This document shows positions 1 to 64,000 of a stretch of 64,000 bases of DNA, one piece after another. Every line of letters starts with the position of its first letter. Position 1 is the first letter of the stretch. The DNA lies in IMG/VR virus record IMGVR_UViG_3300034126_000020, positions 128,001-192,000 of that record, one strand, 5' to 3'. The translations under genes and the position numbers were made by a program. The notes beneath the pieces are model-generated. The model did not search any database. It was not told the DNA's origin and saw only the letters and a program-made list of their open reading frames with translations. Source of the DNA: a virus (Duplodnaviria > Caudoviricetes).

Positions 1-396
1 CTGAAGTTTGGCCTCAACCCGCGCTAGGTCAAGTTCTCCATTCTTCACGGCGATGGCCACTAACTCCATGAAGATAGATTCGGATTTCCACACGTTGGTC
101 ATCTGGATGTAGTATCCGGGCGGCATCGTCCACGATTCACGAATCCACCAATCTGCTATCCATTGGGTAGTTGGGGTAGCCGGTTCGTCCAACTCTTTCA
201 AAATGTGTGCCAGTACCTGACACGCCATCTTTATTCGCTGGCGACGGATGTACAGCATCTTCCGCTCACCGTACTCTCGCTCAAACTTCCGACTGGTGAT
301 AGGTTTGAAGTCCAGCATTGGCCAGATGAGCTTCTGCAAGGCTCGATTGTCTGCCCAGTGTTTATAGGTCCAATACAGTCCGATGATAAATCGCAT
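1..396 (-). CDS. Hypothetical protein, 3'-truncated by window edge (MRFIIGLYWTYKHW...)
   Basis: Manual translation: ATG at 396 after GAGAGG RBS, frame open to base 1; absent from the ORF track. Confidence 0.6.
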   Translation of the reverse strand, partial: MRFIIGLYWTYKHWADNRALQKLIWPMLDFKPITSRKFEREYGERKMLYIRRQRIKMACQVLAHILKELDEPATPTTQWIADWWIRESWTMPPGYYIQMTNVWKSESIFMELVAIAVKNGELDLARVEAKLQ

Positions 397-412
397 GTCA
401 CCTCTCCTCTAT

Positions 413-889
413 CTACTCTACCCGCAGCAGGACGTTGTCTTCAAACGTGTGCCACAGGTGAAGAGACTGCTTCTCCATCATCACAGCTTGCATCGCAGGG
501 ATGTCCAGAGCGTCGTAGGTCGAGGCGTAAGTGGCCAAGGCATGTACGACACTGTTCGATCCGGCAATCGACACCATGCGATCCTGAGAGGCTTGTGTGA
601 TCTCTTTGAAGTCCAAGTAGTCGCCCACGACGTTGATGGTCTGTGGGATCTCGTTGTTGGCATACTTGCTTGTCAGGTGTCGCAGGGCTATTGCTGCCAG
701 CATGATTCGCTGACGTGCGACAAACATGCCGCCCTCCCGACCGATCTTCTCCAATGCCCGTGTAGGGATGTGTTGGAGACCACCGTGCTGCTCACACAGT
801 GCCATGTACTTCTTCCCGGCTCGCTGACCACTGAAGTAGCCTGTGAAGTAGCCTTTAATGAAACCGATGTAGTATTGAACTGAACGCAT
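413..889 (-). CDS. Hypothetical protein (~158 aa)
   Basis: ORF 413..958; start trimmed to MRSVQYY because a terminator hairpin lies at 932-947. Confidence 0.6.
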   Translation of the reverse strand: MRSVQYYIGFIKGYFTGYFSGQRAGKKYMALCEQHGGLQHIPTRALEKIGREGGMFVARQRIMLAAIALRHLTSKYANNEIPQTINVVGDYLDFKEITQASQDRMVSIAGSNSVVHALATYASTYDALDIPAMQAVMMEKQSLHLWHTFEDNVLLRVE

Positions 890-931
890 GGTGGATTCCC
901 AATGGTAGGTTATACTGGTGACGGCATAAGT

Positions 932-947
932 GGAGGCCGAAGCCTCC
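932..947 (-). terminator. Hairpin with cUUCGg loop on the minus strand
   Basis: ggaggc-cgaa-gcctcc just after the stop of 951..1334. Confidence 0.6.
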
Positions 948-950
948 GAG

Positions 951-1334
951 TTATGCACTGAATTGTGTCGCAGGCATTACTGGTGCATCCACGATCTGTT
1001 CAATGACGTCGTAACGCCCTCGATGGAGGAGCAACGCGATCATTGACAGCTTACCCTTATCGCCCGGCGTTTGTGCCTGTAGCGAGAAGCCAAACCGATT
1101 GATGACTCTTTCCATGAGAGAAGCGTACTTCTCGTCAATAATGGTCACCTTCATCGATTCAACCAGAGCGAGTAGCGGTATCTGTGCTTCGTCCGCTTCT
1201 AGAGAGCGGATCTTCTCTGTACCTAACTCCATTGCGTGGCTGTATGACTTTCCAATGCCCATGAACTGAGCCGTCAGGTCAGCATTGTCATCGAAAGCCC
1301 CACGGAATGAAGGATGAAACAGGTAGTAATGCAT
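951..1334 (-). CDS. Hypothetical protein
   Basis: 127-aa ORF with GGAG RBS, co-oriented with neighbours. Confidence 0.65.
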   Translation of the reverse strand: MHYYLFHPSFRGAFDDNADLTAQFMGIGKSYSHAMELGTEKIRSLEADEAQIPLLALVESMKVTIIDEKYASLMERVINRFGFSLQAQTPGDKGKLSMIALLLHRGRYDVIEQIVDAPVMPATQFSA

Positions 1335-1574
1335 GTAGCGCTCCTAGTGTGTGCTGCTTCTCCCCAAGCAACGTGGTCCGGCATAACTGCCCGCCTGCCT
1401 CGGAAGACAAGCGGGCAAGCTAGAGGCTTTGTCGATCACTGTTCGATCGAGTCACATGTCGCGGCTGGCATGAGCCAGATCGTACAACAGTCCATCCGGG
1501 TAACACTCAGGCATCTACTCAGACGGACCTCGAGTAGAGACTGCTCACTGGGTGTGCACCCCCATGAGATGTGT

Positions 1575-1826
1575 TCAGTTACAGTTCATCGGAATGGGCG
1601 GATCGAACACCTCGGTAGTCACTAGACGACCACTGGCATTGCCCAGCCCATCTTCCTCAAGAACTATGAAGCCTTTGGAGCGCAGTAGATAAGGTTGCGG
1701 TGGAAGGGTGAAGAACCCATCTGGTGGAGTCCAACCTTCCAACTTCAACTTCTCCAGATCAATCGGAGGAGACGGGGGTGCTTCTAAACGCCGCCTACGA
1801 GCACCTTTACGATTGCACATTCTCAA
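1575..1826 (-). CDS. Small hypothetical protein
   Basis: 83-aa ORF with GGAG upstream of ATG. Confidence 0.45.
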   Translation of the reverse strand: MRMCNRKGARRRRLEAPPSPPIDLEKLKLEGWTPPDGFFTLPPQPYLLRSKGFIVLEEDGLGNASGRLVTTEVFDPPIPMNCN

Positions 1827-1841
1827 CTCCGAAATAAAAGA

Positions 1842-1955
1842 CAGTGAAGCCGTGCTCCTCTCGTGTCCGGGACTTTTCCCTCATCCTGAGGACTATACCC
1901 GCTGTTCACCTTACGAGGGTTACTTTGGGCTCGGCTAACGAGTACAGCTTCACTG
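1842..1955 (-). ncRNA. Putative structured RNA A (114 nt)
   Basis: 16-position closing stem CAGTGAAGCTGTACTC/GAGCACGGCTTCACTG (one GU pair, one mismatch), internal hairpins, followed by TCTTTT. Confidence 0.55.
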
Positions 1956-1964
1956 GCGCGCTCT

Positions 1965-2038
1965 TGGGGTGAACGGGGGAATCGAACCCTCGTGCGACGA
2001 TTCACAGTCGTCTGCCTTACCACTCGGCCACGCACACC
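1965..2038 (-). tRNA. trnH: tRNA-His(GUG)
   Basis: Anticodon arm GACGA-CTGTGAA-TCGTC, TTCGATT T-loop, encoded CCA; acceptor and T stems imperfect. Confidence 0.85.
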
Positions 2039-2111
2039 ACAAATTGAATCAACCAGCGGGACGGCGTCCGCCTACACCCTGCGCGCCGCGCAGGAATGCC
2101 ACTGATTGAAA

Positions 2112-2229
2112 GGGTCGTCCTAGGGAGACTCGAACTCCCGACCTCTGCCGCGTTGTTAAGCCCCTGATTCCCCCGCTGAGGAGGGAGGGGCTTGAAAGGC
2201 AGCGCTCTAACCGACTGAGCTACAGGACT
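2112..2229 (-). tRNA. tRNA-like gene with a hairpin inserted in the anticodon loop (identity uncertain)
   Basis: Canonical D arm GCTC-AGTCGGTTA-GAGC, T arm GGGAG-TTCGAGT-CTCCC and anticodon stem CTGCC/GGCAG, but the loop is 48 nt and the 3' end reads ACCC rather than ACCA. Confidence 0.75.
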
Positions 2230-2233
2230 AAAA

Positions 2234-2309
2234 TGGCTCCACGACCTGGACTCGAACCAGGGACACTACGGTTAACAGCCGTATGCTCTACCAACTGAGC
2301 TATCGCGGA
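2234..2309 (-). tRNA. trnN: tRNA-Asn(GUU)
   Basis: TACGG-CTGTTAA-CCGTA; full cloverleaf with CCA. Confidence 0.97.
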
Positions 2310-2310
2310 A

Positions 2311-2410
2311 TGGCGTTCACTGCTGGGCTGTACCCAGACCCCCTGAGCGACCTACCCTTGTCCGGTTGACCCGCAGGCGACCGAGGATAAGCTGCCAATG
2401 GGCAGTGAAC
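2311..2410 (-). ncRNA. Putative CCA-ended tRNA-mimic RNA B (100 nt)
   Basis: GTTCACTG/CAGTGAAC 8-bp stem + G + CCA; adjacent 5-bp hairpin CTGGG-TACAG-CCCAG; long irregular inner hairpin. Confidence 0.6.
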
Positions 2411-2419
2411 GGTTTATCA

Positions 2420-2532
2420 ACATCTTCAAGTAGATTTCACCTTGCCTACGCCGGTTGTTACTTTCTACTCGCTGACCCGAAGGTTGACTCCCTGCATCCA
2501 GGCTCACGCTTTAACTGGATACTTGAAGATGT
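2420..2532 (-). ncRNA. Putative structured RNA C (113 nt)
   Basis: 13-bp perfect terminal inverted repeat acatcttcaagta/tacttgaagatgt; inner ATCCAG/CTGGAT stem and ACC-TTCG-GGT tetraloop on the minus strand. Confidence 0.55.
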
Positions 2533-2539
2533 CGACAAC

Positions 2540-2614
2540 TGGAAGAGGTATCTGGGATCGAACCAGAGAATGATGGGATCAAAGCCCATTGCCTTACCGC
2601 TTGGCTATACCTCT
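2540..2614 (-). tRNA. trnQ: tRNA-Gln(UUG)
   Basis: ATGGG-CTTTGAT-CCCAT; cloverleaf with CCA. Confidence 0.95.
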
Positions 2615-2619
2615 AAATG

Positions 2620-2696
2620 TGGCGGCTCCAAGGGGACTTGAACCCCTGACCCCCGGCGTGACAGGCCGGTGCTCTAACCAACTGAGCTATGGAACC
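2620..2696 (-). tRNA. trnD: tRNA-Asp(GUC)
   Basis: CCGGC-CTGTCAC-GCCGG; cloverleaf with CCA. Confidence 0.97.
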
Positions 2697-2869
2697 TATG
2701 ACAGCTACCATCCCGCCGCGCTGCGGCCCGTCTACACTGCCAGCACCACGATCTTATTCAGACCGCTGCTGAGAATTGAGGTTGGGACCCGACGTGCGGC
2801 AATCCCGTCCTACGACGATTCATGGGAGGTACAACTCTGCATCCCACCGCCAAGGCAGTGGGCAATAAA

Positions 2870-2957
2870 TGGTGGAGAGAGAAGGATTTGAACCTTCGAA
2901 GTGCGATCGCACGTCAGATTTACAGTCTGATTCCTTTAACCGCTCGGAAACCTCTCC
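2870..2957 (-). tRNA. trnY: tRNA-Tyr(GUA)
   Basis: TCAGA-CTGTAAA-TCTGA; long variable arm; CCA. Confidence 0.97.
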
Positions 2958-2965
2958 GGATAGGG

Positions 2966-3065
2966 TGGAAAGGCCGGCGCCCAAAGCCGCAAGTGGCACG
3001 AATGCCGATCCCTTCGCTGCTCAAAGGCTGCACGGATCACGGCGGCGGAGGCGCCGGCCTTTCCA
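2966..3065 (-). ncRNA. Putative structured RNA D (100 nt)
   Basis: 16-bp perfect closing stem tggaaaggccggcgcc/ggcgccggcctttcca enclosing a branched GC-rich core. Confidence 0.55.
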
Positions 3066-3200
3066 AACGCTCGAAGCCTAGGACGTTTTTCGCCTACAAC
3101 CGTTTTAAGGGGTAAGGGACAAAGGCTCTTCACATAGACTACGTACATCGTGTATTTTTTTACACGATTACAAGGACTTACCGGAGAGACAGGCATAAAC

Positions 3201-3218
3201 GCCGTGCTTTTGCACGGC
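3201..3218. terminator. Hairpin downstream of 3235..4077
   Basis: gccgtgc-tttt-gcacggc flanked by gcata...tatgc. Confidence 0.5.
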
Positions 3219-3234
3219 GCTATGCAGGAGGGTG

Positions 3235-4077
3235 TTACACCAGACGACGGTTACCGTCGGCCAGTTGGACTTCGATTTCGATCTGGAAGTCTTCAGAGAA
3301 CGAGGAGGTCACGTGAGTGATACCGCGCTGTACGTCCATGCCGATGTCGAACAACAGTTCTTCACCGATGTCGCCCGAGATGCCGAAGCCACGCACCATC
3401 TTCTCAACGCGCACAGTGGCGTCGTCGATCTGATCGCCATTCGGACCAAAGACCTTGACGGACTTGACCGGGACGTTGTAGATAGTGCCGGTGTAGCAGC
3501 ATGCGTCGATCTGACCTTCCAGCGCCTTGAAGATGCGTGGCATGATGTCGAAGCGAGTGCCGTTGGCCACCGAGAAACGGATCAGTGCTTTGTGCTGAAC
3601 ACGGGCTTCTGGCAACAGCAGTTCCAGACGCTGGGTCAGAACGGTTTCCAGACCTTGCATCAGACGCAGTTGCTCTTGTTGCAGAGCAAGCTGGTGGATG
3701 TCGAGGACTGGCAGGTTTTCGATGCTGCTCAGTTGAGCTTCAGTCAGCTCTTCTTTTGGCAGCGTCAGCAGCTCTTGACGGAACAAGAAGTCAGAGAGCT
3801 TTTGAAGACGATCGTAGTTCTCAGCACGCTCGCCTTTGAGGCGCTGAATGAACGGAGGCAAATCGGAAGCATCACCGATAGCGATGTACGCTTTCTCGAA
3901 CGTTTCCACTGGCGAGAGGCTCACGTAACCGTCTTCGTATTCGACTACGTAGACTTCCTCTTCCATGTTTGGATGGTTACCGCCGACTGCGCGGGTTTCA
4001 GCAGCCAGGCTGCGGGACATCTTGGCAGCGCGAACAATCTTGGTGCCAGTGTAGTGTTGGTAGGTTGGAAGCGACAT
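3235..4077 (-). CDS. Multi-domain phage protein (YxGTK...YEDGY.S.SP..TFEKAY N-terminal domain, coiled coil, C-terminal beta domain)
   Basis: 280-aa ORF; N-terminal motif recognised from a widespread small phage protein family. Confidence 0.7.
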   Translation of the reverse strand: MSLPTYQHYTGTKIVRAAKMSRSLAAETRAVGGNHPNMEEEVYVVEYEDGYVSLSPVETFEKAYIAIGDASDLPPFIQRLKGERAENYDRLQKLSDFLFRQELLTLPKEELTEAQLSSIENLPVLDIHQLALQQEQLRLMQGLETVLTQRLELLLPEARVQHKALIRFSVANGTRFDIMPRIFKALEGQIDACCYTGTIYNVPVKSVKVFGPNGDQIDDATVRVEKMVRGFGISGDIGEELLFDIGMDVQRGITHVTSSFSEDFQIEIEVQLADGNRRLV

Positions 4078-4246
4078 CGGTAGATCCTTACCGTAATGAG
4101 AAATAGGCGGGGGCTTGTAGCCGTTCCATGTTGCGGACGGGTGCGCTAGGTTCGAAACGAGGTAGATGGCCTCTCTACAAACCCCCTAAAGCAACCAACG
4201 TGATGGCACATTGGTCTTTCATAGACTACTTCTCAAACGGACTTTT

Positions 4247-4675
4247 TTACTCGGCCCGGAGGCGCTTGTCCAATTCGTCACCCAGGATGTTGTAGGTATA
4301 GCGGTCCAGGGTGCCCGACTTGATGCAGCTGTTCGCGTGATCGTGCTCGAAGCCTTCGAGCTGGGCGAGGGTGGCGCAGATCGTGTACGAACGAATGCGT
4401 CCTTCACCACACTGAACGTAGACCACTTCAGCACCGGCGTCACGTTGCTCTTCAGCGAACTTGAAGATCTCTGCTGCACGCTCTGGTGTCATGCAACCTT
4501 CCGGGTCGAGTTCCGGAGCATGGTCACGAGGGAAGAACATCACTTGCAGCAGTGGACGTTGGTCCTTGCCGGGGATGGCTACGCCGTTGCTGTAACGGTC
4601 AGTGATCGAGATCACAGGGGCTTTGGGGTCGACTTGTTGCAGACGGCCCTTGCTGATGTTAACGAGACGGGTCAT
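4247..4675 (-). CDS. Cys-based (Cx5R) phosphatase-like protein
   Basis: VYVQCGEGRIRS P-loop, N-terminal ISITD. Confidence 0.65.
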   Translation of the reverse strand: MTRLVNISKGRLQQVDPKAPVISITDRYSNGVAIPGKDQRPLLQVMFFPRDHAPELDPEGCMTPERAAEIFKFAEEQRDAGAEVVYVQCGEGRIRSYTICATLAQLEGFEHDHANSCIKSGTLDRYTYNILGDELDKRLRAE

Positions 4676-4690
4676 GCGTTTCTCCTAGGG

Positions 4691-5575
4691 TTACTTCAGT
4701 TGGTAGTCTTTGACGATCTTACCGCCGACTCCGGCGTTAATGACCATGGGGTTGATCCAGATGGTTTTACCAGATCGTTTATAAGTACGGTCATGACCAC
4801 GGCGATCATGTTCGCGACTCTGACGACGTTCACCGCAATCGCCAGTCTCAGTCCGACCTGCACTGACGATACGCTCTGACTTGTTGACCACCAGAATCCG
4901 GTAGCTGTCATACGGCAACGCTTTCTTACGTTGTTCGGTGAAGGTCATCTTCTTGGCAGGTATCTCCTGCTCAGAGATGTTACTGAAGGCAAAGGCTTCG
5001 CACAACTCACAGAGAGCCAGGGTTGGTCCTCGCATGGTGGCACCGGCCAGCTTCTCGAACCACTCCTTGCTCAGGCCAATGTCATTGGTCAGGGTGCAGG
5101 GGAGGATGCCGCTCTCAAGAAGCTCAAACATCGGGCCTTTCTCTGAGGGCATCTTGGCGATGAACGGTGCACTGATCCACGTGCTTTGATCAGGCACGTG
5201 ACTGACCACGGTGATCTCAATAGGGCCTGCGCCTTCCTGAGTGGCGATCACAATGATCTTGTCCCGATAACAGTGACCGGAGGTCATCAGTTTCAGTATC
5301 GGGTCCTCAATGTGGTGCAGGGCGGCTTCGGCTGCTATTGCTGCCAGATAGTCTTCCTTGTGGTAATACTCAATCACCACACAAGGGTAGGGCAACCGGA
5401 TCTTCTCCGGAAGACAACGCAGGTTGTTGTCCAACACCCGACCACCTTCCGGCAGTGCGAACTTAGGAGCTGTCATGGCTGCTTGAAGCGTCGCTGCCAA
5501 CTCATTGTTACCGGCAATCCGCTTCGAGCGTTTGAAGAACTCCATCGCTGTTCGGAAATAGTTAGGACCTTCCAT
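4691..5575 (-). CDS. Conserved phage protein with a C-terminal REHDRRGHxR..GK.IWI motif
   Basis: 294-aa ORF; basic His-containing C-terminal motif suggests nucleic-acid binding. Confidence 0.65.
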   Translation of the reverse strand: MEGPNYFRTAMEFFKRSKRIAGNNELAATLQAAMTAPKFALPEGGRVLDNNLRCLPEKIRLPYPCVVIEYYHKEDYLAAIAAEAALHHIEDPILKLMTSGHCYRDKIIVIATQEGAGPIEITVVSHVPDQSTWISAPFIAKMPSEKGPMFELLESGILPCTLTNDIGLSKEWFEKLAGATMRGPTLALCELCEAFAFSNISEQEIPAKKMTFTEQRKKALPYDSYRILVVNKSERIVSAGRTETGDCGERRQSREHDRRGHDRTYKRSGKTIWINPMVINAGVGGKIVKDYQLK

Positions 5576-6023
5576 TCTTTCTCCTGCTGTCGCCTAAGGC
5601 AACCGTGATATCTGCTTGGATGAACGGGTAGATGGCTCGGTAGACGTAACTGATGTCGTCTTCCCAGCTCAACCCGCCATGTCCACAGCCCATGGGTGGT
5701 AAGACAATGCGTCCGAGTCTGTGCCGTTGGGCCAAGACTGCAATCTTGTTGATGTGATGGACAACCAGACTACGGGGAGATGCGTCTCGCCAGTCTAGTT
5801 TCGTGGGCACCAACAGATAACGAATGTCGTTGTGTTTATACGTGATGATGTTCCCTGGCTCAATCGTTGGGTACATCTTGCGATAGTGCTTGTGAAGCCC
5901 TGGGACCGTGTTACGGGCAGTTCGAGCCACTCCGGCTCCCATTGCCCCGACCAGATTGATCGTGATCACACGGGTGTCCGCAGGGACGTCAAACAGGTCT
6001 TGTTCCACGATCGTTAGTGACAT
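5562..6023 (-). CDS. Macrodomain ADP-ribosyl hydrolase (DarG/Poa1p-like)
   Basis: NLVGAMGAGVA, PTKLDWRDAS and LPPMGCGHGGLSW motifs. Confidence 0.85.
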   Translation of the reverse strand: MSLTIVEQDLFDVPADTRVITINLVGAMGAGVARTARNTVPGLHKHYRKMYPTIEPGNIITYKHNDIRYLLVPTKLDWRDASPRSLVVHHINKIAVLAQRHRLGRIVLPPMGCGHGGLSWEDDISYVYRAIYPFIQADITVALGDSRRKNGRS

Positions 6024-6048
6024 TGAGATGGCCTCTGGTGTACAACTT

Positions 6049-6059
6049 GATAATGTATC
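6049..6059 (-). promoter_or_regulatory. Putative early (virion RNAP) promoter motif GATACATTATC
   Basis: Same 11-mer upstream of nvRNAP subunit and PhuZ genes. Confidence 0.7.
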
Positions 6060-6081
6060 GTCTTAACCAAATCGAATAAAA

Positions 6082-6099
6082 GGAGGGCCGAAGCCCTCC
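6082..6099 (-). terminator. Intrinsic terminator (UUCG loop, U-tract)
   Basis: ggagggc-cgaa-gccctcc preceded by aataaaa on the plus strand. Confidence 0.8.
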
Positions 6100-6101
6100 C
6101 C

Positions 6102-6512
6102 TTACTTTTTCTTTCCGCCAGGCGGACCCGCGACACCACCCATCAACTTGTTGACCTCGGTGTCCTCTTTCGTGGAGACCGTGTCACACCGCTTGAGGAC
6201 TGCTTCCGCACGATCACGGGGCATCCTCATGAAGGTGTCAAGTGACATGCCGGTGTATTTGAGTACGTTGGCAACCAAGTATCGCTCAAGGTACACATCA
6301 AACGGATCAACCAGTGCCAGGTCTTCGGACTCGTGCATCGCAATCGAGGCGTACGGACTCATGCCTTGAGAGCTTTGTGCGTGGACCCCGAAGTAGTCGT
6401 CGTAACACTCGGTGATGATGATCTGGGCTGGAATGCTGTCAAGAGTCCCTTCGAACTTTGACAGCACTTCGTCAAGGGCAGTGATGCTGTCCTTGTCCTC
6501 CAGCTTGTCCAT
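6102..6512 (-). CDS. T4 gp51-like C-terminal module; probable -1 frameshift extension of 6554..8152
   Basis: GMSLDTFMRMPRDRAEAVLK resembles the gp51 C-terminus; no clear RBS; frame open back to the slippery site. Confidence 0.65.
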   Translation of the reverse strand: MDKLEDKDSITALDEVLSKFEGTLDSIPAQIIITECYDDYFGVHAQSSQGMSPYASIAMHESEDLALVDPFDVYLERYLVANVLKYTGMSLDTFMRMPRDRAEAVLKRCDTVSTKEDTEVNKLMGGVAGPPGGKKK

Positions 6513-6553
6513 CCCGAACCGACGATCACCAGCATGGTAGCCTAACGGAAGGG

Positions 6554-8152
6554 TTAGACTGCCGCGCCTTCTACTTGGCTGATCTTCAGTGCGGCTAGGG
6601 TGAAAAAAACGTAACCGATGTCGATTGGGATCAAGTACGGATGCGTTTGGTCTTCAGGCTCCTTCTGGCACGCCGGGCACTTGACTTTCGGCAGGCCGAT
6701 GTAGGAGACCGTGGACTTCTTGATCCATTCGATGATTTCGTTGGTGAAGCGATCACCGACTTCTGGGTCTTCGGACAACATCTCGAGGATACGGTCTTTG
6801 TTCACCAGGTCATCGTAGATCACCGGCGCCGAGTCAGCGTCCAAGGCGTGCTCGAAGTGAGCCACCCAATGACTGTACTGACGCAGGTTCGTCAACGCAC
6901 CACTGCGCATGATGTGTCGAACGCGGTCCATCTCAGACAGACGCGCACCGAACGCATCGTTGGTCGCTTTGGAGATACCGTCAACCCACACGTGACCGGA
7001 ATCGATCTGTGCAGCCAGCGAAGGCACCTTCAATACCGCAGTCAGGTTGTTACCCAGTGCGATACGCTTTTCAGTGAAGGTGAACTCGGCTTGGTATTCA
7101 GCCAGCCACTTCGCATCACGCTTGGCGCTACGCGAGGCCATCTTCAGCGCTTGGCCCGGGGTGAACTTGGAACGGTCAACAAAGCCCATACGAGCAAAGT
7201 TGATCAGCACTTCGTCGACGTGCTTGCACTTGTCCGGATCGGCAACGCACGGCTGACGCAGCGGGTAACCGTCTGGGTACATTGCACAGGCCAGACCCCA
7301 CAGCACTTGCTGGTAGTCACGGCTACGGATCACGTCCATCAGCTCATCAACAGTCTCGCCAGTTTCAAAGGCGTAGTTGACGGAGACGACGTGCTCCAGA
7401 GCGAAGCGCATGTAGGTTTCAACAGTGTAGACTTCCACTGCCGAGAACACCATGCCGTTCGAGGAGCGACCGAGGTTCATCTTCTCCATGCGGGTCTTCT
7501 GTTCGAAGTCCAGCAGAGCCTGGATGGTCGGGGCACGGAAGGTGAGCCACAGACCGGTGTTCCACAATGGCACTTGCACCATCGAGCCTTGGCCAAAGGT
7601 CGCACGGATTGCCATGATCGGGTCTTTCATGTTGGCAGGTTTGACCTTACCAGCACCCAGAGCCGTTTCATTGTGCATCAACGTGTTGTGCCAGTTGCCT
7701 TCTTTGTCGATGCCGTCGAAGTACATGTCTTGCCATACGGCGGACAGACTGCGGGACAGGTTGACCAGACGGCGGTCTTCAGGCGAGAGGGTCTTGGCCT
7801 TCTCGTCAGTGAGATCGTTCAGACCACGGTGATCCATGATCATGCCCATCTCTTCCATGCCGACCTTCAGCGCAACGAGGCCTGGGCGACCTGGATCGAG
7901 GTCTTGACGTTTGAACATGGGTGACGCCATGGTGACGTGCGGGTTCGGACTGTCGAACTCTGCCCACAGTCCTTCGATTTCCATGCTGACTTCGGGTACT
8001 TGTTCTTCTGGAGCTTTAGCAGTGGCCGCTGCTGTGGTGGCTTGGGCGAATGCTTCAGCGCTGGTAGCGCCGTCTACGTTCGGTACCAAGTTGGACGTGT
8101 CCAATTCCACCTCGTCCATTCCTTCATTCTGGGGTTTCTGGTCGTCGCTCAT
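6554..8152 (-). CDS. Conserved Chimalliviridae protein (phiKZ gp77-like); T4 gp26-like tail/baseplate-hub assembly chaperone
   Basis: 532 aa; C-terminal VKCPACQK...YVFF resembles T4 gp26 IKCPECGK...EFF. Confidence 0.65.
   Translation of the reverse strand: MSDDQKPQNEGMDEVELDTSNLVPNVDGATSAEAFAQATTAAATAKAPEEQVPEVSMEIEGLWAEFDSPNPHVTMASPMFKRQDLDPGRPGLVALKVGMEEMGMIMDHRGLNDLTDEKAKTLSPEDRRLVNLSRSLSAVWQDMYFDGIDKEGNWHNTLMHNETALGAGKVKPANMKDPIMAIRATFGQGSMVQVPLWNTGLWLTFRAPTIQALLDFEQKTRMEKMNLGRSSNGMVFSAVEVYTVETYMRFALEHVVSVNYAFETGETVDELMDVIRSRDYQQVLWGLACAMYPDGYPLRQPCVADPDKCKHVDEVLINFARMGFVDRSKFTPGQALKMASRSAKRDAKWLAEYQAEFTFTEKRIALGNNLTAVLKVPSLAAQIDSGHVWVDGISKATNDAFGARLSEMDRVRHIMRSGALTNLRQYSHWVAHFEHALDADSAPVIYDDLVNKDRILEMLSEDPEVGDRFTNEIIEWIKKSTVSYIGLPKVKCPACQKEPEDQTHPYLIPIDIGYVFFTLAALKISQVEGAAV
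6602..6608 (-). other. Candidate -1 ribosomal slippery heptamer T_TTT_TTC
   Basis: Codons GTT TTT TTC; the -1 frame runs stop-free into ATG 6512. Confidence 0.7.
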
Positions 8153-8164
8153 GTCTCTGCCTTA

Positions 8165-8608
8165 TCACGCAGTTTTCTTTTCGGAACGAACAAGATCACC
8201 AATCAGGTCCATCAGCTCACCGGAATGGGGAGAGACGGTTGCAGTGGTCTGTTCAATGAAATCATAGTAATCACCACCGGCCTTCAACAGGACAGGGTGA
8301 TTAGGATTATTCAACACAGCTGAGGTGATCTCAGCGCTGTGCTTGGACTTGATCCCGTCGAGACGTTTCTTCATCTCTTCCAGATCACGTTTGATGATGC
8401 GGGTCAGCTCAGCGACGCGCTTGCCGTTTGGAGATTTGCTCCAGTCGTAACGAGCAGCGTCTTGGGTGGTTGTAGCGAAACTGTGCAGAAGTCTCAAGGA
8501 CTGTTGGTGAAGGGACTGCAACCCCTGACTCCGTGTAAGCTTGGACATGATCGTTTGAACCCCAGTAATATGGAAAATGGACTGGCCAATTATTTGTACT
8601 TTACTCAT
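8165..8608 (-). CDS. Conserved hypothetical protein (start may be 8548)
   Basis: 147-aa helical ORF upstream of the chaperone gene. Confidence 0.7.
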   Translation of the reverse strand: MSKVQIIGQSIFHITGVQTIMSKLTRSQGLQSLHQQSLRLLHSFATTTQDAARYDWSKSPNGKRVAELTRIIKRDLEEMKKRLDGIKSKHSAEITSAVLNNPNHPVLLKAGGDYYDFIEQTTATVSPHSGELMDLIGDLVRSEKKTA

Positions 8609-8645
8609 AGTAGGTCGGCTAAACTTTTTTTATTAGGAATACACA

Positions 8646-9482
8646 ATGTTCCAAGAACTCTCTGACATTCTTCTGGACAATGTGCACCCTGCCATCTACA
8701 GTGGAATGGTGTCACTTACCCGGGCGCTGGAAAAGCATCAAGCTGTCCAGTACAAGGAGCGCATCATTCAATTGCGGATGGATGCGAATAACCGTGAACC
8801 ACTCACCTTGACTGACGAAGCGATCTCGATCGTCTACGATCAGGTGCGTGCCCTGACCCAACAGATGAAAATCCAGTTGGAGTTGGACACCTTGAGCATG
8901 GACAAGCTTTCCATGATCCTGGAGTGTCTGACCTTTACGCCAAGCGATAATGATTCAGAGTATCTGGCTGCTTTGGATGCCGGAGAAGACTCTGAAGACA
9001 CCCTGCACGACATCTTGGCCATCTACATGCAGTGCGAACCCATCGAACTGATGGAGTACGTCACGGGTGTAGACGGCGCAGTCATCATTGCCATCCGTGA
9101 AGTCGTGGAACGTAACCTCAGCTACCTCGAGAAGGCAGAAGAGGGTGTCCAAGACGCCGTGGTACTGCTCAACAAGCACCAAGCGTTGGTCGGTGAGAAG
9201 TTGACGGTCGGTATGGAGTCGTTGTCAGCGGGTATGGGTGTAGGTGTCTCGGCTGAAGAGCTGGTGAACCAGTCCCGTGGTCGTTTGGCTGACCTTCCGG
9301 CTGAAGACTTGGCGGATCAATTGATTTCCATCGCCATTATCGCCAAGACCCCACGTGATGCTCTGCAAGATGAAGTCATGTTCTTCGCAGAGAACATCAT
9401 CCAGGACCCGTTCATGGTTCAGAAGGCTTACAAGCGCGTTACCAAGCGTTTGGCTGAGCTGCCCCCGGAGAATACGCCGTGA
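8646..9482 (+). CDS. Conserved hypothetical protein (phiKZ gp79-like by synteny)
   Basis: 278 aa, AGGA RBS, overlaps the start of the vRNAP subunit. Confidence 0.7.
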   Translation: MFQELSDILLDNVHPAIYSGMVSLTRALEKHQAVQYKERIIQLRMDANNREPLTLTDEAISIVYDQVRALTQQMKIQLELDTLSMDKLSMILECLTFTPSDNDSEYLAALDAGEDSEDTLHDILAIYMQCEPIELMEYVTGVDGAVIIAIREVVERNLSYLEKAEEGVQDAVVLLNKHQALVGEKLTVGMESLSAGMGVGVSAEELVNQSRGRLADLPAEDLADQLISIAIIAKTPRDALQDEVMFFAENIIQDPFMVQKAYKRVTKRLAELPPENTP

Positions 9483-10825
9483 AGAAGCTTGACTTTTACA
9501 TTGATGCGTTGCAAGCAGGCGCTTACCGTCGCAAGGACTGGGTCATCAGTGCTTTTTCGGTGGTGCGTGAGCAAGCATCGTTCCATGGACCGGTTCCTGA
9601 GGCCCAAATGGGTAACGGGGACATCAGCGGGACGGAACTGTACTCCATTCGCTACGGTCGTGAGAGCACTGAGGTGTTTGTACCGACCATGGCCGGCAAT
9701 GAGTGGATCTCCATTCAAGATACCGTGGCCATGACACCGTTGTTCTACCCGGCTGACCCGTTGAACGTGACCCCGGCCATGATTCCGAACTGCAAAGCCG
9801 CCGTGGAGTCCACGTTTGGTGATTTGCTGTTCAACTGGATCGCCTTGGTGGAGCCTTTCCATGATCGCATCGACTATCAGGTCGGTCCGGTGAAGATTGG
9901 CAACATCGAACGCATCATTGCCAAGAAGTTGGTGGACGATCCGGAGATCTCAGGCATCGAACCCGGTCCTGACCAGATCCCGGTGAAGATGTACATGCGC
10001 TTTGGTCGTTGTGTAGGGGCTCTGGCAGGCTTTACGCAGATCTTCGTGCCTACGTTGACACCCAAGTCACTCCAGACTGACCCTCAAGTGCGTGTGCGCC
10101 GTGGTGAACTGCTGGAAGAGAACGCTGATCGTCTCCATGACCCTGTTGTCGTGGCTAAGATCCAGAACGAACTCATCGACATGGACAAAGCGTGGCTCAA
10201 AGACGACCCGTCCGAAGGTTTCCTCTTGTCGAACAAGACGTGGGGCACGGCACGTAAGCGGATGTTCCTCATTCACGGTCCAGAAGCAGGCTTCAACGAG
10301 GGCGGTAACGCTGAACTCGTGGTCAACTCGCTGGAAGAAGGCTGGGACACCGACAAACTGGTGGCCATGTTCAACTCCACACGTGCGGGTTCCTTCTATC
10401 GGGGTGCTTTGACAGCCCTCGGCGGGGAAGCGGTGAAGTTCTTCATGCGAGTCTTCCAAAACGTGGCCATCTCGGAAGAGGATTGCGGGTCCCGACTGGG
10501 GATCGAGCGGACCATCGAGAAGGGTCAGGGCGAATACTACGCCGGTCTGTGGGAAATTACCTCCACAGGCATCACGTTGCTCACGGAAGAACGTGCCAAG
10601 AGTCTGGAAGGCAAGACCATCCGCACTCGTTCCCCTCAATTCTGCAAGACAGGCGGTACTGACTTCTGTGCCCGTTGCGTAGGTGATGCTCTGGCAGCTA
10701 TCCCATTCGCTATCGGTGCTGAAAGTACCTCTGTCGCTTCCAAGTTCATGGACATCATGATGGCCTCGGCTCACGCTAAGGAACTGAAGACGGCCAAGTT
10801 GAACGTGTTGGAAGCATTTACCTAA
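9479..10825 (+). CDS. Virion RNA polymerase beta-prime middle subunit (phiKZ gp80-like)
   Basis: EEDCGS...RSPQFCKTGGTDFCARCVG zinc site typical of beta-prime; 448 aa. Confidence 0.88.
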   Translation: MKKLDFYIDALQAGAYRRKDWVISAFSVVREQASFHGPVPEAQMGNGDISGTELYSIRYGRESTEVFVPTMAGNEWISIQDTVAMTPLFYPADPLNVTPAMIPNCKAAVESTFGDLLFNWIALVEPFHDRIDYQVGPVKIGNIERIIAKKLVDDPEISGIEPGPDQIPVKMYMRFGRCVGALAGFTQIFVPTLTPKSLQTDPQVRVRRGELLEENADRLHDPVVVAKIQNELIDMDKAWLKDDPSEGFLLSNKTWGTARKRMFLIHGPEAGFNEGGNAELVVNSLEEGWDTDKLVAMFNSTRAGSFYRGALTALGGEAVKFFMRVFQNVAISEEDCGSRLGIERTIEKGQGEYYAGLWEITSTGITLLTEERAKSLEGKTIRTRSPQFCKTGGTDFCARCVGDALAAIPFAIGAESTSVASKFMDIMMASAHAKELKTAKLNVLEAFT

Positions 10826-10834
10826 GGGTGCCTC

Positions 10835-13711
10835 ATGAGCGACAAATACAACGGCAACTATCCCAAGGCGTGGACAGTTCAGGAAACGGCCACCTACATC
10901 GAATCGGGAACCGAGCCTCCCAAGACCAAGAACGGTCTATGGGTAACCGATGAGGAACGTGAAGAAAGGGAATTGAAAGACTGGTCCCTGGCTGAACTGT
11001 TCGCTCTGGCCAACGGTGAGCTGTATTCGTTCCACACCACTGGCAATGATGAGTTCTATCAGGCTGTTCGTGGTAAGGCGCTCCTTGATGATCGTGATGC
11101 GGTCAAGTGGGGTGAGGAAGATCTCTACAACTGGCTGTTGTTTGAGCGTCCTCCAGAGAAAAGCCCGAACGGTTACTACATCAGTGACCCTGAGCGTTGG
11201 GTCAAGGATGCCAGCAAGTGGAACGACACTGAATTGGCAGACTTGGGTGCGGGTTACTTCGGGGAACCGGAGAAGAGCCAGCTCTACATCCTCGATGAAG
11301 CGTCTGATCGGTTCGCTCTCCCACACGGCATCACGTGGGAAGACTTCTGTCTGTACATCACGACCAAAGCAAAGCCTGCCATGACGAGCAATGAGTTACT
11401 GGTCAATGACCGTAACCGTGCTGGCAAGTTGATCAGTGACTGGTCCGATGAAGAAGTCGAAGCGTGGTTGCTTGACGAGATCGTTGTCGAAGACGAGAAG
11501 AAGACAGCTCTGCTACTGGCCCGTTCCATTCAACTGTTCAATGCTGGACGGTACTGGACGCAGCAGATGGTCAAGGACTACGTCATTCGTGACATCTATC
11601 CTGACGTCGACTACAAGTCGTACACCGACGAACAGCTGACAGTCCTTGCTGAACAAGACAACGACAAAGAAGCTCAACATGAGTTGCTCAGTCGTCATCC
11701 AGCGTTTGATCCACCACCGGAGCCCGAAGATGAACCAGCCCCAGTACCCCCTGTTGCCGAAGAACCGGTCGACGACGGAGGAGCGGAAGAACAAGGACCT
11801 GATCCAGAAGACGGAGGCCCTGTTGACGAGCCTCAAGAACCTGGACCTGAGCCGGATGCACCTAGCGATGACGATAGTGGCCCGGAGGAAACGGAACCGC
11901 CTGCGGTGCTCTGGACGGATCTGGTCCCGGAAGGTACGCCAGTCTATGAAGCGCTTGTCGCTGGGACATCTGATGAGCTGATTGCCAACACCGATCGTCG
12001 TCGTTTGCTCAGTGCTTCCAAGTGGACACTGGACGAACTCATCGGTTGGGCTCGTGGTCTCATCGGCAACAGCATGAACACCACTGACGACACCCTTATC
12101 AACGCCTTGCGCGTCGCTCTTGGGTCGTTCGTCACTAACTGGTCTGACAGTGTGGTAAAAGCCTTTGTCGTCTCTCAGGAGCTTCCTGAGGGCTTTGCGA
12201 CCGGGGTTCTGGTGGAAGACTGCATCCGTGATCGCATGCACCCGGGCGACTGGCGTGATGAGGAAGTCAAGGCATGGGCAGCGGATAAGATCCGTACCAG
12301 TGTCCCTGATGACCGTATCCTCTTAGCGGCTCGGAACCGGTTCAAGATCCCAGACCGGCTGAACGACGAAGAAGCCAAGGAGTACATCGTGACAGGTATC
12401 TTGCCTGATGACACGATTCCTCCGATCGAGGCATGCAAGCCTGTGTCCAAGCGTCAACTGGATGCGTGGTTGAAAGGCGATCTCCCGGCTGACAAGGCCG
12501 ATGAAGAACGTCTGTTCGTGCAGGCTCGCCAAGCGTACGGCATTGACATCCATTGGACCAATGCCCATCTCCTCGCCTACATCCGTAACGGCTCTTTGCC
12601 TCAGCGGTTGGCAGATGGGACTCTGGTGGAAGATCGGATGCGTTGTGCTGACACCTGTGTCAATTGGTCGTGGAAAGAGTTGCGTGCTTTGGCCTCTGGC
12701 CAGATCACGGCTACCTTCGCCATCACCGATGCCATGGAACGTATCCGTCGTTTGATTGACGTGCAGTTCGGCGTAAGCCCTGCTCACTGGTCGGACGAGG
12801 ATGTCCTCAACTACCTGGTCACCAACGACAAGCCTAAGGCATTGGAAAGCGGGGTCTACATCAATGACCCTACCCGTCCAATGAAGCAGGCTATCGAATG
12901 GCGTGACGCTGAACTCAAGGCGTGGTTGCGCGGCGAGATCACCGAAACCGTCAAGGCTCCAGAAGAGGTTCTGTGGGACGAGATCTACATTCGTTTCCGT
13001 GTTCCGTTGTTCTGGTACCGTGAGGATGCCAAATCGTATGTGCTGACCGGCAAGCAAGTCCCTTCGACACCGTCAGGCATTTGGGTACGTGACCGTAACC
13101 GCGATGCCCGTCCGGTGAAACATTGGACACGCCGGGAAATCAAGGCCTGGTGCCGTGGGCAGATCATGCCTTCGATCACTGCCAGTCCTGAGACAATGAT
13201 CAAGCGTGCTGCTGATCTCTTTGGGGTAACCACCCTGCTCGATGCTGATTCGATCAAGAAACGAATCAGTGCCATCACTGAGGAATCCATGACCATGACC
13301 GTTAAATTCGTTGACAACGACCTGAAGTCGTACGAAGAAGGCCGTAAAGCAGCCGGTGACAATGCCGCCGCCGCTGCGCCTTACCAGACGCTGCTGGACC
13401 GTTGCATCAGCCGTGTACTGCGCCTGGAAGGTGAAGACTTCGTGCAGGGTTGGACCGAACTGCTGAACTTCTTCCACAAGAACAGCAACGGCATCATGTC
13501 CGCCAAGAAGATCTACACCGGCGTTGGCCAGATGTCGATCACCCCTAAAGGCCTGCGTCTGTTCAACAACATGACGTCGGTCCTGATGCAGACTGCTGAC
13601 CCGGCGACCCGTGATCGTCAAGTCAAAGTCATCGAGTGGAATGCTTCCCTGAAGGAAGTGACCAACGAGAAGACAAGACAGAGCATTCTCGCGTATTACG
13701 GGTTGAGCTAA
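10835..13711 (+). CDS. Large Trp-repeat protein (~9-10 units of ~75-80 aa) with a P/E/D-rich linker
   Basis: Alternating W..xELxAWxxG and W...xxYxxxxP...GxxVxDxxR motifs. Confidence 0.8.
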   Translation: MSDKYNGNYPKAWTVQETATYIESGTEPPKTKNGLWVTDEEREERELKDWSLAELFALANGELYSFHTTGNDEFYQAVRGKALLDDRDAVKWGEEDLYNWLLFERPPEKSPNGYYISDPERWVKDASKWNDTELADLGAGYFGEPEKSQLYILDEASDRFALPHGITWEDFCLYITTKAKPAMTSNELLVNDRNRAGKLISDWSDEEVEAWLLDEIVVEDEKKTALLLARSIQLFNAGRYWTQQMVKDYVIRDIYPDVDYKSYTDEQLTVLAEQDNDKEAQHELLSRHPAFDPPPEPEDEPAPVPPVAEEPVDDGGAEEQGPDPEDGGPVDEPQEPGPEPDAPSDDDSGPEETEPPAVLWTDLVPEGTPVYEALVAGTSDELIANTDRRRLLSASKWTLDELIGWARGLIGNSMNTTDDTLINALRVALGSFVTNWSDSVVKAFVVSQELPEGFATGVLVEDCIRDRMHPGDWRDEEVKAWAADKIRTSVPDDRILLAARNRFKIPDRLNDEEAKEYIVTGILPDDTIPPIEACKPVSKRQLDAWLKGDLPADKADEERLFVQARQAYGIDIHWTNAHLLAYIRNGSLPQRLADGTLVEDRMRCADTCVNWSWKELRALASGQITATFAITDAMERIRRLIDVQFGVSPAHWSDEDVLNYLVTNDKPKALESGVYINDPTRPMKQAIEWRDAELKAWLRGEITETVKAPEEVLWDEIYIRFRVPLFWYREDAKSYVLTGKQVPSTPSGIWVRDRNRDARPVKHWTRREIKAWCRGQIMPSITASPETMIKRAADLFGVTTLLDADSIKKRISAITEESMTMTVKFVDNDLKSYEEGRKAAGDNAAAAAPYQTLLDRCISRVLRLEGEDFVQGWTELLNFFHKNSNGIMSAKKIYTGVGQMSITPKGLRLFNNMTSVLMQTADPATRDRQVKVIEWNASLKEVTNEKTRQSILAYYGLS

Positions 13712-13740
13712 GCTCTAGCCCGAACAAAGAAAAAAGAAAG

Positions 13741-13768
13741 GAGACAGGAGCCCTAGGGCTCCTGTCTC
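13741..13768. terminator. Terminator between convergent genes
   Basis: gagacaggagcc-ctag-ggctcctgtctc with an A-tract on the left. Confidence 0.8.
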
Positions 13769-13775
13769 TATTCCG

Positions 13776-14405
13776 TTAGACAAAGTTCCAGTCAGGATCA
13801 TCAGAGTTAAGCTTATTGCGGATAGTGGTGCGACCCATCTTCAATTCACTCGCGGCGATCTGGATACTGGGGTATGTAGTCCCATTAATCACGATCTCCT
13901 TCTGTCGAGCCTCACCTATACGGCGCTTGTGTTCATCAGAGTGAGGTCTGCCCTTACCGATCTCGGAGAGTTTACGACAAGTCTCTTCAGACGGTGGAGC
14001 GCGGTGTATTGCAGCTACACGCATCCGTTGAAGTGTCTCTTCGCTGTATACTCTCCCGAGATTAGCTTGACGACACTTCTCTCGACTCTCTTCAGGCATC
14101 CCATGAGACCATGCAGCAATCGATCCCGTACCAAGGTTGGCACAGTCCGGGTCACCATGATGGAAGTTAATGAGGCTCTGTTCAAGCCGCTTTGAATGAT
14201 CTTCCGATGTTGCAGCGATGTACTCCACCTCAACATTGTCCCAGCTCGTAAAGCCGCGTTGTAGGTTTTCATTCGGATGGTTCCCGAGATTAAAACGACT
14301 ACGATGATCTCGTAGTCGCTTATCGAGATTATTGGTGCTTCCGACGTAGAACGTGCCGGACTGGGTGTCTGTGATTTTATACGCTGCAACGATCGGCTTT
14401 GTCAT
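13776..14405 (-). CDS. Free-standing GIY-YIG homing endonuclease with NUMOD3 repeats and a C-terminal NUMOD1/HTH
   Basis: AAYKI...FYVGST..LDKRLRDH; SEET.xKMS-type repeats; INGTTYPSIQIAASEL. Confidence 0.9.
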   Translation of the reverse strand: MTKPIVAAYKITDTQSGTFYVGSTNNLDKRLRDHRSRFNLGNHPNENLQRGFTSWDNVEVEYIAATSEDHSKRLEQSLINFHHGDPDCANLGTGSIAAWSHGMPEESREKCRQANLGRVYSEETLQRMRVAAIHRAPPSEETCRKLSEIGKGRPHSDEHKRRIGEARQKEIVINGTTYPSIQIAASELKMGRTTIRNKLNSDDPDWNFV

Positions 14406-14740
14406 GCCGAGATTTCGATGATCGATTGCCACTTGTTCAGTTGTTCGTGTTGATAGCTGAACAGCAACGTGAAGTTCAGGAAGTCATCCCCCATCTCTTC
14501 GTTGTGACGATGACACACCGTCATCACTTCGTAGAGTTTCGTTTTCTGTTCCTCTACTTCGGGCCATCCCAACTTGCTATCGCGAGGAAGGACAGACAGA
14601 TACTGTCCTCCATTCGGTGAACAGGTATGGACACCCGTATGTTGCAAGCCAAGCTCTTCACACTTGGCCAGTACCTTTGCCATCCCCTGCTTGTCGGAGA
14701 TAGCGTACACATGCAACGTCCTGAATCCGTACTCACTCAT
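14402..14740 (-). CDS. Hypothetical protein
   Basis: 112 aa; stop overlaps the endonuclease start (ATGA). Confidence 0.65.
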   Translation of the reverse strand: MSEYGFRTLHVYAISDKQGMAKVLAKCEELGLQHTGVHTCSPNGGQYLSVLPRDSKLGWPEVEEQKTKLYEVMTVCHRHNEEMGDDFLNFTLLFSYQHEQLNKWQSIIEISA

Positions 14741-14751
14741 TACCTTCTCCC

Positions 14752-15348
14752 TTACAACAATGCGATTTCATCACGCTGCTTTTGCAGCTCTTCACCAAAG
14801 CACGTCAGATACATTTCAGGATAGCGTGCATAACCGCCAACCCCAAACTTCTCTTTCAGATGCTTGACCGATTCTTCGTACCGCTGCCCTTCCGATTGTT
14901 CCGGATGATGAGCCACTCGATACAGAATCGCTCGCTCCAACATATCCGAGACATTCCCCGGCAACATCCGATCCGCAGCATTGATCAGCTCACAGAACTG
15001 ACTATGGAACGAACCCTTAAACGATGCCCGATGCTGATGACATCCCCACGCGACCATCTTCGTTTCCAATGGATCAAGATTATCGAGGATCGCTGGATGA
15101 TCTGTACTCATCATCCAATGGAAACTCAACTCATGATGATTCACGCGACTCCACGCAAACATATCGTGAAAGTACGCAGCAAATAGAATCAGTTTCGGAT
15201 CATACCCAAAGTCCATCCGATTACTGATCGCAGTACCACATTGAAATACCGCTTCAAAGTGATTCTCCCGATGCGCTTTATCATTCAGTTCCCACACATG
15301 CGAGAACCCTTTAATAATCTCTTGACGCCATTCTGGAATATTCTTCAC
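14752..15348 (-). CDS. HD-domain phosphohydrolase
   Basis: H...AAYFHD...HH...H...AADR signature. Confidence 0.85.
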   Translation of the reverse strand: MKNIPEWRQEIIKGFSHVWELNDKAHRENHFEAVFQCGTAISNRMDFGYDPKLILFAAYFHDMFAWSRVNHHELSFHWMMSTDHPAILDNLDPLETKMVAWGCHQHRASFKGSFHSQFCELINAADRMLPGNVSDMLERAILYRVAHHPEQSEGQRYEESVKHLKEKFGVGGYARYPEMYLTCFGEELQKQRDEIALL

Positions 15349-15380
15349 TGCTCACTCCTTAGTGATGGTTATCTCACCTT

Positions 15381-15391
15381 TACAATGTAGG
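15381..15391 (-). promoter_or_regulatory. Degenerate early-promoter motif
   Basis: CCTACATTGTA shares the TACATT core; 33 nt upstream of the HD gene. Confidence 0.4.
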
Positions 15392-15420
15392 GTTACAGAT
15401 TCTTGGAATCAAAAAAGAAA

Positions 15421-15436
15421 GAGGGCCGAAGCCCTC
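15421..15436 (-). terminator. Intrinsic terminator
   Basis: gagggc-cgaa-gccctc with A- and T-tracts on either side. Confidence 0.75.
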
Positions 15437-15441
15437 TCCTT

Positions 15442-15819
15442 TTATTCTGCGGCGAAGCGCAGTTCAATGCGCCCCATTGTGGTGAAGTGTTGGGTCATGG
15501 CTGTCATGGTCAGTAGCTCACGCAGGTTATTAGCCTGGAACTTCTGATCGTTGATGCCCGTCTGATGCCGGTGCATCCAGTAACCTTCCAACTCGGTGAG
15601 TTTCTTACGAGTGGTCGGATATGCTGACATTGCATCGTCCCAGCTTTCCTGCTTGATGAGGGCCATCGCGGCTGGGATGCCGTTGTACAGCGCTTGCTCG
15701 TACCGTTCGACATTTGCCCATTCGTGAGAATTGATAGCCCTGTAGACCTCGTACAGCTCCTCTAGAGCACAGACGAACAGATGCCAGTGAACCAACCGTG
15801 CACCAATTGAATTGCTCAT
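15442..15819 (-). CDS. Hypothetical protein
   Basis: 125-aa ORF in an operon. Confidence 0.6.
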   Translation of the reverse strand: MSNSIGARLVHWHLFVCALEELYEVYRAINSHEWANVERYEQALYNGIPAAMALIKQESWDDAMSAYPTTRKKLTELEGYWMHRHQTGINDQKFQANNLRELLTMTAMTQHFTTMGRIELRFAAE

Positions 15820-15824
15820 CTTGC

Positions 15825-16832
15825 TTAGACCTCTTTCATTTCTAATTCGTGACGGTCAATGAGACCTTGTAGGAGGTTGTCCATGTCGGCCAACAAGTCT
15901 GCCACCAACAACGGGTTCTTCCACCAGTAGTTAACTGAACGGTCGTGGTTACGATCGTCCTCGTTGCGCAAGTGCATGACCGACACCTTGAGGATGTTCG
16001 TCGGGTTGCAGTTCCAGTCACGCTTGGTAGAGAACTGGAGACGGTAGCCATTCCAATCATCCACGTAGACGTACGACCGGTTGGACTTGCCGTAACCGCC
16101 CATGTCAAGCAGGATTGCCAGTTGCTTGACGTTGTGCTCGTCGGGCACTTCGATCGGGTTCTCGCGGGTACCGTAGTAGTGCTGACTGATCAGGAGAGCG
16201 GAATCCTCTACAGTCACTGGTTCGATTTCCCAGATCTCCAACATGCGAGGCAAGAGTTGATCGTACAAGGTGCGTTGGAGATAGGACATCTCGACGTCCA
16301 CGTCATACGGCACATGGAACAGTGGGCACTCTAACCGCGCAGCGCTGCGGGAGAAGTTGGGAACCACCAGCTCCATGTCGTTGTTGGCCCAGTAGTAGAT
16401 GGCGTCCTTCCGACGGAAGTTGAGGATGACTTGGTTATCGTAGTCCTCAGGCCCGTCCAGGAAGAAGTGCCACTCTTCGTCGCCCTCAGGGTTTGCCCAC
16501 CCCGCAAGGAAGTAATCAAGGACATCTTCCCACGGCATCTGCGGAACTGTGTAGCCACGTTCTGGACAGAGGTTCTTCAAGATGGTGCGATCAGGGACTT
16601 CGATCTTCTTGCCCGTCTGGATCTCATACATCTTGGCTATCGGCGATTCGCCAAAGAACAGCTCGGAACGCATCGACCCCATCATCTGGTTGAACAGATT
16701 GTTAAGGTCCATGCCCAGGACTTGGAGCACAGGGACCAGTTGCGGGTAAGCGTGCCCTATGTGGTTGTTCATGAGATTCTGGGAAAGCGTACCGGCCATG
16801 TGCATGACCATGTTTTCGTTATCAGGTAGCAT
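15825..16832 (-). CDS. Hypothetical protein
   Basis: 335-aa ORF with coherent codon usage. Confidence 0.7.
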   Translation of the reverse strand: MLPDNENMVMHMAGTLSQNLMNNHIGHAYPQLVPVLQVLGMDLNNLFNQMMGSMRSELFFGESPIAKMYEIQTGKKIEVPDRTILKNLCPERGYTVPQMPWEDVLDYFLAGWANPEGDEEWHFFLDGPEDYDNQVILNFRRKDAIYYWANNDMELVVPNFSRSAARLECPLFHVPYDVDVEMSYLQRTLYDQLLPRMLEIWEIEPVTVEDSALLISQHYYGTRENPIEVPDEHNVKQLAILLDMGGYGKSNRSYVYVDDWNGYRLQFSTKRDWNCNPTNILKVSVMHLRNEDDRNHDRSVNYWWKNPLLVADLLADMDNLLQGLIDRHELEMKEV

Positions 16833-16837
16833 CTACA

Positions 16838-17323
16838 TCACCCCAAGTTGAATTTCTTTGGTTCATCGACGGTAATGCCCAGTCGAGCCATTACCGAGTT
16901 GGCGAAGAAGTCTTTTCGAATGTCCTCTACATTGTGATCCCAGACGCGTTTTGCGTACGCCTCGAACACGTCTGGGTTGCGCTTGGGCATTTCCTTTATT
17001 AGGAGACGTCTGGCCTTGGCTTGTTCATTGAGCAGTTGCTGGAATTGTTCTTGCCAATCGATTTCATCCATGGCCTCTTTACAGACGCAGGCGTAACCGT
17101 GTGGGTCAGCACCAACGCAGGACTGGATTGGGAACGCCCGGTTACCGCAGAAGACGCAGAATCGAGTGTGTGCATGGATACCCATCGTCGAAGTGGGTTT
17201 CGCCTCACTGATCGCGTCCCAGCTCGTCCTGTAGCCTGTGTTGCCATCGCCATGACTGGTGCCCACGAATCCCTTGCTGAAATGCTTGTGGGATCGGGGA
17301 TCGGCGTACTCTGGAATTGCCAT
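16838..17323 (-). CDS. Hypothetical protein with a CxxC...CxC putative Zn site
   Basis: FCVFCGN...YACVCKE; AGGAG RBS. Confidence 0.7.
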   Translation of the reverse strand: MAIPEYADPRSHKHFSKGFVGTSHGDGNTGYRTSWDAISEAKPTSTMGIHAHTRFCVFCGNRAFPIQSCVGADPHGYACVCKEAMDEIDWQEQFQQLLNEQAKARRLLIKEMPKRNPDVFEAYAKRVWDHNVEDIRKDFFANSVMARLGITVDEPKKFNLG

Positions 17324-17346
17324 TACTTGCTCCTAATCGAATAAAT

Positions 17347-17366
17347 GGAGGACCCGAAGGTCCTCC
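17347..17366 (-). terminator. Intrinsic terminator
   Basis: ggaggacc-cgaa-ggtcctcc. Confidence 0.75.
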
Positions 17367-17373
17367 ACCTCAA

Positions 17374-18291
17374 TCACTTCTTGTCAGACTGCGATTCAGC
17401 GTACGCATCTGCGATCATCGCTATGGTGCCTGGTGCGTCAGGGTCCTTTGGATCAAGGGTGATCTTCACAGTCTTGCCCAAAGCCGCAGACAAGTCATCG
17501 GCCCACTCTTCAATGCAACCCTTCATCATGGATTCATTGGTGGCGATGCGCACGTCTGCATTCCAGCCCACAGCAGCCATGTGCTTGACCATATCGTGCT
17601 CCAGCCGCGGGGGAACATCGTTCTCACGAGGGTTCAGCCAGAAGCCCACGTCGATGTCCTTAGGACTGCTGTGCATGACCAATGCGTAGTGGTTCAATGT
17701 GCCGATCTGGATGACCAGCTTTGGCTCGCGGCTGAAGACAGGGTATTGAGACCGCTTGATGCGACGAACGACCACGCCTGTTGGCGTCCGCATGCTGAAC
17801 CGCCCAGTCACGAAGTTGTACTCGAACCAGAACACTGGGCAAACGAAGTTCAGGGTCTGGTTCAGGCGATCCAGATCTGCTTTCCCGAGAGGATTGCCTA
17901 GCTCCTTAAAGATCACGGGCGCAATGACTCGGTACAGGTTGCGAATGGTGTCGTCGTATTCGGACCACTCGTACAGGCGGGCAGGTGCCACCAAGAAGTA
18001 CGTGTAGCTGTTTGGGTTCCCCAGCGTGAGGCGAAGGTTAGGGACTTGGTCGATGTTCTTGACCGACCCGCGTTTGTGTCGCACCTCGGTGACCGTCAGC
18101 ACATGACTGAAGTCCAGGTGCTCGGTCTCACACACCTTTTGGATGAGGATGGCGAGGTTCTCGGATGACAGGCGCATGCCGTCGTAGATCCGGAGTGAAT
18201 CGCACAGCGGTGCGCCTAGGACTTCACGCAGGAACCCACCTTTGAATTGGCGGTTCAGCATTGAATCTAGGTTGCTTCGTGTATCGGACAT
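17374..18291 (-). CDS. Hypothetical protein
   Basis: ORF 17374..18321; start trimmed to MSDTRS (GGAG RBS). Confidence 0.7.
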   Translation of the reverse strand: MSDTRSNLDSMLNRQFKGGFLREVLGAPLCDSLRIYDGMRLSSENLAILIQKVCETEHLDFSHVLTVTEVRHKRGSVKNIDQVPNLRLTLGNPNSYTYFLVAPARLYEWSEYDDTIRNLYRVIAPVIFKELGNPLGKADLDRLNQTLNFVCPVFWFEYNFVTGRFSMRTPTGVVVRRIKRSQYPVFSREPKLVIQIGTLNHYALVMHSSPKDIDVGFWLNPRENDVPPRLEHDMVKHMAAVGWNADVRIATNESMMKGCIEEWADDLSAALGKTVKITLDPKDPDAPGTIAMIADAYAESQSDKK

Positions 18292-18450
18292 GGCTGTATC
18301 TCCAAAACCGACTGGCCTCATTTGAGGGCTTATTCTGTCGGTGAATTGATACAGGAACGGAATGCTCCTGCAATCTGCCCAAGCCGGGCAAATACGGTGT
18401 GTTGCTTGTACGATTGGTTGAGTTTGTTTTCTTTGACATTCGGAATAAAA

Positions 18451-18468
18451 GGAGGGCCGAAGCCCTCC
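18451..18468 (-). terminator. Intrinsic terminator after the helicase gene
   Basis: ggagggc-cgaa-gccctcc, identical to 6082-6099. Confidence 0.8.
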
Positions 18469-18470
18469 CG

Positions 18471-20027
18471 TTATCCGTTCGTGGTGAGGACGTACCGCGA
18501 CATGACTTCCATATGCGAGACTACCTTGCCTTTGAAGAACTCCTGCTTGTTCCTGTGGTACTTACAGTGCTGCTCGATTTCCAAGCAACCAAAGTAAATG
18601 AACTCAGGGGTGACGTCAGGCCAGCCGATCAGGGGACGGGTACGGCCCAGTACCTGTTCGTTGGATTGACGCGAGTCAATTGCAGTCGACATGAACGAGC
18701 AACGCAGGTTCTTGATGTCGATGGCGGTACCGCCCGAGCCGATGGTGGTGACACCGATGTCAGCTTCCAGCAATTCCTCGTAGGAGTCCCCCTCAGAGCC
18801 GACGTAACGAACGACGTTCAACTCTGGGTACATCTTCTTCAGACGCTCCACAAACAGCGTACAGAGGTCCACACGGGCAAAGAACACCAGTGCCTTCTGT
18901 CCTTCCTCACGTACCGATACAAAGCGGTTGTAGATCGCATGGTCGATGATCTTGAGGTAGGACTTCAGAAGCCCCTTATGCCGCATGACGGATTCTTCGA
19001 ACGTGGTGTGCGAGTAACCCTGAGCCCCCATGAACTTGATCCGAACTTCCGGGTCCATGTGGTACAGGATCGCAGTCACACCAATGTAGACGTTGTAACC
19101 CCCGCCATCGTGGCGCTGTTGCGTTGGGTAAGCAATGTCATACATGCGGTTCTTAAACGCGTCAGAGCTGACCATGGTGGCGGACAGGCCCAACGACTTG
19201 TACGTGTGAGTGTACAGGTCAATGCGGTAGTTGTTGTGGAACTCTTGGTGCAGCTCATCCGTCACCCGGAAGCCAATACCGGTCTTCGGGTAGAAGTCGA
19301 TAGGCTTGATCGGGTACAACTTGCTGTTACCGTTGGACTCCTCGTAGTTCTTGATGTACTCACGCATGGTACCGGCCGTGATGATCACGACCTTCAGTTT
19401 GTCCAGATCCCCATCCAGCGCCATTTGCTGTAGGGCGATCATGTCCTTACCACCGCGGACAATCAGGAACTCACCACGCTTGAACTTGAAGGTCTCCTCC
19501 AAGTCATCCTTCCACCGGGAGACGTAACCGCCTTTAAAGTGGATGGCTGTGCGCAATTGAAGCTGGTTCATGCAGTACTGGGCGACGTAGGTCTTACCCC
19601 CGCCGGTCTGCAACGTAACCATCTTGATGATCGCGTCCCACTTAGGATTCTGATCGTCAAGCACGTACTCAATGATTCCGACCTGCCGCTCACGGGGTGG
19701 GAACATCTTACGGACGTCGAACTCTACCTTTGGAAGTATATCCTTGGCAACGACGTGGTGAGTGATGGGGACCAGATGCTGAGCGTAGCCCAGGTTCCCG
19801 AATAGATGGCGCTTCAGGGCGTCGAGTTGGTTCCTGTGAAAGCTGAACTCTTTCCGATTCCGTGTAGCCGCAGCAAATGTACGAAGGCCTTTTGGAACGA
19901 ATCGCCTGCCCTGTTTCTCATATCCCATCTCGATCAAGGGCCTGCAAAACGCCAACATCGCCTGGAGGTCACGATCGTTGGTTACATCGGTAACCCGTAA
20001 TCCGTGACTGTAGACATCGATTTTCAT
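18471..20027 (-). CDS. SF2 (DExH) helicase (phiKZ gp75-like)
   Basis: LQTGGGKT, DELH, GLSAT and QVLGRTR motifs. Confidence 0.92.
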   Translation of the reverse strand: MKIDVYSHGLRVTDVTNDRDLQAMLAFCRPLIEMGYEKQGRRFVPKGLRTFAAATRNRKEFSFHRNQLDALKRHLFGNLGYAQHLVPITHHVVAKDILPKVEFDVRKMFPPRERQVGIIEYVLDDQNPKWDAIIKMVTLQTGGGKTYVAQYCMNQLQLRTAIHFKGGYVSRWKDDLEETFKFKRGEFLIVRGGKDMIALQQMALDGDLDKLKVVIITAGTMREYIKNYEESNGNSKLYPIKPIDFYPKTGIGFRVTDELHQEFHNNYRIDLYTHTYKSLGLSATMVSSDAFKNRMYDIAYPTQQRHDGGGYNVYIGVTAILYHMDPEVRIKFMGAQGYSHTTFEESVMRHKGLLKSYLKIIDHAIYNRFVSVREEGQKALVFFARVDLCTLFVERLKKMYPELNVVRYVGSEGDSYEELLEADIGVTTIGSGGTAIDIKNLRCSFMSTAIDSRQSNEQVLGRTRPLIGWPDVTPEFIYFGCLEIEQHCKYHRNKQEFFKGKVVSHMEVMSRYVLTTNG

Positions 20028-20090
20028 GGGACATCCCTAACTGGCGGCATACGACTGTTACATAACAAACCTCTTTTAGATGATAAAAAA

Positions 20091-20140
20091 CTGTCCACCA
20101 ATGTCCACGGGCGTCCATAGACGTCCACGGAGATCCGTCA
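20091..20140. repeat. Five 10-bp-phased direct repeats with a GTCCA core
   Basis: ctgtccacca atgtccacgg gcgtccatag acgtccacgg agatccgtca. Confidence 0.75.
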
Positions 20141-20153
20141 AACAAAATAAGAA

Positions 20154-20173
20154 GAGGAGCCCGAAGGCTCCTC
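20154..20173 (-). terminator. Intrinsic terminator after the nvRNAP operon
   Basis: gaggagcc-cgaa-ggctcctc with an A-rich flank. Confidence 0.75.
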
Positions 20174-20179
20174 TAATGG

Positions 20180-22282
20180 TCAGATCACTTCTGGGAACAC
20201 GAACGGATCGAGGAGTCCAGCAGGCCGCTTGGTAATCAAGTAGCTGTCTGGGTCTTCGATCATGTCCGGTTGACGCTCGTACGCCAGTTGCTGACCGCCG
20301 GAGCGGTACTGCATCAGTGTCCGGTGTTCCTCGAACTTCGCTGGCCGGCCAAACTCTGGCAGGCAATAGTCATCCGGGTCATCGGCTGGGCGCATGAGCG
20401 ACAGCAGGATCACTTCAAGGTGGCTGACGGAAACTTTCAACTGAGAGTTCACCAAGTCACTGAAGTCCAACAATGCTGCCACGGGATCGGTGTAGCTGGT
20501 CAACATCTTGCCAGAGAAGCCGTTCCGTTCCGACTTCTTCGCCGGGGATCGGATGAAGGCCTCTACTGCTGCCATGAAGTCCAGCGTACTGGCATGGCGA
20601 CGTGGCAAGGAGAATGCAGGTGCACCGAAGTCCCAATCGCTCAGGTCGATGCAGAAGTCCCCGTTCTCGTTGATCGTGTATCCCTTGTCCTGGATGTAGT
20701 ACAGCATGAGGCGAGACAGCGACCCCAAGCGTGCACCCTGACAGACCGGCACCCAAGCGTCATAGACTTCATCACGCAGGTTGGTGGTACGGATCTGCAC
20801 TTCCCGGAAGGCAGTGAAGCGGTGGATGTTCAGACGTTCGATGACGGTATCTTTGTTGATACCTGCCAGTTCGGTCCCGTTGTCGGTGTTCTTGTCCGCA
20901 GAAGCCTGAAGGATCAGAACCGGCTTCATCTTCTTCAGGCGTGGGTTGAACTTCAGCAACGACGATTCACGGGCAGTCTCAGGAATTGCTTCACCGAGTG
21001 CTTCTTCCGTGACGTTCGACATCACTTCCACATCTGCGTTGTCGTTCATGGCCGGGTCGCTGGCGCAGACGTCGATGTACGGCAAGTGTTCCTCCGCAAT
21101 CACGATCTCCTCCACCACCGACGAGCCGTCCAAGTGTTTCACGGACAGCGTTCGCTGGGAACCTTCCCGGCACAGTTCGGTAGCACACACGTGGCCCAGG
21201 CTGGTTTCCCGAGGGATGGACCAAGCCAGTTCACCGAAGCAGACATGGCAGACTTCGCCTTTGCCGCGGTAACGACAGTAGAACCCAGAACGCATCTTGA
21301 TGGTCTGACCCTTCAGCGCCTTCATCTGTGCCGTGTTATCGGCATGGATTGGGGTGAGCTTGTTGGTCTTCTCGTTCAAGAAGAACTTGCCATCCAGGTG
21401 GGACCAGAGGCTGGAGTCCACCACGATCTCGGAGTACTGATCCGAGCCACAGTCGTTCCAGATGAGCTTATCCACAACTGTAGTGGAGAGCTGCATTTTC
21501 CGGTTAAAGTATTCCACGATCCGCAGGGGCTTCTTGGTAAACAGCAAAGCCTTCTTCGCGGAGCACGACTCGATCATGATGTCGTGCATCTTGGTCAGGC
21601 CTTCGAAGAAGCCTACCGTGATCGGTTTACGGAAGATCACCTGGTCGAGGTCAGTCCGGTAGCCCAGGCAGAGGATGATCTGCATGAACTGGCCCATCTT
21701 GATCTGCTTGGAGCGCAGGCCCCGCACGATTGGGTTGTGCAGGATCGCTGGGTCTTTCATCAAGACTTCAGCGGTTCTGTCCATCGCATTACTGATGGAG
21801 AGCTGGTTCTCTTGCAGCGTGCCACGAATCTCCACCAGAGGCGGATAGTCGTACAGCTCCAGCAAGTGGAAGCCGTTGATGTGCACGTGCCACTCTTCGA
21901 GGTTGATCGACAACACGTTGTAGATTTCGTTGCCGACATCCTTGACCACACGCCACACGTCCTCCCGGTCGTAGCACAGGTCATGGTTGGCCATTTCCTG
22001 ACCAGGGGTGAAGTAGGTGTAGTGCAAGGACCGCACGATGTTGGACAGCGTCTTGGGCACCATGTCGGCGCTTGGGAACGCATTACCAATGTGGTGGTTC
22101 ATGTTCAGCGGGGTGCGTGGGAACTGACGGTGCAGCTCCCAGCAGAACCAGCTCAACGCAGAACGGCGAGTGGTAGTCTCAAGGACACCATCGTCGAACT
22201 CGATCTCCAGCCGCTCATCGTCCAGTGGCCATTCCGCAACGATGTCGCGGTTCATGAACTCACGTGCTTTGATTCGACGCAT
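20180..22282 (-). CDS. Non-virion RNAP beta-prime C-terminal subunit (phiKZ gp74-like)
   Basis: DCGS...C...CHVCFG zinc site, QRTLSVKH trigger-loop-like motif; synteny. Confidence 0.9.
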   Translation of the reverse strand: MRRIKAREFMNRDIVAEWPLDDERLEIEFDDGVLETTTRRSALSWFCWELHRQFPRTPLNMNHHIGNAFPSADMVPKTLSNIVRSLHYTYFTPGQEMANHDLCYDREDVWRVVKDVGNEIYNVLSINLEEWHVHINGFHLLELYDYPPLVEIRGTLQENQLSISNAMDRTAEVLMKDPAILHNPIVRGLRSKQIKMGQFMQIILCLGYRTDLDQVIFRKPITVGFFEGLTKMHDIMIESCSAKKALLFTKKPLRIVEYFNRKMQLSTTVVDKLIWNDCGSDQYSEIVVDSSLWSHLDGKFFLNEKTNKLTPIHADNTAQMKALKGQTIKMRSGFYCRYRGKGEVCHVCFGELAWSIPRETSLGHVCATELCREGSQRTLSVKHLDGSSVVEEIVIAEEHLPYIDVCASDPAMNDNADVEVMSNVTEEALGEAIPETARESSLLKFNPRLKKMKPVLILQASADKNTDNGTELAGINKDTVIERLNIHRFTAFREVQIRTTNLRDEVYDAWVPVCQGARLGSLSRLMLYYIQDKGYTINENGDFCIDLSDWDFGAPAFSLPRRHASTLDFMAAVEAFIRSPAKKSERNGFSGKMLTSYTDPVAALLDFSDLVNSQLKVSVSHLEVILLSLMRPADDPDDYCLPEFGRPAKFEEHRTLMQYRSGGQQLAYERQPDMIEDPDSYLITKRPAGLLDPFVFPEVI

Positions 22283-22285
22283 TGT

Positions 22286-24520
22286 TTACTCCGTGTATTC
22301 GTTGGTGAGTTGCTTGCCGGAGCATTCGAACATGTTGCGCATGTAGGCCAACGGTCGATGTCCCCCAACAGGCACCACGGCACGGTCGAGTACTTCTTCG
22401 ACGTTTGTAGGTGTAGGGTGGGTCAACAACCGTCGCAGCACGAACTTGTGCGCAATTGGGTTGTTGGACGCATCCTTCTGATCCGCGATCGCTTCACCAC
22501 CGCACACGGCAGCTTCGGACCGGAACTCAGACTCACCAACACGGATGGATGACTGACGACCTGGAGAGTCGTACTTGTCGTTGTTACTCAGACGAGCAGT
22601 CGTACCAAAGACGTTGCACTTCGCAGACGATGCAGCCATCCACGAGTCTTCAGCAGTCTTCTCAAGGTTGATGTAGTAGGACGGGGCAATCAACATCGGT
22701 TCACGAGAAACCTTCATGTTGCCATCGCGACCACGGAAACGCACCGGCGTAATAAACGGCGGCCAGCGTTCTTTGATGGTGCGAATCACGTCCGGCATGT
22801 GAATCGGGTTGTTGGTCGGCATCTCCAGATCGAGCCCGTACATGTGGTCGTACATCACGGACGCCACTTGCGTGTACATGTACTCCGGGTTGAACCGGCG
22901 GTACTCGGGGTCGGTCAGGTCTTGCCAGTGGAACGGTACCACAACCTTGTAGAACTCCAGCAGCTCATTAAAGGCTGCCTCTACCAAGTCACGGTTCTCC
23001 GGCGCGAAGACCGCGTCGTCAGCTTCTTCTTCAGTGATCTGCGTATTCAGCGGAAAGCCGAAGGAAGCTTGGATGCGTTTGCCCAAGTCGCGGGCTGCAC
23101 CCGAGATGATCATTTCGATCGGGGACGCTGGAGTTACCCGGTTCCACCGGGAGTTCGGGTCGACCACGATGTCAGCGACGATACCGTTCTCATCGACTGG
23201 CATGTCTTCGTCATCAACCACCTCAACGACTACCGACTTGTTCCCGTTGATGTCGGTGATCTTATAGCCCTTGTTGGGAACCGACAGGTACTTGAACGTA
23301 ATCTCTACGCGCCAAGCATCCAGTTTGAGCCCACGGTAGACTTTGTCGACCTTGCCGTTGTCATCGTACTTCTTGTTGAACCCACCGTCAGGACGGATGT
23401 AGTCCGGCGTCACGCGGCCAATGGCCTCGTACACCAGATGGCTCAGTGCCGGTTCCATGGGCAGTTCAGTGAACCCACGGCGGCGTGCATCTTTGCGCTT
23501 CTCGACCCAGAAGTCCACAATCTTCTTGTAGAACTCAGTGTCAGCGTTGTAGTACTTGAGCAGTTGCTCATCCATACCCACAGGCAGCGGCGGAATCGGG
23601 ATCGAGGTGTTACGCTCAACCTTGATGTCCACTACCTCAGCATCAATGTGCTGTACGAAGCGCTTGCGGTCGAAGATGTAGTCCGGCTGCATCAACGCAT
23701 CGACAGTCATGTTTGCCACAGCGCTGATTGGATCGTAGCGGCGCAGAGCCACCAACAGTCCGGTACTGCTCACCTTCTCGCCCAAGTCCGGCATGATCTT
23801 GTAGATCCCCGGGATGGTCGATTGGTTCGTTGGGAAGAACTCTCGACCGAATTCAAACACTCGGGTCTCAAATCCTGTGGGAGCCAACGACTCCAGATAA
23901 CCACGGCGTGCCTTAACGCCGTCTTCAGTCCCTGCCACGTCGGACGCCATGAGCACGTTTGTCTCACGGCCGTACATGTAGTTCTTGTGTTCGTCAATCA
24001 ACGGGCTGTGTGCCAGTCGAGTGCCTTTCTTGAACCTGACCCCTTTGCGCATCTTGTCGAGCGCATCGCGGTTACGCTTGAACTCCGTGCCGAAATGCTG
24101 GTGAGTGACGTGATAGTCCGTCAGCATGGTAAGCCCAAGTTCCTTCGTGCGAAGGTTCTCGTAGATCACCGCTGTCTGAGGAGAATGACGGATACGGTTT
24201 GCGCCTGCCGTATGGCCAAAGCGTGGGATGATCTCGAGCACCTCGACATCGTCATCGAACTCGATTGAGAACGTGGCTTCGCCAAAGGGCCGCTCCATCC
24301 CAGAACGGATGCGTTTGCGCATGGGGCTTTTGATAACCACCATCTGCGCCAAGTTACCAGTAAACATCGCCGCCCGGCTGGCGGAGATGTGCCGGATAAA
24401 CGGGTTGAGTCCGTACAGCGACATCAACTCAGGGTGCAACTCAACTGGGTTGTGCCATTCTTGCTGCGCATAGAGCCGAGCCAACTGCTCTTGCACGGAC
24501 GGGGTACTGTCGTTGAACAT
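22286..24520 (-). CDS. Non-virion RNAP beta C-terminal subunit (phiKZ gp71-73-like), uninterrupted
   Basis: GYKITDINGNKSVV, DMPVDENG..ADIVVDP and YYINLEK beta motifs. Confidence 0.9.
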   Translation of the reverse strand: MFNDSTPSVQEQLARLYAQQEWHNPVELHPELMSLYGLNPFIRHISASRAAMFTGNLAQMVVIKSPMRKRIRSGMERPFGEATFSIEFDDDVEVLEIIPRFGHTAGANRIRHSPQTAVIYENLRTKELGLTMLTDYHVTHQHFGTEFKRNRDALDKMRKGVRFKKGTRLAHSPLIDEHKNYMYGRETNVLMASDVAGTEDGVKARRGYLESLAPTGFETRVFEFGREFFPTNQSTIPGIYKIMPDLGEKVSSTGLLVALRRYDPISAVANMTVDALMQPDYIFDRKRFVQHIDAEVVDIKVERNTSIPIPPLPVGMDEQLLKYYNADTEFYKKIVDFWVEKRKDARRRGFTELPMEPALSHLVYEAIGRVTPDYIRPDGGFNKKYDDNGKVDKVYRGLKLDAWRVEITFKYLSVPNKGYKITDINGNKSVVVEVVDDEDMPVDENGIVADIVVDPNSRWNRVTPASPIEMIISGAARDLGKRIQASFGFPLNTQITEEEADDAVFAPENRDLVEAAFNELLEFYKVVVPFHWQDLTDPEYRRFNPEYMYTQVASVMYDHMYGLDLEMPTNNPIHMPDVIRTIKERWPPFITPVRFRGRDGNMKVSREPMLIAPSYYINLEKTAEDSWMAASSAKCNVFGTTARLSNNDKYDSPGRQSSIRVGESEFRSEAAVCGGEAIADQKDASNNPIAHKFVLRRLLTHPTPTNVEEVLDRAVVPVGGHRPLAYMRNMFECSGKQLTNEYTE

Positions 24521-24565
24521 CGGTTACTCCCATTACACTACAGGTTAGCGCTCGCTTACCAATTA

Positions 24566-24576
24566 GATAATGTATC
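24566..24576 (-). promoter_or_regulatory. Early promoter motif GATACATTATC
   Basis: Exact copy 46 nt upstream of the nvRNAP beta subunit. Confidence 0.7.
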
Positions 24577-24607
24577 TCTGAAGAAAATTCAAACGAGGAA
24601 CACGGGC

Positions 24608-24946
24608 ATGAGTCAGTTGCTTAACAACCTAATGGTGGCCGATGGAGCTACCACCTTTCACTCACCAGAATTCCTAAGCTTCGTACACACCCATGAAGCA
24701 TACCTCAAGGCGAACTGTGTAAGAGTCCCACTAGATCCGGGAATCGTTCACAAGTTCGAGTACAACTTCATGTCGCTCATCGTAGAACTGAAGTACCCAG
24801 TCGAGAATTTGCTGATCTTCATGGTTGTTAACGACCTCGATTGCCCTACACAGATGACCAGAGACTTCAAGGAAATGAGGCTGCCCGACTTGGGAGTGGT
24901 GGACAACCTCAAGAACCTTTACCTACAGACACCAGGCCGTATCTAA
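24608..24946 (+). CDS. Small conserved protein oriented opposite to the core operon
   Basis: GAGG RBS + ATG at 24608; 112 aa. Confidence 0.7.
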   Translation: MSQLLNNLMVADGATTFHSPEFLSFVHTHEAYLKANCVRVPLDPGIVHKFEYNFMSLIVELKYPVENLLIFMVVNDLDCPTQMTRDFKEMRLPDLGVVDNLKNLYLQTPGRI

Positions 24947-24954
24947 CAAAGAAA

Positions 24955-24980
24955 GAGGGAGGGGCAATCGCCCTTCCCTC
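24955..24980. terminator. Terminator between convergent genes
   Basis: gagggaggggc-aatc-gcccttccctc with an A-tract. Confidence 0.75.
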
Positions 24981-24991
24981 TATGCCGTCAG

Positions 24992-26428
24992 TCAGAAGCG
25001 ACCGCGGCTCTGTGTTTGCTGTGCACCGCTACCGAATGGACGACGACCGGAGGTGCTACGTTCTTCACGACGGAAGTCAGTACGGCTCCAGCTATCGCGA
25101 TCACGGTCAGCATCACGGTCCTTGTCCAGACCCAGGTCGAAACGACGACCGCCACGATCCGTGTCACGGCTGTCACGACCATCACGGTTGTTCCAGCGTC
25201 CACCGCGATCATCACGATCACGGCCACGGTCATCGCGGCTCCAGCGGGTGTCGCGATCACGGTCACTGCCACGACGATCGTCATCACGACGAGTATCGCG
25301 GCCACCGGACAAGTAGTCGTCCAGCGACTTGCCACCCGAACGACGGGCAGGTGGTTCGTCACGGCGAGCTTGGCTGCCTTGGTTGGTGTCATCGTTCAGA
25401 TCGAACGGCAGGTCCAGCGTATCTGCACGCTCAGTCCGACGGGTTTCACCGCTGGCACGAGTAGGCGGAGCAATACGGCTGCTCAGCTTCTCGGTGGTCT
25501 TGGCCACGTCTTTGGCTTCGGCCACGATGATGCAACCTTCGTTACCTTCTTGCGGAGGCACGATACGGCGCATGTCAGCGAGGTCGTCCATGCCGTCAAC
25601 CCAACTGGTGTCGATCAGCAGGTCGTCAGACAGCCAACGGCCAGTTTCCTTGCCGTCTTCGTCCACTGCATGACCCAGCAACTTCTTGTGCGTCTTGATG
25701 ACCGCATTGAGGTGCGAGGCGAACGCATTGAAGCCCATCATCAGCGCGTGGAAGTACGGCGCTGCCATGTTCTTGCTGCCGTAGTCGTAGCCGGCACGAG
25801 TGTCCTCGTCGCCCAGCACGATCTCGAACAGTGCAATCATGTTCTGACGGGCTTTCTTGGACGGGTACTTCACACCCAGCAGTTCGTGTTCGTCGGTCAG
25901 CAACTGATCGAGAACCGGGAACTTGAACTTCGCTGCACGCAGCACGCCGTCCTTGTTGCCCTTACGCAGGCTGATGGAGACCAGACGCTTCTCAGGCTCC
26001 GGCCCGATACGCAGGATGACCTTCTTCAGGAACTCGTAGGAACGTGCGTCCATACCCGAGACCTGCTTGAGGTACTTCGATGCGTCCTTGCCCAGGCGCG
26101 AGTGTTCGCTGTCAGTGGCAGCCACACGGCCCAGCTCGGAGATCAACTGCACCGCGATCACGGTCAGCTTGAACATGATCTGGTCACGCATGGATTTGAT
26201 CATGTCCGATTCACCACGGGTGATGTTCTCGGACAACGGGTGATAGATCACCACACCGCTGTCGTCACCGCGCAGATGCTCGGAAGTAGGCAGCACCACG
26301 CGCTTGTCACCGATCATGAACGGCACAGTACGGTCTTCGCCCAGCACACGGCTCAGGTGACCCTTACCCGTTTCGTCTACGATCCCGATGGCATTGAGCA
26401 CACGGGGGTTAAAATCATGGAGATCCAT
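24992..26428 (-). CDS. Conserved core protein (phiKZ gp70-like) with an R/D/G low-complexity tail
   Basis: 478 aa; tail RRDDDRRGSDRDRD...; synteny. Confidence 0.75.
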   Translation of the reverse strand: MDLHDFNPRVLNAIGIVDETGKGHLSRVLGEDRTVPFMIGDKRVVLPTSEHLRGDDSGVVIYHPLSENITRGESDMIKSMRDQIMFKLTVIAVQLISELGRVAATDSEHSRLGKDASKYLKQVSGMDARSYEFLKKVILRIGPEPEKRLVSISLRKGNKDGVLRAAKFKFPVLDQLLTDEHELLGVKYPSKKARQNMIALFEIVLGDEDTRAGYDYGSKNMAAPYFHALMMGFNAFASHLNAVIKTHKKLLGHAVDEDGKETGRWLSDDLLIDTSWVDGMDDLADMRRIVPPQEGNEGCIIVAEAKDVAKTTEKLSSRIAPPTRASGETRRTERADTLDLPFDLNDDTNQGSQARRDEPPARRSGGKSLDDYLSGGRDTRRDDDRRGSDRDRDTRWSRDDRGRDRDDRGGRWNNRDGRDSRDTDRGGRRFDLGLDKDRDADRDRDSWSRTDFRREERSTSGRRPFGSGAQQTQSRGRF

Positions 26429-26439
26429 GCGTTACTCCC

Positions 26440-27936
26440 TTAGAAATTGAAGTTGCCAGTGTTGCTGAGGATTGGGGACTCTTCGTAGTCATCGTCGGCA
26501 CTCGACCGGCGATTGGACCCGAGTTTGTCCACGATGTCGGTAAGCGAGGAACTCATGGCCCCGATGGTGTCCTGATCATTCGCAATGATCGGCGGTACCA
26601 AGGAGTCACAGAACACAGGGAAGACGTCCTCGAACGGATCTTCGCCTTCCAGCTTGAGCTTGATCACGATGTCGTTTGCCAGACCGGCTTGGACTTCGAT
26701 CTCGAACATGCAGTCCGGCCACGGGAGCATGTCGTAGAACAGCTCGGTCACACAGCGCTCTTCGAACGCCATCAGCGAGCGATCGGTGATCTGCTTGCCA
26801 ATGATCGGCAGGCACTGCGGGATGATCATGACAGGTTCGCCCAACGCCGACATGTTGTCCGCCGAGAACTCGACGTACGCGATGTGGTGGAACGCCATGA
26901 ATGCTGGGAGAGCCCGGGCAATCTGGATAGCGGCGATGGTGCTGTTGTCACGACCGGACCAGCCGGAACGGTTGTGGTGGCTGCGTGCAGTCTCAGGGCG
27001 CTCGAAGAACACCTTGACGTCGTCCCAGACATACTCCGGGTTCATCGCAATCAGCTCACCGTAGGTGATGAAGCCTTGCTCGAGGATGTTGGTCTCACGA
27101 GCAATGTCGGCCAACACTGGGATGCTGCTCACAGTCTTCTCACGGACTTGGGAGCGTGCATCTTTCAGGATCGAGCCGGTGTCACGATCGAACTGGTTGC
27201 CTTGGCCGAAGACTTCGCCTTCATTCGCAGTTGCCAGCGCTTTGATCGAGCGGTGCAGGTAACGAGTGGAGGAGTCATTGAGACGGTTGGACATCCGCAG
27301 GCCTTTACCGGTGAACCCATGGCGCATGTCCAGGTAGTTCTCTTTCTCGGCACGGCGGTTGAACGCGTTCGACACCACGTTCTTCGGGTTATTGTGGAAC
27401 ACGTCTTCTGGACGCATCACCAGCGTACCCGCTGACATTCGGTCACGGCTGAAGTCCGGCAAGACTTGCGGCGCAATCAAATGGTTGGAACTGGCAATCT
27501 GGGTCTGCCAACCACGACGGGTCGGGGTATCCATGTAGCTTTGGTTCAGCTCGGTCACGGAGTTGAAGTACAACGCCATGTTCTCATCGAGCTTGATGCC
27601 GCGGATGCCTTGGGAAGCGCCCACGTAGTCGGTATAGCCGGAGATCTCCAGGGTCCGGATGTCGGTACGGCTTTTGCGAACCAGAACGGTCATCATGAAC
27701 ATGAACCGCTTCTCGCCCCAGCCATTGGCAATGATCGCACTGCCTTGGTGTTGGGACGCCGGACGGATGATTCGACCCGCCACACGGCTCAGAGCCGCTG
27801 GAGTCAGGTCTTCACCGCCACGGGTGTCACGGTCCAGGATGCCGATCAATTCGTCGGTGGCATCGGCGTAATAAGGACGGAGTTGCATGTCCTTGTAGCC
27901 CGAGCGCTCACGGAATACGAGATCAATTAGTTGCAT
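26440..27936 (-). CDS. picA: Nuclear-shell import factor PicA/Imp1 (phiKZ gp69-like)
   Basis: Position between gp68-like and gp70-like genes and ~500-aa size; start set at MQLIDL (GGAG RBS). Confidence 0.72.
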   Translation of the reverse strand: MQLIDLVFRERSGYKDMQLRPYYADATDELIGILDRDTRGGEDLTPAALSRVAGRIIRPASQHQGSAIIANGWGEKRFMFMMTVLVRKSRTDIRTLEISGYTDYVGASQGIRGIKLDENMALYFNSVTELNQSYMDTPTRRGWQTQIASSNHLIAPQVLPDFSRDRMSAGTLVMRPEDVFHNNPKNVVSNAFNRRAEKENYLDMRHGFTGKGLRMSNRLNDSSTRYLHRSIKALATANEGEVFGQGNQFDRDTGSILKDARSQVREKTVSSIPVLADIARETNILEQGFITYGELIAMNPEYVWDDVKVFFERPETARSHHNRSGWSGRDNSTIAAIQIARALPAFMAFHHIAYVEFSADNMSALGEPVMIIPQCLPIIGKQITDRSLMAFEERCVTELFYDMLPWPDCMFEIEVQAGLANDIVIKLKLEGEDPFEDVFPVFCDSLVPPIIANDQDTIGAMSSSLTDIVDKLGSNRRSSADDDYEESPILSNTGNFNF

Positions 27937-29488
27937 GGGTACGGCTCCCGATGGTGTTATTGACATGAATGATCATGTCTGCAAGTTGTCGTCTGATGTC
28001 GCCCGAGATGTACATGTAGCCAGTCTGGGTGAGCATCGGTACGCGGTTGATAATGTCGCGGGGTGCATGTGGTTTCCAAGCCCGGCCACTCATCCAGTCC
28101 ACAACCATGTCGATTGCAGTCACGGCGACGTTGCCACGCTTGCCCGGCTCTTGACGTTTCGTTTCCTGACGCCAGTGCGGGTATTGCTTGTCCAGGATCT
28201 CGGCTTGGATCTTGGTGATCTTGTTACGAGTTTCCGTCGGGATGTAGGTCTCGCCTTCATCGCTGATGTACTCCTCTGCCGATACCAGGATTGCCAACTC
28301 ATGAAAGCCCCAGTGATCGAGGATGGCCTGAGCCACGCCCATCAAACGGAACTCTGTGCGCTTGAGCAGCAATTCACGGGCTTCTGGCGAGATCGTCCGG
28401 ATAACCCAGAAGATGATCGCTTTCTGGAAGTCTTCCACCTTGCGCTCTTCATGACGAGAGCAGATGGCGACACACTGCTGCACACGAGCAATGTCCAGAG
28501 TTGCATCAGCCCGTACGACGATGACGTTGGTGTTCTCGCTGAACACTTCGAGCAACTGACGGTCGCCTTCGGTGATCTCGGTGGTTTGACCGTAGTCATC
28601 CCAGACCGACGAGTTATCCTCATCGCCTTTGTCCAGACTGCGAGAACGTTTGGCCTGTACCACGCCGGTGACGCTTTGGAAGCGACCATCCATGCGCAGG
28701 TGCGTACCTGTCACGTAGTTGAACAAGATGCGAGCCAGACTATCCCGATCCACCGGAGTGGACAGTGGCCCGATGGAGATCTTGCGGACTAATGCCATAG
28801 CCATCAAGTGACGCGGTACTTCTTCACTCGACAGGCCCGCCATGACCATGGTCATGCTGATCTCTTTGTCCACCGATGCCTCGATGTACTCCATCATGCG
28901 GATATAAGGAGGCCATTGGTTGACGCCAGCCAGCTCGATGAGCTTGACCGCTTCGGATTCCTTGTAACCGTTGCCGTGGGTAGACGCCACGTTCTGGATG
29001 TACATGCCCCATACGGGGACAATCATCCGCAAACCCAGTGCCATGGCTTGCAAGTCGATGTAGTCCGAACGGATGTACGTACGACTGCGGTAGTTGCGAC
29101 CGCGTTCGTTGAACTCCTCGAACTTATCGTTCACATCGCTCGGAACTTCCAAGCGAGCATGATCAACCCATTCACGCACCACCGGCCAAGTGATGATCTT
29201 GTACAGGTCTTTGACAACCTGCTCGATCTCAGCACGGATAAAGAACGAAGAACGGATCTCTTCGGAAGACAGGTACTCGTTTACTTTGAGGTACAGATCC
29301 CACAGCTTGGCCTGTTGCTCAGGCGGAAGGCTTGAAAGGAACTCATTGGTCTCCTTGAACAGTGTGTCACGGTTGATGATCGCAGCCGAATGGTAGCTGC
29401 CTGCCGACAGCTTCATTGAATTGCCGCGGTGTTCCAGGGTGAGGGAGGTGATTCCCTTACTTGACAGTTCATTAAGCTGAATCTGCAC
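27923..29488 (-). CDS. nvRNAP promoter-specificity subunit (phiKZ gp68-like)
   Basis: ~520 aa, N-terminal LTLEHRG motif, synteny; GTG start with GAGG RBS. Confidence 0.8.
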   Translation of the reverse strand: MQIQLNELSSKGITSLTLEHRGNSMKLSAGSYHSAAIINRDTLFKETNEFLSSLPPEQQAKLWDLYLKVNEYLSSEEIRSSFFIRAEIEQVVKDLYKIITWPVVREWVDHARLEVPSDVNDKFEEFNERGRNYRSRTYIRSDYIDLQAMALGLRMIVPVWGMYIQNVASTHGNGYKESEAVKLIELAGVNQWPPYIRMMEYIEASVDKEISMTMVMAGLSSEEVPRHLMAMALVRKISIGPLSTPVDRDSLARILFNYVTGTHLRMDGRFQSVTGVVQAKRSRSLDKGDEDNSSVWDDYGQTTEITEGDRQLLEVFSENTNVIVVRADATLDIARVQQCVAICSRHEERKVEDFQKAIIFWVIRTISPEARELLLKRTEFRLMGVAQAILDHWGFHELAILVSAEEYISDEGETYIPTETRNKITKIQAEILDKQYPHWRQETKRQEPGKRGNVAVTAIDMVVDWMSGRAWKPHAPRDIINRVPMLTQTGYMYISGDIRRQLADMIIHVNNTIGSRTHATN

Positions 29489-29522
29489 TTGGTACAACCT
29501 CGATGGTTACTGGTTACAATGA

Positions 29523-29533
29523 GATAATGTATC
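29523..29533 (-). promoter_or_regulatory. Early promoter motif GATACATTATC
   Basis: Exact copy upstream of the gp68-like gene. Confidence 0.7.
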
Positions 29534-29574
29534 GCCGAAAAGCACTCGAGCAGAACGCCGTCAGGGTATAAGAG

Positions 29575-29606
29575 TCGACACAGGACCAAGACTGGTCCTG
29601 TGTCGA
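29575..29606. terminator. 14-bp hairpin downstream of the ChmC-like gene
   Basis: tcgacacaggacca-agac-tggtcctgtgtcga. Confidence 0.55.
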
Positions 29607-29628
29607 TGCTGGCTATGTCGGGCTCGTT

Positions 29629-30420
29629 TTAAAGAGGCACGTCGTCACTGAAGTCGAAGCCAGTGCCGCCAGATACCTGGGCAGGCGCTTGAGTTTGACC
29701 ACCACTGTTGCCACCCCAACCGCCGCCGCCGGAATTACCGCCGCCATTGTTGTTGCCGCCCCAGTTATTACCACCGCCACCTTGACGGTTACCGCCGTTG
29801 TTGCCACCACCGCCCCACTGGCCACCGCCACCGTTGTTGTTCTGCTCACGGCGCTGCATCCAAGCTGGCTTGGCGTAGTTCTTCTCGATCACGACCGGCA
29901 GGTACTCACGCACCACGTCGATCCAACCCAGGCAGTACAGCTTCGAAGCCACGTCTACTGGCATGGTGCCTTGGCCATCGCGGAACTGATGGTAGGTGCA
30001 GTCCAGGAACGGGAACTCGATCAAAGGACGGTTCTTGCCTGCACTGATGCAGATCGAGATCACGCCTTCGTTGTTTTTTTCGAGCTTGATCATGCTCATG
30101 ATGGACGGGTTCGGGTCACGCTTCTTATCAACGAAGCGGTGGCCTTTGTTGTCCAGGAACACGATGGTCGGACCAGTCGCGTTAGCAACCAGTTCCAGCG
30201 CACGGAGAACGGAGAAGAAGGCACGGTTAGACAGTGCGGCTTCAATCTTGCCGTGGTTCTTGTCGTTCGGGACGCGAGTCTTCACGACAAGACGTGGGTT
30301 GTTCTCGTAGTAAGCCGGACGCAGAGTGGGTTCGCCCTCCATGCCGTCTTGTTTCTTTGCTTTGAGGGCCAGCGAAGGGTCGTCGAGAATCGTTTCGACC
30401 CGCGCGTTCTGTTCACTCAT
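29629..30420 (-). CDS. chmC: ChmC-like nucleic-acid-binding protein (phiKZ gp67-like) with a G/N-rich tail
   Basis: NNNGGGGQWGGGGNNGG low-complexity tail ending FDFSDDVPL; lies immediately upstream of the gp68-like gene. Confidence 0.72.
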   Translation of the reverse strand: MSEQNARVETILDDPSLALKAKKQDGMEGEPTLRPAYYENNPRLVVKTRVPNDKNHGKIEAALSNRAFFSVLRALELVANATGPTIVFLDNKGHRFVDKKRDPNPSIMSMIKLEKNNEGVISICISAGKNRPLIEFPFLDCTYHQFRDGQGTMPVDVASKLYCLGWIDVVREYLPVVIEKNYAKPAWMQRREQNNNGGGGQWGGGGNNGGNRQGGGGNNWGGNNNGGGNSGGGGWGGNSGGQTQAPAQVSGGTGFDFSDDVPL

Positions 30421-30503
30421 CTGTGTTACTCCAAACCAAAAAGTGTGATCGGCTTCTATTCAAAAGATAGGACCTTGGTGTTTCTTTTTACCCACGGGCT
30501 CCC

Positions 30504-31373
30504 CTAGCCTTTCGAGTAAAGATTGATCACCAGTTTTTCAAGTTCAGGCTCGTAAGCCTTCTTTACAGACTGGATGATGTAGTCCTTAGTCGTCATGGCA
30601 TGCCAGCGGTTCTTCTGAGCGATGTCGAGCATGATCCTTCGGTACTTGATCGGAAAGCCTGTGAACAGGTTCCCGTTGTCTCCGAAGAACTGTAGCGTCA
30701 TCCGATCAAACGGAATGTGCTCAAGCTCTTTACCATTGGTAAGCTTGGTGTACCACAGGGCTGGAGGCTTAGTGGCGCCGGTGTGCGATTCGAGCAACGT
30801 GATGGCTGCGAACTTGTACCGCTGCAAGAGATCCACAGCGTAGTTCGACAGCAGCAACACTTTACGGGCGTCCGGTGGCAGCTCCATATCGGTTTCGATA
30901 GGGCGGATGTTCGGATGCTCGTGCAGGATACGGCGGAACTCAATGACCGTGTTCTCTTCACGAAGCGCTGCGTAGCGCTGACGATCGGTGTTCGCGTTCT
31001 TGAGAATGCCGTACTGGAACTTGCGAGGCAGGTCCCGGTAGTTACATAGATAAGGCTGGACTTTCACCCGACCTTTGGAAACCAGCGACACCGCTTGTTC
31101 AATGGTGGTCAGCTCATTCACCAGGCTGAAGGCCAAGTCTTCCGGGAAGACCGCGCTGAGCTGCTCAGCGTCAATGGCCCCGACCATGTTCCGGATCAAG
31201 GTCCGGATGTTGACGTACAGGACGTCCACGTTGTGAATGATGGGCTTGGGGTTGTGGTTGTCCTCAAGGATGCCGAAGGCACCCTCAAGGGCCAGACTGG
31301 TGCCAATGGAGATGGGGATTTGCCCCAGCTCACGTCCCGACAGCGCCGCTTGGGCGCTAGGATCACTGATCAT
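30504..31373 (-). CDS. Conserved core protein (phiKZ gp66-like)
   Basis: 289 aa; synteny between the SbcD-like and ChmC-like genes. Confidence 0.7.
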   Translation of the reverse strand: MISDPSAQAALSGRELGQIPISIGTSLALEGAFGILEDNHNPKPIIHNVDVLYVNIRTLIRNMVGAIDAEQLSAVFPEDLAFSLVNELTTIEQAVSLVSKGRVKVQPYLCNYRDLPRKFQYGILKNANTDRQRYAALREENTVIEFRRILHEHPNIRPIETDMELPPDARKVLLLSNYAVDLLQRYKFAAITLLESHTGATKPPALWYTKLTNGKELEHIPFDRMTLQFFGDNGNLFTGFPIKYRRIMLDIAQKNRWHAMTTKDYIIQSVKKAYEPELEKLVINLYSKG

Positions 31374-31381
31374 ACTGACTC

Positions 31382-32545
31382 CTATGCTGCCTCTTTATAT
31401 TTGTCCAAGACAGCAAGGACCTTGAGCGACCGAACATCAGTGACGTCAACACCTTGACGCGTCATCCGTTCAGACACTAGGTGGCCAATGTTGGTAGGTG
31501 TGATACTGATTGGTTTCACCACCGGAGCCTGCTGCTGAGTCAGGACTACTTCTTCCTGAGTCTTCAGATCATCCTGCTGTGTGGTCAGTCGGAACTGAGG
31601 GAACCGCTTACGCAAGTCCTTCAACCCGTACTGCACCGTACCACCCCGTTGAATCAGCAGCCGGAAACTCGACTGGTCTGGTTCGTTCTCGTACTGAGCC
31701 AAGAGTTCGATGGTCTCATCAATGTCTTGGTTACGGCAGTCCAGCGTCTTATAGAGCCGGGCACCGGTGTTCTCGACGAACCAATGGTAGTTACCGGCAG
31801 GCGATATGCACGCCCGGTAATGTCCCTTAGCAGCTTCCTCACCGTGAGACAGACGATCGAATGACCCTTGGGCCAAGATCCAGGCGCCGTAGCGTGTCAT
31901 CTCAGTGCGGATGTGTACGTGACCAATGCCGATGAAGTGCCGGACAATGGACAGGTACGCGTCGCTGTTGTGGTTCTTGCTCGACTCAATCGGCAACTGG
32001 TAATCAAAGGAGCCGTGCATACAGCCCACGTCGACTTTGTCCAGCCCGTGAATCGACATCAATTCTTGGACCTGAGCCCATGTAACACTGGCGTCAGCGT
32101 TCCACTCATCCGGCACGTACAGCACGCTCAGGTTGTCCAGCTCTGCAATCACCTCAATACTCAAGGTATCGACGTAGCGCAGGTTAGCGGGATTGTCCAG
32201 CGTGTTGTTGACGTTGACGAACTGTTTCGACTGGCGCCAGTCATGGCTTGGAGTGCCTTCGAGGACCCGCACGATAATGTTGCGTTTCGCGCAGATGCGA
32301 AGAAGATCACCGATCCACTCTTGGATGGCATCCACCTCATCCTGAGGTAAACTCATCAGGCGGTCAAAGACATCGCCTGCAAAGAAGATAACATCAAGCT
32401 TGCCCGTCTGCTCATCATCGGGAAACGCCTTGCGGAGGTTGTCGATGATGTGGTACGTGTTGGTGCGTGGATGGGCTAAGTGGATGTCGGAGATGAACGC
32501 CATGAGTCTTTCAGAGCGGTTCGATGTCGTCGTCTTCAATCTCAT
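31382..32545 (-). CDS. SbcD/Mre11-like metallophosphoesterase nuclease
   Basis: SDIH, AGDVFD, GTPSHD, MHG and GHVH motifs. Confidence 0.88.
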   Translation of the reverse strand: MRLKTTTSNRSERLMAFISDIHLAHPRTNTYHIIDNLRKAFPDDEQTGKLDVIFFAGDVFDRLMSLPQDEVDAIQEWIGDLLRICAKRNIIVRVLEGTPSHDWRQSKQFVNVNNTLDNPANLRYVDTLSIEVIAELDNLSVLYVPDEWNADASVTWAQVQELMSIHGLDKVDVGCMHGSFDYQLPIESSKNHNSDAYLSIVRHFIGIGHVHIRTEMTRYGAWILAQGSFDRLSHGEEAAKGHYRACISPAGNYHWFVENTGARLYKTLDCRNQDIDETIELLAQYENEPDQSSFRLLIQRGGTVQYGLKDLRKRFPQFRLTTQQDDLKTQEEVVLTQQQAPVVKPISITPTNIGHLVSERMTRQGVDVTDVRSLKVLAVLDKYKEAA

Positions 32546-33107
32546 CGAGGGTTTTCCTGACCGGGGTAGCGTCCTTACCGGTGTCTTCACCGAGGAAGCC
32601 GAGTTGGGCGGCCACTGCTGGGGCATTCTCACCGAACATACGTTCCAGCGGAATGTTGTAGCGGCGGTAGATCTTGGCCCACATCAGACCATAGACAGCG
32701 GAGATCGCGTCAGCCGGACTGTAGTTCAAGGCCATCAGGCGCTGCACGAAACCGTCGATCACCATGCCTGGGGCGTTGGTGGTCACTTGAGCGTCGTACT
32801 CTGCACTCAACTCGCCGATGTCCGTTTCAGGCCGCGCATGAATAGAGCGGATCGTCATCGGAGTCGGGGAGATCAGTGGTGGAACGGTGAACAGGATCTT
32901 GGCAGGGTTGCCATTCTCGTAGACGTCGATCATGCGGTTGGCATGACCAGCAGCGGCTACATAGATGTCAACACGCACGTTTTCACCTGACCCATTGGGC
33001 ACAAGGTGGGGCAAGAGTCGCTGGATGAAGTCACGCTCGTTCATGCGAGCATTGGCTTCTTTATCCATTTCGTCGAGCCGTTTGAAATCGTCATCGGTCA
33101 GCTGCAT
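32511..33107 (-). CDS. Conserved core hypothetical protein
   Basis: 198 aa, GGAG RBS. Confidence 0.75.
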   Translation of the reverse strand: MQLTDDDFKRLDEMDKEANARMNERDFIQRLLPHLVPNGSGENVRVDIYVAAAGHANRMIDVYENGNPAKILFTVPPLISPTPMTIRSIHARPETDIGELSAEYDAQVTTNAPGMVIDGFVQRLMALNYSPADAISAVYGLMWAKIYRRYNIPLERMFGENAPAVAAQLGFLGEDTGKDATPVRKTLDEIEDDDIEPL

Positions 33108-33125
33108 GGCAGTCTCTCCGGTAAA

Positions 33126-33147
33126 GGGAGAGGCCGAAGCCTCTCCC
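33126..33147 (-). terminator. Intrinsic terminator
   Basis: gggagaggc-cgaa-gcctctccc. Confidence 0.75.
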
Positions 33148-33155
33148 AGTGCGAC

Positions 33156-34001
33156 TTAGTGAACGATCGGAGCTTCCGACGCCGACAGAGCCGGGTCAAC
33201 CGCTTCGCCAGCCGGAGCCTGGGCTTCTTCAGCCACCGGAGCGGCAGCGCCAGCCACTTGGCTCAGGGCTGCCTTGGCGCCTTCTTGAGCTTGCTTGCGG
33301 AAGGTTTCCAGGTGCACGTCTTCAACGACGTAGTACGGACGACCGATGGATGCGCCGTAACCGGCCAGCAGGTTGCCGAAGACTTCCGGGATCACTTCGG
33401 ATTGCAGGCTTTCGGACAGCTTGTCGCCGCTTACCCATTCGCCGGTTTCTTTCAGCTGCTCTTCAACCAGCACGCCGCCTTCTTCCAGCAGGGTCACGCG
33501 GATTGCGCCTGGGATTGCCTGCTCGATCACGACCAGTTCAGGAGTGCGCTGAACGGAAGCACGGGCCTTGAAGGCAATGGCGTTGGCGCCGGCGATCAGG
33601 AAGCGCTGAGCCAGGCTGTCGACCATGACCTGATCGGTGAAGATACGGTCGATGTGCGAAGCGGTCAGTTCGACGATGGTGCGTTGCAGGCCCAGCAGCG
33701 CGTTGTTGGCGCTTTCCAGAGCGTGTTCGGTGGTTTCCAGGCGGGAGCCCAGATCAGTCACCAGCTCTTCCAGCTTGGCAATGCGCGCGTTCTGACGGTA
33801 TTCGTCTTCTTCGGCTTGCGAAGCAGGCTGGATGCCTTCGACGGTTTCAGTGAACACAGCGCCGCCACGGGTCACTTGGTACGTATCACCAACAACCAGG
33901 TCACCGGCACGGACTTCGGTGCCGTCTGGACGGGTGAACAGCGCGTCAGACAGAGCGAACACAGGGCCGAGGGCAGTGAAGAGTTTGATAAGGTGGGACA
34001 T
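33156..34001 (-). CDS. Hypothetical protein with a coiled coil; codon bias suggests high expression
   Basis: Start MSHLIK with AGGAG RBS; strong GC3 bias. Confidence 0.75.
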   Translation of the reverse strand: MSHLIKLFTALGPVFALSDALFTRPDGTEVRAGDLVVGDTYQVTRGGAVFTETVEGIQPASQAEEDEYRQNARIAKLEELVTDLGSRLETTEHALESANNALLGLQRTIVELTASHIDRIFTDQVMVDSLAQRFLIAGANAIAFKARASVQRTPELVVIEQAIPGAIRVTLLEEGGVLVEEQLKETGEWVSGDKLSESLQSEVIPEVFGNLLAGYGASIGRPYYVVEDVHLETFRKQAQEGAKAALSQVAGAAAPVAEEAQAPAGEAVDPALSASEAPIVH

Positions 34002-34011
34002 GAAGCACTCC

Positions 34012-34434
34012 TTAGTTGAGTAGGTCAGCCAGAATGAAAGGCTTACCGTCATTTTGCAGATCAATGATGCTGCGAATTTTGGAATCGGTGGACGTCACTA
34101 CGTGTTGAATGTCAATCGTCTTGTCACCGTCTCGTAGGATAGCACCGATTTGTAAATCAATACTGGGTCCTTTGACTACGGTGTTAACATCGAGAGTGAC
34201 CTCATCGAATTGACGCCCGAAGTAGTCTTCCAGGATGTCTCGGACCTCGGTCTCAAGGTCTGAGGGGCTGTTCCCGAAACGACTGATGATGTCCCCCAGG
34301 CTCGCAATGGAACCGCGATAGAAGTCGGACTGCGACCGCTGGGAGGTGTAGAAATTGGTCAGGGCTTCATCAGCCTTGATGGTCAAGTCGGTAGCAAAAC
34401 CAGGACTACCCAAGACCGGGATAACACGTGCCAT
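34012..34434 (-). CDS. Conserved core hypothetical protein
   Basis: Start trimmed to MARVIPVLG (GGAG RBS). Confidence 0.7.
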   Translation of the reverse strand: MARVIPVLGSPGFATDLTIKADEALTNFYTSQRSQSDFYRGSIASLGDIISRFGNSPSDLETEVRDILEDYFGRQFDEVTLDVNTVVKGPSIDLQIGAILRDGDKTIDIQHVVTSTDSKIRSIIDLQNDGKPFILADLLN

Positions 34435-34519
34435 AGGACACTCCAGACGAAAAAGAAAAGGGGTGAGGCGGTTGCGGAGCACATACCCATAGGGCAGTGC
34501 TCCACTAGGCCTCGCTCCT

Positions 34520-35143
34520 TTACAGCGACCCGTTGTTAGGATCGCTTGGATCGTCCAAGCCGTCGTCGAGGAAAGCTTCGAAGTTAGCCCACATGCTGTC
34601 CTTAACCAAGGTTTGCTCGGCAAAGCGCAGCGGACCACGGTTGTCACCGTCACGGATCGTGAGGTACTGAGTACTTACAGCACCGCCTTCATCGTTAAAG
34701 GTGAACAGCCCGTCCATGACAGCCTGGTAATCTGGGTTATCCTCGCCATGCTTCCCTTGGAAGTAATTGACGAAGGAATCACGCCAGCCATTCATCATGT
34801 CCTTCTCGAACAGTTTCTGAGCGCGCGGGTTAGCCATGAGCCAACGCTGCTGATCAGGCCCAGCTTGTTGGAACTGACCGATCTTGAACATCGGCCGGAT
34901 CTCATCCCGATCAAACAGGTGACTGACTTTCCGTTTGAGTGCGTCCATCTTGCGTTCCAGACGATCAAAGTCAAACGACTCGAACCGCTGTACCGCTCGA
35001 CTGAACACTTCACTGCCCGCAAGCCCATAGGACCGAGCAGTGTTTTCCATACGCTGTCGGATAGCCGCACGGTCCTCCGATCGCGGAAGTCCGTAGTGCA
35101 TGACACCGAACTCCTGATCATCAGCGTAGATAGCTATCGCCAT
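34520..35143 (-). CDS. Conserved core protein (phiKZ gp59-like by synteny)
   Basis: Start MAIAIYAD with GAGGAG RBS, directly after the nvRNAP catalytic subunit. Confidence 0.7.
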   Translation of the reverse strand: MAIAIYADDQEFGVMHYGLPRSEDRAAIRQRMENTARSYGLAGSEVFSRAVQRFESFDFDRLERKMDALKRKVSHLFDRDEIRPMFKIGQFQQAGPDQQRWLMANPRAQKLFEKDMMNGWRDSFVNYFQGKHGEDNPDYQAVMDGLFTFNDEGGAVSTQYLTIRDGDNRGPLRFAEQTLVKDSMWANFEAFLDDGLDDPSDPNNGSL

Positions 35144-35153
35144 GGTGTACTCC

Positions 35154-36617
35154 TCATCGTGATACCTGGTCGCCCTCGACGATCCAGCTGGTAATCGTCG
35201 CAATCAACGGCGGCGGAAGCGTCGTGTTGCGGGACACCGTGAATGGCTTGTCGAGGTCCATGACGCCTGTGACGGGATCATGGCGGGACATGACTTTCGC
35301 GTTCTTCAGGTCAAGCGGTAGCTCGCCCCAGAGTGCGTCACCATCGAAGTCAGCGTTCTTGTCGATCAAGTTGAGCGGCGAGATGCTGATGGTGTTGTCT
35401 GTCGGGTCCGGCTTGATCGTGTCGATCTGGTTGTAGCCAATCGAGCCACGGGTCAGCGTCGGGTTACGACCGAAGGTGGTTGGAATGGTGCCGTTCGGAG
35501 CTTCGGCTAGTAGCTCCTTGAACAACCGGTCCAGCTCAGGGTGCCAACGCAGTGTGTTCTCGTAGATCAGAGCCTGCATCTCGTTGGGGATATACCCCTG
35601 AGTGAGCAGCTTGTTCTGCAAGTGCACCTTAAACAGCAAGGTACTGGCAGACCACGGCATCTCCATCCCATCTTGACGGTGGGGCTTCTGACGCGACGTG
35701 ATCACCGCACGGAACCCGAAGTACGGACGTGTGCCGTAGATCAGCTTACGTGCCACACCAGGCTTCTTGAAGATCACCTCAGACTCGAAGGTCTTATAGT
35801 AGTCATTGAAGTGCTGGAGTGCGCTGACAACGCGACCCTCTTTAACAGCCTGAGCCAGCTTGGGCTGATTCTCGGCAGTCTCACGGTTGTCGATCCCGAT
35901 CAGGATGTGCGCGGCGTTAACCGCAGACACCATCTTGGGGTCAGCCGTGATACGGTTGTTGGAGTTTTCCTTGATGAACCCAAGACGCGTTGGGAATGGC
36001 AGGTAATCCGAGAACGTCCGGTCGAAGTTCTCCTGCAAGAAGCGCATGATCTTTCTACGCTTACGAGCAGATGCCGAAGGACCAATCAAGCCAGCCTTAA
36101 ACAACGCTACCAGGATGGACTCGTAGTGCTCGACAAAGTGGTTGTAGCCACGAGGGATTTCCAGCTTATCCAACTTGCGCATCTTGTCGGGAGCCAGGGG
36201 AGAGGCTGCCGTGTAGCGCGGGTTACAAAGATACTCCAGGATGTTGAAGTTCGAATGCGTCAGGTTCTTCGACAGAATCCGCCACACTGTTAAGTTGATG
36301 AATTTCTTGATGCCTGCCGGGCACTTGATCCACAGGAGAGTCTCCAATGGTTTCTCAGTGATCGGCATAACCAAGCTCAGACAGTCATTACAGCGGATGC
36401 CGTAATTGTCCATGCCGTGGATAAGTCCACAGTCACAGCTCGCCGTGTTGTTCAGCGAGTCCCCGTCCAGGCTGGCGTAAATCAGGTTGTTCAGCTTGAG
36501 ACGATCAGCCTCAAGATCGATGTTGAAGTCGTTCATCAGGATCGCTGGGTGCGACTGATGCATGAACATGGTGTCGTAGCCCACCACACGTAAGTAAATG
36601 CCATTACGCTTTTTCAT
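35154..36617 (-). CDS. Non-virion RNAP beta-prime N-terminal catalytic subunit (phiKZ gp55-56.1-like), uninterrupted
   Basis: SCDCG...CNDC zinc finger, GRNPTL, catalytic NADFDGD. Confidence 0.93.
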   Translation of the reverse strand: MKKRNGIYLRVVGYDTMFMHQSHPAILMNDFNIDLEADRLKLNNLIYASLDGDSLNNTASCDCGLIHGMDNYGIRCNDCLSLVMPITEKPLETLLWIKCPAGIKKFINLTVWRILSKNLTHSNFNILEYLCNPRYTAASPLAPDKMRKLDKLEIPRGYNHFVEHYESILVALFKAGLIGPSASARKRRKIMRFLQENFDRTFSDYLPFPTRLGFIKENSNNRITADPKMVSAVNAAHILIGIDNRETAENQPKLAQAVKEGRVVSALQHFNDYYKTFESEVIFKKPGVARKLIYGTRPYFGFRAVITSRQKPHRQDGMEMPWSASTLLFKVHLQNKLLTQGYIPNEMQALIYENTLRWHPELDRLFKELLAEAPNGTIPTTFGRNPTLTRGSIGYNQIDTIKPDPTDNTISISPLNLIDKNADFDGDALWGELPLDLKNAKVMSRHDPVTGVMDLDKPFTVSRNTTLPPPLIATITSWIVEGDQVSR

Positions 36618-36659
36618 TGACCTCCCCTAGTGCCCGCTGAAAATAAAAAGGCATAACAA

Positions 36660-36679
36660 GGGGGAGCACAGGCTCCCCC
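36660..36679 (-). terminator. Terminator after chimallin
   Basis: gggggagc-acag-gctccccc with aaaataaaaa flank. Confidence 0.7.
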
Positions 36680-36695
36680 AAGCTATGAACGTCAG

Positions 36696-38606
36696 TTAGA
36701 AGCTATTGCCGAAGCCAAAGCCGTTACCAACGTTGCCACGCAGCGAACGAGCGCCGTCACCAGTCACGCGGCGGCTCGAGAGCATGCCGTGAGTGAGGTC
36801 ACCGCCGACGAAGTCACGGATGCGAGTGTTACCACGCAGGCGACGGTTGCCGAAGGTGTAGTGAGCGGAACGCTGGTCGATGTTGATTTTGCAATCAGCA
36901 ACGGCCATTGCCAGCGCTTCGATGAACTGCGGGTTGACGAAAGCCAGGTCTACGTAACGAGCGAACTTCACGTTGCTCGCGCCGAGGGCGCTGGTCAGTT
37001 GGTCGTACTGCTCGCTGACGCGGATTTCTACGTCCAGGTCAACGCGGTCGATCACGTCCTGATAACGCAGGGCAGATTCGCCTTCGTCATTCGGGTTGGT
37101 GGCCATCCAGCGCAGCAGGTCCCATTCACGCAGATCGCGCTCGTTGCCCTTCTCGTCGATCCAGGTGCCAGTCAGGTAACGAGCACCGGACATTTGCAGC
37201 GGGGTTTCGACGCCCAGTTCACGGGCACGGCGGGTGAAGTTGCCGTTGGTCAGACGGTCGGCGTAGTCGTACAGACGGCCGATGGCGTCCTTGTTGGCGC
37301 TGTCGTCAGTAGCAGCGTCGGACAGCAGGGAGGTGATCCAGCTGTTGTCGCCGCCTTCTTCCAGCTCGATAGCCCAGGCCAGGTTGTCGTCAACCAGGCT
37401 GAAGAAGTACTGAGCCCACTTGTGGGTGTCCAGCGACGCACGGTTGTCGAACTCGACCGGAGTCTTGTCCTGATCCGGGCCGAGGATGTTCAGCAGGCCA
37501 GCATCACGGTGGTCGATTTCGCCGCGAGCGATGTCGCCCGGCAGGTAGGTCTGAGCCCACGCTTGGTCTTTCGAGATGACCGACGCACCAGCCAGAGCCA
37601 GCAACAGCAGCTCAGGGGTGATGCCGTTGGCGTTGGTGTCCATGCGGTTGATCACGTACATCGGAGTGAAGTACGGCTGATCACGGCGCTGGGTACGGCT
37701 CCAACGATCTTGTTCGACCGGCGGGGTGTACATGATGCTGACGTAACCGCCCAGGTTGGCCAGGCCAACAGGGATGTTCTGGTCGCCTTTGCGCACGATG
37801 CCGGCAACGGTAACGGCCAGGTCGGAACGACGTGGCAGACCGTCAGCGGTCATGGCTTCACGGCCAGACAGGTCGACGTTGATTTCCAGGGTCGATTGCT
37901 TGCTCAGCCAGTCCAGCGAGAAGAACAGGTCAGGCTGGAACAGGTTGCTGTAGATCGCTGCCAGAGCGGCCTGGGCGTAGAACACGACCTGACGCACTTC
38001 GGTGTTTTCCGGATCGTTGAAGTCCACTTTGTGGGACACTACGCGCCAGCCGGCACGAACGATCTCGACGCTACGGCGCGACTGATCGAAAGCCTTCTTC
38101 GCGATTTCGTCAACCAGAGCCAGGTAGCTCTCGGTGATGTAGTCGGAGGCGATGATCGGCAGCGGGTAGGTGCGATGGTTGATTTCGACGTTACGCACGG
38201 TGGCGTCGTCGGTCATGCTCGAGGACAGAGCCAGAGCCGACACCAGAACCTTGACGGTGCCGTTGTCTTCGACTGGGTAAGCCAGGATCACCGAGGAGAT
38301 GCTGACGTTGTGCTCGGAAGCTTCCAGACCCAGAACTTGGATCTTGGAGAGGTCGATCAGGCCGGCGCCTGCAACCTGACGCTCTGGATCGAACCAGTGC
38401 TTAACCGACTTAACAGCGTTGACCAGAACTTCGCCGCTGATGCGACGGGACATCGGTGCGCCGAGCAGGCGGTTGATGTCCAGCAGGCCAGCGGTGCCAG
38501 CCTGCGATTCACGGGCAGGGCGCTCAGCACGTTCGCTGCGAGGTTGTTCGGTGCGCGGACGCTCGTTGCTCGAAGCGGTGTTGTCGATGTCGTCTTGTAC
38601 AGCCAT
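36696..38606 (-). CDS. chmA: Chimallin, major nuclear shell protein (phiKZ gp54-like)
   Basis: 636 aa directly upstream of the nvRNAP catalytic subunit; disordered N-terminus, G/F-rich C-terminal tail, extreme codon bias, own promoter and terminator. Confidence 0.88.
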   Translation of the reverse strand: MAVQDDIDNTASSNERPRTEQPRSERAERPARESQAGTAGLLDINRLLGAPMSRRISGEVLVNAVKSVKHWFDPERQVAGAGLIDLSKIQVLGLEASEHNVSISSVILAYPVEDNGTVKVLVSALALSSSMTDDATVRNVEINHRTYPLPIIASDYITESYLALVDEIAKKAFDQSRRSVEIVRAGWRVVSHKVDFNDPENTEVRQVVFYAQAALAAIYSNLFQPDLFFSLDWLSKQSTLEINVDLSGREAMTADGLPRRSDLAVTVAGIVRKGDQNIPVGLANLGGYVSIMYTPPVEQDRWSRTQRRDQPYFTPMYVINRMDTNANGITPELLLLALAGASVISKDQAWAQTYLPGDIARGEIDHRDAGLLNILGPDQDKTPVEFDNRASLDTHKWAQYFFSLVDDNLAWAIELEEGGDNSWITSLLSDAATDDSANKDAIGRLYDYADRLTNGNFTRRARELGVETPLQMSGARYLTGTWIDEKGNERDLREWDLLRWMATNPNDEGESALRYQDVIDRVDLDVEIRVSEQYDQLTSALGASNVKFARYVDLAFVNPQFIEALAMAVADCKINIDQRSAHYTFGNRRLRGNTRIRDFVGGDLTHGMLSSRRVTGDGARSLRGNVGNGFGFGNSF

Positions 38607-38675
38607 GGTGTGACTCCTTGGTATATAACGTTACTAGGCCTAGTGAACTCGAAGCTTGGCTTCTGTATTCATGTT

Positions 38676-38686
38676 TATAATGTAGC
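38676..38686 (-). promoter_or_regulatory. Early promoter motif variant GCTACATTATA
   Basis: 70 nt upstream of chmA. Confidence 0.55.
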
Positions 38687-38931
38687 ACCGTACGAAGTTC
38701 GAATGGAATTCGTGCAGAGAGCCTCATTATGATTCGGCCAGGGGGTTTAAAAATACGTGTGATCTTACCGGAAAAGGAAATACCCTCCTCTTGTGCTGAG
38801 CTATAAACTCAGCCGGAGCAGATCTCCTATAGCATATGCAGTCTCAGGTTATTTTTTACGATTGCACTCGCACCACCTCTGAAAGAATTCCGGCTATCCT
38901 TTGAGACTTTACCCGCCAATGGACCATCGCC

Positions 38932-40071
38932 ATGTACCAACTGTTCAACACCGAGTCCAGGATCAAGCAGACCAATATCGCTACCTTTGGCCTGGACTAC
39001 GTCAAGCGCGAACTGATGAACGTACAGGTGAACCGCTATAAACAGCTTCGGGCTGCAAACCCCGGGTACCTGAAGAGCGACCACCTGCTACAGAAGATCC
39101 TGGGCATGATCGACATCCCTTTCGATGGCGACCTACCCGACTACTATCTCCGTGTCTCCAGCATTGTAGACCGGCTTGCTGGACAGATGGGCTTTTGCAC
39201 CGCCGGCCACCACGGGCGGGTCAGGAACCATAGCCACTTCTACGGTAAAGGCGTGAATGAAGTCATCATTGCCATTGCTGACGATGAAGTCACTCCAGGC
39301 CAGATCTGGTTTAACTGGCGGAATATGAGCCCTGTGAGGGTACTCTCACATCCTATCATGGGATGCGGTATTATTGAACTGGATGGGACCAACGACATCA
39401 AGGGTTTGCCTTGGGGTGCGACGGCCGTTATCGAGATCAACATTCCTTTGCTGGCTTGTCAGTATCACCTGTGGCGGGTGGCTGTACGTGGACTGGCCCC
39501 AGAGGGCTTTGCCTTCCCCGTGAGCCATTTCCTGACACAGATCATCATCCCCAACATGCTGCCCGGTCACTTGGACGTGGCAGTGGGCAACACGCTGCAC
39601 CATTTGATCGGTGGCACGGGTTACGTCAAGGTAGAGAGCGACATGCCCTTCTACACGGCAGACCTGTACCCCAAGCTGGAGAAAGGCTTGCAGGAGTTGG
39701 CTACCCGCTTCTGCAACCAGACACTGTACTACCGAGACATCCTCTCGAACGTCCCTGTGTTTGGCAACGACACCTTGATCCAGACCGTTCGGATGCCAGA
39801 CATCGCGTACACCAACCAAGCGATCTGGGCACTGACCATGGCACGGCTTCCTGTGATTGCCATGCTCTTGAAGTTCGACCAGTTGGCCAAGAACGTAAAG
39901 AACGATGCTGACCGTAACCGTATCCGGCGTAGTCTCACGGAAGCGGAGAGCGGCAAGTACTTGGTGAACCAGATCCCAGCCGATGTTGCAGCAGGGATTG
40001 CGAACTTCATTGCACAGAACGTGGCACCTCTGTTGTTCAAGTCGCCCCAAGCGGCAGAGCAAACCCTGTAA
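38932..40071 (+). CDS. Conserved core protein, probably virion-associated (phiKZ gp52-like by synteny)
   Basis: 379 aa, divergent from chmA. Confidence 0.7.
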   Translation: MYQLFNTESRIKQTNIATFGLDYVKRELMNVQVNRYKQLRAANPGYLKSDHLLQKILGMIDIPFDGDLPDYYLRVSSIVDRLAGQMGFCTAGHHGRVRNHSHFYGKGVNEVIIAIADDEVTPGQIWFNWRNMSPVRVLSHPIMGCGIIELDGTNDIKGLPWGATAVIEINIPLLACQYHLWRVAVRGLAPEGFAFPVSHFLTQIIIPNMLPGHLDVAVGNTLHHLIGGTGYVKVESDMPFYTADLYPKLEKGLQELATRFCNQTLYYRDILSNVPVFGNDTLIQTVRMPDIAYTNQAIWALTMARLPVIAMLLKFDQLAKNVKNDADRNRIRRSLTEAESGKYLVNQIPADVAAGIANFIAQNVAPLLFKSPQAAEQTL

Positions 40072-40072
40072 A

Positions 40073-40102
40073 CATAGAGAGGAGCCTAGGCTCCTCTCTA
40101 TG
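40073..40102. terminator. 13-bp hairpin between convergent genes
   Basis: catagagaggagc-ctag-gctcctctctatg. Confidence 0.75.
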
Positions 40103-40107
40103 CCGTG

Positions 40108-40683
40108 TCACTCAAACAATCGATCAATCGAGATACTGCTAAGGATAGGCAGAGAAGCGATGTGCACGCTCCGTGGTTGTACGAAGGCCTCAGGCATCGG
40201 TACAAGCCCGGGAACCACACGGCGGATCACTACACCACCGGGAAGCTCTCGCACCGCAGGCTGCGCCTCACGCTCTCTGGCCCACCGTTCTGCCTGAAGG
40301 CGCAGACGTTCCCGTCGAGCCACGTCGTCAAGCTTACGCTGGACTTGGCCTTCTGGGTCCATCATGCCTTTCTGGAACAACGCCATCAGCGGGGTCTCAT
40401 ACACCGTACCACTACGATGCGTGAAGTCCTGCTTGAAGGTAATGTCGTCCCGGAAGGTCACCAATCCATGAGGCCAGACAATCAGCCAATGGCCACCTTC
40501 TGGCTTAAAGAGCTGGTAGAAGTCAGGGTCGATCTGCATGACCTCTTTGGGATTGAACCCATAAGCGGTGTAGGACGGATCGTCATGGAACATCCAGTCC
40601 GTACGGTCAACTCGCTGGATCTGGAACGCGTGGACCTTGGACCACGGGGTGATCCTGAGTGTTGAGACGGTGCAGCTGGGCAT
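40108..40683 (-). CDS. Hypothetical protein
   Basis: 191-aa ORF; start uncertain. Confidence 0.6.
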   Translation of the reverse strand: MPSCTVSTLRITPWSKVHAFQIQRVDRTDWMFHDDPSYTAYGFNPKEVMQIDPDFYQLFKPEGGHWLIVWPHGLVTFRDDITFKQDFTHRSGTVYETPLMALFQKGMMDPEGQVQRKLDDVARRERLRLQAERWAREREAQPAVRELPGGVVIRRVVPGLVPMPEAFVQPRSVHIASLPILSSISIDRLFE

Positions 40684-41011
40684 CGTGAGCCCTCCTCAAT
40701 GTGTTCAAGGCATCACCCAATCGCTTGGCCACCTGAATGTTTATCTTGCCGTGCTGGCGTACCGCAGTCTCCACCAGCAGGAATATAGGCACCCCGCTGA
40801 TCAGAGACTGCTCCACTGCCTTCTCGACCATCTCCGAGAACACATCAATGATGGCTTGATTGCTCATCGGATCAAGGTTGATGGACGACTTGGTGACGCA
40901 TGCCTTGTTGTAGTCGCCAGTGAGGTCACCCCAGGTTGTCAAGACCGGCCCACGCCGGTCAGGGAACCTGAGGATCTTGCACTCAGTCGGCGAGCCAGTC
41001 TTCTCCGTCAT
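40607..41011 (-). CDS. Hypothetical protein
   Basis: MTEKTG...KILRFP; overlaps the DNA polymerase stop. Confidence 0.55.
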   Translation of the reverse strand: MTEKTGSPTECKILRFPDRRGPVLTTWGDLTGDYNKACVTKSSINLDPMSNQAIIDVFSEMVEKAVEQSLISGVPIFLLVETAVRQHGKINIQVAKRLGDALNTLRRAHDAQLHRLNTQDHPVVQGPRVPDPAS

Positions 41012-43274
41012 CTTCTTCATACTCCTCATCGTCATCCTCGTCGATCTTGAGGATGATGCTGTTGGCGTCAGTCGGATCAGGTTGCAGGTTGACTTCGCCT
41101 TTTGGTGTATAGATGTCGCTGATCAAGCGGACGTACTTGCTGTCGACTTGGAAGATCCCCAGCGTCTCGAGGATCATGTAGAAGGACTCCAGGATCTCGT
41201 AGGTGAGACGACGGACGTCGATCTGTGCCATGACCTCATCTGGCATCCCGATGCCCGACAGGATCGACAGAGGCAGCATGAGCGTGCCCATCTTGTCCTT
41301 GCCAGCCCGTTCGCAATACTCGCGCAGGCGTGCACCCAGCTCCTTGTCCGTGTTGTCCACGTGAGTGAGCCATTCCTGCATGTCGGTCTTGTTATTGATC
41401 GCCAGCGGAACCTTAATCACGGAGAACGGTGGGCTTTCTACATGGCCGTACTTCGGTGCAAAGACGTGCTCCCAGAAGTGATAGTGACGATAGTTCGTCT
41501 TCTCACGGAATGGATCTTCCTTGTTCATGTTCGGGTACGATTCCTGAACCTGTGCAGACTTCAGGTAACGGTGTTCCCCGGACTTGATCGAGGTGTAGAT
41601 GTCTTGCTCCAAACGCCACACCAGCAGGTACAGCTCTTCCAGTGTGAACTGACGGTTCTCATCCGCACGGGTCATGACTTCCTTCATGAACGCCTTGGCC
41701 TGCTTGATGATCGCTACCGGCACGGTGGAGGAACGCAGGGCTACGCCTTTGATCTCCATCTCGTAGTCACGGTACACACGGCCTTCACGAGCACTCATGA
41801 ACGCGTAGTAGTGCTTCGCCCGACTGGTCAAGGTAAAGACCGGGAAGGCGTACTCGTTCTTCATGGTGAGGCGGTGTAGGTCTTCCTGAATCACGCCCAT
41901 GTTGGCAGACAGCTTCGCCAGCACGTGCACGATGCATTGGCAAGCCACGAAGGTCGTAGTGTACCAGATGCCGTCACCTTCACGGCTACGCACGTCGCTA
42001 CCGGTGTACCACGTTACCCATTCCTGCGTGGTGAAGATCGTGGAGTCTGTGTCAGACGCCAGTACCACACGACGGAGGATGCCCTTGATGTTCGCTACGG
42101 TTGGAGCCAGCAACACTGGGGTCAGGAACACACGGATGAACTGGAAGTAGTCCTGCAACGTGTTCTGGATGTTAGCCGAGGACTTGGCAACCAGTGCCAG
42201 CTCAGCCGTCATCCCTTTTTCTTTCATGGAGTCGAAGTCTTCACCCCGAGTGATGTCCGCGTTGAGGTACGTGGCCAGCATCTTGGTGTCGTCGTCGAAT
42301 GCCTTGCTGCGAAGCATGGCAAAACCGTCTTCCACTTCCATGGAATCGTTACGTGGCTCGTGTTTGATGATCCGGTCCATGAACCCACGGACAAAACCAT
42401 CGTTGAGCTGGGCAATGTGGTACAGGTCGCCCGTGTACATCACGATCGCACGCTCCAGCGGGGTCAACTTCTCGATCAGGTCAGCGATCTTCTGGAAGTT
42501 GGCCTCGTTGCGCCAGTACAAGTCAGTGCTGCGCTTGATGCACTTGACAGTTTGCTCGGTGGAAGGGTAGACAAAGCCGCAACTGTCCATCACTTGACGG
42601 AATTCCTCGTGCGGTTGGCTCTTGACCAGCGCGAGGATGTTGGCAATCGTTATCTTGGGTGACCAATAGTGTCTTGACCCTGCCAGTAGCTTCTCGTTAC
42701 TGGCGTTACCGTAGCCGGTGGCAGAACGGCACATCGAAGTCAGGCTGGAGTGGCCCGATTTCACGTAGAGAATGTTACCAGTGAAGCCGTGCATGCCAGA
42801 CAGCGAGTTAATCGCGATCTTCTTGGCGTTCTGCTCGGCGTCCTTGATCTTCTCAAGGGTCTCATCCCCTGCTACCTGAGCAAGGAACATCTCGTTCTTG
42901 GCTTTCTTACGTCCTGCGATGCCCGATTCAACGAACTTGGCCGAAGGGGACTTCAACACCTTCGGGTTCTCGTAGCACACCATCGATGGACTGATGATGC
43001 GGTTGGTGTCAGTCACGGTTTTGACGTAGTTGAGCAGGGTCATTTCAGTTTTGACCCGGTTGCCCGGTGATTCTTGTTTCAAGACCAGCATGTTCGGATC
43101 ACGAAGCGGGTACTTCCCACCTCGGGAGAGTGTACGCTTCAGGAACGCCAAGCACTTGTCTTCCGGCTGCCCGGTCATCCGATGCAGATAGTGGGTATTC
43201 TGTTCGAAGTACCCCTTCAACAGATCGAGGTCACGGGTATAGGCTTCCTTCGGAAGTACAAACGGATTTTCCAT
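40983..43274 (-). CDS. Family-B DNA polymerase catalytic subunit (phiKZ gp50-like)
   Basis: KIAINSLSG (motif B) and ASDTDS (motif C); start MENPF; acidic C-terminal tail. Confidence 0.92.
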   Translation of the reverse strand: MENPFVLPKEAYTRDLDLLKGYFEQNTHYLHRMTGQPEDKCLAFLKRTLSRGGKYPLRDPNMLVLKQESPGNRVKTEMTLLNYVKTVTDTNRIISPSMVCYENPKVLKSPSAKFVESGIAGRKKAKNEMFLAQVAGDETLEKIKDAEQNAKKIAINSLSGMHGFTGNILYVKSGHSSLTSMCRSATGYGNASNEKLLAGSRHYWSPKITIANILALVKSQPHEEFRQVMDSCGFVYPSTEQTVKCIKRSTDLYWRNEANFQKIADLIEKLTPLERAIVMYTGDLYHIAQLNDGFVRGFMDRIIKHEPRNDSMEVEDGFAMLRSKAFDDDTKMLATYLNADITRGEDFDSMKEKGMTAELALVAKSSANIQNTLQDYFQFIRVFLTPVLLAPTVANIKGILRRVVLASDTDSTIFTTQEWVTWYTGSDVRSREGDGIWYTTTFVACQCIVHVLAKLSANMGVIQEDLHRLTMKNEYAFPVFTLTSRAKHYYAFMSAREGRVYRDYEMEIKGVALRSSTVPVAIIKQAKAFMKEVMTRADENRQFTLEELYLLVWRLEQDIYTSIKSGEHRYLKSAQVQESYPNMNKEDPFREKTNYRHYHFWEHVFAPKYGHVESPPFSVIKVPLAINNKTDMQEWLTHVDNTDKELGARLREYCERAGKDKMGTLMLPLSILSGIGMPDEVMAQIDVRRLTYEILESFYMILETLGIFQVDSKYVRLISDIYTPKGEVNLQPDPTDANSIILKIDEDDDEEYEEDDGEDWLAD

Positions 43275-43344
43275 CAGTTGGGCCCTTGATACGGCAAAAG
43301 AAAAAGAAAGGGAGGATCGCTCATAATAGAGCAACCCTCCGTTT

Positions 43345-43923
43345 TTATTCACTGAAGTTCACGAACGTGTAAACGACAGTGTCTTCTTCCCGCATTGGGA
43401 CTACCTCGGTAAGAACGAAGCCATCTTCCTGTGCCTGGATCAGGCGGAGCGTGTCAAACCCATGGGGTCGGATGCCGCAGTTGTGGAAGTTGACCACCTC
43501 ATCGAGGAAGTCTTGCGCTACAGCATCATCGAAGTTGCTGTAGATGTCGTCCATGTGGGCTTCGGTGTACGCGGTGTCACCATTCTCCTCATGGATCATG
43601 ATGTCAACGTGCAAGGCCGGGTGACACATGGCAATCATGTCATTGTGCACTTGCTCAGTGACGCGGTGTTTGTGCGTCACCTTCTCAACCGCTTCAAGAA
43701 AGTCGCCGTACGCCTTGAAAAACTCATCGTCAAACGGGAACAGGATGTGGTTCTCCGTCCCCGCTTCGAATTGCAAACGCTTTGGGCGACGGGGAGGCCA
43801 CTTAATACTCGATCTTGAAATCCTTGATGCCATTTTGGAGAAGTGCCTCGCGCACGAGTTGTTCGGTCGAATCACTGACACTGCCCACTGTAACAACCAG
43901 CTTGCGGTCGGTGATAACCTCAA
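43345..43923 (-). CDS. Small acidic protein, paralogue-array member (true start probably ~43776)
   Basis: ORF track; C-terminal LRLIQAQEDGFVLTEV hairpin motif. Confidence 0.55.
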   Translation of the reverse strand: MRLSPTASWLLQWAVSVIRPNNSCARHFSKMASRISRSSIKWPPRRPKRLQFEAGTENHILFPFDDEFFKAYGDFLEAVEKVTHKHRVTEQVHNDMIAMCHPALHVDIMIHEENGDTAYTEAHMDDIYSNFDDAVAQDFLDEVVNFHNCGIRPHGFDTLRLIQAQEDGFVLTEVVPMREEDTVVYTFVNFSE

Positions 43924-44194
43924 TGGTGTTTAGGTCGATCCACGGCACACCCAGGACTTCAACAGCCCCGTTGCCGTAGCGCAACTTCACGTAACTGTAC
44001 GAACCTGCCGACTGGGGCAGGGTGGTCAAATAGTTCTTGACCTGGCTGTGCTTGGACTTGACATCGGAAATCAACTGGGCCGTGTCGAGGTCCAAGTCCG
44101 CAGCCACAATGGTGACGTTATCGCGGTTGGCCCCGAGGATGTTCGGGACCAGCGTGTTGAAGCGAACCGTCTTACCTTTGTAATCGGTGATCAT
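43802..44194 (-). CDS. Conserved core small protein (phiKZ gp49-like by synteny)
   Basis: MITDYKGKTVRFNT...GVPWIDLNTI; GAGG RBS. Confidence 0.75.
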   Translation of the reverse strand: MITDYKGKTVRFNTLVPNILGANRDNVTIVAADLDLDTAQLISDVKSKHSQVKNYLTTLPQSAGSYSYVKLRYGNGAVEVLGVPWIDLNTIEVITDRKLVVTVGSVSDSTEQLVREALLQNGIKDFKIEY

Positions 44195-44492
44195 GCGGAT
44201 GTTCCTCAATGATTAAAACGAATGTCCCTTCTGTGTCCACTACTTCCACGTCAACCCACTGCCTGTGTGAGAGTGCGCTGAAGGAGCGGTCTTGGCGGAT
44301 TCGTGCCAACCATTCACCATGATGCCGCAGGTCTTCCCTGAGGGCTATGAAGAACGCGTGGAGGATCAAATCCCTCACGTAACGGCGAACCGCACTGGGC
44401 AGTTCCTCGTCATGTGGCAAATCTGGGTCGAGGGAGTAGCAGACCTCGGGCAGGAGGTCAGCCAGAACCTCTGATGTGTTGATGACAATCAT
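44172..44492 (-). CDS. Small protein, paralogue-array member
   Basis: 106 aa, AAGGA RBS. Confidence 0.6.
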   Translation of the reverse strand: MIVINTSEVLADLLPEVCYSLDPDLPHDEELPSAVRRYVRDLILHAFFIALREDLRHHGEWLARIRQDRSFSALSHRQWVDVEVVDTEGTFVLIIEEHPHDHRLQR

Positions 44493-44501
44493 GGGTGGTC
44501 C

Positions 44502-44858
44502 TTAGCGCACAACGACGATCAAGGCCTCTTCTTCGGGGTAGTACGCGGCATGTACAACGCTGCGTCTATCCAGTCCAGGAGTTGCACGGTCTATCGCACA
44601 GTAGAGGTTGATCATAGCATTTCTCAGCGCTATGAAGTTGTCTTGGGCATCTTCCTGCTCTTCTCGTGTGGAGCCGGGGTAGACGGGGTACATCGGTTTG
44701 CAGTAGTTATCTACCGCGACCTCACCCCTCCGGCACCAGTCAGCATAGAACGAATACATTTCGTCCATCACATACGAGTGGTCCATGACTTGGGACAAGT
44801 CGGTTAAAAAGGCTTCGTGTATCTCGCCTCCATTGAAGATCATGCTACGCTCAGCCAT
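44502..44858 (-). CDS. Small protein, paralogue-array member
   Basis: 118 aa; ends AAYYPEEEALIVVVR. Confidence 0.7.
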   Translation of the reverse strand: MAERSMIFNGGEIHEAFLTDLSQVMDHSYVMDEMYSFYADWCRRGEVAVDNYCKPMYPVYPGSTREEQEDAQDNFIALRNAMINLYCAIDRATPGLDRRSVVHAAYYPEEEALIVVVR

Positions 44859-45255
44859 TGGATATTCTCACAACGAGTGAGCCGTCTGACGCGTCGTAAG
44901 CTACCAGTTCAGTGAACAGATGCTCAAGTCTACGGAAGCGGCTCAGTTGGTCTGCAAAGTCAGAGAATACGGGAATGACCAGCTCGTAAGCTTCATCGAC
45001 TTCCAGCATTAGCTGGTCACGAAGGGCATTCCGATTCGCAGACTCTCTCATCCAATAACTGAGTACTTGGCCATATTCAATCGCGATCGTGTTCTTGATG
45101 ACGCCCCGTAATACTGAGGACACCGTGGCGGCCAGCAGTTTTCGATTGATACTTAGGAGCCAGTTTCCTTCGACGGGGATACACAATACTAGCGGGATCA
45201 ACGGTGGGGTCTCCTGTTGTTCGCGGGGTAATCTCGACAATGGCAGAATCATCAT
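44851..45255 (-). CDS. Small protein, paralogue-array member
   Basis: Ends ELVAYDASDGSLVVRIS. Confidence 0.6.
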   Translation of the reverse strand: MMILPLSRLPREQQETPPLIPLVLCIPVEGNWLLSINRKLLAATVSSVLRGVIKNTIAIEYGQVLSYWMRESANRNALRDQLMLEVDEAYELVIPVFSDFADQLSRFRRLEHLFTELVAYDASDGSLVVRISNG

Positions 45256-45541
45256 CAAACACCTCCACCAGTTGGAAGTCACCTAACTGATCGACGAAGT
45301 GACTGGTCGAGTGGGACAGATCTTCGACGACGTCATGGATGATGCTGGCCAGCTCTGACTGGATCGACTCGGGAAGCCGGTCATTCATCATGGGCTCGTT
45401 CATCATGTCAGAATGACGATGGAGCCTTCCAGCGGCGGCGGATAGGTACGCGAATAGTTGGTCGAGTGACAGGCCTGTGGCCTCCAGTACCCGAGCCACA
45501 TTCTGTAAGAACTCGCCACTGGTTTCCAAGGTGATAATCAC
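45077..45541 (-). CDS. Small protein, paralogue-array member
   Basis: GTG start at VIITLET; QLVEVFDDDSAIVEI motif. Confidence 0.55.
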   Translation of the reverse strand: MIITLETSGEFLQNVARVLEATGLSLDQLFAYLSAAAGRLHRHSDMMNEPMMNDRLPESIQSELASIIHDVVEDLSHSTSHFVDQLGDFQLVEVFDDDSAIVEITPRTTGDPTVDPASIVYPRRRKLAPKYQSKTAGRHGVLSITGRHQEHDRD

Positions 45542-45923
45542 TTTGGTCTCGGGAGGCTTGGATGTAGAGATCTTCGTCGGGCTCCCAGTAGACAACCTTG
45601 AGGAGGCTGAATGGCTTCCGAGTGCGCCAATTCTGACCTGATCCAGAAGATTTATCGGTAGTCTCATAAAAAGTCCTGAGGTTATCAAAGAGGGTGTAGA
45701 AGGTGGAGTAGATGTCGTCGCACCACCAGTTCAGTTCCTCTTCCATATCCGGATTGTTGTCGTTGATGTCCTCCAGATAGAAGGCGTCATCGAAGACAAA
45801 ATACGCGATGGCGGCATAGAGTAAAGCTGAGGCACCAATGTGATCGGCTAACTTCTTGCCGAGCATATCGAATGCCTCATCATACGGTAGATTCAAAGCG
45901 ATTGAGCTTATTCCAGTCGACAA
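45408..45923 (-). CDS. Small protein, paralogue-array member
   Basis: GAGA/GAGG RBS; KVVYWEPDEDLYIQA motif. Confidence 0.6.
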   Translation of the reverse strand: MSTGISSIALNLPYDEAFDMLGKKLADHIGASALLYAAIAYFVFDDAFYLEDINDNNPDMEEELNWWCDDIYSTFYTLFDNLRTFYETTDKSSGSGQNWRTRKPFSLLKVVYWEPDEDLYIQASRDQSDYHLGNQWRVLTECGSGTGGHRPVTRPTIRVPIRRRWKAPSSF

Positions 45924-46368
45924 CTCGTCTCACCTCTATTACCATTACGCCATCACAGTATTCAAGAACCCGGCAATCGGAACAAGCATTCCTGAGCAGG
46001 CCCTTGAAGCAGGCTTGCATGATACTGTTGACAGCGTGGATATTCATGCGCTCAGCAGCAAGTACTGATTCACGCACGCGGTTTATCCATGAACGGCCGG
46101 CTCGGGTGTCAAGCACATCTCGGGCAATGATGGCACAGTTGATCATCTCGACCATAGGAATCATGATGCCAATCTTGCCCAATCGCCTGTAATGGCGTTT
46201 GAACTCATCATGATCCATAGGCGATTCAATCAGGACGTACTGGGTGTGGTCGGGCGCCTGCCCTACCGTCACCCGACTCACTGTGTATGGCTCATAGGCC
46301 CGAGGATATAAGCTCTTCGAGCGCTCGACGTAACCGTTCAGGATAGAAATCTCCCTGCGCTTGAGCAT
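45880..46368 (-). CDS. Small protein, paralogue-array member
   Basis: RVLEYCDGVMVIEV motif. Confidence 0.6.
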   Translation of the reverse strand: MLKRREISILNGYVERSKSLYPRAYEPYTVSRVTVGQAPDHTQYVLIESPMDHDEFKRHYRRLGKIGIMIPMVEMINCAIIARDVLDTRAGRSWINRVRESVLAAERMNIHAVNSIMQACFKGLLRNACSDCRVLEYCDGVMVIEVRRVVDWNKLNRFESTV

Positions 46369-46735
46369 GGTTGAAGTCTTCCTTTAATCGGTGGCTAGGC
46401 TTTGGCACCGGGCGAGGACGTTGCTCCACGAACAAGGATTCGTTCAGTGGATGGTACTCCAGTTCAAGGGAGTACTTTTTAAGATCAGTCCCGGTTTCAA
46501 CCAACCGGCGGAATTGATCTACAATGTCATCGACAGGGGAGTAGTCTGAAAGGTTGCCCTTAACCGACTCGATCACATCATCAACCAACGTGGCTGATTC
46601 AGTCCGGTTGTATGAATGAACCATCGCTATCACAGCTTTGGTCACGGTAGAGGAAAAGCATGAGCCATGCTGCTCAAGGAACATCTCCCTGAGCATCGTC
46701 TCAACTTCCCCAGTGGAGACTAGGAATGTTGTCAT
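46292..46735 (-). CDS. Small protein, paralogue-array member
   Basis: LELEYHPLNESLFVE motif. Confidence 0.65.
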   Translation of the reverse strand: MTTFLVSTGEVETMLREMFLEQHGSCFSSTVTKAVIAMVHSYNRTESATLVDDVIESVKGNLSDYSPVDDIVDQFRRLVETGTDLKKYSLELEYHPLNESLFVEQRPRPVPKPSHRLKEDFNHAQAQGDFYPERLRRALEELISSGL

Positions 46736-46746
46736 CTGAGCACCTG

Positions 46747-47355
46747 TTACTGACGGCTGAGCTGCTCCATGTACATGCGCTTGACTTCGTCACGGATGAC
46801 CGGGTTGTGAATGTCCTTGAATGTTTCACGAATGCAGTAGTCAATGTACTCACTGTATTCTTCAAGGTCGTCCACTTCACGCACCATCTTCGGCGGAGTG
46901 AGGCGCTTGACTTGGCGGAGCAAGTCCTTATACCGTTGTAGCAGTGGGTCACTTTTTACCTCGATGATGAGGTCTTCAGTGAACTTCACGTGCCGGAACT
47001 CTACCTGACGAGTCCCGATGTTCTTCAAGATCGTGTTGATCATCGGATCGATGGTCATCATGATGGCCATGAAGTGCTCATCGCACTCCGCGCACAGATC
47101 GTCCACTTCATCGTGGGACATTGCACGCGTTGGATACCCCAATGCCTTGATCAGTATTTCGAGCGGGTCTGGCTTTCTCCGAAGGTGTCGCATGGACATC
47201 TGGATATAAGCTTGCGCGAAAGCCGCAGCGGCTTCCACCAGAACCTCATTTCTACGCGGACCACTGCTCTCGACTGTATGACCTCGTGGCCACAAGTCCA
47301 GTGTATCGTCGAGGTAAGACACTACCTCTGAAATGGGAACTGAGATGTTCTGCAC
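46747..47355 (-). CDS. Small protein, paralogue-array member with a C-terminal extension
   Basis: 202 aa; VEFRHVKFTEDLIIEV motif. Confidence 0.7.
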   Translation of the reverse strand: MQNISVPISEVVSYLDDTLDLWPRGHTVESSGPRRNEVLVEAAAAFAQAYIQMSMRHLRRKPDPLEILIKALGYPTRAMSHDEVDDLCAECDEHFMAIMMTIDPMINTILKNIGTRQVEFRHVKFTEDLIIEVKSDPLLQRYKDLLRQVKRLTPPKMVREVDDLEEYSEYIDYCIRETFKDIHNPVIRDEVKRMYMEQLSRQ

Positions 47356-47359
47356 GGTT

Positions 47360-47704
47360 TCACTCCAAACTAAGTCTTTTTCTTTTGACCATGACCAGGA
47401 TCTCGTTGGTCATTTCGATCGCTACGACGTAACGTTGCAAGTGCGCGATTACGTTTCTATCCAGCTGATCGACGAATGTCATCCCACACCGGTCCTGAAG
47501 AGCATGGATCTGTCGGTACTGGCTGTCCAACGATTTGCACCGTGGGGTAGATGAGACTAAAGTCATTCCGGTTTTCTCAACCAGCTCTCGTTCGATCACA
47601 TACTGCCATGCAAGCAACGATAGTTCTCCACCCTCGTCAATGGTACCAATGAGGAACGAAACGTCGAACACGAGCGCTGTAGGGCCCTTAAATTCGATGT
47701 TCAT
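47360..47704 (-). CDS. Small protein, first gene of the array
   Basis: 114 aa, GAGGGG RBS. Confidence 0.65.
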   Translation of the reverse strand: MNIEFKGPTALVFDVSFLIGTIDEGGELSLLAWQYVIERELVEKTGMTLVSSTPRCKSLDSQYRQIHALQDRCGMTFVDQLDRNVIAHLQRYVVAIEMTNEILVMVKRKRLSLE

Positions 47705-47762
47705 ACATGTCCCCTCAAAGGATACCGGGTGTTGGTATTTAAAGACCTAAAAAATAACCCAC

Positions 47763-47788
47763 TGAGAGCAGGGAAGTCCCTGCTCTCA
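47763..47788. terminator. Strong hairpin terminator
   Basis: tgagagcaggg-aagt-ccctgctctca with an A-tract. Confidence 0.7.
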
Positions 47789-47798
47789 TTATGGAGTG

Positions 47799-48008
47799 TC
47801 ACCCCAAGCTCGGCCAACCATCATTACCGATCGGGTCGGACTTGTTCAGCGCAGGACCGTGCTTCTCGAAGCTGTAGCGCTCTTCAGGGAACTGATGGTG
47901 CCACTCGCCATTCTTGCAGCGGCCACATTCGTAGCCAGGACCCGTTTGCTGAGTCGCATGGATGTTGTCGACTTGGCCACAGGTCTCACATTCAAACACG
48001 TCGGTCAT
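47799..48008 (-). CDS. Small Zn-ribbon protein
   Basis: CETC...CGRC; AAGGAAGG RBS. Confidence 0.7.
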   Translation of the reverse strand: MTDVFECETCGQVDNIHATQQTGPGYECGRCKNGEWHHQFPEERYSFEKHGPALNKSDPIGNDGWPSLG

Positions 48009-48059
48009 GATTCTTTCCTTCCTTAAAGGGTTCTGTATACACCTTGATGATGTATGGCT

Positions 48060-48395
48060 TCAAAAGTTTGCAGGTACACGAACCCGGCGTTGTCCACGCA
48101 TTACTGGTTGATCGGGGGTGACGTCGTAGTAGTCGTAGATGCCCACCACGCGGTTATCTTCCGTGACATAGGCATAGTCACAGAGTTTGTCTTGGCGATT
48201 GGCCTGACAGGCCTCCAGAGCCTCTACAAGGGAAGGGTAAGGAGGGCTGGTCTGCACCAGACGCTTAGCCGAATGCTGAGCCACGTATTCCTTATCTTTA
48301 AGCTCCTTGTCTTCACGGGCTTTGTTTTCAGTCTCAGCCCGCAGTTCCAGATCCTGACGATAGGCTTCCAGTGGACTCAGCAACGACTTGGTCAT
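48060..48395 (-). CDS. Hypothetical protein
   Basis: 111 aa in an operon. Confidence 0.6.
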   Translation of the reverse strand: MTKSLLSPLEAYRQDLELRAETENKAREDKELKDKEYVAQHSAKRLVQTSPPYPSLVEALEACQANRQDKLCDYAYVTEDNRVVGIYDYYDVTPDQPVMRGQRRVRVPANF

Positions 48396-48809
48396 TTACG
48401 TTTCCTTCTTAAACAGGTCAGTGAGGTATTCGTTCCCGAACGGTGAATCGCTATCGGAGGCCTTGCCGACTGGCTTGATGGACTGATAGTAGTAGTAGTT
48501 CGGGTTGATGTGTGGGAACCACGTCTTGAGCTTCTCAACCGACCGCTTCGGACTGACGTCGTAGTCATGGATCATGTAGTCCACGCCTTTGAACGTCATG
48601 CCGATGCTGTAGTTGACCGAACCGTCTTCCATCTCGTGCTTGACCATGATAGCGCAGCAAGGCGCGTCATCTTGTTTCCACACGAGTTCGTTGTACGGTT
48701 CAAGCAAGGCATGGATCTGCTTATCTTCACTGTTGGACAGGAACATAAGCAGATCCACCAAGGACGCCGTGGAGTCTGCTGCGTGCAGGACGGTCGTCAG
48801 TTTGATCAT
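48396..48809 (-). CDS. Hypothetical protein
   Basis: 137 aa in an operon. Confidence 0.65.
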   Translation of the reverse strand: MIKLTTVLHAADSTASLVDLLMFLSNSEDKQIHALLEPYNELVWKQDDAPCCAIMVKHEMEDGSVNYSIGMTFKGVDYMIHDYDVSPKRSVEKLKTWFPHINPNYYYYQSIKPVGKASDSDSPFGNEYLTDLFKKET

Positions 48810-49612
48810 TCGGCTTTCTCAACCGGCAGAGTCGTGTAGGTAGGGCTGAACTGACTTGGAGAAGTCTCGATCGTCGATTCCGAGATGATGCCGACGTCAG
48901 GACTGCGTGGATGTACGCGTGGACCACGGAAGAGTGGGCGTGGTTCAGTCTGACTGCTGTCTCGCCAGGTCTTGACCACTTTCAGAGGAGACCAAGCCAA
49001 CAGGATGTCAGCTTGAGTCGCAGCCTTGTTCTCTTCGAAGTGCACGGTTCGCCACTTACCTTCACCGTCCAGCAATTGAAGGGAACCCTTCTTGCCATTG
49101 CGCAGGTAGTTAATCTGCACCAGCTCATTAATGGTCAGAAGCTCAGGGAGCATCTCGCCGACTGGCATGAGTTGGTGGTTGAGAATGGTGTCACGCAGAC
49201 CCATGTACAACAGCATGTTCTTGAACACCTTGCGGCGGATTTTACGCGGCTTGCTGCCCAGATGGATGCGATTCTTCTCACGCATCTTGGCCTTGAGCTT
49301 CTTGCCAGCCCAGCCGATCAGGAGATCTTGCTCCGTCACGTTCTCACGATCAAACATGGCCATGTAATCTTTGCCGGCACGTTTGGCGTACTTCATCAAC
49401 TTGGCTTGGAAGTTGGACTTCGTAGCGCAAAGGTTGCTTGGGTACTTGGTGTCTTGGCGAAGAATACCGCGCCACAGTTGACGCCGGTACAGTTCAACGT
49501 TATTCAGATAACTCATCTTGCGGGGTTCCTTGATGGAGTAGCCGCTGAGGCCGTGCTTGTTTCGAAGCACGACCCCATCAGCGCCAATAGAGAGGTTAGA
49601 GTGGAAGTCCAT
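48806..49612 (-). CDS. Basic hypothetical protein
   Basis: 268 aa; K/R-rich middle. Confidence 0.65.
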   Translation of the reverse strand: MDFHSNLSIGADGVVLRNKHGLSGYSIKEPRKMSYLNNVELYRRQLWRGILRQDTKYPSNLCATKSNFQAKLMKYAKRAGKDYMAMFDRENVTEQDLLIGWAGKKLKAKMREKNRIHLGSKPRKIRRKVFKNMLLYMGLRDTILNHQLMPVGEMLPELLTINELVQINYLRNGKKGSLQLLDGEGKWRTVHFEENKAATQADILLAWSPLKVVKTWRDSSQTEPRPLFRGPRVHPRSPDVGIISESTIETSPSQFSPTYTTLPVEKAE

Positions 49613-50322
49613 CAGAACTTGAAGTTCGTCGGGAGTCCACCTTCTTCGAGGTTTGCCGGGGTGTGGAACTTGACCAGCTCTTCGTAACGAGACTTGGCTT
49701 CGTCCATGTTGTTCGCCGGGTAGATCTCGATGGTCAGGGTTTCCCAGGTCTTGTACTCGGCCTGGAACTCATTGCTTGGGTGAACGCCGTATTCCAACTT
49801 GTGGTTGTTCAGTTGGATGGCGTAGTCCAGGTCATCGCTGTAGCCCAGGATGTTGAAGGTGTCGTCTTCGTCGTCGAAGATACGGAACGCACCGATCTTT
49901 CGTGGTGCAACTTTGAAGTCGTCAGCGTGCACTTCTTTGAGCCAGCTTGGCTCTTGGAAGTTGGCGTTGAAACCGTAGCGCGTGGCGTTGTTCTCGAAGA
50001 CGGTGATCTCCGTGGCTTCAGGCCAGAAGGTCGTGATGTCGTCGATGCTTTCCACATAGGCCATCATCATGTTGGCATCGTGGGACATGCGCACGATCCA
50101 GTACGGGTGGTACAGAGGCCAAGCAATCGGGCGGGAGTCGTGGATGTATTCCGGGTCGTCGAGGTGACGCGGAGGTACCGGCGACAGGAAGCCCACACGG
50201 AACAGTGGCGTGCCACCGTAGACCGGTTGCCAGATGAACGCTTGCTCAGCGTGTGGCTTGGTGATGAGTTCGTACATCGGCTTACCGTCAAGGCCGAGGA
50301 TGACTTCTTTCTTCTGGCTCAT
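49612..50322 (-). CDS. Two-domain protein with a C-terminal degenerate GIY-YIG domain
   Basis: C-terminal ~80 aa aligns by eye to the GIY-YIG domain of 13776..14405. Confidence 0.7.
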   Translation of the reverse strand: MSQKKEVILGLDGKPMYELITKPHAEQAFIWQPVYGGTPLFRVGFLSPVPPRHLDDPEYIHDSRPIAWPLYHPYWIVRMSHDANMMMAYVESIDDITTFWPEATEITVFENNATRYGFNANFQEPSWLKEVHADDFKVAPRKIGAFRIFDDEDDTFNILGYSDDLDYAIQLNNHKLEYGVHPSNEFQAEYKTWETLTIEIYPANNMDEAKSRYEELVKFHTPANLEEGGLPTNFKF

Positions 50323-50332
50323 GTTGTAACTC

Positions 50333-50692
50333 CTAGCAGATGGGGCTAATGATGATGACCGTATCGTCAAGCTTGAAGCCTGGGATCGGCAATGGATCGC
50401 TCATGTCGGTGTAACCCAGTCCCGTGTTCATATCCACGAAGATCAGGCCAGCCAACACACGCTCAGGCGTAGTGGTGATTTCAAGGAACTCACGACGAGC
50501 TCCTTCAGCACTACGGACAGGTGGGTGCATGGTGTCTTGCGGTCTCGGATGTGACTCGACGCGCATGGTGATTGTGTGGTCAATGAAACGACCGAATACG
50601 CGGTAGACCTTTTCGCTGCCACCACGAATGAATTCGTCGCCCGGTAACAGGCGCTTGATGTTGATGGGGGTGCCTTGGCGTGCCTGTACCAT
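50333..50692 (-). CDS. Hypothetical protein
   Basis: Start MVQARQG with GGAG RBS, after the PhuZ terminator. Confidence 0.6.
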   Translation of the reverse strand: MVQARQGTPINIKRLLPGDEFIRGGSEKVYRVFGRFIDHTITMRVESHPRPQDTMHPPVRSAEGARREFLEITTTPERVLAGLIFVDMNTGLGYTDMSDPLPIPGFKLDDTVIIISPIC

Positions 50693-50717
50693 TGTAACTC
50701 CTACATGCGGCATAAAG

Positions 50718-50742
50718 ACCGTGGAAGATCCCCCTCCACGGT
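50718..50742 (-). terminator. Hairpin downstream of phuZ
   Basis: accgtgga...tccacggt. Confidence 0.55.
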
Positions 50743-50750
50743 CCTTGTGT

Positions 50751-51740
50751 TTACCAAACCAGGCCGGAGGCCGTTGGCTTGTCCTTGTCGCCAGTGAACG
50801 CGACTGCTTCAGTAGCAGCTTGTTCTTGGTCGGCGATTTCACGCTCGAGGTCTTCGACGCGCTTACGCAGTTCACCCATGGAGCCGTTTTCGATACCGAA
50901 GAACAGGCTGCCTTTGGCTTGTGCGATGGAAGGCATTACGCCGTAAGTGCTGTAAGGCACGAACATTTCCGGAGTCGGATCGGTGGCTTCACGCAGCAGG
51001 TAAGCAGAGGCCAGAGCGCCGCTACGCATCAGCTTGGTGAAGTCTTCGATGTTGTCCGACACGTGCATGCGGCACAGTTGGGCACGAGCCTTGGTCGACT
51101 TGGTGAAGTTGAACAGCGACTTCAAGTCTGCGGTGTCCAGGCCGTGGTTACGGCGAGAGACCAGAGCAGCCAAAGCGGTGATCATCAGGTGCGCTTCGTT
51201 GTCGACAGCTTTGTCAGTCATCTGGCCGGCTTTGTTGAAGCCCAGGTGAATGATGCCCGGCATGCCGCAGGAGCGCGAGATGTTGTCCAGGGTCTTCACG
51301 CCACCGATGGTGTTCTCGGCGTTGCGGATGGCCTGTTGTGCCCAGACCACGATACCCATGGCCATGTGACCATCGTCCAGCAGCTTCTTCAGGATCAGGG
51401 GACCCGATACCGAACCAGTACCGCCAGCCAACGTGAAGACCACAACGGTCATGTCAGCAGGTGGGAACTTGCGCAAGATGTCAGGAACAGCTTTGGCAAT
51501 CGCTTCAGCGTTTTCAGGACGCAGGCCGCCTGAGCCGTCCAGACCATCGAACAGCCAGGTCTTGTCAACCAGACGGTCATCGAGGTTGGAGTCAGAGGTG
51601 TCCACGAAGCAAACTTCGATGTTCGCGACGTCGGCGCTGTGACCAGCTTCCAGGTATTCCTTAGCGATGTTGACACCGCCGCCACCACAGCCGATGATGC
51701 GCATGGTGCCTACAGGACGATTAGAGAGACCGTGACTCAT
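50751..51740 (-). CDS. phuZ: PhuZ phage tubulin
   Basis: IIGCGGGGVNIA, DTS, GLDGSG and AGGTGS tubulin signatures; 329 aa from MSHGL. Confidence 0.95.
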   Translation of the reverse strand: MSHGLSNRPVGTMRIIGCGGGGVNIAKEYLEAGHSADVANIEVCFVDTSDSNLDDRLVDKTWLFDGLDGSGGLRPENAEAIAKAVPDILRKFPPADMTVVVFTLAGGTGSVSGPLILKKLLDDGHMAMGIVVWAQQAIRNAENTIGGVKTLDNISRSCGMPGIIHLGFNKAGQMTDKAVDNEAHLMITALAALVSRRNHGLDTADLKSLFNFTKSTKARAQLCRMHVSDNIEDFTKLMRSGALASAYLLREATDPTPEMFVPYSTYGVMPSIAQAKGSLFFGIENGSMGELRKRVEDLEREIADQEQAATEAVAFTGDKDKPTASGLVW

Positions 51741-51786
51741 TGTGACTACCTCATTGAGGGTTGTTGATTTGGGTGTTGCACACAAT

Positions 51787-51797
51787 GATAATGTATC
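51787..51797 (-). promoter_or_regulatory. Early promoter motif GATACATTATC
   Basis: Exact copy 47 nt upstream of phuZ. Confidence 0.7.
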
Positions 51798-51813
51798 ACT
51801 GTGGAAAAGTTGA

Positions 51814-52473
51814 CTAGCTGCCTACACGGGCTGCTGCTGCGGTCAGCTTACGAAGACCTTTGCGTTCACGGCCCTCGTTGATGATCATGAGCATCTGTGC
51901 TTGCAGCCGGTCGCCGAACATGTTCTTCTCTTCAATGAAGTTCAGTCGGGCATAGATTTGTTCGATAAGGTCGCGTTCGCTCTCACCGAAGTAACGGAAG
52001 ATCCCGGTGTAAGCGTGCATCATCGTTTGCAAGCTATCCACGACTTCACCGATGGGATTGGTCTGGGCCATGTGGTCGATGTCCTCGACAGTCTTGGCCA
52101 GTGCACCCACTTTACGGATCAGTTCTGGGAAGCAGCATTCGAACGCCCAGAACGTCTGTTGACGTGGGCGGTCGCTGTACAGCTTATTTGCCACGTTCAG
52201 CATGGAGAGGCTGACGATCATGCCATCTACACACAGGCGCTGGATGATGGCTTTCGCATCTTCGTCTTCATGGAACGCAGGACGTCCCGTCACGGCCCGG
52301 ACTTCGGTGTCGAACAGGGTGAACAGCTTCGAGGTGTACTTGCAATGGTGTAGGACCAAATGCGTTAAACGGTGCGGTTTGGTCAGGTTGTAGATGTCGC
52401 CATGAAACAAGCGATCGTGCAGCTCTTGGCGAAACTGAACCTCATCCCACAAACCAGCGATGTCGTTATTCAC
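51814..52473 (-). CDS. All-alpha protein, possible MazG-like NTP pyrophosphatase fold
   Basis: Q..HD...H.DI....RL.H..LH..KY...D..I pattern. Confidence 0.45.
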   Translation of the reverse strand: MNNDIAGLWDEVQFRQELHDRLFHGDIYNLTKPHRLTHLVLHHCKYTSKLFTLFDTEVRAVTGRPAFHEDEDAKAIIQRLCVDGMIVSLSMLNVANKLYSDRPRQQTFWAFECCFPELIRKVGALAKTVEDIDHMAQTNPIGEVVDSLQTMMHAYTGIFRYFGESERDLIEQIYARLNFIEEKNMFGDRLQAQMLMIINEGRERKGLRKLTAAAARVGS

Positions 52474-52533
52474 GCTATGCTCCTTTTCTATTATCCAATC
52501 ATGTGTACCTTCGTCTTATCGAGGCAAGTCACC

Positions 52534-53361
52534 ATGATGGACCTTATCACAATTGCCCTTGACAGGGTAGGTTTCGAAATTCCGCAGGAGGTGCTCCGCT
52601 ATACCTTCTCACCCACCCGCTATGACCCGTCCAAGAATGGACTGATCCGTGACTACAGCACTGGCGTCAGCAACGACACCGTGATCCGCCGTCAAGTGAT
52701 CGATGCCCGCGTAATGGTGGACATCAACCTGTGTTCTGGCGTAGAGCTGTTCATCCCACTGAACGGTTGCCCAGCGAAGATGGTTGACCGCTGGACGTAC
52801 GTCTACACGATTCCCAAGGAGTTGACCCAAGGCCGGTCGATCACAGTCCCCTACGGGCTGAGTTACGGTCAAGGCAACAACATGGGTCAGGCAGGCTCTT
52901 TCGCTGAAGACCGTTCGATGGTCTTGGAAGCGGCAGCCGGTCTGATCCAGTCCAACTCTGCCTGGACTCAAGTGCAGACAGCGTACTGCACACTGGTGGC
53001 CGACAACGTCGTTGAAATCACCAATATGAGTCGTGTCCCGGGGATCAGTTACTTGCGCTGCTTGGTCAGCCATGAACCGAACCTTGCGAACATTCCCCCA
53101 CACTACGCAGACAAGTTCACCGAACTGGTGATCCTGGCTGTGAAGGCGTACATCTACACGCGGACTATCATTCCATTGGATGAAGGTGCAATCCGCGGTG
53201 GTGCTTCGTTGGGTCGGATTCGCGAGATCGTCGATTCGTTTGCTGATGCCAACCAGATGTACAAGGAGTTCCTCAAGGACAACTGGCGCAAGTCGGGCGT
53301 CATGGCGAACCGTGCACAGCATCATCGCCTACTCCGGTATACAGTAGGCAGCCGCCGTTAA
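52534..53361 (+). CDS. Conserved core protein, probably a virion component
   Basis: Start MMDLITIAL with GAGG RBS; 275 aa; opposite strand to the early genes. Confidence 0.7.
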   Translation: MMDLITIALDRVGFEIPQEVLRYTFSPTRYDPSKNGLIRDYSTGVSNDTVIRRQVIDARVMVDINLCSGVELFIPLNGCPAKMVDRWTYVYTIPKELTQGRSITVPYGLSYGQGNNMGQAGSFAEDRSMVLEAAAGLIQSNSAWTQVQTAYCTLVADNVVEITNMSRVPGISYLRCLVSHEPNLANIPPHYADKFTELVILAVKAYIYTRTIIPLDEGAIRGGASLGRIREIVDSFADANQMYKEFLKDNWRKSGVMANRAQHHRLLRYTVGSRR

Positions 53362-53391
53362 GAAAGACAGGAAACAAAGAAAAAAGAAAGG

Positions 53392-53407
53392 GGAGCCCGA
53401 AGGCTCC
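53392..53407. terminator. Terminator between convergent genes
   Basis: ggagcc-cgaa-ggctcc with aaagaaaaaagaaag flank. Confidence 0.75.
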
Positions 53408-53420
53408 TCTCTCTATTCCG

Positions 53421-53561
53421 TTACTTCTTGAAAGAAGCTTTATAACGGAAGCGGAGGCCGTCTTCCGACACCTCCTTTTCGATCACGGTGCAGTCGCGAA
53501 GGCACTTCACGAAAGCTACACCGACGAAGCCGATGATGGCTCCAGTAATGAAACGACCCAT
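53421..53561 (-). CDS. 46-aa single-TM microprotein (MGRFITGAIIGFVGVAFV...)
   Basis: Manual translation; AAGGAG RBS. Confidence 0.7.
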   Translation of the reverse strand: MGRFITGAIIGFVGVAFVKCLRDCTVIEKEVSEDGLRFRYKASFKK

Positions 53562-53571
53562 GGTGGGCTCC

Positions 53572-53700
53572 TTACGTTACAGGGGTGTCGGGTGTCGGCT
53601 CAGTAGGAGCAGCCGGTTTGAGGGTCTTGCGGTGTTCGTCGGTCTTGTCCAGGAAGCAGTAGACAACAGCACCGGCTACAAAGCCCAGAATGAAACGCAT
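53572..53700 (-). CDS. 42-aa single-TM microprotein (MRFILGFVAGAVVYCFL...)
   Basis: Manual translation; GAGGAG RBS. Confidence 0.7.
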   Translation of the reverse strand: MRFILGFVAGAVVYCFLDKTDEHRKTLKPAAPTEPTPDTPVT

Positions 53701-53713
53701 GGTGTTCTCCTCG

Positions 53714-54076
53714 TTAAACAGCTTCGCGCAGTTCTACGCGGTCGATGAAGCCAGGGCACAGCGGGTTACGCTTCTGGCCTTCGTTGTATTCGTCAACGCC
53801 CAACTGGACATCACCGAATGGTTTGATCACGCCACCCACCGACCAAGTCGACAGGTGTGGTCGACCTTCCTCATCGAGGTAGATCGAGTTGATGCTGAAG
53901 TGAGAGACGCGACCGTAAAGGGCCACGACTTCTTCACGACCACCGGCTTTGTGGACACCCACAGCGCAGATGGTCTCCAGCCCACGTTTCGAATCGTGGT
54001 TGTCGATGATCTTGAAGCCAGCAGCTTTAACGGCTTCGATGATTTGTGCTGGAGTTGCTTTAGGCAGAGTGTTCAT
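53714..54076 (-). CDS. Hypothetical protein
   Basis: 120 aa, AGGAG RBS. Confidence 0.7.
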   Translation of the reverse strand: MNTLPKATPAQIIEAVKAAGFKIIDNHDSKRGLETICAVGVHKAGGREEVVALYGRVSHFSINSIYLDEEGRPHLSTWSVGGVIKPFGDVQLGVDEYNEGQKRNPLCPGFIDRVELREAV

Positions 54077-54121
54077 GGTGTATCTCCTGATGTACTGGTT
54101 AGGGTTTGTGTAGCGGGGTTG

Positions 54122-54256
54122 TTATTCGGAAGCTTTGCGGATGACCGTGCCGATCACCCAACCTACAGCAGCAGCCACTGCGATCTTGCCAGCGAAGACA
54201 GCGAGGTGGCCAGCGGTGGAACGGCTAACGGCTTTAGAAGTTTGTGCAGTTTTCAT
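54122..54256 (-). CDS. 44-aa hydrophobic microprotein (...GKIAVAAAVGWVIGTVIRK)
   Basis: GGAG RBS, first gene after a promoter motif. Confidence 0.65.
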   Translation of the reverse strand: MKTAQTSKAVSRSTAGHLAVFAGKIAVAAAVGWVIGTVIRKASE

Positions 54257-54292
54257 GTCGATCTCCATTGATCGTGGTGGGTATGTCACATG

Positions 54293-54303
54293 TACAATGT
54301 ATT
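54293..54303 (-). promoter_or_regulatory. Early promoter motif variant AATACATTGTA
   Basis: 37 nt upstream of the microprotein operon. Confidence 0.5.
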
Positions 54304-54341
54304 GTTTCAAACTTTTCGAATCAGATTCGACACGGCATAAA

Positions 54342-54360
54342 GGCGGGGTTGATCCCCGCC
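54342..54360 (-). terminator. Intrinsic terminator
   Basis: ggcgggg-ttgat-ccccgcc. Confidence 0.7.
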
Positions 54361-54366
54361 CTATGC

Positions 54367-54840
54367 TTAGTGGTTGTAGAACGCCGCAGCCTCCATTCCT
54401 TTCTCGAACGTCAGGTGTTGACCAGACGCCATTAACCGAATCGCGTAATACATCGACCCCATGGTGTCCTTGATCTTTTCGCTGGTCACTTCGCTCTCGT
54501 GCCATTCCGATTCTGACATAAGGGCGATCTCATGTGTTTCAGACACGAGTGCACCGAAGACCTTTTCCGCCACCATTGCACGATCACGGTCGTACATGTA
54601 ATGCGGATGAGCAGGGTTGGCCAGGATCTCGTCCACCAGTTCAGGGCCGAGGATACGATCCATGCGACGAACTGTGACAGGATAGCGTTCCCGTGCCTCA
54701 GATGACCGGGCTGCCAAGAAAGTAGCCCCGACAGCCAACCACGTTAGAGCATCTTGTCTCCAGCGAGGATCACCGGCTACAGGCTCAAGGAGTGTGCAAA
54801 GAGTGACGATGTGATGGTTCAGCGGAGTGGCAAGGATCAT
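54367..54840 (-). CDS. Hypothetical protein
   Basis: 157 aa. Confidence 0.65.
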   Translation of the reverse strand: MILATPLNHHIVTLCTLLEPVAGDPRWRQDALTWLAVGATFLAARSSEARERYPVTVRRMDRILGPELVDEILANPAHPHYMYDRDRAMVAEKVFGALVSETHEIALMSESEWHESEVTSEKIKDTMGSMYYAIRLMASGQHLTFEKGMEAAAFYNH

Positions 54841-54852
54841 GGGTGGTTCCTG

Positions 54853-55194
54853 TTAGTACTTCTGGGGCTTGTAGCGGTACCCAGAAGCTTGAGCGAGGTG
54901 AAGGAGGTACATCAGGTGGAAGAAGTAGATAGTGGCCGCACAGGCGACCTTAGGGAAGATGGCACACAGGAAGAACAGGATCGTGATGATCCCAATCAAC
55001 CCTGACAAGTCGTTACGCGCCATTCCTTGAAGGACCATGGCGTAACCGATACCGTTTTCCTTCATCGACCCTTTGAGTGTCCGGTAGACACGGTAGTGAT
55101 CGATGTAGGGAACCAGCAGGAAGAGGAAGAACCCTGCCACAAACGCCCACTCAACGAAATTCGTGATCGCCTTGAGAGTTATCATCGTCTGCAT
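54853..55194 (-). CDS. Multi-pass membrane protein
   Basis: Three hydrophobic segments. Confidence 0.65.
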   Translation of the reverse strand: MQTMITLKAITNFVEWAFVAGFFLFLLVPYIDHYRVYRTLKGSMKENGIGYAMVLQGMARNDLSGLIGIITILFFLCAIFPKVACAATIYFFHLMYLLHLAQASGYRYKPQKY

Positions 55195-55564
55195 CCTTAA
55201 TCATGCCCAGGTATTCAGCCAGTTCTTTCATCTTGCCTTCGACACTGACTTTCACGTTGCCGTTGTCTGCGACCAAGACAGGAATGCTGTCGGTCACGTC
55301 TTCCGGTTTGCCTTTGTAATAGAACAGGACCTGAGGAACCTGACCGTCCGGTACAGGGTCTTCCTTCACGATTCCGTTAACGAACGATTCCGCCGAGTAC
55401 GACTGCGTCTTGGGGATGGTCTGCACCGCGTAACCGAGGTTGACCAACGCGCCAGCGGCGTCTTGGACGTTCTCATCCCAGTCTTCGACCATCAGGCCGA
55501 CCACAGGGGCTTTAGGCTCACCGTGGGGCGACAGGGTTTCTTCCAATGATGCAAAGATGTTCAT
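55151..55564 (-). CDS. Acidic hypothetical protein
   Basis: 137 aa. Confidence 0.65.
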   Translation of the reverse strand: MNIFASLEETLSPHGEPKAPVVGLMVEDWDENVQDAAGALVNLGYAVQTIPKTQSYSAESFVNGIVKEDPVPDGQVPQVLFYYKGKPEDVTDSIPVLVADNGNVKVSVEGKMKELAEYLGMIKDADDDNSQGDHEFR

Positions 55565-55568
55565 GGGT

Positions 55569-56285
55569 TCACCACTTGAATGCAGGAGGAGGGTTGAGCG
55601 ACAACATGTCAGCCGACAGACCCTTCAATTTAGCGTATTCACCAAAGCCGATCTTGTTGACCGAGTAAGGCTTGACGTTGGACCAGTCACCGTGGACTTC
55701 AGGAGACGGGCCATCAATCATCCAGTAGCCTTTGTCCAACATTACGTCACCGCCGAACAACACCCCACCTTCACGTTGGACGTCGACCAGCAACTTGACC
55801 ATGTACTGAGGATCTTTCCCCGTCTGAGGCAACATCTTCAGCTCAGCGTAGAACATCTTGGCGACGATGTTACCCTTGTACTCCCGGGTCTGGGGAGAGT
55901 AGGTGACCAGCCAGTGCTCATTGCTCTGCTCTACGTCGAACAGTTGTTTCTTGTTGGGCTTGATGGCGTACTCGTACGGGAGGTCGTAAAGGTACCAACC
56001 GTTCTTGTGACGTTTGCCATCGTAGTTAGGCCAGGTGATGTCACCCCAAGCCGCCACGTACCCAATGAAGCACCCCATGATGCTCGGGGCCACAGAGACA
56101 CGCGGTACAGAGATGTTCTCTTTCTGGGCAGCACGACGAGTCACGTACGGAGTGAACTTCTTGATCTCCCCATCCAGACTCATGTGGAACATGGGACCTG
56201 CATCCTCAGCAGAGACAAACTCCACTGCCTTACGGATGTTAGTGGGCTGTAGGTCTAACCACTGTTTGATAGCCTCTGCACTCAT
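55569..56285 (-). CDS. Conserved phage protein, possible ADP-ribosyltransferase-like fold
   Basis: FHMS...FTP...PRVSVAPS...D...SNEHW pattern. Confidence 0.5.
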   Translation of the reverse strand: MSAEAIKQWLDLQPTNIRKAVEFVSAEDAGPMFHMSLDGEIKKFTPYVTRRAAQKENISVPRVSVAPSIMGCFIGYVAAWGDITWPNYDGKRHKNGWYLYDLPYEYAIKPNKKQLFDVEQSNEHWLVTYSPQTREYKGNIVAKMFYAELKMLPQTGKDPQYMVKLLVDVQREGGVLFGGDVMLDKGYWMIDGPSPEVHGDWSNVKPYSVNKIGFGEYAKLKGLSADMLSLNPPPAFKW

Positions 56286-56682
56286 GGCAGTATCCTGACG
56301 AATGTTCTATACACTACCTAACAATCAAAATAAAAAACGCCAGCTAAGCTGACTGATTGTAAGTCCCTTGAGTTTTTCACTATGAAATCAGACATATAGA
56401 GTGAGTACGTTTTCCCGGTATCTAGTATAGGTGAGGCTTCGCCTCACTAGAACGGCTCATTGCGTCGTCTATCCTCCGGTCAGTAACCTTCCCTCCAGAC
56501 AGCCACCACAACGGCAGACCATTCCCTTCCTATCCCAACCCCCAGACTAATTCCTCACTCCGTTCGTCATTAGTCTTGCCCCCTTCCCTTTCCTTCCCAA
56601 GAAGTTGACAAGCCTTGCATACTATACAGACCCTCGTTTTAGAAAAGAAAAGAAGCAGGGGGTGACCCTGCTCCTATGTCCG

Positions 56683-57099
56683 CTAGTGAACCAACGCCCT
56701 TTCCATCGGGGTGTTGTTCATCAGCGTGTAGATCTCTGAACTGTCGAAGGCATCAGTGACATTGCGGTAGATGCAGATACCGGTATCTTTATCAGTCAAG
56801 CGTACTGCAACCGCACCATCGTTAGCGTACTGGCCGTACTTGATCCCTTCAGCGTCCAACCGGTCAAAGACATCTTGACGCACTGAACTCATGAGGACCA
56901 CAGTCTCTGCTGCTGTGAGTCGTTTCATACCCGCACAAGGAATGCCCACCACCATGGTAGCGATAGCGTCTACCAGTTTACCGATCTGCTTACGGATCTC
57001 CTGCTTCTCAGTAGGGCTCACCGTCTCACCTTTGCCGGACTGTTGGAAAGCGACTAGCGCCTTGAACTCCCGGACCAGTTGCTCGAACGTTTGTTCCAT
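56683..57099 (-). CDS. Hypothetical protein
   Basis: Start MEQTFEQ with AGGA RBS. Confidence 0.65.
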   Translation of the reverse strand: MEQTFEQLVREFKALVAFQQSGKGETVSPTEKQEIRKQIGKLVDAIATMVVGIPCAGMKRLTAAETVVLMSSVRQDVFDRLDAEGIKYGQYANDGAVAVRLTDKDTGICIYRNVTDAFDSSEIYTLMNNTPMERALVH

Positions 57100-57207
57100 T
57101 TGACATTCCTGCAAAAAAAGATCCTCATCACACCGGTCGCTTAAAGCGAAGGGGAATGCACACGACCGGATTGGGGGACGTGATGAGAATCAATGGGGTG
57201 TGTAGGG

Positions 57208-57816
57208 TTATACCGCAAAGCTGACGTAGTACGAAGTCGACATTTCAATGTTGTCGATTGCGTCTTTGCTCGGCTCTTTGAAGATCTTCCAGGACTCGTT
57301 GGTCATCGGGTCATTGAGGTGACCGATCAGACGCTTGTTGCCCAAATCCACCATGCGAGTGCGCTCACGGATAGCCGCACGCATTTGTGGTTCGTTCAGG
57401 CCGATGGTCACGAGACCGCGGTCTTTCTCGAAGGTCACGATGGCACCAGTGGATTCGATGATGTCGAACTTCTGGTTCAGGTTGCCTTCTTCTTTTGCAG
57501 TGCGCAGTTCATCGCGGATCAGGATGAACGCCGGGTGTTCCAGGACGGTGTCTTGGAAGTCGGCTTGCACTTTGCACCAGTGAGTGGCTTCAAGCAGGGA
57601 GAACATCCGACCGAAGAGAGTGCCTTCAGCTTGTTTGTGTTGGCTGATGTCGGCGGCGTTTCGAGACACGACGCGAACGGTGCCAACGGTACCAGTGAAG
57701 TTGCTGTCTTCCTTAGCCATCAGTTGCTCCAGGGCAGTGTCATCAAGATGTACGTGAGTAACGTCTGATTGTTGGGTCAGTGCGTTCATGTAGGCGACTC
57801 CTAATGCGTTAGTCAT
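57208..57816 (-). CDS. Hypothetical early protein
   Basis: 202 aa; alternative start at MNALT (AGGAG RBS). Confidence 0.7.
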   Translation of the reverse strand: MTNALGVAYMNALTQQSDVTHVHLDDTALEQLMAKEDSNFTGTVGTVRVVSRNAADISQHKQAEGTLFGRMFSLLEATHWCKVQADFQDTVLEHPAFILIRDELRTAKEEGNLNQKFDIIESTGAIVTFEKDRGLVTIGLNEPQMRAAIRERTRMVDLGNKRLIGHLNDPMTNESWKIFKEPSKDAIDNIEMSTSYYVSFAV

Positions 57817-57841
57817 TTGGTTATTGTTTCTAGCTCACCAG

Positions 57842-57852
57842 TTTAATGTATC
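57842..57852 (-). promoter_or_regulatory. Early promoter motif variant GATACATTAAA
   Basis: 26 nt upstream of 57208..57816. Confidence 0.6.
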
Positions 57853-57934
57853 GTTGAAATAAATTCGAATTGACCTGTGCAGACAGCGTATCGCTATGAA
57901 ACTTCGACTACTCTGTCCCAACAGGATACCAGTT

Positions 57935-59194
57935 ATGTCAACCCCGGCTCCTAATGTGAAGTCGTTGTTCGAGGAGGCTACTAAGCACCTGACCATCGAC
58001 CGCAAGTTCCTCCACAAGCTCCAAGGTTACCGCCAACACTTTGCCAACAAGAATGATGACCACGTCGCGTTCTTCGGTGGCCACTTGATGGGTGTACAGG
58101 ATGTGCGCTTTACCAAGGCAGATCGTCTCGAATGGCTCAGCGGTGTCTTGGACATCGACGACGTCACGCTGCAAGAAGACCTCCTGACCCTGAGCACCCT
58201 TGTACCCGATCCCAACAAGGTCCGCTTCGTATCCACAGACGTGATGAACCTCTCGTGCCTGTGGTTGGTTCACGCCATCTACAACTCGTCCCTGACTGAC
58301 AAGGAAAAGCACCAAGGCATGATCGATGCCCTGCTCGTCCTCGAATACAAATTCATCACCTCGATCTTGGCCTACTGGTTTCCCAACCGGGCCGACGAAG
58401 CAGTGGCTACGGCAACGTACGCTCGACTGCCGAAGAAGTTCAAGCTCAAGGAATTGGGCTCGTGGGGTGCATTGCTGGTCTACCGGGCTGAAGCCACAGT
58501 GGATTCAGTGTCGCCACACTTCAAGAACAAGACGTTCCAGAAGTTCGATGACGACTACGACATCATCTACATGGTCAACGACATCCAGGGCCGGATCAAA
58601 GGCTACCTGAAGAACATCCGGGACGTGTTCGAGATCGTTCGGAAAGACCCTACCGCGTTGATCCGCACCAACAGCAACACCTCGATCAACATGGACGGTG
58701 AAGTCGTCGTCAAGAACAAGAAGAACGTGTACTCAACCTATCGTCGTTACATTGACGAAGTCATGACAGACCGCAACAGCTTCATCATCCCGGAACTCTC
58801 CGAGATCGTGGCCAGCTGCATGCCGAAGTTGCCACTGCACAACATGATGCAGTGCCTTGAGTACATGACACGTCACTCGTCCAAGATGAAAGGCGATCCC
58901 GATGTCGCTCGACTGGTGGACTTGACGCTGGAGCATTTGTTCGACTACATCGCCACCAACCGCAATACCATCAACGTCCGGGACATTCCTGGTTTGCTCA
59001 CCAAACTGTGCAATCTGTACAAAGCCTCGCGGGCTAACAATGACCTGTTACTGGGCATGCGCGAAGTCGGTGAGAAAGTGGTGCGTAAAGCGGTCAAGAC
59101 CAAGAACGACAACTTGGTCATGTCGATTCGGACTGGCGCGATCCTGTACTTGGTGGCTCGTACCATCACCATGAACTACTATCGCAAGAGCTAA
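57935..59194 (+). CDS. Conserved core virion/structural protein (phiKZ gp32-like, tentative)
   Basis: 419 aa from MSTPAP; convergent with the terminase. Confidence 0.65.
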   Translation: MSTPAPNVKSLFEEATKHLTIDRKFLHKLQGYRQHFANKNDDHVAFFGGHLMGVQDVRFTKADRLEWLSGVLDIDDVTLQEDLLTLSTLVPDPNKVRFVSTDVMNLSCLWLVHAIYNSSLTDKEKHQGMIDALLVLEYKFITSILAYWFPNRADEAVATATYARLPKKFKLKELGSWGALLVYRAEATVDSVSPHFKNKTFQKFDDDYDIIYMVNDIQGRIKGYLKNIRDVFEIVRKDPTALIRTNSNTSINMDGEVVVKNKKNVYSTYRRYIDEVMTDRNSFIIPELSEIVASCMPKLPLHNMMQCLEYMTRHSSKMKGDPDVARLVDLTLEHLFDYIATNRNTINVRDIPGLLTKLCNLYKASRANNDLLLGMREVGEKVVRKAVKTKNDNLVMSIRTGAILYLVARTITMNYYRKS

Positions 59195-59209
59195 GCGAGA
59201 CAACATACA

Positions 59210-59230
59210 GGGCGGGGGAATCCCCCGCCC
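59210..59230. terminator. Terminator between convergent genes
   Basis: gggcggggg-aat-cccccgccc. Confidence 0.7.
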
Positions 59231-59241
59231 CTTATGCCGCA

Positions 59242-61461
59242 TCAACAGATCACGTAGTTCTTACCAGGCATCTTGAAGGTCTTGCGTTGCTGAACCGTGT
59301 TGAAGTTGATTGGACGGTCGATCTCCAATGCACGACCCGGACCGAAGTTCCGGTTGGCAATGTTGAGCTTCTCACGGCTGCTTTCCCTGATCTGGTCAAG
59401 GGACATCGTGCCTTCCATTTCAAACTCGTCGGTAATTTGCAACAACAGCAATTCCAGACGGTGTTGCAGTTTCATCCGTTCGAACGTATTACGCTCTTGA
59501 CCGATGCGCTCACCCAATTGAGTGACTTCATCGCGGACTGCCTGCTGTTGGTCATAACGACGTTGTTCTTCCCACGAGAGTTTGTGCTCGGCTTCGTAGA
59601 TACGACGCTTCACTTCACTCAGGGTAATGCCGTAGTGCTCAAGGTTACGGCCATAGGTCAGGAACCAATGGCAGAGCAACCAGCTGATAACGTGGTCATC
59701 GTGGCCCGAAGCATCGTGGTCGATTCGACCATTACGTTCTACGAGGCGAGACAACTCACTCTGGAGTTTAGCGTCGCGTACCACCGCACCGGTCTTCTTG
59801 GCTGCTTCTTGCAGCACAGGACCGTAGATGATTTCGCGCAACTGGGAATTGGTGGGGAAGCCGAAGTACTTCCGGTAGGACCGGTAGTTGTCTCGGTCGC
59901 CGATGTATTCATGGTACCGCTTACGGTCTTCAGGCGACGAGTCCTTGGCATCCACGAGTGTCGAGTAGATACGTTTGGCCGGGTCAATCTTGAACGTAGG
60001 CATGGTGAGGAGCAAGGTGTCGAGGATACCGATCCAGGTAGACTTGGATTCAGGCACCATCGTCAGTTTAGGGAACCGGACCAAGATCTTACCCACCCAC
60101 ATGGCAAAGGCCGTGAGGTTGGAGTCGTTGACTGTCCAAGCACCTACAACTTCAAGTGTACTGTTGTCTACAATGACCCCAGTGATGTTGTCTCGACCCA
60201 CGGCGTTGGAGGTATCCATGCCCATGGTGAGTTCGCGGTTACGAATGCCTTGTTCCACTTCCCATTCCGGGATGTACCACCGGATGGAATAGTTCTCCTG
60301 CTTGTCGATCTCCAAGTACAGCGGCTTAGTGACGCTGGCATGGATCTTACGCAGGGTGTCCTTGGACAATGGGTTACGGGCGTTACCCGAGGTCCATTCG
60401 TTCAAGTAATCTCGACGGACGTTGTCACCGGTCTGACGGGATTCAGCGATCTTCTGACGCAGCCAAGCATCGGTCTTACCGAGTTGCTTGTGGTTGAAGG
60501 TACCGTTGATAAGGATCGCGTCCTTGTTACGGCATTGCTTACGCACCACGTCGTACAGGTGTTCGCTGCTGTCGCAATCGTAGAAGTGATCGTTCCACTC
60601 TGCGCCGCCGGTCATCAGGTCGTAAGCGTAAGCGCCTTCGTCCGTATCCAGTTCGCCAGCAGTAGTGGTGAAGATGTTACCGTACGGCAGGCCGTTACGT
60701 GCAGCTTCTTCACGAGCCGCACCACCACCCGCCAGCATAACGCCGAGGGAGATGTGTACGTTCTTCAGGAACGCGATTTCGTCCGTGTGGGAGTGTGGGG
60801 TGGTCAGACCACGACCCAGGTTACGTGCCGCTTCCTCGTCCTTCTGAGGAATGTACACCACCATGCGGTTGCCCTGAGACATGTTGGTGAATTCTTTCTG
60901 GTTGTCCGTGTCCTTCTTGACAATGTTGACCAGATACTTCGGCAGCAAGCCCCGCAGCTTCTTGAGACGGGCGATGTGTTCTTTAAACAAGTCACCCTTG
61001 GTGAACAAGTTAGAACGGGAGTTCCGTGCCCCGAACATCTGGTACCATACCGAGATGCCGTCGGAGTTCAACGACTTACCGGTCTGACGAATCTGCACCA
61101 GGAAGTAGTCGATGTGGTTCAGGAAGCTCCACCACAGTGAGATGTTACCTCGGTTAGCCTGAAGGACAACCGGCGTATCACCAGCGGCAGGTGGTACACG
61201 CATCACTTCACGAATGAAGTACCACGGGTTGAAGGTGCACTCAATTTTGATCTTGAGTTTCATCTCCTCGGTCAGGAACGGGTCGTAAGGATCGACGCCC
61301 TGAAGGTCAGGCTGCATCAAAGCCAGCATGAACAAGTGGTTCTGTACGCCCATGTGTTTCAACAGGGACGAGAACTCGAGGAATGACGTGTTGGTCGTTT
61401 GGGTATCCCAGATAGCGGTAGGATATCGGTCCCAGTCGGGTTTAAAGAGGATCGTTTCCAT
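59242..61461 (-). CDS. terL: Terminase large subunit
   Basis: RQTGKS (Walker A), HTDEIAF (Walker B), GMDTS and HDDHVIS nuclease motifs. Confidence 0.95.
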   Translation of the reverse strand: METILFKPDWDRYPTAIWDTQTTNTSFLEFSSLLKHMGVQNHLFMLALMQPDLQGVDPYDPFLTEEMKLKIKIECTFNPWYFIREVMRVPPAAGDTPVVLQANRGNISLWWSFLNHIDYFLVQIRQTGKSLNSDGISVWYQMFGARNSRSNLFTKGDLFKEHIARLKKLRGLLPKYLVNIVKKDTDNQKEFTNMSQGNRMVVYIPQKDEEAARNLGRGLTTPHSHTDEIAFLKNVHISLGVMLAGGGAAREEAARNGLPYGNIFTTTAGELDTDEGAYAYDLMTGGAEWNDHFYDCDSSEHLYDVVRKQCRNKDAILINGTFNHKQLGKTDAWLRQKIAESRQTGDNVRRDYLNEWTSGNARNPLSKDTLRKIHASVTKPLYLEIDKQENYSIRWYIPEWEVEQGIRNRELTMGMDTSNAVGRDNITGVIVDNSTLEVVGAWTVNDSNLTAFAMWVGKILVRFPKLTMVPESKSTWIGILDTLLLTMPTFKIDPAKRIYSTLVDAKDSSPEDRKRYHEYIGDRDNYRSYRKYFGFPTNSQLREIIYGPVLQEAAKKTGAVVRDAKLQSELSRLVERNGRIDHDASGHDDHVISWLLCHWFLTYGRNLEHYGITLSEVKRRIYEAEHKLSWEEQRRYDQQQAVRDEVTQLGERIGQERNTFERMKLQHRLELLLLQITDEFEMEGTMSLDQIRESSREKLNIANRNFGPGRALEIDRPINFNTVQQRKTFKMPGKNYVIC

Positions 61462-61533
61462 GACTGTTCCTTGACAGGACAACATACGGAACACAGGACT
61501 GCCGGGGATCACCCCAGCAGCCCCATGCACCAA

Positions 61534-63210
61534 TCAGTTGCTTTGCTCGACGGCCAAGCCAGTCACACCCAACTGAAGCTGGGCGTTTGCGGTCTCCCGA
61601 ACCCATCGGATGTAGATGGTTTCGCCGACTTTCACGTCGTTGAGGATCGGGAATTCTTGATTCCACTGAGTCACTGCGAATGGGTACTCACGCGTCTTCG
61701 TTTGGATAACGAAGTGCGTAGGTTCAAGCGCGCTGACTTCACTGGTGTCATCGAACAAGTGGTTGAGTGGGTAGTAGACCTTGTTGAGCCAACCGTCCAG
61801 ATCTGTAGCCCCCGCTTTGAGATCCAGGTACGACAGGTTGACGTTGACGAAGCGGTTCTTGGCAATGACGCCTGCACCGAAGAACTTCTCCTGCGTCGGG
61901 TCGCACTTGACCTGCCACTTGTCGCCTTTCTCAGAACCGGGCTTCATCAAAGCAAACTCGGCAGATTGGACGAACCGGTGTTCAGGGAAGATCGGGTCGA
62001 TGTTGCTGAGCAACACACCGAACTTCAGGCGCTGACGGGACACGAAGTCCTTACCGTCGAAGGCCACTTCGTTGTCTGGGGTCTCCACAACCGAACGCGG
62101 TACACGGTAGTACTGATCACGGTCGATATTGAAGAGCCAGAAATCGAGGTCATAACGCGACGCTGGATCGTTCCAGGTCGGGAATGCGTACAGACGCACA
62201 CTATAAGCGTTGTCTGCCGCGATGGCCTTGATTGTGAATGGCTCGGTAATGAACCCGTTTTCCGTGATCCCGTGCTCCAGAGAGTACTCATCGTCGGACA
62301 ACTTGTACGCCAGAGTCAGCTTCGCAGCGTAGGTCTGGATCGTTGGGGAGTACCAGCGCAGGCCGTGCAACGACATCTTGCCAGTGCCGTCCAGTACCAC
62401 CGGGATCTCGAGTTCTTCACCGGTGTTGTACCGCACTACGCCGGTCATGACCACAGTCCTGAGGTCGACGTTGATTGGCACTACCAGTTGGCTCGGGTCC
62501 GCTTCGGACAGGTAAGGACTACGCAGGCCCACAGAACGGATCTGCTTACGACCAGCCGCCGTACGACGCACAAGGGTGGTGTTCTCCACCAACATGGTCG
62601 ACTTGCTCAGGGCGTTACCCGCAGCGTTGTACAGCACCACGGTGACCGGTTCGCCGTTGGACAGCTTACGGTTCGTGTTACCGGCCTTCGGTGCCCAGAT
62701 CGCCCAGTTGTTGATGTCATCGTGGCCGACATGTTCCAACCCAACGTTCTCGTTGATGTATTCGCCAGACGGAGAATAAGACGCAGAGATCAAGATGCCG
62801 TTGTCGGTCAAGTCCGTGCCGAGGAAGACCTTGTAGTGGTCCGCATCAGAACGGTACAGGTGGAGACGACCGTCGATCTGCATCGAGTACGGCATTTGAC
62901 GGGTGTCGATGTACACGCGCCATGTTTCCGATTGCGAACCGGTACCGACTCCCAGCAATTGGTCGACGATCACGTTGTTCTCGGTCACCATCGGCAGCTT
63001 CCACGGAATGAACGTGCACTTACCAGTGGTGATGTCGATTGTGGTCACCAGATACCAACCTGTGGTCAGGTCGATGATCAGGTCATCCACGTTGGGGCAG
63101 TGCAGACCAGTGCCTGGCTTGCCCGTGAAGATCTGTTTCATGAACCAGATTCGGGGTTCACGCGTCAGATCGACAATACCTACCTGAGGAATGTCTTCAA
63201 CAGTACTCAT
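61534..63210 (-). CDS. Virion structural protein (phiKZ gp26-like by synteny)
   Basis: 558-aa beta-rich ORF immediately upstream of terL. Confidence 0.75.
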   Translation of the reverse strand: MSTVEDIPQVGIVDLTREPRIWFMKQIFTGKPGTGLHCPNVDDLIIDLTTGWYLVTTIDITTGKCTFIPWKLPMVTENNVIVDQLLGVGTGSQSETWRVYIDTRQMPYSMQIDGRLHLYRSDADHYKVFLGTDLTDNGILISASYSPSGEYINENVGLEHVGHDDINNWAIWAPKAGNTNRKLSNGEPVTVVLYNAAGNALSKSTMLVENTTLVRRTAAGRKQIRSVGLRSPYLSEADPSQLVVPINVDLRTVVMTGVVRYNTGEELEIPVVLDGTGKMSLHGLRWYSPTIQTYAAKLTLAYKLSDDEYSLEHGITENGFITEPFTIKAIAADNAYSVRLYAFPTWNDPASRYDLDFWLFNIDRDQYYRVPRSVVETPDNEVAFDGKDFVSRQRLKFGVLLSNIDPIFPEHRFVQSAEFALMKPGSEKGDKWQVKCDPTQEKFFGAGVIAKNRFVNVNLSYLDLKAGATDLDGWLNKVYYPLNHLFDDTSEVSALEPTHFVIQTKTREYPFAVTQWNQEFPILNDVKVGETIYIRWVRETANAQLQLGVTGLAVEQSN

Positions 63211-63248
63211 CTAATCATCACGGGGACCGAGTCCCCGTGCTCCTGAGG

Positions 63249-64000
63249 TTATTCGATTGGCAGGTGGTCGATGACGATGGCATTGGTGATGTCGATCTTG
63301 TCGTTCAGCATCACCTTGATCGCCCGAGCCAGGAAGTTGTACTGGTAGATCGGGAGGCGGAAGACTTCGTTGCGTTCATGGGCTTCAATGCTCACGTACC
63401 GCTCGTCGAATCCCTTGGTCGTTGGCTCGTATTTGAGCAGCCAGTTATACCCCTCACACCACTTGCGCACATCCACGTCGCTGTAGTACTCAGTCAGCGG
63501 GATCTGGTCAAAGTACCCACTGATCAAGTCGTGCATCAGCTTGCCCACGAAGGGACTGTACACGGAGTGACGGTGCGGGATCAGGTTGACCTCTTGTGGA
63601 GGGACCTCACCAGCCCGGATGGTCATGTAGTCTTCGATCTGCTTGTCAGTGGCTTCCGCCACCGCTCGCATGTCGTACGCATCCTGATACGTCACGCCCC
63701 GCAAAGGGATCAACGGCTCAGTGACCTGATACGGTGCACCGTTACGCACGTTCTTCAGAACCACTTCCGGGCGGTCTTCTGCCCAGCTCAGTTCATCACG
63801 GCTCCAGATACGACCATCGGCAATGACGCGGATCACCTTGTCATCACGCAGGTTCCAACGGTTGTTACGGCTGAGCAGACCGTTCTCCACGAACCCGTAC
63901 TCTGCCTCTTTGACCCGAGACATGTCTGGGTTGCAGAAGCCGGTGTGACGGATGGTGATGACGTTCTTCGTCCCCACTTGGTTGCGGTACTGCCGGTTGA
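63249..64000 (-). CDS. Virion/baseplate structural protein (phiKZ gp27-like), 5'-truncated
   Basis: Frame stays open past GTG 63977 to the window edge. Confidence 0.7.
   Translation of the reverse strand, partial: NRQYRNQVGTKNVITIRHTGFCNPDMSRVKEAEYGFVENGLLSRNNRWNLRDDKVIRVIADGRIWSRDELSWAEDRPEVVLKNVRNGAPYQVTEPLIPLRGVTYQDAYDMRAVAEATDKQIEDYMTIRAGEVPPQEVNLIPHRHSVYSPFVGKLMHDLISGYFDQIPLTEYYSDVDVRKWCEGYNWLLKYEPTTKGFDERYVSIEAHERNEVFRLPIYQYNFLARAIKVMLNDKIDITNAIVIDHLPIE

Follow-up and report, generated by a model that had tools for sequence, protein, structure and literature searches.

A conserved candidate -1 frameshift site links the phiKZ gp77-family gene of jumbo phages to a separately annotated downstream open reading frame

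Two open reading frames and a candidate slip site

In the genomes of nucleus-forming jumbo phages, a gene of the phiKZ gp77 family is followed closely by a small open reading frame (ORF); does this locus hold two genes, or a single gene with two products? The question was addressed in a 64,000-nucleotide stretch (here termed the window) corresponding to positions 128,001 to 192,000 of IMG/VR virus record IMGVR_UViG_3300034126_000020 (Duplodnaviria; Caudoviricetes). The features of the locus are listed in Table 1. The upstream gene, here called ORF A, is matched by phrog_4585 with an E value of 7e-91, and its orthology to 201phi2-1 gp136 and its counterparts also rests on notes in the 201phi2-1 record.

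Table 1. Coordinates of features at the ORF A locus within the window
Feature	Position	Strand	Description
147-aa ORF	8165..8608	-	Same operon, 5' of ORF A; position of phiKZ gp78
ORF A	8152..6554	-	532 aa, 59.4 kDa, frame-0 product; orthologue of phiKZ gp77 / 201phi2-1 gp136 / EL gp47
Slippery heptamer T_TTT_TTC (X_XXY_YYZ)	6608..6602	-	ORF A register GTT TTT TTC; Phe codons in P and A sites
Candidate stimulatory stem-loop	6559..6598	-	GCCGC 6595..6591 pairs with GCGGC 6565..6561; helix from ~6 nt after the heptamer
Apparent intergenic spacer	6513..6553	-	-1-frame coding linker (LTLPLGYHAGDRRFG)
ATG	6510..6512	-	Gene-caller start of the 136-aa ORF; not conserved
-1 extension	6102..6602	-	166 codons plus stop at 6104..6102
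Intrinsic terminator-like hairpin, then T-run	6075..6106	-	Immediately following the -1 ORF

The original prediction, made from the sequence, held that a programmed -1 frameshift at the heptamer joins ORF A to the ORF downstream, and both the heptamer and the open -1 frame leading from it into MDKLEDK were confirmed in the window. From position 6602 the -1 frame reads HPSRTEDQPSRRRGSLTLPLGYHAGDRRFG, then MDKLEDK, and is free of stops as far as 6104..6102; elsewhere in ORF A the -1 frame contains approximately one stop per 21 codons. ORF A had been described as ending at VFF, which is incorrect, as it continues for 15 codons past this motif (TLAALKISQVEGAAV) to a TAA at 6556..6554, placing the heptamer 15 codons 5' of the stop. 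Joining the frames after F517 gives a fusion of 683 aa and 76.4 kDa with the junction ...IGYVFF/HPSRTEDQ... (the slash marks the join). The predicted frame-0 tryptic peptide ends ...IGYVFFTLAALK, and its junction counterpart ends ...IGYVFFHPSR.

Taken as a whole, the locus is best explained by a programmed -1 frameshift yielding 59.4-kDa and 76.4-kDa products of a hub-assembly-type protein (~59 and ~76 kDa had been anticipated), a reading we regard as probable from the sequence. Most ribosomes translating the gene would stop at 6556..6554 and release the 532-aa protein, with a fraction slipping by -1 at U_UUU_UUC (6608..6602), tRNA-Phe occupying both sites, and continuing in the -1 frame to 6104..6102 to give a 683-aa form. 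In this long form the last 15 residues, which make up the end of the final helix, would be exchanged for a conserved, mostly helical domain of 166 residues, and the 136-aa "gene" (6512..6102) would be no gene in its own right but the C-terminal part of the long form. Both the slip and its efficiency we infer from the sequence features and their conservation.

Conservation of the slip site and the frame relation

Five T7 runs are present in the window compared with 4.5 expected by chance, and one such run alone is unremarkable; what exceeds chance is the conservation of the site and of the frame relation, not the T7 run itself. Conservation was examined in 22 diverged annotated phage lineages, the window included, which share 21 to 27% identity in ORF A, and in 19 further IMG/VR loci found by single-protein scans, for a total of 41 loci. 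In all 22 lineages and all 19 IMG/VR loci the downstream ORF lies in the -1 frame and is open back to a T-run within a conserved "FF" motif. An in-frame heptamer T_TTT_TTY/A occurs in 19 of the 22 lineages, with N_TTT_TTT in two (FLC9 and Psa21, which have G/A_TTT_TTT, as do two IMG/VR loci) and no canonical heptamer in one (Vibrio pVp-JHP1101, which reads GTA CTT TTT). The conservation of slippery site and -1 relation that had been proposed as a check was thus borne out, for the heptamer in 19/22 lineages and for the frame relation in 22/22. The register of the T-run provides no independent evidence, since the FF motif is conserved in its own right as protein sequence.

The -1 part is of constant length (154 to 175 aa) across all lineages, and in several of them the -1 frame is closed by a stop just ~12 nt before the heptamer. 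Codon choice at the site runs against the bias of GC-rich members, in which TTT is a rare Phe codon yet is used at the slip site, with the preceding codon ending in T, also against bias. Of the remaining Phe codons in this gene, 0/18 are TTT in RSL2, 1/17 in DT01, and 2/22 in D3. As predicted, the proposed joined gene is missed by standard annotation, with two separate genes listed in all 21 GenBank records examined (21/21).

Were the frame break due to recent mutation or to miscounting of a homopolymer in sequencing, the true gene would be one continuous ORF of 683 codons, and T-runs are error-prone in some sequencing chemistries. However, the same break recurs in 41 independent loci, which many laboratories sequenced from isolates as well as metagenomes, and the frame-0 tail past FF always runs for 9 to 45 codons before its stop. 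Judged by length and match range, a C-terminally fused form fits none of the best 150 of 1,493 homologous cluster representatives. This recurrence and the lack of a fused form among those best 150 led us to reject sequencing error, the chance of which we consider negligible.

The start of the downstream ORF

A further possibility is that there is no recoding and that the 136-aa ORF is independent, initiating from the ATG at 6512 or from weak starts, perhaps by termination-reinitiation coupling, the frame relation being a by-product. The ATG is present in the window and in its closest relatives, a start is called in each genome, and some relatives of T4 (described below) have an ATG overlapping or immediately following the upstream stop, as is typical of coupling, with one of these phages (Cygsa01) carrying no heptamer. 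However, the equivalent of the window ATG is ATT, ATC, ATC, and TTA in L019, L020, L021, and DT01, respectively, such replacements being seen in relatives at 64 to 78% identity. The original observation that the downstream ORF lacks an obvious ribosome-binding site agrees with these data, as the start codon is unconserved across the family and no AGGAG was found upstream of the ATG, where a GGTG at 14 nt and a GGG abutting the codon are the only sequences resembling a ribosome-binding site. Within the -1 part, the annotated starts are spread from residue 9 to residue 88, over 80 codons, and use ATG or, often, TTG, CTG, or GTG; copies of the 136-aa ORF in databases are 101 to 145 aa long.

Constraint on the -1 frame extends upstream of these starts. 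A conserved H..FG motif precedes every annotated start in the family alignment, and substitutions there are codon-like. In the linker between the two annotated genes, variable sites among seven close relatives are distributed 5/5/13 over the three -1-frame codon positions, a third-position bias, and the peptide is conserved among relatives with differing DNA. The score against phrog_12109 was higher when the part upstream of the annotated start was included. The -1 frame is open to the T-run in 41/41 loci, including 218 "non-coding" bases in the phiKZ-type phage PA7. Based on the unconserved ATG, the scattered starts, the constraint upstream of them, and the 41/41 open frames, an independent gene was rejected as a very unlikely reading.

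RNA signals and transcriptional slippage

The candidate stem-loop downstream of the heptamer is found in the consensus fold of seven relatives, in which the stem is invariant and hence without covariation. The minimum free energy z-score at the slip site in the window is -1.1, and across the family (23 loci) no consistent signal for a downstream stimulatory structure was obtained (mean z, -0.42; p, 0.13).

The lack of a conserved RNA stimulator would also fit transcriptional slippage, in which the phage RNA polymerase adds one U, or drops two, in the U7 run and so produces a subset of mRNAs with fused frames. Most lineages have a homopolymer of 7 to 9 T at the site, and such runs can cause polymerase stuttering (PMC5009743). 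These phages moreover use their own unusual RNA polymerases. However, a perfect X_XXY_YYZ heptamer is retained with just six T's in D3 (ACT TTT TTC) and Yong MS31 (TAT TTT TTC), and T_TTT_TTA is found in Bacillus phage AgentSmith. T runs this short are poor sites for polymerase slippage and good sites for ribosomal shifting. The relatives of T4 likewise have mostly T6 to T7 followed by C or G. Transcriptional slippage is therefore considered unlikely, and ribosomal frameshifting is retained as the preferred reading. If the slip is real, its simple site (seven T's with no obvious stimulator) and its very deep conservation would make it a good natural system in which to study frameshift efficiency in infected cells.

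Fold of ORF A and comparison with T4 gp26 and gp51

T4 gp26 and gp51 are baseplate hub assembly chaperones of Pfam family PF12322, T4_baseplate (Leiman et al. 2010, PMC3004832), and the two parts of the window gene had been predicted to resemble them. An AlphaFold model of ORF A (pLDDT, 89.9; pTM, 0.85) was used as a Foldseek query, and approximately 25 T4-type baseplate-hub assembly proteins of ~250 aa were found in BFVD, with E values of 8.5e-5 to 4e-2, probabilities of 0.97 to 1.0, and TM scores of 0.45 to 0.58 normalized by target. ORF A was also matched by an ESM Atlas cluster of which 14% of members carry PF12322 (TM, 0.47), and no match was found in the PDB. In the model, ORF A has the same fold as the baseplate-hub assembly proteins gp26 and gp51 of T4. 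The predicted likeness to gp26 thus held at the level of fold and not at that of sequence, as no Pfam family, PF12322 included, matched the window proteins at E values up to 1. PF12322 was touched by 3 of 90 ORF A homologues, with a best E value of 0.0011. Comparison of the ORF A family with T4 gp26, T4 gp51, and a 25-member gp51 alignment using hhalign, as the original prediction had suggested in the form of a profile search, recovered the CxxC motif only.

Further likenesses involve the cysteines and the ends of the proteins. ORF A has four near-invariant cysteines (C302, C309, C492, and C495), and in both systems two distant Cys pairs are present, with the second CxxC followed ~13 to 21 residues on by an FF-type motif at the end of the domain. 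The C-terminus of T4 gp26 does read ...IKCPECGK...KEFFELL, in agreement with the ending attributed to it. In both systems, too, the short form ends at the FF-type motif (in the window, short of the frame-0 tail) and the long form adds a C-terminal segment, this being an extra ~48 aa in gp51, which shares PF12322 with gp26. Unlike the predicted products of the window gene, the two T4 forms are encoded by separate, divergently transcribed paralogous genes, and in T4 gp26 the slippery run is broken (GAG TTC TTT). At 2.5 times their size, the window protein has an N-terminal part of ~300 residues that the T4 proteins lack, and it reaches no Pfam score.

The 166-aa extension, compared with the ~48 aa of gp51, is weakly similar to the gp51 C-terminus. 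One local profile alignment placed extension residues 103 to 148 on the gp51 tail (PF28602 in precomputed annotations) with an E value of 6e-4 and a probability of 28%; other comparisons were negative, with hhalign of the extension family against whole-length gp51 profiles giving no significant match. The gp51-like part of the prediction thus stands on that one alignment, and the T4 gp51 motif, which had been given as SLNSIMKMIPAER, is actually SLNSISKMIPAER. The extension modeled alone gave a poor structure (pLDDT, 63), and a fold search with this model returned orthologous small ORFs only.

By analogy, the closest functional counterpart of the window gene appears to be the T4 gp26/gp51 hub-assembly chaperone pair and not lambda G/GT. 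The short and long forms would take the roles that in T4 are split between the paralogs gp26, which ends at the equivalent FF, and gp51, which is C-terminally extended; the chaperone function we infer from this likeness. If true, this would offer a concrete reason for the dependence of T4 on both gp26 and gp51.

Comparison with lambda G/GT and locus context

The -1 frameshift of the tail-assembly chaperones gpG/gpGT is described as conserved in long-tailed phages (Xu, Hendrix and Duda 2004, as cited in PMC9024508), and the window pair had been proposed as a chaperone system of this type. What the systems have in common is a -1 slip, predicted in the window, at a heptamer near the 3' end, giving a minor, C-terminally extended product that ordinary gene calling misses. 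Beyond this expression logic the proposal was not supported, as G is one-quarter the size of the upstream protein, the family has no Phage_TAC match, and the locus has no tail tube or tape-measure neighbors. The resemblance of the pair to lambda G/GT may be one of shared logic only.

A true homologue of lambda G/GT (P2 E/E', Mu gp41/42) that has moved away from the tape-measure gene would likewise place a -1 shift near the 3' end to add a C-terminal domain. ORF A residues 86 to 294 show a weak structural match to a cluster of 142-aa proteins, 15% of whose members carry Pfam Phage_TAC_4 (TM, 0.51 by the short partner), and in one GenBank record the name "tape measure protein assembly chaperone" is given to a gp26 homologue. 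However, a TM of 0.51 over 108 residues carries little weight, no Phage_TAC Pfam match was obtained for the window protein or 90 homologues at E values up to 1, and ORF A, at 532 aa and with a Zn-type four-Cys site, contrasts with the roughly 100 to 150 aa of G. The neighbors of the locus are small ORFs of unknown function, virion RNA polymerase subunits, a macro domain protein, and a phosphatase, with no tail tube or tape-measure genes adjoining ORF A. Descent from a relocated G/GT gene is thus quite unlikely.

In every locus examined, the 147-aa ORF located 5' of ORF A is conserved together with ORF A and the extension; it has no PHROG match.

Annotation and proteomic records

No description of a frameshift in the gp77 family was found in the papers or genome records searched, no proteomic report of the trans-frame protein was found in the literature, and the preprint on the Goslar virion structure is silent on the gene, on frameshifting, and on chaperones. 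The 201phi2-1 record marks the neighboring gp138 as found by mass spectrometry and carries no such mark for gp136. A gp77 homologue is listed among early-infection proteins in the proteome of a phiKZ-like phage (PMC11849849); such early detection is unexpected for a late tail chaperone and counts against the proposal.

If the slip is real, a core gene of nucleus-forming jumbo phages would be misannotated in all records examined, with a domain of 155 to 175 residues recorded as a small orphan gene. Work on these phages by proteomics, structure determination, and knockout (therapy candidates are among them) would then need to regard the two ORFs as a single gene that yields two products.

A similar arrangement in relatives of T4

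Seven relatives of T4 were examined. In six of these, Prochlorococcus P-SSM2, Methylophilales Melnitz, Delftia PhiW-14, Agrobacterium OLIVR6, Rhizobium RL2RES, and Aeromonas AsFcp_1, the gp26-type gene ends (D/S)F(F/L) with an in-frame T_TTT_TTN (C/G/T), and a -1 ORF of ~57 to 62 codons, open from the slip site, encodes a peptide resembling the gp51 tail; the heptamer is absent from the seventh, Cygsa01. The position of the site and the direction of the shift are as in the window, whereas the extension is shorter (~57 to 62 aa) and clearly gp51-like. Unlike the window, several of these phages have an ATG just past the upstream stop, making coupled reinitiation a stronger rival there. No description of the heptamer or of the -1 ORF in these phages was found in the literature.

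It is conceivable, and we propose it only tentatively, that a whole superfamily of hub-assembly chaperones of contractile tails, including those of T4 gp26/gp51 relatives, cyanophages, and phiKZ-like jumbo phages, inherited the frameshift at the FF motif from a common ancestor, a single gene yielding both chaperone forms through the -1 slip, with T4 being derived and duplication having replaced recoding. If this is so, T4-type and jumbo myoviruses would have their long-missing counterpart of G/GT, in a protein that is unrelated or very remotely related, and the principle of two chaperone forms in a fixed ratio would extend to phage groups for which no report of it was found. PF12322 copies were counted in three of the relatives, with one copy each in PhiW-14, AsFcp_1, and OLIVR6 compared with two in T4.

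A conserved slippery site leads into an open -1 frame

In the window, A, a 532-aa minus-strand ORF orthologous to phiKZ gp77, 201phi2-1 gp136 and EL gp47, is followed by B, a 136-aa ORF. Read in the -1 frame from base 6602, 166 stop-free codons (hereafter the extension) run through the spacer into B. The products predicted from the sequence are 532 aa (59.4 kDa) and 683 aa (76.4 kDa), in agreement with the ~59 and ~76 kDa first proposed, with the fusion junction predicted as ...IGYVFF followed by HPSRTEDQ.... The coordinates and translations of the original prediction were correct apart from two points: A does not end at FF, as its frame-0 reading extends 15 codons further, and the T4 gp51 motif given for comparison had one residue wrong.

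Positions of features in the window and in related phage loci
Feature	Sequence	Coordinates	Strand	Remark
147-aa ORF	window	8608..8165	-	precedes A
A, 532 aa	window	8152..6554	-	ends TAA
C-x6-C pair of A	window	7249-7228	-	residues 302-309
C-x2-C pair of A	window	6679-6668	-	residues 492-495
Slippery heptamer T_TTT_TTC	window	6608..6602	-	within GTT TTT TTC of A, 15 codons upstream of its TAA
Spacer between A and B	window		-	41 nt
B, 136 aa	window	6512..6102	-
Terminator-like hairpin	window	6106..6075	-	after B
Motif GATACATTATC	window	6040-6062	-	just past terminator
Macro-domain gene	window	6023..5562		phrog_335 match (phosphatase, macro-type)
Motif GATACATTATC	DT01 (L001)	5656-5675
Heptamer and -1 ORF	PhiW-14 (L042)	1878-2066
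Heptamer and -1 ORF	OLIVR6 (L044)	1866-2057
Heptamer and -1 ORF	AsFcp_1 (L043)	1899-2078
Heptamer and -1 ORF	P-SSM2 (L045)	1678-1866
Heptamer and -1 ORF	RL2RES (L046)	1642-1830
Heptamer and -1 ORF	Melnitz (L047)	1660-1866

Five T7 runs occur in the window against 4.5 expected; a lone run is unremarkable, and conservation is the real test. A was matched in 234 phage records by tblastn and in 1,493 clusters (50% identity) by phmmer. Comparison was made with 21 annotated genomes, in which A shares 21 to 27% identity with that of the window (72 to 73% in DT01) and whose hosts include Pseudomonas, Erwinia, Salmonella, Klebsiella, Escherichia, Ralstonia, Burkholderia, Vibrio, Aeromonas, Stenotrophomonas, Serratia and Bacillus. 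The downstream ORF lies in the -1 frame relative to A in all 21 (22 of 22 lineages with the window), and in every one of the 21 that frame is open back across the stop of A to a T-run at a conserved FF(T)L motif. The same frame relation and openness were found in 19 more IMG/VR loci. Linker length varies among lineages, which leaves ample room for frame drift; the chance of 22 of 22 is ~1e-10 assuming random frames and independent lineages, although real lineages are not independent. Of the 22 lineages, 19 have T_TTT_TTC/T/A as the heptamer and two have G/A_TTT_TTT; one Vibrio phage lacks it. The slip site retains TTT, preceded by a codon that ends in T, also in phages in which Phe is seldom encoded by TTT (0/18 Phe codons in RSL2, 1/17 in DT01, 2/22 in D3 and 2/18 in RP12). 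As judged from these sequence comparisons, the recoding site is real and deeply conserved.

The sole lineage without a canonical heptamer, Vibrio phage pVp-JHP1101 (L010 2601-2620), carries GTA CTT TTT ACG, from which the -1 frame is nevertheless open into the conserved domain.

Some form of recoding, whether by the ribosome or in transcription, is highly probable, and ribosomal frameshifting specifically is the probable form: programmed -1 frameshifting would occur at T_TTT_TTC, with tRNA-Phe occupying both sites. Transcriptional slippage at the T-run would give the same two proteins, but is improbable, as D3 and Yong MS31, with six T's then C, and AgentSmith, with T_TTT_TTA, favor the ribosome. 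In the clade of the window a candidate stem (GCCGC/GCGGC) starts ~6 nt past the heptamer; it is invariant there and hence without covariation, and the stability of the fold is unremarkable. A search for a consistent downstream RNA structure across 23 loci found none.

B is probably the tail of a fusion rather than a separate gene

Between slip site and stop codon, the -1 part measures 154 to 175 aa in all lineages, whereas the annotated starts of B homologues are scattered over its residues 9 to 88, at ATG, TTG, CTG or GTG; database copies from the clade of the window are 101 to 145 aa long. All annotated starts are preceded by an H..FG motif, and the -1 frame stays open through a 218-nt "gap" in the phiKZ-type phage PA7. 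Four of six relatives from the clade of the window have ATT, ATC or TTA in place of the ATG at 6512. Across the 13 linker codons from the stop of A to this ATG, variation at positions 1/2/3 is 5/5/13, the pattern of coding sequence, and the score against PHROG family 12109 improves when the upstream part is included. By this reading of the coding pattern, B is not an independent gene. As anticipated, standard annotation misses the predicted fusion, with no joined CDS in any of the 21 records, and a literature search for a description of this A/B frameshift found none.

A has the predicted fold of T4 gp26 and gp51

An AlphaFold model of A, built with a 114-sequence alignment, was confident (pLDDT 89.9, pTM 0.85). 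The model places FF where the last helix (residues 512 to 531) begins, so a shift would replace most of that helix with a new domain. Using Foldseek against viral models, orthologues were matched first, and the next ~25 matches, of ~250 aa, were to baseplate hub subunits or T4-like baseplate hub assembly proteins (E 8.5e-5 to 4e-2, probability 0.97 to 1.0, TM 0.45 to 0.58 by target). A search of the ESM Atlas matched a cluster bearing PF12322, the family of T4 gp26 and gp51. No Pfam family matched the window proteins, PF12322 was touched below threshold by 3 of 90 homologues, and in profile-profile comparison with gp26/gp51 the CxxC motif alone aligned. A thus has the gp26/gp51 fold by structure prediction and is not a family member by sequence test, so the label "gp26-like" holds for predicted fold and not for sequence. 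Cysteines 302, 309, 492 and 495 of A are near-invariant, and their arrangement in two distant pairs points to a structural zinc site; two such pairs, likewise far apart, are present in T4 gp26 and gp51, and the gp26 end, KEFFELL, lies ~13 residues past the second, the layout of CPAC...VFF in A. The extension modeled alone was helical with a pLDDT of 63, and a fold search with this poor model matched only its own orthologues.

T4 gp26 (208 aa) and gp51 (249 aa) both belong to PF12322, with a mutual similarity of E 2e-6 and ~48 more residues at the gp51 C terminus, and both are given as hub assembly chaperones in a review of the T4 tail (PMC3004832). The 3' end of T4 gene 26 (L016 3803-3850) reads GAG TTC TTT GAG TTA CTA TAA; here the run is broken and FF has no slippery run. 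Seven T4 relatives were examined: PhiW-14, OLIVR6, AsFcp_1, P-SSM2, RL2RES, Melnitz and Cygsa01. In six the gp26-type gene ends in (D/S)F(F/L) with an in-frame T_TTT_TTC/G/T 3 to 9 nt before the stop, followed in the -1 frame by 57 to 62 codons whose peptide aligns with the gp51 tail; the heptamer is absent from the Cygsa01 gene. A tiny "gp51" ORF is annotated for part of this frame in P-SSM2, OLIVR6 and Melnitz, and a single PF12322 gene was counted in each of PhiW-14, AsFcp_1 and OLIVR6, versus two in T4. For these relatives coupled reinitiation is a live rival to frameshifting, because several have an ATG just past the stop. A profile combining gp51 tails with the -1-frame peptides from PhiW-14, OLIVR6 and AsFcp_1 aligned locally with residues 103 to 148 of the extension in the window (E 6e-4, probability 28%), where SLDTFMRMPRDR lies, likened to the gp51 C terminus in the original prediction; the match is suggestive only. 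Chaperone frameshifting is a known theme in phages, and the arrangement in the window is a variant of it, here in a gp26/gp51-fold protein.

T4 is the sole phage examined with gp51 as a separate full-length paralogue, and there the FF codons are not slippery. The GenBank record of Acinetobacter phage Stupor (MN662249.1, 117393-118034) calls the T4 gp26 homologue "tape measure protein assembly chaperone", so gp26 is already treated as a tail assembly chaperone by some annotators.

Genomic context and the G/GT reading

The original prediction proposed that A and its extension form a G/GT tail-chaperone system. The neighborhood of A holds genes for virion RNA polymerase subunits, a macro-domain gene and ORFs of no known function, with no tail tube or tape-measure genes beside it, and no Phage_TAC family match was obtained for the window proteins or the 90 homologues. 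The sole hint in favor is a weak shape match of A residues 86 to 294, and the literal identity is very unlikely. Churi gp256, the phiKZ gp077 homologue, was among the hypothetical proteins detected in the early-infection proteome of a phiKZ-like phage (PMC11849849), which calls for caution over a tail-assembly role for A; a morphogenetic chaperone acting late would not be expected at that stage, unless it is made early or enters with the virion.

The 147-aa ORF, in the position of phiKZ gp78, precedes A in every locus examined; it has no PHROG match and may form one functional unit with A. Past the terminator, upstream of the macro-domain gene, the motif GATACATTATC, which is kept in phage DT01, may be a phage promoter.

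Follow-up and report, generated by a model that had tools for sequence, protein, structure and literature searches.

The gene at positions 49612-50322 (minus strand) of the window, by which we mean the whole 64,000-nucleotide stretch of phage DNA analysed here, encodes a two-domain acidic protein of 236 amino acids (P0001). Our results indicate that this is probably a selected, recruited non-enzymatic accessory protein of DT01-like nucleus-forming jumbo phages, derived from a disarmed GIY-YIG domain joined to an N-terminal domain of another kind. The C-terminal domain is a new disarmed form within the known GIY-YIG superfamily, and the most likely role of the protein, judging from what is absent from it, is that of a non-catalytic binding module.

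The reading frame starts with an ATG at 50322 and ends with a stop codon at 49612-49614 on the minus strand. Pseudomonas phage pPa_SNUABM_DT01 has an orthologue of its product, PA10_00130 (69% identity). As a whole, the protein matched no family in Pfam, PHROG or NCBIfam, and the locus had no megablast match among 50,697 phage records. The N-terminal ~27 residues (50242-50322, minus strand), modelled with low confidence (pLDDT 41-48 for residues 1-20), carry the peptide motif D12-G13-K14-P15-M16-Y17. D12, G13 and Y17 are invariant in the alignment of close homologues and K14, P15 and M16 nearly so, and the motif is weaker or missing in relatives of 34-40% identity; this peptide could serve to bind a partner. 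It is followed by the N-domain (residues 28-140; 49903-50241, minus strand), a member of an unnamed phage accessory-protein family of ~85 amino acids, and by the C-domain (residues 143-221; 49660-49896, minus strand), with a GIY-YIG fold lacking catalytic residues. The C-terminal tail (residues 222-236 and the stop codon; 49612-49659, minus strand) is predicted to be disordered, with a pLDDT below 50 for residues 224-236, and contains a semi-conserved G-x-L-P-T motif and a nearly invariant T232. The model of the whole protein has a pTM of 0.75, and the N- and C-domains are hence predicted to pack against each other.

The gene for the PhuZ tubulin (50751-51785; Pfam Tubulin 7e-12, PHROG PhuZ 7e-67) belongs to the same string of minus-strand genes and lies upstream, separated by a single small gene. 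The window also encodes, on the minus strand, homologues of the nuclear-shell protein chimallin (201phi2-1 gp105; 36816-38378, E 6e-19) and of PicA/phiKZ gp69 (26518-27903, E 1e-34). Because it has a chimallin homologue, the phage is, judged by gene content, of the nucleus-forming type.

The preliminary description of this locus had recognised a GIY-YIG domain in the C-terminal part and had pointed to structure prediction as a check; the predicted fold agrees with it. In the AF2 model, residues 143-221 reach a pLDDT of about 90 and form strands at 144-150 and 153-162, helices at 165-178 and 184-189, a strand at 196-202 and a helix at 206-220. This beta-beta-alpha-alpha-beta-alpha order is that of the GIY-YIG fold (~90 residues with a three-stranded antiparallel sheet and three helices), and the model thus assigns the GIY-YIG nuclease fold to this region. 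The best Foldseek match to the C-domain in the PDB was I-TevI (1LN0; TM 0.72, rmsd 2.5 Å), and VIA-align also ranked the I-TevI catalytic domain highest (Z 10.6 over 82 residues, rmsd 2.5 Å), followed by UvrC-N (6.9), PD-T4-3 (6.7), EndoII (5.3) and Eco29kI (5.1). Beyond I-TevI, the remaining matches to this domain among solved structures were GIY-YIG nucleases only. Dozens of viral GIY-YIG endonucleases filled most of the list obtained from BFVD, and most of the matching rows in the ESM Atlas were GIY-YIG clusters. A profile of the C-domain matched I-TevI (E 4e-4); the Pfam GIY-YIG model did not detect the domain at E<=1.

As judged by alignment, this domain appears to have lost four of the five hallmark residues of the superfamily (Tyr17, Arg27, Glu75 and Asn90 in I-TevI numbering). 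Tyr17, the 'YIG' tyrosine and proposed general base, corresponds to Ile158 (Ile, Leu, Val or Ser in the family), Arg27 in helix 1 to Ala168 (Ala, Asp, Gln or Ser), and the metal-binding Glu75 in helix 3 to Tyr213, in a variable column with Ala as consensus; equivalents of these three residues are missing in all of the 31 aligned family members. The BLAST alignment places Asn224 opposite Asn90, in the part of the tail with pLDDT below 50, and this residue is not conserved beyond the window's subclade. His40 is retained as His181. The preliminary description had listed two tyrosines, the arginine, the histidine and the metal-binding glutamate as substituted, which stands for Tyr17, Arg27 and Glu75. 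The first tyrosine, however, is replaced only conservatively (Tyr6 by Phe146, with Phe, Tyr or Trp in the family and Tyr in many members), and His31 (Asn172) falls in a variable column in which Asn is commonest and a few members have His. Mutation of Tyr17, Arg27, Glu74/75 or Asn87/90 to alanine abolishes cleavage by GIY-YIG enzymes, including I-TevI and I-BmoI (PMC2853131). The view of the domain as catalytically dead is consistent with this, the apparent substitutions falling at positions whose mutation stops cleavage by these two enzymes, and the alanine usual at the Arg27 position of the family is, in the alignment, the very substitution carried by the I-TevI chain of 1LN0.

The scaffold, also described earlier as kept, is retained at G179, H181, Q187, W193 and F219, but P182 and H220 are limited to the window's subclade. 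Y167, Q170, H174, Y178 and H181 are invariant among 26 close members. In relatives of 34-40% identity His174 is replaced by Leu or Val and His181 by Cys or Glu, and the alignment of the wider family contains no invariant set of polar residues; this speaks against a substitute active site. Furthermore, no NUMOD or HTH DNA-binding part was matched by Pfam in the 236 residues, of which only ~15 follow the C-domain.

The same genome encodes an active counterpart. P0128 (13776-14405, minus strand; 209 amino acids from Met10 of the listed open reading frame, 13776-14432) is its sole canonical GIY-YIG homing endonuclease (Pfam GIY-YIG 3.8e-8 and NUMOD3; PHROG homing endonuclease 3e-26). BLASTP aligned residues 143-230 of the 236-amino-acid protein with residues 15-105 of P0128 at 26% identity and 51% positives (E 5e-11 in this single comparison), with two gaps, of one and four residues, so that the near-colinearity noted in the preliminary description is real. 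Comparison of the two families by hhalign gave a probability of 98.2% (E 3.9e-14, 81 columns). Searched against the 276,810-bp genome, the C-domain profile matched only itself and P0128 (E 1.2e-13), and among the matches listed from the 50,697 phage records GIY-YIG endonucleases scored at most 31 bits, versus 46.6 for P0128. On sequence comparison, no active enzyme is thus closer to the dead domain than P0128, and the description of the domain as a homologue of a homing endonuclease is supported by its kinship to this resident GIY-YIG and NUMOD3 enzyme. Within the four-member family of P0128, the catalytic residues (Tyr, Tyr, Arg, His, Glu and Asn) do not vary; P0128 has only three relatives among 5.8 billion clusters. 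P0128 is sporadic: it is missing from DT01, and one 250-kb contig has a copy at the same position, beside a gene of ~970 amino acids.

The two domains also differ in charge. The whole protein has a net charge of -18; over residues 143-221 the charge is -11, the 26 close members all falling between -8 and -13, as compared with -1 for the matching stretch of P0128. In helix 1, KRLRDHRSR of P0128 (five basic residues and one acidic) corresponds to YAIQLNNHK (one basic). The claim that a basic surface had turned acidic is therefore borne out by charge counts alone. This acidity is marked rather than extreme, the protein ranking sixth among the 67 crude open reading frames of the window.

Conservation of the gene was followed in 25 full-length homologues of 52-94% identity, which share the start Met and measure 230-240 amino acids, and in five further cluster representatives of 34-40% identity. 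More than 30 homologues, 216-240 amino acids long, are free of frameshifts and stops. In close pairs the dN/dS of the C-domain ranges from 0.15 (closest pair) to 0.31 and that of the N-domain from 0.07 to 0.24, the C-domain evolving faster. In six of six independent contigs examined, one of them from a relative of 40% identity, PhuZ precedes the gene with 0-2 genes in between, and this place after PhuZ is fixed in every DT01-like contig examined, at odds with the mobile and sporadic occurrence of homing endonucleases. Purifying selection and a fixed genomic position make 'domesticated', the word chosen in the preliminary description, an apt one. In Xanthomonas phage RTH11 and 201phi2-1, the genes occupying the corresponding place behind PhuZ were compared and are not homologous (hhalign probability below 3%), and the dead-domain family is therefore confined to the DT01-like clade.

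[quoted passage not shown] Its motif is RxRF..DxRPxxWPxxHPYW..VAY..WPEA..FxxRFPxPxW, into which the window protein carries an insertion of ~10 residues. In 93 of 99 cases, matches in the representative library span no more than residues ~60-130; ~90 cluster representatives match residues 60-130 by phmmer (E 1e-11 to 1e-3), and one search pattern recovered 265 relatives from IMG/VR viral contigs. Acidic proteins make up 93% of the family. The AF2 model of the N-domain (pLDDT 96.5) is a small alpha+beta sandwich whose best solved-structure match is a generic sandwich of that type (Z 4.4). Foldseek returned nothing below E 0.09, a sequence search of the PDB was empty, Pfam, PHROG, NCBIfam and PADLOC held no family for it, and a feature search of the ESM Atlas gave scores of 0.77 only. 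Relatives are mostly stand-alone proteins of ~85 amino acids; other fusions join the domain to GNAT (P0069), MazG-like (P0070) and A1S_2505 (P0045, P0087) partners, and a dead GIY-YIG partner is found in the DT01-like clade only.

Neighbourhoods of the N-domain at 28 dereplicated IMG/VR loci revealed no recurring neighbour family, and the context of stand-alone members on short metagenomic contigs was uninformative. A link to MazG/MazZ-like pyrophosphohydrolases was considered and rejected, each occurring at one of the 28 loci and the association failing to generalise; it had been suggested by the P0070 fusion and by neighbours in csAssE-Sib and L015, with PaBG having a NUDIX neighbour. The PaBG gene that follows a stand-alone N-domain was likewise examined as a split GIY-like domain and discarded, its sequence looking, by eye, like that of a membrane protein with hydrophobic stretches.

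We propose that the front half of the protein is a copy of this widespread small accessory domain, and that the rear half would have come from the catalytic domain of a free-standing homing endonuclease of the I-TevI type, from a lineage still circulating in these phages. The rear domain would have been stripped of the DNA-binding region at its C terminus, of four of the five hallmark residues and of the basic helix that faced the DNA, and would then have been retained by selection as a folded module. It would no longer cut or bind DNA, and may now offer a protein-binding or scaffold surface acting jointly with the N-domain. The new interface is likely to be formed by the conserved Tyr167, Gln170, His174, Tyr178 and His181, on or just after helix 1 and beside the former catalytic cleft. 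These residues might instead, in the core clade, make up a catalytic or ligand site of a kind so far unrecognised, and may lie either between the domains or on the exposed surface.

Other readings of the fusion were weighed against this one. It could be the relic of an endonuclease that inserted behind an N-domain gene, was fused to it by loss of a stop codon and is now decaying neutrally. Endonuclease genes of the free-standing type are indeed known to settle between other genes of phages, and the C-domain is the faster-evolving half, but the dN/dS of 0.15-0.31 in close pairs, the intact frame and constant length in over 30 lineages with identities as low as 34%, and the invariant glycine, aromatic and histidine positions in a confidently predicted fold leave this reading effectively refuted. 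Neutral decay, which the preliminary description had set against its own proposal, is hence ruled out. It is very unlikely that the protein is still an enzyme, with a non-canonical site made of Tyr167, His174, Tyr178 and His181 and acting on a nucleic-acid or nucleotide-like substrate. The invariance of these residues and of Gln170 among the close members would fit such a site, the N-domain is elsewhere joined to real enzyme domains (GNAT and MazG-like), and GIY-YIG enzymes with unusual sites are reported (PMC2630997), R.Hpy188I for instance departing from the canonical one. Both histidines are nevertheless replaced in the most distant relatives, no conserved metal-binding acidic residue lies at or near the Glu75 column, and the strong negative charge disfavours nucleic-acid substrates.

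A more specific role in conflict between genomes is improbable: the protein might, as the preliminary description had proposed, be an immunity factor or decoy that binds and blocks rival GIY-YIG nucleases or vies with them for nuclear import, or else an acidic DNA mimic, in that case inhibiting DNA-binding proteins of host defence. Small phage inhibitor proteins are often acidic, and here the protein carries -18 and its C-domain, in all members, about -10, next to an N-domain family that is itself mostly acidic. The nearest active relative, P0128, is mobile and belongs to the same clade of phages, and intron endonucleases are reported to serve competition between co-infecting nucleus-forming phages (PMC11620839). 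Against this, I-TevI-type catalytic domains act, to our knowledge, as monomers, with no known dimer interface that a decoy could poison, and several neighbouring genes encode proteins at least as acidic. DT01 has the gene without the endonuclease and the window genome has both, which gives no simple logic of presence and absence; as the gene persists in DT01 without any copy of the active endonuclease, its product is no dedicated partner for the resident enzyme. We also regard as doubtful that the disarmed endonuclease domain, being already accepted by PicA-dependent import, acts as a natural tag and carrier bringing the N-domain into the phage nucleus. To reach phage DNA, homing endonucleases of nucleus-forming phages have to get into that compartment, and the N-domain would in ordinary phages function free in the cytoplasm. 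The genome has chimallin, PicA and PhuZ homologues, and a fold preserved without its chemistry would suit a carrier. Proteins are recognised for import in the folded state, by patches on their surface, and cargo fused to GFPmut1, itself a folded import-competent domain, is pulled into the phiKZ nucleus (PMC11087766). The fusion is confined to the chimallin-encoding clade, and PaBG, RsoM2USA, Klebsiella 05F01 and csAssE-Sib (four of four checked) have the N-domain without the fusion and without chimallin. Yet the fusion arose once, as a single evolutionary event, and this association therefore carries no statistical weight; moreover, remodelling of the surface from a charge of -1 to about -10 could equally have ruined an import patch. 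Were this reading true, the domain would represent a natural determinant of nuclear import in a chimallivirus, and a portable one.

The non-enzymatic accessory protein that we favour can be set against known systems. With the I-TevI catalytic domain, the phage T4 archetype (1LN0/1MK0), the C-domain shares the ~90-residue fold, His40 and the glycines. Unlike I-TevI, it lacks equivalents of Tyr17, Arg27 and Glu75, its helix 1 is neutralised, it stands at the C terminus rather than the N terminus, it has neither linker nor DNA-binding domain, and its gene has a fixed position instead of being mobile. With P0128 it shares the G-x-H-P...Q..F..W..F-H scaffold; the P0128 family, by contrast, keeps all catalytic residues invariant, has a NUMOD3/HTH tail and is sporadic. 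LAGLIDADG intron maturases, like other exapted homing-endonuclease domains, are a further case of such a fold kept under selection, without DNA cleavage, in a new role, but they belong to another superfamily and bind intron RNA, whereas the acidic window domain is an unlikely binder of nucleic acids. The N-domain resembles PaBG_00027 in family motif and predicted fold (BFVD S5WK67; TM 0.72, rmsd 2.5 Å), although proteins of that type are stand-alone or fused to other partners. Ocr and ArdA are acidic DNA-mimic anti-restriction proteins, and DNA mimics place surface carboxylates like the phosphates of B-DNA and are usually dimeric; the window protein, also a small acidic phage accessory protein, is like Ocr and ArdA in net charge only, and is unrelated to them in fold and sequence.

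The literature searched contained nothing specific on inactive GIY-YIG domains in phages or in nucleus-forming phages, and neither 'inactive' nor 'catalytic residues' occurs as a term in a 2006 survey of the GIY-YIG superfamily. Homing endonucleases are usually regarded as selfish passengers. Clear cases of nuclease folds kept but disarmed by phages are rare, none having been found for GIY-YIG in the literature searched, and the dead-domain family described here is clade-wide, syntenic and selected. As its active close relative is encoded in the same genome, it offers an unusually clean comparison of before and after. Its N-domain draws attention to an uncharacterised and large family of small accessory proteins of phages. 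Finally, the protein is encoded next to PhuZ in a phage of the nucleus-forming type, and where it localises could therefore be informative about the choice of proteins imported into the phage nucleus.

Our results show that the rear half of P0001, the 236-aa protein encoded at 49612-50322 on the minus strand (ATG at 50322, stop at 49612), is a disarmed, charge-reversed GIY-YIG fold under selection, joined to a widespread accessory domain. In BLASTP, P0001 residues 143-230 align colinearly with residues 15-105 (26% identity, E 5e-11) of the ORF at 13776-14432, which encodes the resident free-standing, canonical GIY-YIG homing endonuclease (13776-14405 on the minus strand; Pfam GIY-YIG 3.8e-8 plus NUMOD3; PHROG homing endonuclease 3e-26), bearing out the colinearity reported in the preliminary description. 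This single-sequence match is surpassed by the family-level comparison of 24 C-domain sequences (the C-domain being residues 143-221) with the endonuclease family (hhalign probability 98.2%, E 3.9e-14, 81 columns). Across the whole genome, the C-domain profile matched only the C-domain itself (E 4.7e-41) and the resident endonuclease (E 1.2e-13), and in the PDB it retrieved the I-TevI catalytic domain (E 4e-4). An AlphaFold2 model of P0001 built with 26 homologues as input (pLDDT 82, pTM 0.75) arranges residues 144-220 as beta-beta-alpha-alpha-beta-alpha, which is the order of the GIY-YIG fold. Its top PDB match in Foldseek was I-TevI (1LN0, TM 0.72, rmsd 2.5 A), and a second, independent structure aligner also placed I-TevI first (Z 10.6). 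Lower matches were the UvrC N-domain (Z 6.9), PD-T4-3 (6.7), a plant Grx N-terminal domain (6.0), which we take to be GIY-YIG-like, T4 EndoII (5.3) and R.Eco29kI (5.1). Fold searches matched dozens of viral GIY-YIG endonucleases in BFVD and GIY-YIG clusters in the ESM Atlas. Model order, Foldseek and the second aligner agree on the GIY-YIG fold that had been proposed, and by fold and homology the C-domain is a member of this superfamily. The BFVD search also returned stand-alone proteins of ~110-120 aa from several Pseudomonas phages that consist of the GIY-YIG fold only, without a DNA-binding domain: A0A8A6CBN0 (118 aa, phage unnamed), A0A1Y0T3J7 (Noxifer, 113 aa) and A0A481W5V7 (Psa21, 111 aa).

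The active site has been dismantled, as the preliminary description had claimed for the two Tyr, the Arg, the His and the metal-binding Glu. Taking residue equivalences from the I-TevI and endonuclease alignments and family states from the family alignments, I-TevI Tyr6 corresponds to Phe146 (Phe, Tyr or Trp in the family), Tyr17 to Ile158 (Ile, Leu, Val or Ser), Arg27 to Ala168 (Ala, Asp, Gln or Ser), His31 to Asn172 (variable, with Asn commonest and His in a few members) and Glu75 to Tyr213 (variable, consensus Ala). His40 is retained as His181 in P0001 and in the core clade, and Asn90 falls on Asn224, in a low-confidence tail and at a position unconserved in the family. All of these residues, from the Tyr6 through the Asn90 equivalents, are invariant in the resident endonuclease family. 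The catalytic cleft is lined by Y17, R27, E74 and N87 (I-BmoI numbering), and alanine at any of them abolishes cleavage (PMC2853131). In the alignment the 1LN0 chain of I-TevI carries Ala at the Arg27 position, the residue natural to the P0001 family. Helix 1 reads KRLRDHRSR in the resident enzyme, nucleases being Lys/Arg-rich there, whereas it reads YAIQLNNHK in P0001. The reported change from a basic to an acidic surface holds as charge counts: residues 143-221 carry a net charge of -11 (-8 to -13 in 26 close members, mean -10), against -1 for the equivalent domain of the endonuclease. A Pfam search of P0001 found no NUMOD or HTH DNA-binding part. Since the catalytic residues, the basic helix 1 and the NUMOD/HTH part are missing and the domain is acidic, we infer, with good support, that cleavage and DNA binding have been lost.

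This disarmed domain is nonetheless no decaying relic. A word-indexed search recovered 25 homologues of full length (230-240 aa, 52-94% identity), and several of these are on 236-277-kb contigs. Five further full-length clusters (34-40% identity, 216-231 aa) emerged when 1.84 billion representatives were searched exhaustively; none of these 25 and 5 shows a truncation or frameshift. The gene is placed zero to two genes downstream of that for the PhuZ tubulin in six independent contigs. By the Nei-Gojobori method, dN/dS in the closest pair (dS ~0.3, more distant pairs being saturated) was 0.07 for the N-domain (residues 28-140) and 0.15 for the C-domain, which reached 0.23-0.31 in other close pairs. 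The C-domain thus evolves faster than the N-domain, but these values place it clearly under purifying selection, in line with the domestication first proposed, and a decaying pseudogene is therefore refuted. One homologue, P0011, on a 13-kb ENA metagenome contig, is a mosaic allele switching near the N-domain end: residues 1-~108 match P0003, a protein of the window type, at 97% identity, and residues ~109-235 match P0021, from a distant lineage, at 93%. Either co-occurring DT01-like phages recombined naturally or the allele is a chimera of the assembly.

The N-domain belongs to a large unnamed phage family, separate and widespread, which substantiates the reported fusion to an unrelated phage domain. 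Most matches stand alone, at about 80-110 aa, 93 of 99 representatives span residues ~60-130 only, and one degenerate pattern yielded 265 relatives on IMG/VR viral contigs. The family motif is RxRF..DxRPxxWPxxHPYW..VAY..WPEA..FxxRFPxPxW, and 93% of members are acidic. Annotated relatives include PaBG_00027 and genes in Ralstonia phage RsoM2USA, Klebsiella phage 05F01 and a crAss-like gut phage; chimallin is absent from all four phages. Among solved structures the very confident domain-only model (pLDDT 96.5) resembled only alpha+beta sandwiches of a generic kind (best Z 4.4), and searches of Pfam, PHROG, NCBIfam, PADLOC and PDB sequences gave zero matches. In metagenomic proteins the N-domain is fused to a GNAT acetyltransferase (P0069), to a MazG-like PRA-PH domain (P0070) and to the A1S_2505 phage non-structural domain (P0045 and P0087; NF049995, E 1e-34 and 3e-45), and elsewhere to several uncharacterised extensions; with such varied partners it acts as a promiscuous accessory module. 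No recurrent partner gene appeared in 28 dereplicated loci, across which a MazG link did not generalise.

The resident endonuclease is the sole Pfam GIY-YIG match in the genome. It scores 46.6 bits against the C-domain, compared with at most 31 bits for the GIY-YIG endonucleases listed from 50,697 phage records, and is much the closest active relative among the matches listed. A search of 5.8 billion clusters yielded just three relatives of it, of which two lie on large contigs (144 and 250 kb), and it adjoins a ~960-970-aa gene both here and in the 250-kb metagenomic phage contig (L110:4001-4642). It is absent from Pseudomonas phage pPa_SNUABM_DT01 (DT01), the sole cultured relative of the genome studied here, where the endonuclease matches only the dead C-domain. 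It is a free-standing gene whose insertion site is conserved and whose sporadic occurrence fits a mobile gene. A further gene on the L110 contig, of 865 aa, matches LAGLIDADG/Hom_end and is probably an intein. In the simplest history, an endonuclease of the resident lineage would have joined an N-domain gene, then lost its DNA-binding half and active site, and the disarmed domain would have been retained.

The P0001 gene sits within a tightly packed minus-strand string, in the order PhuZ (50751-51785; Pfam Tubulin 7e-12, PHROG PhuZ 7e-67), a single small ORF, a ~10-base gap and P0001. The small gene (50333-50875, minus strand) has no Pfam or PHROG family match and varies among relatives: the interval holds a single gene of ~150 aa in DT01 and in the contig of homologue P0013, two in locus L012 (127 and 119 aa), one of 68 aa in L008, and no gene in L004 and L013. 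The next ORF (268 aa, 48806-49612, minus strand) overlaps the P0001 stop and likewise lacks a Pfam or PHROG family match. ORFs matched to it by size and position only are present in the closest relatives, L012 (270 aa), L013 (271 aa) and L004 (239 aa), and none of similar size follows the homologue in DT01 or the P0013 contig; given this varying presence, the ORF is a variable insertion immediately behind the P0001 gene. The DT01 orthologue, PA10_00130 (69% identity), also follows PhuZ. The 276,810-bp source record has terminal repeats. Its gene content, with homologues of chimallin, the nuclear-shell protein (E 6e-19), and PicA/phiKZ gp69 (E 1e-34), places it among the nucleus-forming jumbo phages. 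Several P0001 homologues come from compost metagenomes, and the DT01-like jumbo phage JPTI55, from garden compost, is reported to transduce a genomic island in Pseudomonas fluorescens SBW25 (bioRxiv 10.1101/2024.08.29.610337); together these suggest where the DT01-like clade lives and which hosts it infects.

The C-domain fails four of five GIY-YIG hallmark residue tests and P0001 fails the homing-endonuclease tests of both architecture and distribution. The C-domain is therefore best classed as a pseudo-nuclease domain derived from GIY-YIG and not as an endonuclease. It probably serves as a non-catalytic binding or scaffold module acting with the N-domain, and the whole-protein pTM of 0.75 suggests that the two domains would pack together. 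G160, Y167, Q170, H174, L176, Y178, H181, A209 and F219 are invariant in 26 close members, with Y167, Q170 and H174 occupying the exposed sites of I-TevI Lys26, Lys29 and Lys33 on one helix-1 face beside the former cleft. H174 and H181 vary in relatives at 34-40% identity, which speaks against a catalytic centre of a new kind and favours a binding surface. Three specific versions fall within the binding-module reading. A non-canonical enzyme on the GIY-YIG scaffold is improbable. The C-domain could instead carry the N-domain into the phage nucleus, where import is licensed by folded surface patches and, in phiKZ, an import-competent folded domain can draw cargo fused to it into the nucleus (PMC11087766). 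Only the clade that encodes chimallin shows the fusion of the two domains. We consider such a carrier unlikely. The observation of the preliminary description is confirmed and the structural part of its interpretation supported, while its functional proposal of a decoy, immunity factor or DNA mimic has a small chance of being correct; the acidity of P0001 is real but unexceptional for the genome (sixth among 67 crude window ORFs).

LAGLIDADG maturases are a known exaptation of disarmed homing-endonuclease folds, to which the C-domain is alike; our literature search found no exapted GIY-YIG domain described in phages. Its partner, the N-domain family, is an uncharacterised phage module worth separate study.
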